From the NCBI GenBank assembly GCA_037379345.1, contig CM074514.1, positions 52,390,001-52,454,000 on the forward strand: a DNA stretch of 64,000 nt, in the 5' to 3' direction. The notes under the pieces were generated by a model that made no database searches, was not told the DNA's origin, and saw nothing but the letters and a program-made list of their open reading frames with translations. Each line of letters starts with the position of its first letter. The first letter of the stretch is position 1. Below are positions 1-64,000 of this stretch, piece by piece. The position numbers and the translations under genes are program-made. Source of the stretch: Perna viridis. Its lineage: Eukaryota.

Positions 1-526
1 TAATCACTTTCTTAGAATGAACAGAATTTAGTGTTTTGCTCTAAAGTACATTGCAATTCCATGGTTGTGCAGTAACTTCGTGATAATCGCATGCATTATT
101 CTTAGATTTAGATTTTTCTTTGTGTTTGATTGTAATGTTACTGGTGAAAAGATACCCTTGATATATGTGTACAGCTTATCAACATTTGAATTGTTCATAT
201 GATTCACATTTGTCATTTTTTTTACATTCGTATATAATACTTAAATCTCGTTTTTGTAATAAAAAAACTTTTGTTATATTTTCCCATAAGCGTTATATTA
301 TTAATTCCCCTATGTAATCCCATAGGACTCTGCATGGAGTCATCTTCCGCAATGTCAAGTATATCCTTTAACACTTATAAAGTATTTCCTGAAATAAAAA
401 CGAGGGCAATGGGATCATAGCTTATACATCATACGCAAAGTGCACTAGGAAATAGATTTTGATCAAATTTCATTAATTACACAATAATTTCCTTGTGTTG
501 TATTAGAACGATAATATCAAATTAAA

Positions 527-3170
527 ATGGAAAGGATTAGATTTATTTTTTTGTCTTGGTTTGTGTGTGTTTGTTTTCATTGTAAGTATCATCTCTTAAT
601 AAATATATAGCTATTAACAAACAAAGACGGTACACCACGAATTTAAAAAAAAAGATTTTTTATAGAATTGTATACTTTCTTGAATTGCAAAGAAAAGAAT
701 ACTTTATATAGATAAAATAAATATACCATCCTATTACATTAATTGATATTTGTTTTTACTAGGTGTGCATATATCTGGTTCAAAGACAGATTGGATTTCA
801 TATCGTGGTATGTCATTGTAAGAAAAAGTGAAACTTACAACATATGTGAATTCTAAGAACAATAGTTAAACTTGTTCAGAGTTTCATTATTAGATAAACA
901 TTATACACATGTGACCAGCATTACTGTAGATAAATATTACAAACATGACCAGCATTACTGTAGATAAACATTACAAACATGACCAGCATTACTGATGAGA
1001 GATTTTACAGAAAGTTGCAACAATTGAAATTACTTTTATTTTACCAAATCGCAAAATCTCCAAATATTTTCAATGCACAGTATAAATGTATTGTTATATG
1101 AAAAGTTTTCCTTTCGATAAAGTTGAGCTAATTAAACGGTCAAAATATCCAACAGAACTAAACAAATGCTTAAAATGCTTAGTGATATTGAATTAATCCA
1201 TAGTCTAAATATGTACGCGTTTTACTTTCTAATAGACAAATTTTATTGTTTCTAGACTTGATTTAAAAAATTCAGAAATAAATTTGACAAATGACACAAT
1301 CAAAATTGATTTGATATTTGATAAAATTGCAACATGCAATGTATTATTACTAAAATTTGATGCCTCCATACCCTTCCATCAAAATTTTATTTTGTTAGAT
1401 GGTGTATGTACTTATGAAATACATTACATGAAAATAGTTTGTTTTTGGGAGAAAGCGGAATTTACCTTTATCTAACAATTAAAATAAATCTGGATATTTT
1501 CTATGAAATTTCTCCATTTCCAAAAAGAAAACTCAATGTAATGACATCATAATTACGTCATTTCATCACGGTGAAGAAAACTGGTTTTCATAGAAACGGG
1601 TTTACAATTTTTCTTGTTTATTATAATCAAATCGTTCGATGAAGAACAAACCAAATTTTTGGGTCGAATTTGGCTGTTTCAGTCCACCTTTTCACTTAAG
1701 AAAAAATGTGTGTTACTATATAGAAGTATTTGTTTGTTTTAAACGACATTTGCGAATGTTGTAATTTATTTTTCTTTACAAGAAAGTTACCAAATTACAT
1801 ATATCTTTGGGACTAAACAAACTCTTAACGACACTGTTCTTCTAATAAATTGTATTTGCATATAAATATATTCCTTGATTCGAACATTTTTTTCTAGGTT
1901 GCTTCGGGGGTTTGAAAAACGATAATACTAAAATGAAACGTCATGAGATATTGTCAAATCAACCAAGTCTTTGTTCAAAATACTGTAAGAGTTATAAGCG
2001 TTTCGCGTTGGTGGTAAGTATGTAAAGCTACAACAAAATAGAAAGATTCGTCTTGTAAAATTGCGACTTATTATTCAATTGTTTTTGGATTATCTAGTTA
2101 TATGTATAATTGCAAAGGTTTTTTAATCTTTATGAAAGTTTTTTTTCTGACTATTAAACTCTGGCTTTGATAAACCTGTATTTCTTTAAGCACTGCTTGA
2201 CCTAAGAATCTTGCAAATAAAGAAAATAGGTGACATGTCAATTTTTGTGTGAAATTTCACATACGAGTCGAATTTAATGTTCGGATAGATGAGATTAGTC
2301 GAGACAGTTTATTTGAATAATAGAGAATTGATATTGTGAATATGTCAGAGAGACGTTAACCTTACTGGGATAAGAAAAAATGTCAGCTTAATGGCATTCA
2401 GTAGTCTTCAATAAAGGACGAGGAAACCCTCTCACTACAGGGCAGGCTGCAGCTATTGTACAGCGTACAAGTATAGCGAAATAGTTGAATTCTACAAAAA
2501 AAAATTTTCCATATGCTATTCGAAACAGACTAATATATAACACTATTTTTACTAGGTTCTTTTAATCCAAACAAATTACAATACACATCATTTTTTTACT
2601 AAGGCATAACCAGTTGTTTTTAGAACACTATATAGGCTTAGCAAGTAAAGACTTTTCTATAAAAAAAATTCTAAATCTTATCAAACAAATCGTACTTATA
2701 AACATTTAATATCGATATGCTATTTTTCATGAGTGGATTCTTTAGTCCTAAGACATTGTATTTGATATGTTTCACATGATTGTCTTACAAAACGTACGGC
2801 AGACATAAATTGATGTTTGTTTTATGTTCTTATGATTATTCAATTAGGATTGTGATTAAATATTTATCCACTGCTATCGCTCGGGATAAAACCAATGCGA
2901 CATAAATAGCCAGCCCGTAGTAAAACAATGATAAAAGGGAGTTTCCGTGATTTATTTCTTAATTCTGTACATAAATTCTAGTTCGTCGCTTACAATGGAA
3001 TCATTCTTGCAACCACCGATGCTGGTAATATCGAATAATATCAGATAGACACAGGACATACACACAAGTTTTAATTGATAAACCATATTCAATTTAAGGA
3101 ATGCCAAATTTTCCTAAAACATAATAATAATGTTTGTTTTACATGTCTCTTTTTAAAACTCGTGGTTTGG

Positions 3171-3214
<44 letters not shown>

Positions 3215-6200
3215 ATTTTATTTTCACTTATTTATTATTCATATATTCTGTACTGTTTTGACTACTGATTTTACAGATTTTTACTGGTGGCAATTTTATG
3301 CTGCTCATTTGTATGTGTTTAAATATATCGGAAATAATGAAGTCTGGTGTAACTCATCTTTCGTTTTAGAATTCCTTTACCCAGTCAGGACCATTGCGGT
3401 AGTCTTACACTTTACCCTGACATTCACATTTGTTGAACGGATTTTCTTTTTTTACTACTGCATAGATTTTATCATTATTAACCCTCATTTCAGAATAGTA
3501 CTTGCTATTGCTTTAATGATGTCGTTTATAATAAATTTCCTCGGAACAGCTGTTTTGCAAAATGTCCAGATTTTTCAAAGAAAATGTATTGTGGTTCAGA
3601 AGATGGGAATTCAGGAAGCGTGTACGAAAGGCACCCTGGTAAACTTGTCTTTTTATTTCTTTAATTCTGATTTCTATTTCACTTTTGACTTATGAAAGTT
3701 GGTTTTGTACACCATTATTAACTTTATAAGCAATCAATCAGGACATGCCATTAAGTGCAAGCCGTTTCTTTTTCTGTCTTGGTATTTGATAACTTGGGCT
3801 TTGGTCTCAGTATTGTTTCTCAAAGTTTTCTTTAGAAAAAAAAGATTTATTTTTATTTTTAAGTGTCAAAGAAAAACTTATTCAAAGAATCCCCTTTTAA
3901 GAAATAAAGCTTGTTTTAATTGTAATGTTTCAGATTTGATACTCAATGGATCGTCTGACTGTCTTGCTGTTCGGTGTTTTAATCACACAGTTTTACACGA
4001 ATCAGTGGAATGCAGTACGAGACTTCAATATGCTTGCTTAAAAACAAGTAGGTGCACCTGAAAAACACAATCTCTTCCAAAGATAACCGTTTTCTAATTT
4101 TCTACATATAATTTCGCTAACTTGTAGACTATTTTAAAACTTCCAAAAGGCACGAGTACCGTCATTTCAAATTCGCGAACGTGTTTACGATCTTCTGCAC
4201 TATTTTGCATTAATAGACGTAGTCTATTACCGAGAATGGCAGTTGTGTAAACGTTTGAAATAGCGGATATACTTTATGTGGAAGTGATTTTTATTAACGA
4301 TGATTATCGTCAATTACGTCTATATTTACTTATTTTAATTTTGAAACAATTGTACGAAAAAAAAACAGATATTGTGAAACAAAACAAATGCACCATCGTA
4401 TAACCGTATTATCAAAAGGTCTTCAATAAGTGTAAACACACCTTCAAGTAAACTCTGAAAGGCCCCGACAACAAAAGTAATAAAATTCACAGGAACATTA
4501 CGATGGCACTCTTTCAAAATAAACTAAATTGTCATATAACGAAATGAAGACACATTACACTTTTTTATAATTCAATTTTCGTAGTACTGATTGAGTTGAC
4601 CATAACAAATCTGGGATGTAAGTTTTATGCATGAAAATAGAACTGATTTTGTCTTTATAATTGTCTTCTGAATGTTATTGCAGGGCCTTCTGAACGAAGA
4701 TCATTTTACGAGGCGAAACTTTTGTGCGAAAACGGATTTAGTAGACTATATGCTTATGGTGAAATCAAATGTCCAAACATTAATAACGCCACGAAATATT
4801 GGGTTGGAACATTCAGATCTTCGAAAGGTACAAATAGCAAACGCGCTAAATAAGAAGTACTATCTTCTAAAAAAAGACGCAGTAAAATTTAGTTCTAAGT
4901 TTCTACGTTTCTTTCAAGAAAACAACACATTTTTTTCGAACGTAATTTCAAATTTTCGATACCGTTTTTCGAACGTCACTAATTAGCAGCATTTGGCCAA
5001 TCGAGAAGCATAATTGCGATCAGGTGATTTTCGTTTTCATAGAAGGGCGTCCTTAAGGTCATAGGGTAAATGCAACCTTCATCATGAAAGCATTGTAATG
5101 AACAAACATCTTAGCAAAACAATGTTCCTATTTTGATAAATGCAAATTCTTATCTATACTTTTGGACTTTTTGTTTTATTCTCCGCCGATGTTTCTGGAC
5201 AAGCAGAGGACACTTACTCATCCGGTGCACCTGGTCCATGCTCCCAGTTTTTAGTGGAATCCGAGTTGCTCATTTACTTTTGTTACTTTGTATGTATTAT
5301 TGTATTTATTATATGTTCTTGGTTGTGTTTTTTTCCATGTTTGGTCTTTGTCCCTGGACTACATTCTTTTTATTTCCTCTAGAATCTTGGTTCCCTTGAC
5401 AACTCCTTCAAAGTTGAATTGTCTTTAAACCATGTTGCTTCAACAGCTGAATAAGTTGGGCTTTTTTTATTAGCAAATGCAGTACCTGCCACGGAAACGA
5501 CACCTTCGACGTCGACATTAAAACGAATTACGACGAGTGAGAAAAGCAGACAATATACAGCAACCACTGTTAAAATTTCGAAGACTGATGTGACAAGGAA
5601 CAAATTAAAATTGACGATGCACACATCAACAACCAATAATGTCGATTTAGAAACAACTGTGCAAACGACAATGAGAACTGATTTGGAAACCATTAATGAC
5701 AATTCTGAAATATCTGAAGCTATGAAAGGATTGAACGATGAACAGACCTTTAAATGTGGTTTATATTGCATGGGTAAGTGCTTCTCAAATGACAGCAGTG
5801 ATTAAATTAATTACGTGACATCACGTCAACCATTTAACCGGTTTAAAACCCCATCCTTTTTCAATTTGTTCTATTTCATGTATTTTGGGGGACAATTGAA
5901 AAAAACAGCCTGGAAACTCCTTTTTCCTTAATTCATTCCTTCTGCTGTCTGTGTTGCTACAAATTATGCCTTAAAGAAGTAATGCTTCATTTTATAGAGA
6001 TTTATCTAGCAAATGAATTATGATTCATATATGATTCAGGAATAACTTCTCTAACCACAATATTCTAAGCACATGCAAAAACAGAAATATAAGAAATAAA
6101 TGTATAAATTACCTTTAATAACGTCAAAATAAAACCCTTAATTATCATTTCTATATGTAATTTTTTTTCTTTTTAAGCTTTGACAATTCTTGTCTCTGTA

Positions 6201-7902
6201 ATAAGCATACTGATTCTATTGGTCTGTTTGTTTCAACTACGTCAACAGTGGTGAGTTTTTTTTTCTTTTTGTTTATGTATTGTTTTGTTTTGTTTTTGTT
6301 TTGTTTTGTGTTTTTGTTTTCTTTCTTTTTTGTCGTAGCACGTTAGCTCACGAATTGCCTTTATTTAGATAATAACTTACTCTTATGGACTGTTTTATTT
6401 GTAATACAGTATAAAACATTTTGGATTATGGTTAACGGTATTTGATATTTCAAAGAATAAACACTGTGGTAAAAATAGTTATTTATTTTACTCAGTGAAA
6501 TGTCAAGTATGTATGCACATGACGGAATGAGAAATATAAAACTAGTTATGGCCATAGTCTTCATTTTAGGTACAAACTTACGAAACAAAATCAGGACATA
6601 TCAGATGGAAGCAATAAAAAAGGTCATGATAAATGTTTAGATAATACAAAACATGATAATCTTCCAATATATCTTGATCCTAATTTACAAAAGGCCGTCT
6701 TCCATAAAAAGAACACTTCTGAAAGAAGGAAAATGGCGCATGAACATCACGTGTATGATCAATGCAAGATGTATTCCACAACTGAGACGTCAAAGTCTAA
6801 ATCCACGAGGCCTTCTTCTAGTTATCAGTCACTAAAGTTAACACCAAAACAAAAGGACGAACTGACAGACAGCTTTAAAAAGTTAAAATCTAGAACGGAA
6901 GCCTTCAATGACGAAGTAAAAAATAAATCTCGGTGTTATGACATCCCTATCAATGAGTTTAAGGACCCCAATTATGCAAAACCTTGGGGCAAAAAGGTTA
7001 ACTCGGATGACAAAAGTAAAGATGAAAACGACGGCGCAAACTATGCAGATCCTTGGTCCAATGATCCAGAATCAGATGACGAAACAAAAGAATCCACCCG
7101 GACGGCTAGATACTTGATGAAAAAATTACGTAGCACCGGAATTTTTAATCCTAAAAAAACTCACTGCCAAGAACCCTACGAAGAAACAGAAATAGATGTC
7201 CGTCGATTCGTATATGACAAACCTACCTGTAAACCGGAAGTAATGGGGGAAAAAGAACAATGGAAAAATTATAGATACCAACCAAAGAGTCAAGAAGGAA
7301 CCTCAGTGTTGACTCCTGGAAGAGGATTGAGTGTTGTAAACCACCCCTCAATTCACAGGAGTGCAACCTTTACAAAGACGCCACAAAATCCACCGGACCT
7401 CATATTGCATGATTCAAATTGTTCAGAAGAGCCGTCTGTGTCAGGAAACGATGAACAGTTGGAGGGGAAATTAAAAACAAAAAAGAAAACAAAGAGAAAA
7501 AAAGTAATGCAAAGATTATCACGTTTCTCTTTGAAGTCAACGATTTTTTCCACAGGGAAAAGACCACATTCAGAAGCTGAAGTTGAACATGTGTATGAAA
7601 CCCCTAACCCTATAGGCCGATCTGCGGCAAATACTAGGTCATTGCTGGTTAATCCGGAAAGCATTGGTCTTAGACCATTACAACAGTCTCAGTACCGGTT
7701 TCAACGTGATCATCGATCTAATTACGAATTGGCAAGACCTATCGTTGTTGAGGGAGAAACTACGCAGGAACTCGATCGACGAATGCCGACAGCACCCAGA
7801 TTAAATAATATCTATGCTGTTGCACAGCCAATTACTAGTTCAAGTAGCATACAAGAAGAAACCAATGAGACAAGACCTATTTATTTTGAACCAGTAGTTT
7901 GA
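527..7902 (+). CDS. Type I transmembrane receptor-like protein: signal peptide, WSC domain, C-type-lectin-like module, Thr-rich stalk, TM, Tyr-motif-rich cytoplasmic tail (774 aa, 9 exons)
   Basis: Exons 527-581, 763-807, 1898-2013, 3494-3638, 3934-4047, 4684-4827, 5474-5773, 6178-6250, 6570-7902, all GT-AG and phase-compatible, 2325 nt total. Starts MERIRFIFLSWFVCVCFHCVHISG (signal peptide); 8-Cys WSC pattern YRGCF..C..YC..FAL..CYC..C..KC..YCG..SVY; TM ALTILVSVISILILLVCLF; last exon contains the 6733-7902 ORF in frame. Confidence 0.88.
891..994. repeat. Three-copy tandem repeat, ~34-bp unit
   Basis: Unit TAGATAAACATTACAAACATGACCAGCATTACTG repeated three times with small variations, intronic. 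Confidence 0.85.
3174..3210. repeat. (TA)n microsatellite
   Basis: Uninterrupted TA run inside a dispersed repeat (about 3130-3300) that also occurs inverted near 58370-58520. Confidence 0.95.
4868..5070 (+). repeat. Dispersed repeat, second copy at about 20005-20222
   Basis: Shared blocks GCAGTAAAATTT, TTTTTCGAACG.CACTAA, TTTGGCCAATCG, CGATCAGGTGA and AAGGTCA.AGGGTAAA in both places. Confidence 0.7.
5181..5402 (+). mobile_element. 3' terminal fragment of a Naiad-like Penelope retroelement
   Basis: Same GCAGAGGA..CCGGTGCACCTGGTCCATGCTCCCAGTTTTTAGTGGA.TCCGAGTT block and T-rich tail as the copies that follow RT-thumb coding sequence at 22920, 24299 and 43563. Confidence 0.7.
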
Positions 7903-8264
7903 TTGGTGTAACTATTTACCTACACGTCTCTATAGGAATCAGGCTTTTGTCGAAAAAACGAAGGAACGTTCCTGTCAGTCCATCACCTGTGCGGCAATGT
8001 ATTTTCTTCGAAAGACATCTTCACTTTAATTGATCGGTAGATAGATTGATTACTTGAGTGTGGTTTATGTCCTGTAACGGATATTAAATTAATGAAAGTC
8101 TTAAAATTTTCAATGTTATATTAGAAAACTATCTAATTTGCAGGAGATTGTTTATTTAAAGTGCATTTCAGATATTATACCTTGTGTCGCTTTTTTATCT
8201 TAATGTGCATGATTCTTATTTTCATTTTTCCACTGTACTTCAGTAGTCAACATACCCTGCAAAT

Positions 8265-8501
8265 ACAATATGTAACAATGTAAATATCATTTGTACATAC
8301 GTAACACTATGAATATCATATGCACACATGTACCAGCGTTGAATACCATATGTACACATGTACCAGCGTTGAATAACATGTACACATGTACCAGTGTGAC
8401 TGGCATATGTACACGTGTACAACTGTGAATGTCATAAGTACACATGTACCAGTGTGAATGTCATATATACACCCGGAACACTCTGCATGTCATATGTACG
8501 C
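8265..8501. repeat. Degenerate minisatellite, ~29-bp unit
   Basis: Repeated TGTACACATGTACCAG(C/T)GT..A.T..CATA units downstream of the receptor stop codon. Confidence 0.8.
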
Positions 8502-8893
8502 AAGAATTCGATTTAATTGAATTGCATAGATTTAATAGTCAATCGCTCAATCAATTTGTCCAATGCACCTTATCCCGTTTTTGATTTGATAATCTGTTCG
8601 AACAATCGTTTTCCTTCGAACTTGACAAACAAGAATTATTGTAACACTTTATAAATAGTACAGCCAAGTACTGTACGCAAAGCTTACCTGATGTCTTTTT
8701 TCCTGATCTTCAGTTTTTATTTGTAATATATTTTATTCGGACCGCTGCATTGTGTTTGTACTGGTCATGTATTTGGATCTTGACGTATTTGAATTGTACC
8801 ATTGTACACGCTTCGGTTTGTTATGATATGACTCACCCCATATATGAAATACATGTCGTAATATCAAGTGGCTGTGATAAGTACTGTAGACAA

Positions 8894-9231
8894 ACGAACA
8901 GATGGACGGACAGCATGATCACTATGTACCACTTGCAAAGAAAAGTTGGTATAAAAATGGAATCAAGTAGTCAAGTAGTTTCCTAAGTAGCAAATAAAGA
9001 AAAAATCAGGGTATAGTCATGTCCAAATCATTGTACATGGTAAGAAATTATGCTGTTAATATTGTTTCTCGTTCGAACAGATGGACGGACAACATGATCA
9101 CTATATACCACTTGCAAAGAGCAGTAGTTATAAAAATAGAATCAAGTAGTTTCCTGAAAAGCAAATTAAAAAAAATCAGGGTACAGTAATGTCCAAATCA
9201 TTGTAAAATACAAGGTAAGAAATATTGTTGT
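8894..9231. repeat. Diverged direct duplication of about 170 bp
   Basis: CGAACAGATGGACGGACA.CATGATCACTAT.TACCACTTGCAAAG...GTCCAAATCATTGTA occurs at about 8894 and 9074. Confidence 0.8.
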
Positions 9232-9332
9232 TACATGTAATATGTAATATGCCAAACTTTCAAATTTTACAAGTAAATCATATCACGTTTTGTATCATTA
9301 AGTATCTGTAATATACCGAAATAATCAATGAT

Positions 9333-9499
9333 CAGGGGTGGATCAAGACACTTTGAAAAGGAGGGGTTCCAGCCGGGGTTCCTCGGAAAATGGGAAGGAT
9401 GCTAGGACATTATTTGCCATTTTTGTCAATTTTACACTGAGAATGACAATTTTTCCGATAAAAAAGAGGAGTGGTGCCAACCCCCTGCATCCGCCACTG
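9333..9499. mobile_element. Short hAT-type MITE; related copies or fragments at about 18201-18369, 22749-22915 and 32143-32290
   Basis: Termini CAGGGGTGGATC...GCATCCGCCACTG (imperfect TIR). The internal CTAGGACATTATTT..TGA(A/G)AATGAC motif is shared with the 22749 and 32143 copies; the 18201 copy shares the termini. Confidence 0.65.
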
Positions 9500-9591
9500 A
9501 ATAATCATTTATGTTGAGGTATTGAATGTATCATCGAATTAATTATATGGTGTGTTTGTGTGTTTTAGTTCATTTTAGACCTTACATTAAA

Positions 9592-9658
9592 GGGGGATGG
9601 CTAATGCCTTATATAACTAGTTTAACCCCACCGCAGACAAGCGCCTGTCCAAGTCAGG
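9592..9658 (+). ncRNA. Degenerate, circularly permuted twister-ribozyme-like motif within a dispersed repeat
   Basis: GGGG-GATGG-CTA...TAG-TT-TAA-CCCC-AC-CGC(agacaa)GCG-CCTG-TCCAAGT-CAGG: P2, P3, P4 stems, UAA core, L4 close to UCCCAAG(C/U), AC/GU pseudoknot. A second decayed copy lies at 14829-14868. Confidence 0.55.
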
Positions 9659-10941
9659 AGATGTTAGTCATTAATGTGTCTTTGTGTCGTTATATTGCTT
9701 GCAAGCTTTATTCCGAAGATTGTCATCGTTCACTTTGCTGATTGGGCCTTCCAGAGCTTACTTAAAGGTGTGTTTACACTTATTGAAGACCATGTGGTGA
9801 TCTCTGACAGAATATACTTTGATTTTTTAAATACGCTGGTGCATTTGTTACGTTTTACAATATTCGTTCTTCTTCTATTGTTATGTTTTGTTTGACCTAG
9901 AACATGTAAATACATTAAAGTTTAAACTTATTGATTAGCTTTACTTTTTGTTTATGTACTGGTCATTTGTCCGCATAAAAAAATATGATTTGTAGCTTTG
10001 ATAAAATATCAACTGTGGTCAATAGATATTAAACTTAAAATATGTATAATTGATGAAGACTTTTTTTCTCATTGTGTCATGTTAACTGGACCTAAACACA
10101 ATTCTTAGGAACCACCTCATTACTGAACCGGTTAATGCATTACAAATTGTAAATGTCATTCAATAAAAAAAGTAATAATGTACTAAACCATGTAAAGAAC
10201 AGTTATTTCTAAGTGTACTGCAAAAGAAATTTTACCATTTTTTTTTTCAGATTCAATTTGTGTACAATGTATACAATTCTTTTCACGACAAAAAAATACA
10301 GTTCTATGTATTTTAAAATACATTATGCACATTAATGAAACAATTTCAGTAACACTATAAAATGTCACATTGCCTCAAAAGAAAACAAAATACTAAATAA
10401 ATGAATAAGCAATTATCGTATCCAGCATACACCTGCCGGTACAAATCCACCATTTAACAGTAGATGAGAAGTAAATAGAACTAAAAGCCCCCTAAACTTT
10501 TTTGGGGATGAAATTTGTGAAAACTCAAGATTGAGTCTCTCCTGCTGTACTAGTGTCACCCGTCAACAACGAATATTATAATTACAGGAGATATGATCCC
10601 TTTCTGGTGATGTTAATAATATGACCTAACCAGGATTAATATAGTCCCTCTTCATATCCGATTTTTTTTTGTCCTCTGTAGTAATAACTTTAAATTAGTG
10701 GAGGGGGTGGTTGAAACAGGAGACGTTGATACGCGGATACCTTGATACGCGGATACCCTCAGGTATGTCCTTATATTGCTAAACTGAATGCGTATTGGCA
10801 TTACTATTGATCCCGTATCATCGTGTGTGCCACAATTGAACATGGAGTTGAAACTGTTAATATGAAGATCTTCAGAATACATGTATACAGACAATGCAAT
10901 GATGTTACAGTTACAATCTATTTGACAGTTTGTTGTTTGTC

Positions 10942-23372: not shown

Positions 23373-25864
23373 AAGCAAGTGTCTTTCACGTAGCCGTCTT
23401 TTGCAGTTTCGGACTTCCACCTTCCATGTCTTTTAAGAAGTCTATCGGATATTCCAAAAGTACAAACTGCGGTAGCTCCACCGGTACGTAAACTGTGTAA
23501 CCCATAAGATTTAATGTTTGTAACAAACGGTGAAAAGGCTTCTATGAATAGTCATTCTAGTATACGAAAGCGGCTTATTACCCTTTCGGAAAATGAAATG
23601 ATCTTTACATTTCGTAAAATTACGGAACAAATGAATAGTTATTCTAAATAAATTCCATTCTAAATAAATTTCTAAATTTTTTATAAGGCACAATTTATAT
23701 CCGGTTCTAACAATAATATTCTACCGCCGTATCTGTATATATCGGTCTTACTCTTCTGTATAAAAACGGACATATAACTTTGAAAAAATAGAATATCACA
23801 TGATTGAATGTTTAACAATTCGGAAACTCGTAAAAATCGGGAATATGCTAATAAACAGGCACAAATGGTACGTTGTATATATAAATTTTAATCACAAAAC
23901 ATTTTATCGTACATTTTAGATAGAATCTCTGGAGTGATAGGCTCTTTTTTCTTTATCGAAACTGATAAACGCCTCTTTGCGCCTTCAAGAATATTTTTCA
24001 CTAAATTAGAATCTGTTGGAGAAGAAATACTAGCAATATTATGTGGCCATCTAATACTATAAAAAGTTTGATTGATAGGGCTGGGTGAAGCCCTTTATGA
24101 ACTAAACAGGCTAAATATAAAGCAACATAAATTTGGTTTAGCCGGTAAAATAAATCAATGGAAATTCCGTTTGTCCTTTTTATTGGAAAATTTGTCATTT
24201 TCATATGTAAAAATCAGTAAAAATCGTAAATAATGTCCTAGCACCACCACCCTTTTTCTGGAGAACCAGGCTGGCACACCTCCTTCTCCTTTACGCATTC
24301 TTTTTATATCGCGCTAGAATTCTAACAAATAAGCTTTTGGAACAGGGTTATGTTGCTACAAGATTGAAGTCATCACTACTTAAGTTTTATGGTCGTCATC
24401 ATGAACTCTCGAGGGTCGTTATGGTGTATCCATCTGCGCCATGAAAACTGATTTATTCAACGTGTCATAGTTTTCCTTTCCTCGTTTCTCTACCCCGCAC
24501 TTGACTTTATATGAGCAACTCGGCGGGTGTTTCTAGAAAAGCAGAGGATGCTTATTCTACCGGTGCACCTGGTCCATGCTCCCAGTTTTTAGTGGAGTCC
24601 GAGTTGTTCATTTGCTTTTGTTACTTTGTATGTTTGATTTTAGTTAAGTCATGTTTTTGTTGTGTTTGTTTGTTTTCCTTGTCTGTTCATTGTCCCTCCA
24701 TTACATTCTTTTGATTACCGCTATAACCCTGGTTCACTTGATTATTCTTCAAAGTGTCTTTCACGTAGCCGTCTTTTGCAGTTTCGGCTAAATATAAAGC
24801 AACATAAATTTGGTTTAGCCGGTAAAATAAATCAGTGGAAATTCCGTTTGACAAAGCCCATTTTTTCCATCTTAAAAAGCCATCATAATAATTTTGAACT
24901 GTATTGATCGATTTACATTCCATCAATAATCCAGGAAGTAGTGAATTTTTTCCACAAGAGAAGCGGGCAATTGCGAAAAATCACTCTGGAAAGCCTGAAA
25001 AAACATATGTAAAAACAAAATAACATTACTACAAAAAAACATAAAAATGAAAACTTCAAAATGTCATACTCTGTCATTATAACTAACATACTGTTCATTT
25101 TATACAATATAACTACCAACCCTGCCTACATGAGGAACATATCCCACCACCACTACAAACTATATCGAAAAGGGGTACCGTAATTATATGCTAAAGAAAC
25201 CATCACCTTGTAAAGGAATCCATATATGTTAGTACCAAATTCCATTTTACAGCCAATACCCTAAAAGGCAGATCAATATTTCCAAATACCGATTTGTTAC
25301 CTTTACCAATAGTATAGTTTTTCTTTGTTAGTTGGAAAATCAATACACCCCAACGGCTTTAATAAACCCTTCACCAGTAGGGCATAAAATTGGCCAATAA
25401 TTTGCCGATTTCCACAATGGAAAAATAACTGTTCCATGTGCCATACATTGTTTCATATAGCGTAATACTCTCGCTACTAAACCAATAGGAGGTACAAACC
25501 GTCCATTTACACCGTTCCAGTCTATAGTAAATGCATCGATGCACATCGAGTTGACCGTCCGGTAACAGGAATAAAATACTGGTAATTTGTGATTATGATC
25601 ATTTGCAAACCAGTCTATCTCATGCGGACCCCATATAGATTCCAAATAATCAAAGATTCCATGAACGACACCCCAATCGTCGTAATCGTCGACTGATATA
25701 ATCAGCTTTGTCGTTATTAGTTCTAGGGACCCATTCCACATGAATAGAAATGTTATTATGTACACAGTTCTAAAAAATACACAATGCAATATCCTGTAAT
25801 TCAGGCTTCATGCTACCTTTAGCGACAATGCTTACTACATTCTGATTGTCCGAAAACCATTTAA

Positions 25865-26299
25865 GGTAGGAAACACAATTAATTTCGTAATTTCAACAGA
25901 CCCATCTTGACATATAAAAAAATCCACCGCTTCAAACTCAATAAAACTTCAAGAATATGGAAACGTGTATAAAAGCAGATTTCTATAAGAGTGCCAGAAA
26001 AATTCACCATCATTTTTTATTTTTAGCAACTTTGCTCCGGAGACCCCGTAGACATGAAAAGTGACCACTGCCAAATGCCCTAAATTTTGACCTACTTTCA
26101 TAGGACCAAATCACAACTTCCACATAAAATTACAGAATGAAAAAAATTCCCTTGTAAATTTGATCCTTGCCCTACATTTCTGCAGTAAATACTAAGCAAT
26201 AAAGTTTATGGCAGCAAAGAAAAAAAATCAGGAAGAAACACACTGAAAAAAAGGAACTATATTCGAAAAGTCAAGGGGAATTAATTGTGATCTCGTACC
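25865..26299. mobile_element. Solo terminal-repeat unit of a KolobokP-like transposon
   Basis: 435 bp, TIR GGTAGGAAACACAATTAATT / AATTAATTGTGATCTCGTACC, TTAA duplicated on both sides. Removing it restores DIRS RNase H KHIKWFSDNQ. Shares motifs with the 440-bp repeats at 28453 and 30191. Confidence 0.8.
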
Positions 26300-28140
26300 T
26301 TAATGTGTTTATCTTGCAATATATTGATCATCGACTCAAGAATATGTTTAACAGCGGTGAATTCTTTCCAAGTAGAACTCTTACTCGATTACCATTCAGA
26401 CCATGTACCATGTGCAATATCGTTGGGTGTTTCTACAATATAACCACCATATCCAGTATCACTCGCATCACTATAAACAATAGATTGAATTGATAAATCT
26501 GAAGTAAATTGTTTACATACAGTTAACCAACGTTAACCAACGTTAAGTTACATTTCCAAAAATTGATTTGGTGTAAACTATTTTCGGTCAAATCGATACA
26601 ACTGTTCCACGAGGTTTTACCTAAAATGTCAATGCTTATATATTTGGTCATGTTATAAGCTACATTCCCGATAACGTAGGCCATAGATACTATTTGTCCG
26701 ACCAAAGATGCAACTGATCTGGAATGCACTGTACGATATTATTGTAATGTAAAACTTAATATTATCAATAGTTGTAAGAACTTGTTTGATTCTATCATCA
26801 GGTTTATAATACATTTGTCTGTGTTAATAGAATATCCCAAAAAAGTAAAATGTTGAACTGGTGACCATTTAGATTATTCGTTTTTAGGAACAAAACCACT
26901 CATAATCAAATCTTGCTTTACTTGTTCTGACATAGCCCTGCATACTTCAACATCCGTATGCGTACCTAAACCATCATCTAGATACTTTAACACCTGCTTC
27001 CCTTCACCTCGCCATTTTTTATGAGTGGTCTGGTTATCTTATTGAATATGTAACATGCAGAACTTACGCCAAATGGAAGTACTAATAATTTACACCACTT
27101 TATATTGTTACCTTGGTTCCCTTGATTACTCTTCCATGAGAAACCTAGACAATCTGTATGAGGAATATAAATGTTTATGTGGTGATAGGCTGATACAATA
27201 TCAGACTAAAACAGAAAGAATTATTAGTAATAAATTCCATCGCTATGCAAATATCTTCCAATTTAATACTGGTCTTCCAAAGATGTTTTGTTAACGTGTC
27301 TAAGGCCTAAAATCAAACGTTTCTTTCTACTGTCCGATTCAGAAACAGTTAGTGGATTAACAACGTATGGTTGATTGTCACATTCTTCAATTAATACACT
27401 AACCAAAAGATCATGACTACCTTCGGTAACAAACTCGTTAAGGATGATCGCCGATCGATTGTTTTTTAAACAAAGGGACGGTGGGGTACTGTAAAAGGGA
27501 ATTCTGTAGCCGTTTAAAATAGTGTCCAATATAAAATCATATCATCCAATACTTTCCCATTTTCAATCTATCCTTAACAATAATATTACCCTGGCCTTGT
27601 TCATATTTATAATAATCACGAGTAAGATTATCGGAATAGTTATTAAATTGCTCAGTTTTCGTATCAAAATCTGTTGTAATTAAACTATACTTATCTTGTA
27701 TGAATTCCGTCTTATTGTGGTTTTGGCATGACTGGTCTTGGGTTGAATTGACACTGATATTCCCAGTGTTGAATGGATCCACATCCATAGCATGCTCCTT
27801 GTTGCTGACCTCTACGCTGATGTCCGCTCCTGCTGGGCATGGGTTGTCCATGGTACAAGGCAGGTTCACGAAAGGGCTGATTTTTGACTGGAAAAGTAGC
27901 AATAAATTGAGAAGAAGCATTTTGACCTGTATTATTCGGCTTAGCAGCAGCCTTTTTACCCTTTGAATTACGTTTGCGTAAAGCTCTGTTTTCTGTTTTG
28001 TTAATCTTACTTTCATCGTCGGAATCGCTAGCGACTGGATTGCTCTCATATTGCCCCACAGTTTCCCATCCCCCTTCACTACCATCGGCAATCTTAATAT
28101 GGTTATTGCGTTTCTTAATCTTTTCAATAACCTCAGTTAT

Positions 28141-30730
28141 TCCCGACTTGTGGACCAACATTTTGTCAACATTTATCTCCCTGTGGAGCAGGTATCTATT
28201 TGGAACACGTAAGGTTTTCCATCCGATATCGACGATACTTTAGAAAATTCCGAAAGTCAAAAGGGAATTTCTCGTTCTACTGACCCTGCTATAAATTTTC
28301 TTTACCCGGGATACCAATGAAAATAATCCTTATGTTACCTACCAACAAAATGAAACACCCTGCAAATTTTAGAAACACCGTTGTGTTTGTCTGCTGGGGA
28401 TTCCATTTTCATTCGAGTTACCTCTTTTTTCTGCACCCGAATCCGAACATCGGGCACGAGACCGCAATTAATTTTCAAGTGCATTTCAATATACACATGT
28501 GAGCAGATTAAAAAAATTCCACCGGCGCAAACTGAATAAAACTTCTCTGGCCTAAAGATATATACAAACAGAATTTTATATATATATTGTAGAAAATTTT
28601 ACCGTCATTTTCTGAAATTAATACATATAATTCGAAGATGGGGTAAACATGACAAATGAACTGAGTTAAAAGTCCTAAATTTTAACATTCTTCCACTGAA
28701 CCAAATCACAACTTTTAGTCAGAATTGATTAATGAAAAAAAATCCCTTGTAATTTTAACCTATTTTCTACCAATTAGAGGCAAAACTTCAGCAAATAAGT
28801 TTCCAGTAAAAATATGAAAAAATGTGGAAGGTACCTACTACCAAAGTTGGAACTATATTCGTACCAAGGGGAATTAATTGTGTTCTCGTACCTATTAGAT
28901 CAATAAATGTGCCCAATTTGAATAAAAACTGCACTCATGTCAAGATGAACCTTTTTTGACTTCAAGTACAAAGTTTCATCATGATTAGTTGAAAAATATA
29001 TAAGTTATAGCAAATTTAGTATCAGTGGTACATTGCATGACTTGCATGTCCAATGGTCGAAGGAAATAAGGCCCCTCTAAAATGTACATCTTTTTTTTTA
29101 AATGAAATATTTTTGTGATTTTTTACATTGGTTGCATCATATTATGTGTATCTGATGCAATAAAGTTCAGTTTACTCAAGTTCCAGCTGCTTTAAGGCCA
29201 AAAATTGGGTTTTTATACATGCGGCCATGGTCAATGCACTTTTAGACCATGTGTAGGGGTACACATATAAAAACTCATTTTATGATGCTGACAATGACTT
29301 ACATTGATCAACGTCAAACATAAAGTGGTCTACACATATCTAATGTTCATTGAAAACAATAAGAAGTGGTTTCAAAGCTAAAACTGTCACTCCAGATCAA
29401 TTTAAACCAGACCTGTACAGAGCTTGTTCAAGTGCGATTGTGTCCGATATTAAAAGTTAGCCTTTATTTGGGTTTTGAATGATGAAAAGTCTGAAACAAA
29501 TGTAAGATAATGTAGGGTTCTAAGTTTATCAGGTACATAAGCAGACAGTCAGCTGTATTTTTCCAGTTTTTCTACAAAAAATTTCATTTTTGACACCTTA
29601 TAGTGTATGCGGAACTCTAAAATTAGGTGTTTTTGAGACATCACAAGGTATATACATGTAGTGACTTACATTAGATGCATGAATATCAATGGAATGAATA
29701 TATTAGTTTTTTTCACATTATTTATATTATTTACTAGCAAATACAAAAGATTCAGACCAATAAAACACATATCTGTGATTTTATAGATCCTAAGACAAGG
29801 CTGTGAAAACCCCTGATTTTGCCATATTTCATTGACTGGGTTCATAAAAATTACACTAAATTGTCAGATTTCTGCCTAAACCTTGTTCATAAAGTATGTT
29901 TTTTGTTGATTTGATGTTCCTAGTGTATAGTTAGAGGAGAAAAACTCAACGCTGTACAATATTTTCCCCACTGGTCTATATTTCATACCTAGCACCTTAG
30001 CAAAAGTGCAATTTCAATGGAAAATCCCATAGAAACCATATTTTTTATTTTAATTTCAGAAAATAGAGAATAAAGGGCCAAAATCTTATTATTTCATGTA
30101 GATTTACTGAATTCTTGAAAATAAACACCAAATTACCCCCAGCAAATACTAGCAAATACAATTTCTGATACCCTGGCAACCCCCTTATCAGGCACGAGAC
30201 CGCAATTAATTTTCAAGTGCATTTCAATATACACATTTGAGCAGATTAAAAAAATTCCACCGGCGCAAACTGAATAAAACTTCTCTGGCCTAAAGATATA
30301 TACAAACAGAATTTTATATATATATTGTAGAAAATTTTACCGTCATTTTCTGAAATTAATACATATAATTCGAAGATGGGGTAAACACGACAAATGAACT
30401 GAGTTAAAAGTCCTAAATTTTAACATTCTTCCACTGAACCAAATCACAACTTTTAGTCAGAATTGATTAATGAAAAAAAATCCCTTGTAATTTTAACCTA
30501 TTTTCTACCAATTAGAGGCAAAACTTCAGCAAATAAGTTTCCAGTAAAAATATGAAAAAATGTGGAAGGTACCTACTACCAAAGTTGGAACTATATTCGT
30601 ACCAAGGGGAATTAATTTTGTTCTCGTACCATCGATTAGAGAGACTTCGAAATTATACCTGCTCTTACGGGAGGTAACTCTGCAAAAACAGGATAAAATA
30701 TGGCTGTATCCCGAGCTCCACAAGTAGGGA
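28141..30730. mobile_element. ~410-bp MITE split by a KolobokP-like insertion; uninterrupted copies at 45004-45408 (inverted) and 57945-58354
   Basis: TIR TCCC(G/T)ACTTGTGGA; halves 28141-28452 and 30635-30730 join into the sequence seen in the other two copies. Confidence 0.85.
28453..30630. mobile_element. Non-autonomous KolobokP-like DNA transposon with 440-bp long terminal direct repeats
   Basis: Direct repeats 28453-28892 and 30191-30630 (about 3 differences by eye), each bounded by GG(C/T)ACGAGA..AATTAATT TIRs; 4-bp TSD ATCG; non-coding interior. Confidence 0.85.
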
Positions 30731-31883
30731 ATAGTTTCACGTGCGTATTCGACTTTGCCATTATCAATAGCCCATATAGATTGTGTCAGATCTTCTAATA
30801 ATTCAGAATTGAGCAAAAATTGAACTTTGTTGCCTTCATATTTCCATTCATATAGGGACTCAGTTTTCAACTTTTTCACTTAGATTACCACACCAAGTAA
30901 ATATATCGTCCGAGATGCATTCTGAGTGTGGTATTGTATTTCCAATAGATGACCCAGAGTTCCAACAGGGAGTTCCAACGTCTGGAAACTCCCAATTGTT
31001 TGGAAAATTTTGTCTTTTTTGGGTGAAAGTTTGGCAGGTATGAGCAAATTAAAGCATTCGAATCTTCTTTTATATATTCCTTTATTTTAGTGTAACAGCC
31101 TGGACTGCATGTACCTGCACTGTATGATATAGCATTTTGGATTCATTTACACATATAGAGGGTTGTATACGACCCTACACCTGTCTGAGGAGGGTGATGC
31201 ATCCGAGGGGTGTATGCGCTCAGGTCCCCTTTTGAAAGGGATTTTTTTTCAAAAATGTTGCAATTTATATGTTGAAAAATAGTCTGAAACTAATAAAGTT
31301 AAAAACAATAAATTCAATCATTCGATACTAAGTACTTTGTTATAAACAAAGATGTATTTGATGCATATTTCTTCACATATCTCGGGAGGGAAAGTTTCCG
31401 GGTCTCGGATTGCCCTTTCCCCTTTGTGTAAATCTCTGAAGCCAACACTGGTGGCATTCATCATTCAACCAATTATTGTTATACTACAATAACCAAGTCA
31501 TGCTGATCTCAAGTATAATTATACTTTTTACACGCTTGATCAATCGAACAGACAACCTGATATTTTCATTTTATTTAAGTGAGAACACTTCCCCGAGACT
31601 ATGCATTTTTAAAGCATAACAGGTATCTGTTTAGCATAAAACATGCTAGAATATTAGTCTGTCTTTTGTGTCACCTTCAAGGTAGCACACCGGATAAACT
31701 GTTGATGAATAGTACATATAAATGAATTAGGAAGCAAAGAAAACAGATGCATGAATACAATGAGAAAGATGCTAGGATTAGGATCCTCAGAAATCAGTTT
31801 TGAGAAGATAGCTTGGTTAGTCAACACAATTAAGTGTATAAATTATTTTTTTTGATTTAGATCTTTCTATTCATTTGCCTCAA

Positions 31884-31928
31884 ATGCTACTGATGAGAGT
31901 TTACACCTTGAAACACGTGTACAACATC
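31884..31928 (+). ncRNA. Degenerate minimal hammerhead-ribozyme-like motif
   Basis: CTGATGA-GAG(tttacac)CTT-GAAA followed by palindromic ACACGTGT and GTA; weak stem I (ATGCT/AACAT). Confidence 0.4.
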
Positions 31929-32518
31929 GCAAATTTGAAATATCTATAGATATGATTAGTATTTTTGTATAATATCGTCCATGCGATTTGGTATAGAACG
32001 GGTTTTTTTTTTAATTAGATAGCTCCAAATGTAGTATAGGGTAGATGTCTTTACCAGATTTAGTTGATACATATACCTGAATGTATATAGTATTCATATT
32101 AAAGGTTTTAACCTTAAGGAACAAGGGTGGATCCAGACGCCCTGAAAAGGAAGGGTGGCAGCCAGGATTCCTCAGAAAAAAGGGGTACTAGGACATTATT
32201 TGCCAGTTTTGTCGATTTTACACATGAAAATGACAAAATTTTTGATAAAAAGGAGGGAAGCCAACCCCTTGAACCCTCCACAGAATCTGTCACAGAGGAA
32301 CGTCTTTCACAGTGACGAATGGTTATCAAGCAAATGTAGTTTATTCCGCTTCACTCCCCTTCACAAACTACTCTCCATTTGTTATTGTTGGCGCTGCCTG
32401 GTTATGACCTTCTTAAATCGCATATAAACGGTCTAAGTAATGTAGGTACATGTGTCATTGCATTTAAGAGCCTGGATAGTGAAGAGTTACCATGTCCATG
32501 TAAGTAATTATAAAAGGT

Positions 32519-33365
32519 AGTCTTTTTTAAAGCGCGCCACGTGCAGGTCCGGGTGTCAAAACAATTGGCCTACAGCAGCGCTAAGCTTGTCGTAAAAGGC
32601 GATAAAGAAGTGCTCAAAGACCTAGCCGGGGGCTGGGCGCTCTGCCCACAGGGCGACAAGGTTGTGTGCCCCAAGTGGTGGAATGGTGTGCCCCTGGCGT
32701 GTTGCATGCTGGGGTTGTCAAGCTATAATTATAAAACGGAAAACCTGGCAGCAAACCATAGTGGTGCTTCGTGTTGGGAAAGATGCCACGTTCCTCGTAC
32801 GTTAAAGACCCCTGCTGTTGTATTCGATTGCCCAACCCTACCCATCCCTCCCATTTTCTTGTGGCAATCAAAATTTCTTGACCCTTGGGTCCCATCCCAT
32901 TTTTCATTTCATCATCATCAATTCATGTTCATTATATCATCCATTTCATGTTCATCGTCCGAATAAAGCTGAAATATTGCTGCTCAGGCGTTAAACCTCA
33001 ACAATCAATCAGTCTTTTTAAAGCGCCCCGCACGTGTCCGGGTGTCAAAAGAGTATGCCCGCAGTAGCGTTAAGCTTGCTTATCATGAAAGGCGATTAAA
33101 TAGTGCTCAGAACCGTGACCGGGGACTGGGATGCCCATGGCATGTTACATGTTGGGGTCATCAGGCCATAATACGGAAAACCTGACCGCAAACCTTAGTG
33201 GTGCAACGTGTTGGGAAAGATGTCACGTTCCTCGCACTTTAAAAAAACCTGCTGTGGTATTTTATCGGAGTAGGAATCTTTGCCCTCCGTCACAGGAGGC
33301 TGAATTGCCCTACCCTACCCACCGCTCCCTGTTTCCAGTGGCAATCAAAAGTATCCTAGGGTCGC
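32519..33365 (+). mobile_element. Two tandem, diverged SINE-like fragments (Meta/Deu-domain-like, from recall)
   Basis: Two related GC-richer units starting at about 32519 and 33011, sharing AGTGGTGC..CGTGTTGGGAAAGATG.CACGTTCCTCG; motifs TTGTCGTAAAAGGCGA and CGTTAAAGACCC and tail AGCTGAAATATTGCTG..GGCGTTAAAC resemble mollusc SINEs. Confidence 0.5.
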
Positions 33366-34115
33366 TTATGATATTGGCCGGGGAACCAGATTAGGTAGTC
33401 AGCAGAAACAGCCATGAAATAGAAGTTCCACAGCAAAAAAAATCTGAAATTTCCACTCATCTGGTTCAGTGACAAAAACAATTATTTCTCATCACTGAAA
33501 ATTTACAGGCGTTTCCTATGCACTCCTTTAATGTTTTTCTGCTCTGTAAAATATTCATCGAAAAATTACTTATGTGTATCCTGGTTCCCGGACTACTAAC
33601 AATACACTCGCACGTTTATTTGTTTATGTGAATCATATTGAATATTGTGATCGGGAACCAGTCTAACTTACGTGTCTCTCTTCGCCGTTCCACTTGTTCA
33701 ATAACCTAACCCGTCTTGGACGAATGTATTGTTGTAATCGAAGCATAGCTTTTCTAAGATAGGGAAGGCAATCATATTTGGAGTTTCTGAAAAACTCTGA
33801 GAGTTACGTTTACGTCACATGTTATGTGTAAAATATTCCCACCATCCGTGGAGAATTGTTATCATTACGGACTTTATACATATTCTAAATTGGACCCGCT
33901 TAATCTTATAATGACATAGCCGGTTAAAAGTGAGGGTTGAAAAATGTTGAAACTCTTGGTGCTAGCTTCTATAGTCAATTTATATGCTTACATCATATTA
34001 TCAAAAGTTTTAACCCTAAGGAACCGAATGTATCTCGTGTGACGAATGGTTATCAAACAGATGTATTTTATTTCGCTTCATTCCCCTGCACAAATTACTC
34101 TCCATTTGTTGTTGT

Positions 34116-36301
34116 GGTACCAGTATCGTATTGCATATCCCTGAGCAGGTGTACATCAAAACATGGATGCTATAAAAATATAGTGCATTTTCTTTTTGCC
34201 TCTCTACAAACTAATATTTTGTCAAAAGATATGAACAATGACTTATAAAATAGAGCAAACATCACACTGTAAGATGAAGAACTTTTTTAAAAGAAAATCT
34301 AACATAATATCATAAAAATGTTCCACTGAAAAGGTTGGTTTGGTGAGTACAAAACGAAAGTGAAAGTAGGGAAAATGGCTATTTATAGTTCGAGACTACT
34401 TTTCTGTCCGATCATCGTGGACTCACCCTATTTTCTTTGAGGGAAATTATTTTTTCACATGTCCTTAGAAATGCTACATAAGTGAAAGTTTTATTGAATC
34501 AATTTACATATTTTTTAAAAAATCCTAAAAATATGCACTTCACTATAGAAATCTATGGGAAAATTAATACGATACTGAGACCTAGTAAGCCAGTTTTTCA
34601 AGTAAAGTTGGATATTCAGCAAGTGGTCTTCACCAGCTGAAAAAGTAGTACCCCAATGCAGGTAACACTTTTAAGATGAATTAGCCAACTTTTGAACCTG
34701 ATTTTTTATGGTAGTTCTGGTTTTTTGCATTTATGGTTAATCTTTACCAAATTTGGAAATGCATTTTGTTTTCATGAATTTGTATAATATCAGTTCAATA
34801 GAATTATTATCTTGACTGTTTATGATGAGCATATCTATATTCATGTAACCTAAAGCAAGTAATACTCCTGCATAAAGGATAGTTTTCAAGTTACAACACA
34901 TTTTAAGTATGTGGTTAGGACTTGAAAATAGTCATTTTCCATACATTGCCTCTTATATATGAAAAAATGAATATTTTTTTTATTTTTTGTTTTTCTTTCA
35001 AATAAATAGCTAAAATGAGTTGCCATATAACTGTGTGGTTGATTTAAACACAGAAATGTCACAAAAGTCAACAGCCAATTTTTTAGTGGACTTTTTTTAG
35101 TGGTTCAAATGGACAGATTCTAATGCGGCAAGAAAAATAAAGGTGTTTTTTCATATAAAAACTGAATTTTTTCAAAAAGTATCTAAAGCAGACAGTTGTT
35201 ATTATAATATTTATACCAATAAACTATTTTTCTTGCATCATAGCTATCTGTTTTAAAGAAAAAGTCCTTTTCCTGTCATATTGAGGTCCTTTTGTATCTG
35301 TTTGGGTACCAAAATGGCTTAAAATCTGTATTTTCTGCATATGAAAAGCTATATTTTTTCAAAACTATGATATTGGTATAATTTTTTTTTTGGATTTATT
35401 ATAATTGAAATGACCATATCTATAGTTTAAAACAGTTGGTTGTACCAGTCATTATACTTTACTTTAAACAAGGGGCTCCCTTGAGTTAAAGACAAAAACG
35501 GAGGTTCAAATATTAATATTTCCATATATGGAAGTCACAAATGGGGATTAAATAATGATTTGGAACTCATAGTACAGCTCATGTATCTACCATGTCAGAA
35601 TAAACCACAAATTTGCTTAGTTTGACTAATGCAGCAGCTTTTTATCAAAAGTAATATTTTCTGGCTAACACTGAGATATTAGTCTCATGCCTGGAATAGG
35701 GTACCTATATAAAAATTTTAATAGAAAACTCATGTTTATAGCAGGGCAATGATGTTCTGAATTTTCAGTATGAAAATGAATACTCTAGCAGAAAAACAAC
35801 AACTTTTATGATTATATTGAAATGTTTATTAGTAATAGGTACCAGTATCGTATTGCATATCCCTGAGCAGGTGTACATCAAAACATGGATGCTATAAAAA
35901 TATAGTGCATTTTCTTTTTGCCTCTCTACAAACTAATATTTTGTCAAAAGATATGAACAATGACTTATAAAATAGAGCAAACATCACACTATAAGATGAA
36001 GAACTTTTTTAAAAGAAAATATAACATAATATCATAAAAATGTTCCACTGAAAAGGATGGTTTGGTGAGTACAAAACAAAAGTGAAAGTAGGGAAAATGG
36101 CTATTTATAGTTCGAGACTACTTTTCTGTCCGATCTTCGTAGACTCATCCTATTTTCTTTGCGGGAAATTATTTTTTCACATGTCCTTAGAAATGCTACA
36201 GTGAAAGTTTTATTGAATCAATTTACATATTTTTTAAAAAATCCTAAAAATATGCACTTCACTATAGAAATCTATGGGAAAATTAGTACGATACTGAGAC
36301 C
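34116..36301. mobile_element. Second non-autonomous KolobokP-like element (different family) with ~465-bp long terminal direct repeats
   Basis: Direct repeats 34116-34582 and 35838-36301, each with TIR GGTACCAGTATCGTATT / A(A/G)TACGATACTGAGACC; 4-bp TSD TTGT; a paralogous empty site is visible near 32381-32397. Confidence 0.87.
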
Positions 36302-36832
36302 TTGTGGGCGCTGTCCGGTTATGACCTTATTAAGCTCGTATATAAACAGTATAAGTAGTGTAGGTACATGTGCTGCAGCATTTTAGAGTCAGGATAGTGA
36401 AAACTAATCATGTCGATGTAAGTAATTATAACATTAGTCTTTTTAAGCCCAATCTGAACATCGATAACAAGGGCGGAGAAGTTTTAATTAAATTCTGTTT
36501 AAAAAATTACAATTACATCTGATATGTTTGTCTATTACAAAAACTTCTCCCTGTTAAAGACAAATGGGCGAAGTGAGCACAAAAAAGGAGAAAGTTTTGC
36601 TCATTTCTCCCTCTAGGCTCTGGTGTTTATTTGTTACATAATTCAGATTCCCTGTCTTGTCTTTGTCCCTGGATTACATTGTTTCGATTTCAGCTAGAAT
36701 CTTGGTTGCCCCGATTACACTTTTTTAGTTTTAGTATTTTCATCAACAAGCTTTATTAAATGCTGACGTCATGCCCCGAATGTACATGATAATACTTATT
36801 AGGATCTGACTTTTTTTAAGTACATACTAAAA

Positions 36833-36962
36833 NNNNNNNNNNNNNNNNNNNNNNNNNNNNNNNNNNNNNNNNNNNNNNNNNNNNNNNNNNNNNNNNNNNN
36901 NNNNNNNNNNNNNNNNNNNNNNNNNNNNNNNNNNNNNNNNNNNNNNNNNNNNNNNNNNNNNN
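36833..36962. other. Assembly gap (130 N)
   Basis: Run of N. Confidence 1.
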
Positions 36963-37984
36963 TGCTGTTTGTTGTAAAAATATCCATAATAAATTCTTTT
37001 AATTGTGGTCTTCAGTGGTTCTTGGGGATACTCGCCTTTTATCTCTATCTCGGGCTACTTAATGTCAAAATAAATTGAAATGATATTTTAGGATTTAGAT
37101 ATTTCTATTTTTAGGGGGTAGGCAACCAACATAGTTTATGCTTGTTGCCTATAGATACAGCTTTCCTTTGTTGACGGTGTTCGTTCGAACTTGGATTGTG
37201 CATTGGAGACTAAAGAGGCCAATTTTCATACCCCCAAAAATCACCATTTAAGCTCACCTGGCAATAGGCCGTCGCCGGCTTCTGTAAACGTACTTCAAAC
37301 ATCTTCTCTGATACTACTTGACAAATTTTAACGAAAGTTATCATGAATGTTGGAGTATCCTGCACTGCTTATACTTTTAAGACAAAAAAAATCGATTGTT
37401 GAAATTAACCATATTGTAAGGCCTAAAAATCACTTAGAGTTCAAGGTTTATTACGATTCCTGTTATTGCCGTTGAAAGTTTATAAAAGGACAATTGTTCC
37501 AGGTGAGTGAATCAGGCTTACTAGAGCCTCCAGTTATGCGACCGCTGTCCGTTAAGTACCCTTCGTCTCTTGAGTCAAGCTCAGCTCAACAAAGTCCATA
37601 TGATTGTTTTATTGGTGGTTTTGATTTTGAATAGCTCTGATGCCGACACTATGTAAAATGTAGAAACTACCATTACTTTATTTATTATATTCTCTTTCAG
37701 GTAAATGGTAACGCAGCAACACTCGTGTAACCCTATACGTCTTTCATGGTTTAAGCATTTCAATGCTGTAGCTGTTTTCATCAAAAAGAAACAATGATAT
37801 TGTGGAGGTGTAAAAGATACTTGGTCACTTTGGGTCTTAAAATTAGCACGTATTTAAAACTCTTAAAATATACGGTTTTAAAACAATTACCAGCGAAACT
37901 AAAAATGTTAATCATATTTTTCACTAAAGTTTTAAATCTTCCTTGTAACAGCTGAGGTATATTTATCGGTCTTCTTTTCTTATC

Positions 37985-39556
37985 ATGGAGTTATGTCCCC
38001 TTCTGCCGGATTTATTGATTGAGATATTTTCTTACTTGCCTCAAACCGATAAACAAAAACTTTACAAAGTAAGTAGTCACCCTTCGTGGAGGGAAGACAT
38101 ATGGTTAGCACCAAAGTTGTGGAGATATGTTTCGTTTACCTATTATGACAATTCATCTGATTATCAGGAAAAAAAGGCTGATTTTCCAGAGTTCTTATCA
38201 CTGATACCTCACACTCATAGTCATATACAGGAATTAAATTTGGATGAATATCAATTCAAAGATATAATTGAAACAAATCCCGAATTAGAGTTTGAAAGGT
38301 TGAAGAGCTTCAAAATTCACATCAATGGAAAATCAATGAACGCTAGGATTTTGTGCAAAAATATAATTAGAGCCTTTCCTATGTTAGATGATATTCATTT
38401 ACTAATACTTGATTTCGTCGGAGCAGACGCAAGTTTTTTTCGCTGTTTGTCGGCTTTACGGTTGAAAAAGCTTACACTATTCAACTGTAGACACTATCGA
38501 AGAGAAGTGAAGTACTTTGACGAGAGCGTCAGGCATATTTTAACATCTCAGCCAGATTTGACAGAGCTTTCACTTTTTACGTATGACAAAATGGAATCAC
38601 TTACGCTACACTACGTTTTCAAATATTGTAGAATGTTGAAGATGTTTTCATTTTCTGCTCCTGCGGGTCTTTCAAATGACGTGTTTGAGCCAGCTTTTAC
38701 TCCACTTTTACTTGAAAAAGTCAAGCTGGCTTCTTGCAATGAAATAGACAACAATTTTTTGCTTAATCTTGGTAAACGATCACAGAATCTCACAAGTTTT
38801 ACTATCTACCAGTGTAATGAAGTGACGTCACAGGGCATTATGCATTTGACACAGTTTTGTCCCGAATTACATGAGATAGCTATAGAATATTATTATTCGG
38901 ATCCTTTGGGTAGCGAAGGATTGTGTTATATATGGAAGAGCTGTCGAGAACTACGGAAATTCAAATACCGACAAGCCGTTGATATCACAGACTCTGATAT
39001 GGTTTCATTTGCTCAGGCCTGTGTCCAACTCAGAGAGCTCACTTTGTACGATTGTCCTCTAATGTCTGATATAGCTTTGGTCGAAATTGCGAGGTGCTGC
39101 AAATTATTAACAGTTGTTGAGCTATGGCATTCAAAAGCGATCACATTGTTTGGAGTTTTGACCATGATTCTAGAAGCGAAACAACTAAAAAAGCTTATTT
39201 TAGATGGATCTGCTCGAGTGCTTGACATACCAGAGTTAGGAACGGAGCCGGAAGTGGGAGATACCTCGTGGGAATCAAGTGTAATCCGCTCAGCAAGGAA
39301 AAGAATGCAAGAAAACGTGGGAAAAATAAACATGCAACATTCTTCTCCCCTTACTCGTTTATATATTGAAAGTGAGAAGTGCAATGCAAAGTTTGATACA
39401 GTGCTATCGATTGCTAAATTGTGTCCCAATATCCGAAAATTGTCCATACCTCGGTTTTTCTTTGGAGGTTTAAGCAAAGCTTGTTATAAACAGCTGAAAT
39501 CATTGTGTAAAGTCCTAGAATCAGTATCATTAGAAATGCAATACATTGAGGTTTGA
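37985..39556 (+). CDS. F-box/leucine-rich-repeat protein (FBXL-like), intronless CDS, 523 aa
   Basis: N-terminal F-box LLPDLLIEIFSYL..KVS..W....LW and Cys-containing LRRs (LTSFTIYQCNEVTSQGI, LRELTLYDCPLMSDIALVEIARCC). An acceptor TAACAG about 35 nt upstream suggests a 5' UTR intron. Confidence 0.9.
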   Translation: MELCPLLPDLLIEIFSYLPQTDKQKLYKVSSHPSWREDIWLAPKLWRYVSFTYYDNSSDYQEKKADFPEFLSLIPHTHSHIQELNLDEYQFKDIIETNPELEFERLKSFKIHINGKSMNARILCKNIIRAFPMLDDIHLLILDFVGADASFFRCLSALRLKKLTLFNCRHYRREVKYFDESVRHILTSQPDLTELSLFTYDKMESLTLHYVFKYCRMLKMFSFSAPAGLSNDVFEPAFTPLLLEKVKLASCNEIDNNFLLNLGKRSQNLTSFTIYQCNEVTSQGIMHLTQFCPELHEIAIEYYYSDPLGSEGLCYIWKSCRELRKFKYRQAVDITDSDMVSFAQACVQLRELTLYDCPLMSDIALVEIARCCKLLTVVELWHSKAITLFGVLTMILEAKQLKKLILDGSARVLDIPELGTEPEVGDTSWESSVIRSARKRMQENVGKINMQHSSPLTRLYIESEKCNAKFDTVLSIAKLCPNIRKLSIPRFFFGGLSKACYKQLKSLCKVLESVSLEMQYIEV

Positions 39557-39924
39557 GCCAATCTCCTGTGCAGAGGTGTATTTAAAGCTTTTATTTCCTC
39601 TACATTTCTTACTTCTAAATTCTTTTTTTCATTACGTAAATGAGTCACTTCACAGGAAAGAGCTTCACGGATTTATTGATGAATAGTGCGTATGCCTTAA
39701 CTTGCAACATTTTTATCCCTGAAAGCAGGTTGATATTTTAAGTTAAGGAAAGGATGCATTGTAAATCTGGTACCGGTTGTTACGTTTTCGGAGGAGATTT
39801 AGTTTGCGCTTGTTACAACATATGCTTGATATGGTAAAACTACTAGCAGTTTTTTTTTCTCCTACACTTCGTTTTAATTTATTTTGGTATTCTGTTTTGT
39901 ATTTCACATTGTGCATTCCTTGCA

Positions 39925-41813
39925 TACGTTCTACACGCCGTTTTGAGTCCAGGATCTTGAACAAGGTCAAAGTACACGTAGTCAAGACAAGATTAAAACG
40001 CCCTCTGGAGACCTGCTACTGGTAGTTTCATTGGGCTATAGTATTTCTATTCCAGAGCGTGAAGATTATTCAAAGGGTTTTTATTCTTCTTGAATCTCAT
40101 CATTTAAAGTTGGTGGAACTGGTGGACTTAGTGATTAAACAATAGAAAATTTGTTCCATTGAAAAATTATGTTTAATAAAATAAATGAAAACATCTATAA
40201 TTGAGATTAAGAACAAGCTTGCAATATGTCTGTTTCAGATATTGAGCCTGTAAATATATGTTAATTTTTTATAATTTTTCTTTCCTTTTTGTGAAGTGTG
40301 GTGCATTTGGATTACTTGATTTCCAAACTGAAGTGTAATTTCAATCTACATTTTCATTCTAATGGCAAGCGGCAAGATTTGAACGGAAATTATATTGGTC
40401 ATTTCCAAAACAAATTCTTTTGTCATGAATATGTTCATAACATTGTTAAAGCTTTATACACGAAATCTGTCTTTAGCCAAAACGTATTCTTCGGGATGCT
40501 GATATATGGTGGAACTGCGAATTACAGAATCTAACATCTTTTTTGCTTTAGGATTTGTAATCACAATCCTGGAAGGCTCATAGTTATTGTCTGTCTGACA
40601 GCGAGATGAATCGTGGCAACTTGAGTGATTATTGGAGTAGTGTTCTGTTATGTTCTTCAAATAACGTTTGAGGATCTGGGGATCAGTCGTCCTTTTCACA
40701 AAAAATCGTAAGTGTAATATTAGTCGTAAGTTGTGACGTCATAGTAAATAAAAGTATTGTGACGTCATAACTTATGACTAATTTTACTCTTACGATTTTT
40801 TTGTGAAAAGGACCACAGACTTGCAATGGCGAACAGCCCAGTTAATGTGGGTTGCTATTCCTTCAGAACAGTTTGTTCCATTTGAAATTTTATCAACTGC
40901 CTTTTTTACAGTGTTGACAGCATGCCATAAGTCATTTTGATTTATTGTAAAATTTGTATTCCTCACAAATTTATTTATTGATAAATTTCTATCGTGAATG
41001 AGTTCTGATGGACACATCCTTTTCATCTAAATGGTCATAAATCATCTCAGTCCCTATACGTTCATGTCGTTGAGTAACTTTGTCATAAGTTTTAGTTATA
41101 TGAATGCAGTCCATTACTTCATGGTTTTTTTTTCACCGAGAGCCACGACAGAAGTATCCTTTGCATTTTTTGCGCCAGCCATGTCGATCATCACTCATAA
41201 CGTTTCATAATGCATGGTCTTTATATTGTTTAAAAAATTGGCTCGTCTTTGTTTAGTAATACATCCTATTCCAGCTGCATTAACAAAGCGGGTGTAATGG
41301 TCAGGAAGAAGGCCACTGCTGAATAATCCATGACAAATACGGTGGCTCACTAAATACTCATCATTTGACAGATATGGAGATGAAGATCATAGATGGAGTT
41401 TGACTTTTCAATTGTTGAACAAGATTGTAACTACATGTCCTTTGATTGTTCTTTTGATTATTTTCAATTTTCCTCTACACACACTGATATGGGCTTCAAA
41501 TATTTCTGCATATGTGACTAAGGATTGTTCTGCTGTAACAAATAATTTCTGATTAACACCTTTTCGCATCACTTGAACATGCATAGAAGGAAAACTTTGT
41601 TTTTCATGTACAGAATGTTTCCCATCATGCTGTTTTATCCAAAAAATTAGGACTAGTAATAATATTAGCATTATTTACTGGCTTATTCAGAATGGCTGTC
41701 AATTCACCTTTGACTTTTCGCAGTTTTTCTTGAATTTGATTTTTCACTTCATCATTTCCATGAATTTCTATCCTAAAATTTGGAGGACGTTTCCTCTTTT
41801 CAGAAACCATCAT
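39925..41813 (-). mobile_element. Fragmented Kolobok-type DDE transposase pseudogene
   Basis: Frameshifted motifs RHGWRKNAKDTSVVALGE, TQRHE, HDRNLSINKFV, NQNDLWHA, EHY.N.HS.CH..SRC, SFNN.MN.F.DKRI, LAV..NE(N). The superfamily call rests on motif recall. Confidence 0.7.
40687..40815. mobile_element. Fold-back MITE (PIF/Harbinger-like, CAG TSD) inserted in the transposase
   Basis: Almost wholly palindromic (GTCCTTTTCACAAAAAATCGTAAG arms); CAG duplicated at 40684 and 40816; removal restores CKSDPQILKRYL. Confidence 0.85.
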
Positions 41814-41918
41814 AGAAATGATAGAAGAAAGATAATACATGGACCTAAATTGGGTGACATACGGGTATGACAGTATGACGTACATGTAATTAAAGGAGAA
41901 TGGATATTAAACCATGTA

Positions 41919-42167
41919 CACAGCCAAATGTGCCACATATGATAATCATATGATATTTAACATATGATAGTCATATGATTTTCATATGGTAATTTTGGCT
42001 TAAAAACATATGACAATCATATGTTTGTGAAAGACACGATTATCATATGATAATCATGCGATAATCATATGTATACCGAAATATATGATTATCATATGGT
42101 GCTCGATTTATATGATAATCATATGATGCAAACCATATGATTCTCATGTGTAGCACATTTGCCTGTG
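41919..42167. mobile_element. MITE with CACAG termini, TA TSD and internal ATCATATGAT repeats (EnSpm/CACTA-like)
   Basis: TIR CACAGCCAAATGTGC / GCACATTTGCCTGTG, TA on both flanks, many palindromic CATATG subrepeats. Confidence 0.8.
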
Positions 42168-43562
42168 TATATGATGCCCATTTTGTATTTTTTTTTTTTT
42201 TTTTGGCATCTTTTTCAACTAAAATTATTAATTATAATTATCTAATTATTCCATAGATACTTATAATTAATCCCACTTTAGCCCCACACTATGTAAACAG
42301 TCTTGCAATGACCTGCAGTATAACAAAATTTTTATCTGTATACACATATGACCCACAATGCTGTAATATAATATATCAAGTAAGTGTTGATAATGAAAGC
42401 ATCACAGAATAAGAGTTACATTTGAATTTAATTCATTAGCAAGATAAAATAGCATTTACAGGATTCACAAAAGATAAGAATATGCGTTATGGTCTATAGT
42501 ACGCTTCAATATACCGTTTTCTAAGCACTAACAATATGTTCAGATATTTTTACACTGAATTTTTAAGAAATCCTTGTCTGAACATTATATTATAATAAAA
42601 TTCGTTTTAAGACATCGTTTTGTTACCGAGTTCGTTATATATAAACCAGACTGGTGTGTATTAATTTTTATTGTACGCCAGCTTGAGTATAGGATATGCT
42701 TCTACCTTAAAATAAGAAACCGTTCAATATTTATCAAATATTAGGCTGGTATTATTCTTTAACCTCTTTATAATGTCTACCCAGCAGATCCATCAGCAGA
42801 AAAAAAACTACAAGCTCAGTTGACTGTCGAAGCAGAAAAAAATGCCTAGCACGATAGTTTACACTTGTACGACTTTTAAAGACCATTCAGTCATTATCAA
42901 GATGACATAAACAGACCTGTTTCATGATAATTAGTAATTTACAAGGTTGTGTGTGTGTTTTTTGTCACATGTACATTTGCTCCTTTTATAATTTCAATTA
43001 ATTATAATTTTACATACCACCGCTTATTGTATTTTATTATTACTTGTTGTCAACTTTGTTTTGTTCTATGTGAAATGTCAGTATGCATAATGATTGACAG
43101 AAGTTTTTAGTTTATTTGATGTTATTCTACAGTTAAAGTTCTTTGTTGCTGTTTTTACATGTTTCATTGAAAAGATTCATGTACCATCAATTTTAATTTT
43201 TAAAATTGTTGAAACAGTTTTTGTACCAGACAGGTATACCTACCTAAAATATATTGAAAAACTGCAGTACATGCTAGTTTGATAAGTTACCATACCTTCT
43301 TTAATTGCATAATACCTTTTCCTATATTTTTTGTTGATTTTTGTGTTTTTCTTTTTAAACTATTTGACGTGAAAAAAAGTTCCTGCCTTGCACAATTATA
43401 AAAAAAATCTGTATGCCCAGTTGTAACAGGACGCTTTAAAATCTATGTGCCTTGAATACATTTGCACTAGCCCAGCAATCTGATAAATATATTGAACGGT
43501 TCCTAAATAAACCATTTGGACATGTTATGGAATAAGTCAGAATAGGTGTAACCAAATGATTT

Positions 43563-44082
43563 ACATCCCTTCAGCACCTGCGTATGGAGTTTTCATATCA
43601 CACCTCGTATGTTATGCAAGAGCTTGCGGTAACTACACAGACTTTTTGTATCGCGCTAGACTTCTTTCAAATAGGCTTCTGGAACAAGGTTTTGTTGCTA
43701 CAAGATTAAAGTCATCACTATAGAAGTTTAATGGTCATCATCATGAACTCGTGGGTCGTTACGGTGTATCAATCTGCACCATGAAAACTGATTTGTTCAT
43801 CGTGTCCGTATTCTTTTACTCGTTCGTCTACCCCGGACTTGATTTTTATAAGCAACTCTGCGGGTATTTCTAGAAAAGCAGAGGACGCTTACCCTACCGG
43901 TACACTTTGTCCATGCTTCCAGTTTTTAGTGGAGTCCGAGTTTCTCATTTGCTTTTGTTATTTTGTATGTATTATTTTGGTTATTGTATGTCCTTTGTTG
44001 TGCTTGTCTGTTTTCCATGTCTGGTTTTGTCATTGGAGTACATTTTTTTCCAGCTGGAATCTTGGTTCCCTGATTACTCTTA
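43563..44082 (+). mobile_element. Naiad-like Penelope 3' fragment (longest copy)
   Basis: IPSAPAYGVFISHLVCYARACGNYTDFLYRARLLSNRLLEQGFVATRLKSSL*KF.G.HHELVGRYGVSICTMKTDLF followed by the terminal element. Confidence 0.78.
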
Positions 44083-45003
44083 CAAGAAACTTAAATAAAA
44101 CAATCAAAAGAATGAAAGAATGAGAAGCTGAGATTAAGTTGATAATACGCAGGGAATGTTGTTTTTTTAATATGCAGACTGTAGTATAAAAATCCGTCTA
44201 TAAAAAGACCAGGGTTTGATAATACATCCAGACTGTTCAAAATATAGCATACTGAATACACAGTAAGGGATGTTAATACAGACTCCGGGCGTTATTTTAC
44301 ATGCCGACTGGAGTATGAACGTGTTAGGGCAACTTCATATGTCCAGATTGGGTTATAAAAGAGTATTTAGCATACAAAGGGAGTGACTTTTTATGCCGAC
44401 TGGGGTATATAGAAGTGCATCGAACATACAGTGTTTTTTTTCCTGCCCACCCACCCTCCCCGCTACTTTTTTTGTCGGTCCAATCATGGAGAGTCCCTTA
44501 AATATTTTTATTGCTTTTTACAACAGGTGCAAAATAAAGAATCTGCGTGAGCTACGCACTTTTAGAATAGTAAAACTAAACACTTGCCTAATCATCGATA
44601 TAGTACGCTAATAACCATCGATTCAACACCCCAATCGACATGGTTTCTGACTCTTCCAACTTTGCTCGTTAGACTAAAGTGGAAATTGCCGAGTATTTCA
44701 AATTGGCATGGCCTAAATACTTCACTTGAAGGTGTCCGATGGACTAAAGTGTTTAACAAACCAAAATTGCGTTTTTTTAAATCTAGGACCTCTCTTAGTA
44801 GTACATATGAAATATTAAATGAAGTTAACAACATCGGGCTTGGTTTTCATAAACAAATCTCAAGTTGAGAATTTCCTCAAGTCTTGTGATTTCATCAGAT
44901 CTTTAATTTCCAGTGATCTGAGTGGTCCAAATTGGAGTTGAAGAAGGGTTTGAGGAAAATCTCAATTTGAAATGTTTTATGAAACTCAAACATTTGTTAA
45001 TAG

Positions 45004-45408
45004 TCCCTTCTTGCGGAGCTCGAAATACAGCCAGATTTTATCCCGTTTTTGCAGAGTTACCTCCCGTAAGAGCAGGTATAATTTCGAAATCTCTAATCGA
45101 TGTTCGGATTCGGGTGCAGAAAAAAAAGATAACTCGAATGAAAATGGAATCCCCAGCAGACAAACACAACGGTGTTTCTAAAATTTACAGGGTGTTTCAT
45201 TTTGTTGGTAGAATACATAAGGATGATTTTCATTTGTATCCCGGGTAAAGAAAATTTATAGCAGGGTCAGTAGAACGAGATATTCCCTTTTGACTTTCGA
45301 GATTTTCTAAATTATCGTCGATATCGGATGGAGAACTTACGTGTTCCGAATAGATACCTGCTCCAAAGGGAGATAAATGTTGACAAAATGTTGGTCCGTA
45401 AGTCATGA
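45004..45408 (-). mobile_element. MITE copy (same family as 28141-30730)
   Basis: Reverse complement matches 57945-58354 over its length. Confidence 0.85.
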
Positions 45409-45949
45409 ATATCTACTCAACTTTCTTCAAAGAGTAAACTTAGATATCCCGGTCTTAGAATTGTTTTAAACACTTCCTATTGGCATGAAGAGGGGTACCG
45501 CGTGGTACTACCTCTTTCATGTAATAGAAAAATGTTGACAAAGGTATTGTAAATAGTGCATTGGTGAATAACACTAAAACTTTCAAACTAATATTATTAA
45601 AAACAATGTCAAAGAATGTATTGAACAACTAAAAAATATGAAAGTTATGACCCGCTTTTATACCCCCTTTCACGTGCAAGTAAGTAAATTTTATTGGAAT
45701 AAAGACCAAACATTGATCTATCATCAATTATCAAAGAAACATACATACATACATAAACAAGTACAGGTACAATCGATATCAATGCAAAAAAAATATGTCT
45801 TGCAATATCAATGTAATATAAAATATGTGTTGTAATATCCCAGCTGAGGAACTGAGTTATATATCGTGGACCATTTTAGCACTACTATGATAAACTGTAA
45901 ACACAAAATCATGCAACATAATTACGATGGTTAAATGTTTTGTTTATAT

Positions 45950-47095
45950 TCTTGATTGACAGTATACCTTCTGTTTACACCAGAGATTATAGCTTTAGAA
46001 ACATCTAAATCCTGACTAGTCAATAAAAAAATAAATTGATCTTCTTCAGACAATAAAGATATCTAAAATATTTTCAAGGAGTTCATCCCGTTCCTTTGTT
46101 GATTTTACACATTTCATTATAAAATGAAATTCATCTTCAATAACTTCATGACATAAATGACATATCCTTTTTTTCAACGGGTAAATTTACATGGCGACCC
46201 TTTTCAATGTTAAGATTACAATTACTTATAGGAATGCGGGTATAGTTAGATAAATTCTGCTTGTCAACATCTGTGTATAAATATTACTCCATCTTAAAGT
46301 CGCTTTTAAATTTACGATAAGTCCTTAACATGTTCCCTCCCACAGCTCTATCATCATTAAACAAAAGTGAATGCCAAAATTTGCAATATCTGTCTTGTAA
46401 CTTGTCTTGAATAGCAATTAAAGCTCTCTTGTTAGGAAAAGGTCCCTGATTTTCCCATATATGACCAAATCCAATTTTATACAATATACATTTAATTTTA
46501 TTAAGAAGACTACCCTTCATTGACACATTAACCTTATGTGCCTTAGAAATCAAATTGTTATGATTTTCCTTCAAAACATGTAGCCAATATTCAATACTAA
46601 ATTTAATTGTTATAATAGACAAGGGGAGTAATCCAAGATCACCAAGGACTGCCAAATTGGAGGCAGATTTATGAACACCAAGAACATACTTTTCAGATGA
46701 ATTCTGTTGGGAACAATTTTATCAAAATTACACTCAAACTCATCCATATTATTTCCCTTCAATAATTGAGGCAATGCCCAAATTTCGCTATGATATAACA
46801 ATATTGGTTTCACACAAGTGTCAAACAATTTCAAATGCAAATTAATATTATTTTTGTCAGAATAAAGAGTCTTACGAATACAAAAAATTGCCATTCCTGC
46901 TTTTTTTAAAAAAAAATAATAGCTTCATTAAAAGAACCAGAGGGCTTAAGTATTATACCAAGGTATTTGTATTGATTCACATGACTTAAAACTTAGTTAT
47001 CATAAAATAAAGGAACATTTTGAAGAATTCTACCAGATTTGTTAAAATCATTATCTTAGTTTTATTTATATTTACCTCCAGATTCCATCTATCAC
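45950..47095 (-). mobile_element. 5'-truncated RTE-X-like non-LTR retrotransposon relic
   Basis: WNLEVNINKTKIMIFNK, YKYLG, LFDTCVKPILLY.SEIW, AVLGDLG, RTYRKFK, RIP.SNCNLNIEKGR..RIC..C..IEDEFHF..KC, broken by frameshifts. Confidence 0.8.
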
Positions 47096-50000
47096 AGTGG
47101 GAGTCTTTGATATCTGTTGTAGATACAGATTTATATGCAGTCACCGGTGTTTACTAAATGCTCTCAGGGAAAACAATCTAACTGTGCCGTACGAAGTTTC
47201 ATACTATTGTGTAAGACATATAGCCGAGTGGATCTACTCCTTTTGGGGTTGTATTAGGTAACAAAAATGTCTTGAAATACCTGAAGTGTTTGGCATGCCT
47301 CATACCACATTTGACAGTTTAGTGAGCCGTTCTCTCACATTGGACAATCACCAAAATTTTTAAAAAAATGAAGAAATTTTAAGAATGGGCATTATTAATT
47401 AGCATCTAACTTCTTGAAGCATTAAAAGTTTTGCTAATTAATAATGAAGAGTGAAAAGATATATGGTTTTCATTTGCGTTCATTATTCTCATTGTTGCCT
47501 TACTTTTCTGTCTCTAATAAAATACGCCCCTCAGGCCTCTAATGGACCCTGTCGTCTTACACGACATGCTTTATTCTGCCTACTGAGGTTTCCAGTGGCC
47601 CTCGCCCCTTTTTTCTTGCGTTGGATTAGCTTCCGATTAAGATACCCGTAGCTGTATGTTTGTCTAACTAAAAGAGGAACAATTTAAAAAAAATTAGAGA
47701 GCACGCTCACAATACCCAACGCGCAAACATTAATACACTTTAGTATATTCAATCCTTTACATGTATGTACCAAAATAAAATATTGAAAATTGACCGATGT
47801 ATGTGACAACGTCTAAGATCTTATTGTTACTAATCATTCACTGAAGTTTGAAGTAAATCGGAAAAAAACGGAGGCGTTACCTAGGCAACAAGACGTAGGG
47901 GCGAACCAACCACCATCTTAGGTTTACAAAAATAGATAAACATAAGTTTCTTTCATATTTTTAAGAAAGAATTGTCGGTCGTTTAATATGGAACCCCCCC
48001 CCCCCATTTTTTTTTTAAATTATGTTTTTTTCCTAATTTCTTAGAACTTCTAGAAGGTAAATTTAAAAATGAATAAAGCTAAGATTTAAATTGATTAAAA
48101 AACAATTTTGATATAGTTTTGAAATATGGTTTATTTTTAAACGACGTTTTTATTTATGTTACATTATTTTTGAAATACCCATTTTTTGCTGTTTTTGCAG
48201 TTTTAAAAATATTGTGACCAATTCCCATTTTTACGACCAAGCAATTCTGAAAGTACGATTAAAGACCTTTCCAAAGATATATAACACAGCCGTGTGTTAG
48301 GTAGGTGCATTAAAAACCTCGAAATCCCTTGTTCGGTACTCGCCTATAATGTACTATCCTTACTTTATCGTGCATATCTAAGTGTATACTTATTAGTACC
48401 AATTATTTCTCTGATCACAGTATTTAAGTCCGCTATTGCTATTCCTATAACCTTGGTTCGCTTGATTACTCCTTTATTTGGCGAATTTGTACTATTCACA
48501 CTTTGTACTTTAAGGTCAAATCTGAAAGAAAAGATAGACTCAGGAGGAGTTTTGCCATGCTGTGGACATACTTGCTAACTTGATAATTTTTTAGATATTA
48601 ATAAATACAGATCTGAAGTTAAATTTATATTTATGATCCATTTTTGGGCCGGTCAAGTTACACTATAAACATGACACGTATTAGTGAACTGACCCTGTGA
48701 GAAGAATCAGGGTGTAATCATGGGGCCTGTTTTAAAGCAAATCAATTTAAAAAATCAGTCGTTTTAAAACTACAAGGGTAACTCTGATTAAAAAATAGGC
48801 TGATTTTATGTTTTATTTTTTAATTCTTCATGTCTCGTATATTTTGCCAAAAAGACAGCATTTGTTAATTTTTTTTAACGAACCCAAATACTGCCTGACG
48901 ATGATTTTTTTTTCTGAATTATCCATTAGAGTAACCATTATTAACAAGTTAATATGTTAATACATTTTTTGTATTCATACAATTGTCCATTGGTTAAAAA
49001 ACCTCTCTATTCTAAATAAGGAAAAAATATAAAAACAAAACACAAAACACACACTCACACACAATGAAAAGAGAAAGTCCTTACGATTATACACTGTTTT
49101 CATACACCACACAGCTTCTCAATAAAGATATCGTTGATTTTTTTTTCCATTTTGGTTCTGTTTAATGTCTAATATGATAAAACCGAAATACCGCTATCCT
49201 GGACTCGGTGGAGGATACAAAGGGTTGGATTCAGAGGTTAGATATTGCTTTAATTCAGAGGCTATATGATACTATTAGGAATATAAGTCCATGTTTTTTG
49301 GGGGGAACATTTTGCAAAATTAGTGTGAAATTACATGATCAAATTATTTTACAAATTTAAATAAAAAAAAAACTTCTGAATCGGAATTAACCCATGAAGA
49401 TTAAAGAATTATCTCAACCCCTGCTCCCCAATACATTCCATTCATTTGAGCATATAAACATCTAATTCTTACTTCAACAACCGAAAGATCAAAACACTAT
49501 GCAAAATAAATAAAAAATATTAAAAAAAATCAAATGAAAAATATGTTTTGTTGATATCCTGTGAAGACGAATTCATTTTTAAGAAAATTTGTCTATATTT
49601 GCTTTATGATAAGAGGTGATATATTTTATTGGGAGTCGCCTAGTAGTTGACAGCACATGATATATAAGAACTATTGCTGGATCATTGTCCTTTTACAATT
49701 AAAACATCTTATAACAAAATGTCATGTGTGATCTACTACGAGAATAGGTATGGTGAATACGTCAGCGACAACAAACCCACCTGGATGTAAATGTCAGCCA
49801 AAGCCATTCTGTTTGTTTTGATATTTGTTTTGTATTCTTCGCATTTATGGGCGTCAAATTGACAATAAAATATTATTCTATTTTATTCCAAGATAACATT
49901 TTTGAATATATGAAAATACTGACAGTCACAATTTAGAAATATTTGTCATATATCTATAGATGCATTGATTAAAATCCTAATTCATGTAAAGTAGCAAGAA

Positions 50001-51336
50001 ATCTTCTTATAACTATTCTCTGTTACTGTAGAACGGCCAATTTTGTCTATTCGACACTCAGTCAGGGAGTAATATAAAGTACTTGACTATAAGTAAAGTA
50101 AAAACGTCCGTTCAAGAAATGAGTAATTACCAAAAAAACTTCACATATTTGAAATGGATTTCTCTCCCCTATACTATAATACCCATGATTTGTTAAAGTG
50201 GGCGCTGTCCGGTTATGACCTTTTCAAATCGCTTATGTTAGTAATTAAGGTTCATGTATCATATAATTTTAGAGCTAGAATAGTGAAAAGTAACGATATA
50301 CATGTAAGTAATTATAAACGGTAGTCTTGTTATTTGTTAATTTTCGTACATGTAACATCCTCGTCACTATAGACCGTGATTTCGGACACTTGTATGGTTA
50401 CAATGCCTGTAATCGAATTAAGAATTAATCGTTATTAAGAACGGAACTTTCAATTGTTGAAATGATCCATACGACAAGGCATACAAAAATCACTAAGTTA
50501 AAGTGTCGCGGGGATCGCTTTTGGTTGTTATGACTTGAATCTTCAAGGAATGAGGACCAAAAAGTGCCTGCTGTACAGATAATAATCTGAGTGAAAGTGA
50601 AGGGGTCTCATTTATTTTGTACCAAAGGTGCCATTCTTGATCTTCTAAGGAAAGCTGGACGTTTTGCTCATTGAGGACTGAGGCTGTGGCGAATCTAATC
50701 AAATTCTTTCCTTATGTCAAGTAATTAATTACGTTCAAAATTTAGATCTATATCAAGCTTAAATGATGAGTCCATACGGGCCTTAACTGTTCAGGGTTCG
50801 ATCTCTGCGGTCGTATCAAGCAGCACGCTGCGAAACATTTTATTATAAGTTGATTAAAAGGCTACTTTTTTCATGGTGAGCGAATTAGTCTCTCTAGTGA
50901 TCACAATCTGTTATGTAGTTCTTAGTCACTTGTGTCAAGCTCAGCTCAGTCCGTGCAATTGTTTTATCTTGGGGGTTTTGATAGCCCTTGAAAAGTTTTG
51001 AAAAACTACAACAATTTTTTTCTTCACTTTCAGGGAATTCGTAACGCGGCAGCCCTCGTGTAACCCTGAAGATACACAAACATTTCAATGCTATCTATAG
51101 CTATTGTTTTATCAATAAGACGCAGTGAAATTGTAGAGGTGTAAAGAGGAGGATACCCGTCACTTTTGGGATGGAAATCAGATTAGCACGTATTTAAAAT
51201 CTGATAATAAATCTCTATAAATCATGCCTTGACAGACACGGTTTTAAAACAGTTACCTCCAAAGCTAAAAATTTTTTTCATATATTTTACCAAACGATGA
51301 AATCTTCCTTGTAACAGTTGAACTTCTATTCTTATC

Positions 51337-52905
51337 ATTGAGTCGTGTCCCCTTCTGCCGGATTTATTGATTGAGATATTTTCTTACTTGCCTCAAACCG
51401 ATAAACAAAAACTTTACAAAGTAAGTAGTCACCCTTCGTGGAGGGAAGACATATGGTTAGCACCAAAGTTGTGGAGATATGTTTCGTTTACCTATTATGA
51501 CAATTCATCTGATTATAATGGAGAAAAACGCTGATTTTCCCGAGTTCTTATCACTGATACCTCACACTCATAGTCATATACATGAGTTAAATTTGGATGA
51601 ATATCAATTTAAAGAAATAATTGGAACAAATCCCGAATTAGAGTTCGAAAGTTTGAAGAGCTTCAAAATTCACATTAATGGAAAATCAATGAACCCTAGG
51701 AAAATATAGTTAGAGCCTTTCCTATGTTAGAAGATATTCATTTACTGACACTTGATTTCGTCGAAGCAGACGCAAGTTTTTTTCGCTGTCTGTCGGCTTT
51801 ACGGTTGAAAAAGCTTACATTGTTCAACTGTAGACCCGATCGAAGAGAAGTGAAGTACTTTGACGAGAGCGTCAGGCATATGTTAACATCTCTGCCTAAT
51901 TTGACAGAGCTTTCACTTTTTACTTGTGACAAAATGGATTCACTTACGTTACAATACGTTTTCAAATATTGTAGAATGTTGAAGACGTATTCGTTTTCTG
52001 CTCCAACGGGTCTTTCAAATGACGCGTTCGAGTCGGAATTCACGCCGCTTTTACTCGAAGAAGTAAAGATAGCTACTTGCAACGATATGGACGACACGTT
52101 CTTATTTAATCTTGCTAAACGATCACAGAATCTCACGAACTTTACTATGGACCAATGTAATGAAGTGACGTCACAGGACATTATGTATTTAACGCAGTTT
52201 TGTCGAAATTTACATGAAATAGCCTTAAAATATTATAACTGGGATATTTTTGGTAGCGAAGGAATAGGTTATACATGTACATCAAAGATCTGTCGAAAAC
52301 TACAGAAGTTCCAATGCCGACAAGCTGTTGATATCACAGGATCTGACATGATTTCATTCGCTCAGGCCTGTGTCCAGCTCAGAGAACTCACGTTACATCA
52401 TTGTGCTCTAATTACGGATACAGTTTTGGTCGAAATCACACAAAAAAATGCAAATTTATAATAGTTGTTCAGCTGTCGCATTCAAAAGCGATCACATTGT
52501 TTGTGGTTTTGATCATTGTTCTAGAAGGGAAACAAATGAAAAGGCTGCTTTTTCAAGGGTCTTCTCGAGTGCATGACGTACCTGGTTTAGGAACGGAACC
52601 GGAAGTGGAAGATACCACGTGGGAATCTAGCGTTATTCGATCAGCAAGGAAACAAATGCAAGAAAATGTGGATTAAAAGAAAATGCATCATTCTTCTGCC
52701 CTTACTCGTTTATACATTGAGGCTGAAAAGTGCAAAGCAAAGTTTGATGCAGTACAGTTGATTGCTAAATTGTGTCCCAGTATCCGGAAATTGTCGATAC
52801 GTCGGTTTTTCTTTGGTGGTTTAGGCAGATTGTTATAAACAGCTTAAGTCATTTTGTATTTTCCTAGAGTCTGTATCACTCGAAGGGAAGTACATTCAGT
52901 TTTGA
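51337..52905 (+). pseudogene. Pseudogene paralogue of the F-box/LRR gene
   Basis: Full-length colinear similarity to 37985-39556; ATG changed to ATT (51337), frameshifts near 51517, 51700, 52445 and 52828, premature TAA at 52674. Upstream 50930-51320 also matches 37572-37955. Confidence 0.9.
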
Positions 52906-55900
52906 GTCAGTTTCCTGCAAATAGATATATCATTGATTCAATTGAGTTGTACGTATGCTTTCGATCTACTCACGAGGAACTATCACATGGTTAACGAAAG
53001 CTATATTTTATATAGCCTAGTTGGCCGGATGGTGTAGAGCGTTGGACTTAGTGCAGGCGGTGTTGCCCTAGTGTCAGAGAAGAAGAGGGATTCGAATCCC
53101 GCTGAGGGAACGACCAAATTTGAATCGCTGATTTGCAACCTCGCTCCGATTCTAGAGTTGGGGTGTAGCTTATATAATTCCCAACGATGTTAGTATTGTC
53201 AAATTTGCGAAGCAAATTTTTGGTCGTTCCCTCCGCGGGACTCGAACTCGTAGCGCTGTGACATCTATGGCAACACCGCCTGCATTAAGTCCAGCGCCCT
53301 AGACCACTCAGCCAGCTAGGCTATATAAAAGTATAGCTTTCGCTGGCCGGGTCATTCCTCCTCGTAGGATTAATCTAGGGCTGTAACTTAGTACACGATG
53401 TATGGTAGTACGGGACAGTTCATCTAGGTGTTATTATGTAGGATGGAGGATCAAATTAATGATGCATGTCACAACAAATCAATATTATACAACGTCTCAG
53501 AATGTGACGACTCTATTCGCTGCACTGCTCCATCGGATCAAATTGATACAGGGAAGATAACGTAAACTTATAGAAGGGTCTGAAAAATACCCAACGATGT
53601 TAGAACTGGTCGTTCCCTCCGCGGGACTCGAACTCGTAGCGCTGTGACATCTATGGCAACACCGTCTGCACTAAGTCCAGCGCACTAGACCACTCGGCCA
53701 GCTAGGCGATATAAAATTATAGCTTTCGCTGGCCGGGTCATTCCTCCTCGTAGTATTGTGTTTTCTCCATTTCTTCATCAAATGGTCACTGTAAATTACT
53801 GAATTCGAGATTTTTTAAGAGTTCTGCATGAAGACCCCTTTTATGGAATACAGGGGAATTTCCATTCTATTTCGAGCTCATTGTATTTTAGAAGCCGGTG
53901 TCGCACTGCAAGGTAGTAAATCCCACATAATATTTTCAGGGCTATTTGTGTATAGATGCAGCTTTTGTGTGATGCAGTCTTCTGGTTACACATAAGGTAG
54001 AAGCTACATAGCACATTGAACTTAGTGATATTAGCATTGAAGCCTATGGGAAGTGACATTAGTTGTTTGTATCCTTAATATAATGTATCAGGAAGCGGTT
54101 GAAAATTGGGTTTAAGTTGGGTTCAATATATGCACCAGGGTTAAAGCGACAACTTAATTCAAGAGTCAATACCAAAAAAAACCGTTTTAAAGTATATTTT
54201 CTGTCCACTTAATCCATCAACAATTATTTATCAAAATATTCTTTTATTTTGAGCAAAATTTACGGTTTCATGTCAACTAAAGTAGTATGTACATATTTGA
54301 TTATTAACCAATAATTTTTGTCAAGACAAATTTTATCTTCCTATTGGTAAACACTACAAAAATCATAGTGTCCCGTGTTGTTTCCTGACTACTTACATCT
54401 ATAAATTTGTTGACACAAGAACTAGGCTTCTGAACAGTTGGAAGAAGTAGGTTGGTCATTTTTGTGAATTCTTGTTGAACTACTACATGTAAGTGTTAGT
54501 AAGAATCAGGCAGTGGGTGAAACATGGTATGACAAAATCCAACATTTTGGAAGTTAAACTTGACTATTTGCACCATCAGAATGTAGGGAAAAAACATGAT
54601 TTTCCATAAAATTTTGCTAAATTGAGTTATAATTTCATTGAAATGTACTGAAAATGAACATTTCAAGGGCAGATAACTCTGTCAAAAAAATCTGTTTTCT
54701 AGCATTCTTTTGAAAAATTTCTCAGTAAATCCAGTTGATGCAGTACAGTTGATTGCTAAATTGTGTCCCAGTATCCGGAAATTGTCGATACGTCGGTTTT
54801 TCTTTGGTGGTTTAGGCAGATTGTTATAAACAGCTTAAGTCATTTTGTATTTTCCTAGAGTCTGTATCACTCGAAGGGAAGTACATTCAGTTTTGAGTCA
54901 GTTTCCTGCAAATAGATATATCATTGATTCAATTGAGTTGTACGTATGCTTTCGATCTACTCACGAGGAACTATCACATGGTTAACGAAAGCTATATTTT
55001 ATATAGCCTAGTTGGCCGGATGGTGTAGAGCGTTGGACTTAGTGCAGGCGGTGTTGCCCTAGTGTCAGAGAAGAAGAGGGATTCGAATCCCGCTGAGGGA
55101 ACGACCAAATTTGAATCGCTGATTTGCAACCTCGCTCCGATTCTAGAGTTGGGGTGTAGCTTATATAATTCCCAACGATGTTAGTATTGTCAAATTTGCG
55201 AAGCAAATTTTTGGTCGTTCCCTCCGCGGGACTCGAACTCGTAGCGCTGTGACATCTATGGCAACACCGCCTGCATTAAGTCCAGCGCCCTAGACCACTC
55301 AGCCAGCTAGGCTATATAAAAGTATAGCTTTCGCTGGCCGGGTCATTCCTCCTCGTAGGATTAATCTAGGGCTGTAACTTAGTACACGATGTATGGTAGT
55401 ACGGGACAGTTCATCTAGGTGTTATTATGTAGGATGGAGGATCAAATTAATGATGCATGTCACAACAAATCAATATTATACAACGTCTCAGAATGTGACG
55501 ACTCTATTCGCTGCACTGCTCCATCGGATCAAATTGATACAGGGAAGATAACGTAAACTTATAGAAGGGTCTGAAAAATACCCAACGATGTTAGAACTGG
55601 TCGTTCCCTCCGCGGGACTCGAACTCGTAGCGCTGTGACATCTATGGCAACACCGTCTGCACTAAGTCCAGCGCACTAGACCACTCGGCCAGCTAGGCGA
55701 TATAAAATTATAGCTTTCGCTGGCCGGGTCATTCCTCCTCGTAGTATTGTGTTTTCTCCATTTCTTCATCAAATGGTCACTGTAAATTACTGAATTCGAG
55801 ATTTTTTAAGAGTTCTGCATGAAGACCCCTTTTATGGAATACAGGGGAATTTCCATTCTATTTCGAGCTCATTGTATTTTAGAAGCCGGTGTCGCACTGC

Positions 55901-56725
55901 AAGGTAGTAAATCCCACATAATATTTTCAGGGCTATTTGTGTATAGATGCAGCTTTTGTGTGATGCAGTCTTCTGGTTACACATAAGGTAGAGGCTACAT
56001 AGCACATTGAACTTAGTGATATTAGCATTGAAGCCTATGGGAAGTGACATTAGTTGTTTGTATCCTTAATATAATGTATCAGGAAGCGGTTGAAAATTGG
56101 GTTTAAGTTGGGTTCAATATATGCACCAGGGTTAAAGCGACAACTTAATTCAAGAGTCAATACCAAAAAAAACCGTTTTAAAGTATATTTTCTGTCCACT
56201 TAATCCATCAACAATTATTTATCAAAATATTCTTTTATTTTGAGCAAAATTTACGGTTTCATGTCAACTAAAGTAGTATGTACATATTTGATTATTAACC
56301 AATAATTTTTGTCAAGACAAATTTTATCTTCCTATTGGTAAACACTACAAAAATCATAGTGTCCCGTGTTGTTTCCTGACTACTTACATCTATAAATTTG
56401 TTGACACAAGAACTAGGCTTCTGAACAGTTGGAAGAAGTAGGTTGGTCATTTTTGTGAATTCTTGTTGAACTACTACATGTAAGTGTTAGTAAGAATCAG
56501 GCAGTGGGTGAAACATGGTATGACAAAATCCAACATTTTGGAAGTTAAACTTGACTATTTGCACCATCAGAATGTAGGGAAAAAACATGATTTTCCATAA
56601 AATTTTGCTAAATTGAGTTATAATTTCATTGAAATGTACTGAAAATGAACATTTCAAGGGCAGATAACTCTGTCAAAAAAATCTGTTTTCTAGCATTCTT
56701 TTGAAAAATTTCTCAGTAAATCCAG
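52744..56725. repeat. Near-perfect tandem duplication, period 1991 bp
   Basis: 52744-54734 equals 54735-56725 (ORFs at 53841 and 55832 are offset by 1991); one substitution seen (54002 A vs 55993 G); junction microhomology TGATGCAG. Confidence 0.95.
52968..53753. mobile_element. Cluster of three tRNA-Leu-derived repeats (one +, two -); duplicated at 54959-55744
   Basis: A box TGGC(C/T)G..TGG, 5' half like tRNA-Leu(TAG) (TGGCCGAGTGGTCTAG.GCGCTGGACTTAG), B box TTCGA.TCC; acceptor and anticodon stems do not close. Heads at about 53015-53110 (+), 53227-53323 (-) and 53612-53708 (-). Confidence 0.75.
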
Positions 56726-57287
56726 TGATGCAGAGATTGAAGGAGGGTGTTTTCAGTTAGAGAAAGCATCGTTGAATGAAATTATATCATGAGTTCGGTT
56801 GGGTTTTGATACGCATGCTTCTAATTTTTCCCATTTTGCCTGATTCTTATAAAAACTTGCACTTAAGTATATTTGGTATTTTTTCCACGTGGGTGAATTC
56901 CCTTGTATTACTATTGCATTTATGTAACTTATATCAGTACACAAAGAACAGTTACTGTTCTGACAGAAATTGCATGAGCATCATTTCATTTATCTGTAGC
57001 TAAGTTATAATAGTTTAAGAGATGGTTGGTCCGTATTTGGAAGATTGGAATATTTAGGAGGATACTTTAAGATGTTCTCCGTGTCACTGCGTTTTCAAGT
57101 ACTTCTTAGTACAATCTAATAGTGAAAGTTATATTGTAAAATATGTTGTATAGATTATCAATTCTTACACGACATGCTTCAAAGCTCTTTAGACCACAGC
57201 TATGGTGAAAAGGTGATTTGAAAAAATAAACAATACATTAAATTTGTATATACATGTAGTCTCAATAATTTTTTTTATTGTCGTTGA

Positions 57288-57667
57288 GAGAGTAATCAAG
57301 GGAACCAACATTCTAGCGGAAATCAAAAGACTGTTATCCAGGGACAATGACCAGACACTGAAAACAGACACATGCAACAAAGAACATATAATAACCAAAA
57401 TAATACACACAAATTAACAACAGTAAACTCGGACTCCACTAAAAACTGGGAGCATGGACCAGGTACACTGGTAGGGTAAGCGTCCTCTGTTTTTCTAGAA
57501 ACATCCATCGAGTTGTTCATAAAAAGTCGAGTCCAGGAATGGGAAACTATGACACGTTGAACAAATCAGTTTTCGTGATGCAGATGAATACACTGTAACG
57601 ATCCACGAGTTCATGATGGCGACCATAAAACTTCTGTAGTGATGACTTCAATCTTGTAGCAACATAA
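57288..57667 (-). mobile_element. Naiad-like Penelope 3' fragment
   Basis: Reverse complement gives YVATRLKSSLQKFYGRHHELVDRYSVFICITKTDLF followed by the terminal element. Confidence 0.75.
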
Positions 57668-57944
57668 TTTTCATGAGAAGTGTCATATCAACGGAACATC
57701 TAAATATTACTATTCGTTCTTTTTAGTATTTCCTTTCTGTTCCCAAATATTTGATGAAGGGTGTAATTAAAAAATTACCAAACTGGTAAAATCTTATCAG
57801 ACTGTAGTCAAAATGGCAACAAATGGCAATATCAGGGGAAAAATCGGAAAGTTGGAAAACCATCGCAATGGGCGTGACTTGGTAAACCAAGTTTTATAAC
57901 GCGCTAAACCTCCCGCTACCGTATTGGTTCATTATTTCCGGTAT

Positions 57945-58354
57945 TCCCGACTTCCGGACCAACATTTTGTCAACATTTATCTCCCTTTGGAGCAGGTGTC
58001 TATTCGGGACACGTAAGGTTTTCCATCCGATATCGACGATACTTCAGAAAATCCCGAAAGTTAAAAGGGAATTTCTCGTTCTACTGACCCTGCCATAAAT
58101 TTTCTTTACCCGAGATACAAATGAAAATCATCCTTATGTAACCTACCAACAAAATGAAACACCCTGTTAATTTTAGAAACACCGTTGTGTTTGTCTGCTG
58201 GGGATTCCATTTGCATTCGAGTTACCTCTTTTTTTCTGCACCAGAATCCGAACATCGGTTAGAGAGACTTCGAAATTACACCTGCTCTTACGGGTGGTAA
58301 CTCTGAAAAAAGCATGATAAAATATGGCTGCATCCCGAGCTTCGCAAGTAGGGA
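57945..58354 (+). mobile_element. MITE copy (410 bp)
   Basis: TCCCGACTT...AAGTAGGGA flanked by TAT and ATA. Confidence 0.85.
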
Positions 58355-60557
58355 ATATTTCAACACAAACGTCAAATTGCCACCAATAACAAGCGGTAAA
58401 ACCAATAGTCAAAACAGTACATAAAATATAAACAATAAATAAGTGAAATGAAAGCAATTAAATAAAATCAACAATATGTAAACCATAGCCATGAGTTTCA
58501 AAAAAATTGAAATGATAGTAAAACAAGTAAAAACTACATAAAATTAAATTGTAGACTTTATGAAAATCCATCATCTATGATCTCATTGTCAGAAACAGAA
58601 TAATTTTCAATGAAATATGGATATCGGAAATAAAGATTTTTAGGTAGCGTATAGACGTATTGTCTCTTAGGCAACCGTGGCGTCTAGTCGCTACTAATTC
58701 TGGCATACCTTAACACCTAAGAATTATACACACCAAATGCTGGGCTAGCTGGTATATCACTTCACAAGAAAGGGGAATTTATAATTTTAAATACAAAATC
58801 GTCTCGTTTGACATGTATTTTTGTACTTAGATTACTACTGTTGCCAAATTCGAGGTGAAGGTCGAATAGCTGTGTCGTGTCATCTTCCTTTATTGTTACT
58901 AAGTAACTTCATCAGTAACATGGAAGATGTTGAAGGGAAAAAAACCGACATTCTTTATCCAAACTCATATTTTGTAATCCTAAGTATCTGTAAAAAGTTA
59001 CCCACTTAAAAAAAAAATGAGCGAAGACATCCTATATTAAATTCCTCTTATAACTTCTCTCCTTTTACCATTACGAAGTGGAAAGGATTAAGAAGATCAC
59101 TGAAGTTAGTTTTTTTTTCTAATTCTTGGCTTTCATAAGATTTTTTTTAAAATGGTAACATAAAAGAAGTGTCGTCATGATACACAAGGTGGCGCGGTAT
59201 TATGTGATACACTCCGAAATGTTGCGTATCCGTACGTCTATATCCGTCCCTCGATGGTTTCCAGATGATAACTTGAGGACGGATCAATTATTATTTTTTT
59301 TTAACTTTGCACAGTCGTTAAGTACCATAAAATACATGTTTAGGTCAATTGTCAGCAAAATCACAGATGTAGTTTTTGAGTTATGCAATTTTGAACATTT
59401 TGCAATCCAGATATTTTTGTTCCCAGTAGGATACAAATGAAGGCTAATACTAAAAAGAATCCGAGGATATTTTTGGTAAAAAATCCTTCTTAAGTGTTAT
59501 GTATAAAGGTACAAATCATCACGAAATGGATGAGTGGGAGTGTCATGGTGAACCCCCTACTTTTGTTTGCAAAGACAAACATATCATGTTTCAAGCAGAA
59601 AAAAACACCAGATTACTGTTTTATTAAGCTATATATAAGTACGGTAAGTTACTTCACCATTGAGTCTCGGTAAATATAACAACACAATGGCGTCACCAGT
59701 ATCGCTAGATGTCTCAACTATATGTGTAGTTTGGCCTTGATCGAGATACTGGACTCAATCCGATGTTCAGACTGTCAAATACCAAAAATAGACCGAAAAA
59801 AAATCACAAAGAAGTCCAGGTTGAAAAATAAATACAAGAAGTCGCCCCTCTACGAGCCATTATACGAAAAAGTCAAAATTCCAATTTAAAAAATATATCA
59901 CAAATGTTCCTTTGACCAACAGTTATAGTTTAATACAAAATACGACATTAATGAAAGCCTAGATATTTGTGACTCAAATGATCAGACGTCTAAATCTCAC
60001 TGAGACATAACAAATGAAGTCAATCAACGTATCCAGGTACCATCACGTAGCTCAATGCGTTAAATGCAAATTATATATCCTATCCCAACGAAAATCTCTT
60101 AAATTGACAATAGTGTGATCAAATATCTGGAGCGAAGTTCTGATAGATGGCGAGGCCGGGTTGATATGTATATAATTTGAGTGATACTTTTAACGTTTTG
60201 TCATTAAAGTTTTAAAATTTTCCAGTATTACTAACATTAATCCTAAGTATTTATAAAATTTCACACATCCTGTTTTATCTTCACCAATATGGTATGTAAG
60301 TCTCGCCATGGGACTTCGTAGTTTCACGAGAATATCGTCTTTGTCTACTATACCGGCATTCAAATCTATTGAGATTTGTCATTTTCAGAGCGTTGGGTTC
60401 AGTATATTAAAGGAAAACATATATTTCGTGTAAAAATATCAATAAAAATGACATATATTTATTTCCACATGATAAAAGTGTAAAGGAAAAGAGTAAAATA
60501 GACGATTTTGCATAGTAATACAGTGTATTCACAAAGATCCCGGAAGTAAACAACAAA

Positions 60558-60607
60558 ATGCAGACCGCAGTCTTCAGATTTCAATACCTTCTGCATCAGA
60601 AATTCCG
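60558..60607 (+). CDS. Candidate first coding exon of a gene continuing beyond the hAT insertion or the window
   Basis: ETS-type CCGGAAGT at 60540, AACAAAATG context, MQTAVFRFQYLLHQKF(R), donor CG|GTAAGG. No downstream exon identified. Confidence 0.3.
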
Positions 60608-60646
60608 GTAAGGAAAATGAAACTAGGACGAGACTTACAGACCTTA

Positions 60647-63600
60647 CAGGGACGTAGCTTGCCTATTTTAAAAATGAGGCATCTCGGCAGGGGGTCTGGG
60701 AAAACGGTTTCAAGCTATTTTGAGGTCATTTGACGAGGTCTCCAGAATAGAAAACTTGATTTCAAAATACAATTAAAATAGAATATAATTATTGGAAGTC
60801 TTTGTCATAATTTTGAAATGCAACTCGCACAATAATACCCAGAACAATATCCTCCTTTTGTCTTGACTATTTAACCAAGATATCAATTTAAGTATACCTG
60901 CGTCTTAATTTCCCTTTTTCCATTTTTGAAATTATAGGAAGTCTTGGTTCAAACGACTACTCGTTTCTCTACCTCTGTTTCAATGAACTCGTATCAGAAC
61001 TCGTATCAATACATTTTCTGACAAAATTTTTTTTAAGGCAAGCATGTATGTGGCAAAGGCAAAATAGATGGACACATTACTTGAACAATATGAATTTATA
61101 AACAGAATGCAAAGTGAAGAATGAATTTCTTAAAAGTTGAGAGGTCTAATTCGATGGTCTTTGGTTGTATAGGACCTGCGAAGAATATTTTCCCTGGAGA
61201 TCGGAACATCTCGATGTATATGCAAGAGCACTAGTCCAGCAAGTCTATCTTCAACCATGGTCGATCTACTCCAGTCTGTCAGCCAACGTAACACTGAGAA
61301 TGCCCCTTCACAACAGGCATTGTCATCAAGACAGTAAATATGGTGATAATTATTACTAGGATGATAATCTGGATCGGACAAAGCTCACACAGCGCTCAAA
61401 TTTTGCTTGTCGGTTCCTGATGCTTCTTTACAGAGTGTTTTCATGCGTTCAAGCTCGTATTTCATATGGCAGATCGGGGCCAAATCGTTCTTTGATAGCT
61501 GTTATCTCATCGTCTGAAATGTACGAAACTCAGCATGGAACTAACTTAAACGCCAAGAAGGATGGGTGCAGATTAGAAAATCGTTGTCCTAGTTCGTTGA
61601 GACAGTGACCAAAAAATGGGAAAAACACGTTTATTCGATAATAACTTTCTGTATCCACTGAATCGGTTTTGGCCCGATGCCTCATGCGCCCTGTTGTTCT
61701 TGGATGTGTAATTTCAATGTCTAGACTATCGCCGATTTCTGTAACTTTCGCCCAAACTTTACATCGAAACACCTCATCTGTTCTTCTACAACTTGGATGA
61801 AAGCTTGTGCGTCGGTGTAGGCTTTGAAGATATCGATCACATTTCGGGCTTTGAAGTGCAAGTGTCAGTGGCTTTGTAAAATTAGGTACGTGATAACCCA
61901 CATTCAACGATACTATTAAGTTGCTTCTCTCCATCATGTGTATAAAAGCCCTGGCATTTTTCTTGGCATCAGTCACTGTACTTTCATTCTGCACGTCCTC
62001 CAGCGATGATACCAGATCCTGTATTTTGCCTTGCCTGTTTGTCCCACGCGTGACCTCTATAGGGTATGTTGCGCTGTCCGAAGATGATGACATCTATGAT
62101 GATTTTCAAAATTTCCCTGTTTTTGCTGACATTATCTTCGTAGGACTTAGAAAGTTTCGACCTGATACTTTTTCCTCTCCAGACTGAACTTTAAGAAAGT
62201 GTGATGCTTTTGTTATAGCATCATGGTGGTAAGCAGTTTCTTCGTGGGCAAAATGCTCCTCTTTTTTTTTCGTTTTCCCAGTCTTTCAAACCGGAAGTTA
62301 CCAGATTGTTTCCCGCATGCCGTCCCCATCAGTTTTTGTGAATGCTTTTTTAAATAGTTTTATATTTGTACTTAACAACAATGCAAAGTTTCCAAAAAAA
62401 AAAGAAAAAAATCCGTTGGTTCTTTTTTGGTGTGTCACTTGGAAAACATCGAGGGACGAACGGACACTAATCTGAAGCCTAATGTTTCGAGGAGGATAAC
62501 TTAATACGTCGAAACTAAGTGTGGTAGGTATAAAAAGTACTGTCAGTTGGAAGAACTCGGCTTAAGCTAAATTTTTAAACCAATTAATGGATGACAACGC
62601 TGTAAATGTAGCCAGTGCAAGAAGAAAAGATATAATGTTGTTTCAGGACCAGATACCCGCAACTTGTTCTGTGTTGGAAGATAGAATAAATAGCCGTTCA
62701 TTGAAGACCAATGTGTCGCCTTGGGCTGTTGACTTTTTCATCCCGATGGAAGATGCTGTCGCTTGTATATATTATCGGCCAATTTCAACTCTTACTATAC
62801 TCTTACGATACAAATGAAAACAAGACAGACATTCTTTACACTATATTTCTGTCTGTCTGTCTGTCTGTCTGAGTGCTACACAAGATGTGTTTGACAGACA
62901 GAATCGTCATGGCACTTTAGACTCGGCGCAGAGCGTTAATTTTCTGAAGAGCTGCGTTCACATAGTCGTATTTGCATACAAACAGACGTGCGGCTACGGT
63001 TGTGAATAAGTATAATGTAGTCACTGAATAACCCGCAAATAAATAATTCTTGTGATGTTACCATTGAACCATATTGTTATGTGCATATATTAATGCATTT
63101 CTAATTTCCGGGACAAAAAATATATATATATTTAGTTTATCTGATTCTTCGCTAGAATTGTCGTCTTTTTTTCTTTTTTTGCTTTAAAGCAGCTAAAATC
63201 TGTCAATTTTGATTGACCTGCTGCTCTTTTTCGATCAGCCATGATGAAGTATATCACAACTATGGAAGATTGCTGAACGAGCTATTTAAAGTAAAGCGCG
63301 CGAAAAACAACACGGAATATTCGCTCGAGAATAATTTGACAGGTCATCAACATGCTTATAATAAGCTTTCTTTTTGTGTCACCGAAATGCAAATTTCAAC
63401 GAAATTAACTTGAAATATTATATTCATGTTATAAATAAAGATATTAAAGTTATATTCATGCTTACACATAAACATAATATTTTATTATCTTCTTCCTTTT
63501 CATTTTATTTGTGGTATAATCTATGAAACTACCCTCCCATTTTTTCTGCCTCAAAAAGTGAGGCAGTTGCCTCATTGCCTAAATGGAAGCTACGCCATTG
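60647..63600 (-). mobile_element. Decayed hAT transposon (Tip100/ZMYM1-like transposase relic)
   Basis: TIRs CAGGGACGTAGCTT / AAGCTACGCCATTG; minus-strand fragments with the hAT dimerisation motif CEGAFSVLR.L..W.RSTM.EDRL.GL.LLHIHRD, plus YYRINVFFPF and DWK..HEETAYH. No TSD recognisable. Confidence 0.85.
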
Positions 63601-64000
63601 GAATTAATATTTTTCTGGAGTATTTTAAGTAAAGTCACATCAAGACAGTCATTCGCCTTTTGGTTGGACCATCGGGCCACTCCAATACCTCTTTGATAGA
63701 GGTGCCGCTGGGATACTGCAACCCCTCCCAATTCATATATTTTGCTTTTGAAATAAAGGCCTTTTCATATATATATTGTCAGAAAAAAAAGAGACCTAAT
63801 CTCCTATATACAAGGAGTGTATCCTTGATAATAGTACATTAGACATATAAAACCAACCAATATTCATCATGCATTTCTACGATAGGACGAGGATTTTTTT
63901 AATCAACTTTAATCAACAAGATCATTCAATCCTCTCTATGAAAGTTCGTATTTTAGAAAACATTTACCATCGTACGAACAGTTCCGTTTTAAGTAAAAAC

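What the first reader, a model, noticed from the sequence alone, without database searches (positions are those of the whole stretch)
3934..4827. Apparent circularly permuted C-type-lectin-like domain fused behind a WSC domain
Seen: exon 3934-4047 encodes DCLAVRC..ESVECSTRLQYAC, and the next exon 4684-4827 encodes SFYEAKLLC..SRL..KYWVG. Known: canonical CTLDs run alpha1 (x-x-A-x-x-x-C), then WIG, then C..C..C, and their termini lie close together. Inference: the two halves are swapped, with the chain opened in the long loop that normally binds Ca2+ and sugar, and a glycan-binding WSC domain attached at the new N-terminus. Both exons are symmetric phase 1-1, fitting exon shuffling or collapse of a tandem array. 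Standard CTLD profiles could miss such a fold.
Basis: partly seen in the sequence, partly recalled or inferred. Interest (0 to 1): 0.8.

Follow-up and report, generated by a model that had tools for sequence, protein, structure and literature searches.

The report
Possible order-swapped lectin-like module, mussel receptor
A single-copy green-mussel gene for a surface membrane protein carries, behind a WSC sugar-binding domain, two small exons that weakly resemble the back and then the front of a C-type lectin domain; the exon order is real, but whether they fold into a rearranged lectin domain is unproven.

Summary
Exons 3934-4047 and 4684-4827 (+ strand, both phase 1-1) encode the quoted peptides. 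Spliced RNA-type contigs from three studies join exon 4>5>6>7 directly, with no extra exon. One 3.6-kb contig carries exons 4 to 9.

The gene (527-7902) has nine exons and is single-copy in Perna viridis. It encodes a type I membrane protein: signal peptide, WSC, an 85-residue six-cysteine module, a Thr-rich stalk, a TM helix and a 443-residue tail.

The circular-permutation reading is only partly supported.
- Pfam Lectin_C misses both exons, yet finds 9 of 10 equal-sized pieces cut from genuine mussel CTLDs.
- With filters off, a CTLD profile built from this genome places exon 5 on beta3-beta5 with three cysteines aligned (7 bits; 1 of 5000 shuffles).
- It places exon 6 on the alpha1 and WIGL positions only weakly (2.9 bits; p 0.01-0.07).
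- The long Ca2+/sugar loop, the WND tryptophan, beta1 and most of alpha2 are absent.
- No relatives were found among 1.84 billion representative proteins or elsewhere in the genome.

Best reading (about 0.45): a reduced, order-swapped, CTLD-derived module that does not bind sugar through Ca2+. A true permuted fold has probability about 0.27, and chance resemblance about 0.35.

The parts
527..581 (+). Exon 1: start codon and a hydrophobic signal peptide; ends in phase 1
   Evidence: Read from the sequence. It lay outside the stretch laid with reads. X1 record 1 runs 103 nt upstream of exon 3, which fits exon 2 (45 nt) plus exon 1 (55 nt).
763..807 (+). Exon 2: short phase 1-1 exon leading into the WSC domain
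   Evidence: Splice sites read; not directly covered by laid reads.
1898..2013 (+). Exon 3: N-terminal half of the WSC domain (3 cysteines)
   Evidence: Joint 2013>3494 in X1 and X6. Own-genome WSC profile 7.3 bits on positions 8-41. Pfam blank exon-wise.
3494..3638 (+). Exon 4: C-terminal half of the WSC domain (5 cysteines)
   Evidence: Own-genome WSC profile 20.0 bits, E 3.5e-8, positions 51-92. Joint 3638>3934.
3934..4047 (+). Exon 5, phase 1-1: 38 residues and 4 cysteines. It resembles the CTLD beta3-beta4-beta5 end (DC ... C ... aromatic-x-C).
   Evidence: Translation. Own-genome CTLD profile 7.0 bits on positions 87-116 with three Cys aligned. That score is reached by 1 of 5000 shuffles, 0 of 393 real decoy windows and 1 of 482 six-frame pieces. 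Best pairwise score is 9.6 bits, reached by 1 of 600 shuffles. hhalign P is 0.009. Pfam and PDB are blank.
4684..4827 (+). Exon 6, phase 1-1: 48 residues and 2 cysteines. It resembles the CTLD alpha1 motif and WIGL strand, with a shortened alpha2 region.
   Evidence: Translation. CTLD profile 2.9 bits on the WIGL part. That score is reached by 166 of 5000 shuffles and 3 of 349 decoys. Pairwise alignments are colinear with L007, L018 and L009 and carry a 5-8 residue deletion. Pairwise maximum is 7.7 bits, reached by 41 of 600 shuffles. hhalign P is 0.07 on alpha1. No relatives in 1.84e9 representatives.
5474..5773 (+). Exon 7: Thr/Ser-rich stalk, probably mucin-like and O-glycosylated
   Evidence: Joint 4827>5474 in X1, X6, X7 and X21. 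Composition read. An in-frame 3-nt insertion variant at 5591 appears in X6 and X7.
6178..6250 (+). Exon 8: transmembrane helix followed by basic residues
   Evidence: Joint 5773>6178; read.
6570..7902 (+). Exon 9: 443-residue cytoplasmic tail with several Tyr-containing motifs and no known domain; stop codon at 7900-7902
   Evidence: Contigs X1, X6 and X7 run from exon 8 into 6569-7700. Pfam has no family. The only database relative is P0001, the same gene from another individual.

Best explanation
The gene encodes a type I surface glycoprotein of the green mussel Perna viridis. From the outside in, it has a WSC domain at the tip, an 85-residue six-cysteine module (exons 5 and 6), a Thr-rich stalk, one transmembrane helix and a long tail carrying tyrosine motifs.

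The module is most likely derived from C-type lectin-like domain sequence in swapped order. The last third of a CTLD (beta3-beta5) comes first, and the alpha1-to-WIGL part follows. This is the arrangement found at any junction of two tandem CTLDs, so it could arise if the outer halves of such a pair were lost, or by shuffling of phase 1-1 exons.

The module is heavily reduced. It has no long loop, no EPN/QPD or WND motif, no beta0/beta1 and a truncated alpha2, so it cannot be a Ca2+-dependent sugar binder. Inferred, not shown: the four canonical cysteines plus one extra pair let it form a small disulfide-stapled unit that holds the WSC domain on top of the stalk. The whole protein may then work as a surface glycan sensor or adhesion receptor, in the manner of fungal Wsc sensors. 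Whether the module closes into a permuted CTLD core is open.
For: Exon order and the absence of extra exons are shown by spliced contigs. Exon 5 aligns to CTLD profile positions 87-116 with three cysteines matched, at 7.0 bits. That score is reached by 1 of 5000 shuffles, 0 of 393 real decoys and 1 of 482 six-frame pieces. Its best pairwise score is 9.6 bits against a genuine C-terminal CTLD exon, reached by 1 of 600 shuffles. Exon 6's best alignments are colinear with alpha1 and WIGL of genuine CTLDs. WSC-exon controls of similar size and Cys content score lower against CTLDs (at most 3.8 bits pairwise, 1.2 bits on the profile). Exon 3, which belongs to the WSC domain, scores only 7.3 bits on the WSC profile, so about 7 bits can be true homology in this fast-diverging gene. 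The module has six cysteines, an even number, and all four canonical CTLD cysteine positions are present. CTLDs are hugely expanded in this genome, with 662 first-look candidates, and in bivalves generally (PMC10140915). The two variants seen in the ectodomain exons are both synonymous (3607 and 4685).
Against: Neither exon reaches significance once all domain families are counted. Pfam Lectin_C is blank, although 9 of 10 equal-sized pieces of genuine CTLDs score 23-35 bits. PDB phmmer returns no CTLD. Exon 6 is marginal: 166 of 5000 shuffles, 41 of 600 shuffles, and hhalign P 0.07. One non-coding six-frame piece of the same 9 kb scores 7.4 bits. No homologue or paralogue is available to test conservation. 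AlphaFold2 on exon 5 alone gives helices rather than strands, but that model is a fragment without an alignment at pLDDT 65 and carries little weight.
Confidence: 0.45

Rival explanations
1. True circular permutation. Exons 5 and 6 fold together into a compact CTLD core. Beta5 is joined by a short hairpin to alpha1, the canonical alpha1-beta5 and beta3-loop disulfides are kept, and the chain termini sit where the long loop normally leaves and re-enters the core.
For: It shares all the sequence evidence of the best explanation. Both partners of each canonical disulfide are present. The extra two cysteines make an even total. The 10-residue linker between the beta5-like Cys and the alpha1-like motif is the right size for a hairpin that could replace beta1. 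If the gene is CTLD-derived, retention of core motif residues in an otherwise fast-evolving gene is easiest to explain by a retained core. AlphaFold2 on exon 6 alone puts a helix on residues 2-15, the alpha1-like motif, at low confidence.
Against: The fold was not tested. About 40% of a canonical CTLD is missing, including the WND tryptophan of the core and most of alpha2. Exon 6's homology is not significant. No relative shows the same arrangement. The exon 5 fragment model is helical (weak evidence). The paper library holds only 8 papers with both 'circular permutation' and 'C-type lectin', and none of the 7 listed has either term in its title or abstract, so the prior is low.
Confidence: 0.27
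2. Chance resemblance. Exons 5 and 6 encode a lineage-specific small cysteine-rich module unrelated to CTLDs, and the motifs were picked out after the fact.
For: Pfam and PDB give no hit at E up to 10. Per-test p values of 0.002 (exon 5) and 0.01-0.07 (exon 6) do not survive correction for thousands of families and many exons. A random non-coding piece scores 7.4 bits. The peptide is an orphan: it has no relatives in 1.84e9 representatives, and the only hit, P0002, is a tandem-repeat artefact.
Against: Two adjacent exons each find their best alignment on complementary parts of the same profile, with four cysteines and WVG in register. The WSC control exons do not behave this way. CTLD is by far the commonest extracellular domain in this genome.
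Confidence: 0.35
3. The gene model is incomplete. Other exons complete one or two canonical CTLDs, so there is no permutation.
For: RNA coverage is low (word depth 2-19). X7 record 15 starts 67 nt inside intron 5, which may be an unspliced or alternative form.
Against: Contigs from three studies join 3638>3934, 4047>4684 and 4827>5474 directly, and one contig spans exons 4-9. A filter-free CTLD profile scan of all six frames of 1-9000 finds no further CTLD-like open piece on the + strand in the introns.
Confidence: 0.03

Closest known systems
C-type lectin-like domain (Pfam Lectin_C PF00059; CTLD superfamily, including compact forms without the long loop such as Link modules)
   Same: Four cysteines sit at the canonical relative positions: the alpha1 Cys, DC in beta3, and the C-x7-C end. 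There is a WVG strand motif and an aromatic-xx-A-xxx-C helix motif. The small size recalls compact CTLDs.
   Different: The order of the halves is swapped. There is no long loop, EPN/QPD or WND, no beta0/beta1, and alpha2 is cut by 5-8 residues. The module has 85 residues against about 120. It gives no profile hit.
Fungal Wsc1/Slg1-type cell-surface sensors
   Same: The overall architecture matches: signal peptide, N-terminal WSC domain, Ser/Thr-rich stalk, single TM helix and cytoplasmic tail (from established knowledge of the family; the architecture was read here).
   Different: This is an animal gene with an extra six-cysteine module between WSC and stalk. The tail is much longer and unrelated. 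No homology beyond the WSC domain was tested.
Polycystin-1 (PKD1) and the sea-urchin REJ proteins
   Same: In polycystin-1 the extracellular region combines a WSC domain with a C-type lectin domain (from memory, not tested here).
   Different: Those CTLDs are canonical in order and length and sit among many other domains. The protein here has one TM helix and none of the PKD, REJ or GPS parts.
Circular permutation by duplication and truncation (for example swaposins versus saposins)
   Same: The C-half then N-half order is what the duplication-truncation route predicts, and the symmetric phase 1-1 exons would allow it.
   Different: No tandem intermediate, no canonical-order relative and no structure are available here.

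Membership tests
CTLD (Lectin_C, PF00059) | Significant match to the family profile | tested here: not met
   No Lectin_C hit for exon 5 or exon 6 at E up to 10. Control pieces of the same extent from genuine P. viridis CTLDs hit in 9 of 10 cases at 23-35 bits. An own-genome profile with filters off gives 7.0 and 2.9 bits, about 10 bits in sum against a cut-off of 22.6.
CTLD (Lectin_C, PF00059) | Four canonical cysteines (alpha1; beta3; after beta4; beta5) with canonical spacing | tested here: met
   The three Cys of exon 5 align to the three C-terminal Cys columns. The first Cys of exon 6 aligns to the alpha1 Cys. They occur in swapped order along the chain.
CTLD (Lectin_C, PF00059) | WIGL strand motif | tested here: met
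   YWVGT aligns to the WIGL columns.
CTLD (Lectin_C, PF00059) | Canonical order: beta1-alpha1-alpha2-beta2-long loop-beta3-beta4-beta5 | tested here: not met
   The beta3-beta5-like exon precedes the alpha1-beta2-like exon in both genome and transcripts. No beta0/beta1 equivalent is present. The alpha2 region is 5-8 residues short.
CTLD (Lectin_C, PF00059) | Long loop with Ca2+/sugar site (EPN or QPD, WND). This defines sugar-binding C-type lectins, not all CTLDs. | tested here: not met
   No sequence lies between the WVG strand and the stalk, or before the DC motif, that could form the loop. The WND columns are occupied by H-E-S.
CTLD (Lectin_C, PF00059) | CTLD three-dimensional fold | not testable with these tools
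   Single-exon AlphaFold2 models are low-confidence fragments.
WSC domain (PF01822) | Match to the family profile | tested here: met
   Pfam exon by exon is blank, and the locus is not among the 150 scored genome matches. A WSC profile built from 16 P. viridis WSC sequences gives exon 4 20.0 bits (E 3.5e-8) on positions 51-92 and exon 3 7.3 bits on positions 8-41, colinear. The intron lies in mid-domain, as in many WSC genes of this genome.
WSC domain (PF01822) | Eight cysteines | tested here: met
   Three in exon 3 and five in exon 4, read from the translation.
Circularly permuted domain | Both halves homologous to the parent family, in swapped order | tested here: inconclusive
   Exon 5 has p about 0.002. 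Exon 6 has p 0.01-0.07.
Circularly permuted domain | Same fold as the parent under non-sequential structural alignment | not testable with these tools

The most novel reading that the evidence does not exclude
A natural circular permutation of the C-type lectin-like fold. It would be a compact, loop-less CTLD core whose chain starts at beta3 and ends at beta2, keeps both canonical disulfides and sits between a WSC domain and a mucin-like stalk in a mussel surface receptor. It would have arisen from the junction of two tandem CTLDs. As far as the held paper library shows, no permuted CTLD has been described.
Probability: 0.27. Interest if true: 0.75.

Novelty: new variant of a known kind. Interest (0 to 1): 0.45.

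Why it matters
If the module really is a permuted CTLD, it would be the first natural circular permutation in one of the largest animal extracellular domain superfamilies. It would be caught in a lineage where CTLDs are massively expanded, and it would illustrate the duplication-truncation route through symmetric-phase exons. It would also show that profile-based censuses of bivalve lectins can miss rearranged members. If it is not, the finding is an ordinary lineage-specific membrane glycoprotein with a divergent WSC domain. Its Wsc-sensor-like architecture in an animal is mildly interesting by itself.

Tried and rejected
- Pfam on each exon gave nothing, even for the WSC halves. Exon-wise Pfam therefore lacks power for this divergent gene, and controls were added.
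- A word search with the 443-residue tail returned only P0001, the same gene from another individual. Its contig L012 is genomic, not spliced, so it gave no reference for the spliced protein.
- The big representative search with exon 6 returned a single hit, P0002, a 9-fold tandem-repeat translation. I rejected it as an artefact.
- PDB sequence searches with exons 5 and 6 returned no CTLD. Glycyl-tRNA synthetase at E 0.6 is noise.
- Own-genome searches for paralogues of exons 4, 5 and 6 and of the tail found none.
- A six-frame CTLD profile scan of 1-9000 for decayed missing halves in the introns found none on the + strand. The top hit is a minus-strand piece inside a repeat.
- Intron positions and phases of genuine CTLD half-exons do not coincide with those of exons 5 and 6. 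Class B N-exons end in phase 1 after W-x-D-G, and most C-exons are terminal. They give no support for a specific donor.
- The ESM Atlas was busy on four tries.
- AlphaFold2 on single exons gave low-confidence fragments and is not informative.
- Earlier scan notes held nothing relevant.
In its place the exon scores were obtained separately and added.
Full report
**Where we are.** The window is G000:C4:52390001-52454000 of a 723-Mb assembly in 46 pieces. The piece lengths are 72,616,575 (C1), 49,738,958 (C7) and 36,560,911 (C13). These equal the largest contig, the N50 and the N90 in Table 1 of the Perna viridis genome paper, which also reports 15 chromosomes plus 31 unanchored contigs (PMC11358141). 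The organism is therefore the Asian green mussel.

**The observation.** Reading 1-9000 gives a nine-exon gene on the + strand.

| Exon | Coordinates | Content |
|---|---|---|
| 1 | 527-581 | start codon, hydrophobic signal peptide |
| 2 | 763-807 | short linker |
| 3 | 1898-2013 | WSC N-terminal half |
| 4 | 3494-3638 | WSC C-terminal half |
| 5 | 3934-4047 | CTLD-end-like piece |
| 6 | 4684-4827 | CTLD-front-like piece |
| 7 | 5474-5773 | Thr-rich stalk |
| 8 | 6178-6250 | TM helix |
| 9 | 6570-7902 | 443-residue tail |

The predicted protein has 774 residues.

I laid four runs on 1800-7700. RNA-type contigs from three studies and single raw RNA-seq reads show GT..AG joints at 2013>3494, 3638>3934, 4047>4684, 4827>5474 and 5773>6178. 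One contig (X6 record 8, 3579 nt) carries exons 4 to 9 contiguously. Exons 1 and 2 lay outside the laid stretch. X1 record 1 extends 103 nt upstream of exon 3, which fits them.

**The WSC domain.** Pfam finds nothing exon by exon, and the locus is not among the 150 scored WSC matches of the genome. I built a WSC profile from 16 P. viridis WSC sequences. On it, exon 4 scores 20.0 bits (E 3.5e-8) on positions 51-92, and exon 3 scores 7.3 bits on positions 8-41, colinear with exon 4. All eight cysteines are present. The domain is split in mid-domain, as in many WSC genes of this genome. The WSC call stands, for a divergent member.

**Is the module CTLD-like?** Standard tools say no.
- Lectin_C is not reported for either exon at E up to 10.
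- phmmer against all PDB chains returns no CTLD.
- The test has power. Pieces of the same extent cut from five genuine P. viridis CTLDs hit Lectin_C in 5 of 5 N-terminal pieces (31-35 bits) and in 4 of 5 C-terminal pieces (23-29 bits).

I then built a CTLD profile from 45, later 83, CTLD exons of this genome and scored each exon separately with all filters off.

*Exon 5* scores 7.0 bits on profile positions 87-116, with D-C, the post-beta4 Cys and the aromatic-x-C end all aligned.
- The score is reached by 1 of 5000 shuffles.
- It is reached by 0 of 393 windows from real WSC, tail, stalk and F-box sequences.
- It is reached by 1 of 482 six-frame pieces of the first 9 kb.
- Its best pairwise match to a genuine C-terminal CTLD exon is 9.6 bits, reached by 1 of 600 shuffles.
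- hhalign gives P 0.009.

*Exon 6* is weaker.
- It scores 2.9 bits on the WIGL columns. That score is reached by 166 of 5000 shuffles and by 3 of 349 decoys.
- hhalign gives P 0.07 on the alpha1 columns.
- Its pairwise maximum is 7.7 bits, reached by 41 of 600 shuffles.
- The pairwise alignments are nevertheless colinear over the whole exon, running from a basic pair and an aromatic through A-xxx-C-E-N and L to Y-W-V-G. They carry a 5-8 residue deletion where alpha2 should be.

The WSC exons, used as controls of similar size and cysteine content, score lower against CTLDs. Exon 3, which belongs to the WSC domain, reaches only 7.3 bits on its own family's profile. A 7-bit score in this gene can therefore be true homology.

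Taken together, the CTLD origin of exon 5 is moderately supported (p about 0.002 per test). That of exon 6 is weakly supported. Neither survives a family-wide correction.

**What is missing.** Against a canonical CTLD the module lacks several parts:
- beta0/beta1; only a 10-residue linker joins the beta5-like Cys to the alpha1-like motif
- most of alpha2
- the entire long loop with its EPN/QPD motif
- the WND tryptophan, whose columns read H-E-S

Whatever the fold, this is not a Ca2+-dependent sugar-binding site. Present are all four canonical cysteine positions, an extra pair (one Cys in each exon), the WVG strand and three N-glycosylation sequons.

**Relatives.** None were found.
- Exons 4, 5 and 6 and the tail have no paralogue in the genome.
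- The tail finds only the same gene from another individual (P0001). Its contig is genomic.
- Exon 6 finds nothing real among 1.84 billion representatives. The single hit, P0002, is a tandem-repeat artefact.

A 47-residue query would miss orthologues below roughly 50% identity, so this shows no close relatives rather than none at all. Polymorphism data are too thin to test selection. The two variants seen in ectodomain exons are synonymous (3607 and 4685), whereas 4 of 5 coding differences in the tail change the residue.

**Structure.** I therefore left out the joined step: folding or scanning exon 5+6 as one chain, and the native-versus-swapped HMM test. No referenced copy of the spliced sequence could be found. 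AlphaFold2 on the single exons gives low-confidence fragments. Exon 6 has a helix on residues 2-15, over the alpha1-like motif, at pLDDT 57. Exon 5 has two helices at pLDDT 65. I give these almost no weight. The ESM Atlas was busy on four tries.

**Reading.** The protein has the layout of a Wsc-type surface sensor: WSC, Ser/Thr stalk, TM helix and tail, with a small disulfide-rich module inserted between WSC and stalk.
- *Best explanation (0.45).* The module is CTLD-derived sequence in swapped order and heavily reduced. It arose from the junction of two tandem CTLDs or by shuffling of phase 1-1 exons, and it now serves as a disulfide-stapled connector rather than a lectin site.
This remains possible.
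- *Chance resemblance (about 0.35).* An orphan cysteine-rich module merely looks like CTLD halves.
- *Incomplete gene model (about 0.03).*

Intron positions of genuine CTLD half-exons in this genome do not match those of exons 5 and 6, so no donor can be named. The held paper library has only 8 papers that contain both 'circular permutation' and 'C-type lectin', and none of the 7 listed carries either term in its title or abstract. Only one of them was opened: it lists segment swapping in the collagen IV NC1 domain under the C-type lectin-like superfamily, which is not a permuted CTLD. CTLD expansion in bivalves is documented (PMC10140915) and is seen here as 662 candidate exons.

**Verdict.** If real, this is a new variant of a known kind. 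Interest is moderate, because the decisive fold and orthologue tests are still to be done.

Noticed in passing
G000:C5:46,698,000-46,847,000 (not in the window): A giant array of WSC half-exons with a period of about 2.77 kb. Exons matching profile positions 1-45 alternate with exons matching 42-82. More than 50 units have identical bit scores. This is either one very long WSC-repeat gene or a very recent tandem amplification.
   Followed up: no
window 5149-5542 (intron 6 of the gene): An interspersed repeat with summed word depth of 16,000-79,000 in RNA-type contigs, with many variant letters and loose ends. It is an abundant, transcribed repeat family. A minus-strand open piece inside it (5278-5343) gave the top chance score (7.4 bits) against the CTLD profile.
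   Followed up: partly
window 6570-7902 versus L012: A genomic Logan contig from another individual differs at 5 coding sites of the tail exon, and 4 of them change the residue. X6 and X7 also carry an in-frame GAC insertion behind 5591 in the stalk exon. The tail and stalk look loosely constrained.
   Followed up: partly
window 37985-39556 (+) and 51724-52461 (+): A 523-residue intronless ORF with an F-box-like start and leucine-rich repeats, plus a partial second copy of 245 residues about 14 kb downstream.
   Followed up: no
window 15614-15967 (-) and 17648-17983 (-): Open pieces that look like exons of a cytochrome P450-type gene, judged by eye from the translations. Not tested.
   Followed up: no
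window 25340-28161 (-): Overlapping long ORFs with retroelement-like content, including a zinc-knuckle-like Cys/His motif in 27712-28161. Probably a decayed transposable element.
   Followed up: no
window 880-1000, 3177-3210, 8270-8480: Short tandem repeats: a unit of about 30 nt near 900-990, a (TA)n run at 3177-3210, and a unit of about 27 nt near 8280-8470 in the 3' UTR region.
   Followed up: no
window 4617-4683: X7 record 15 begins 67 nt inside intron 5 and runs on through exons 6-9. It is an unspliced precursor or an alternative start that would lack WSC and exon 5.
   Followed up: no
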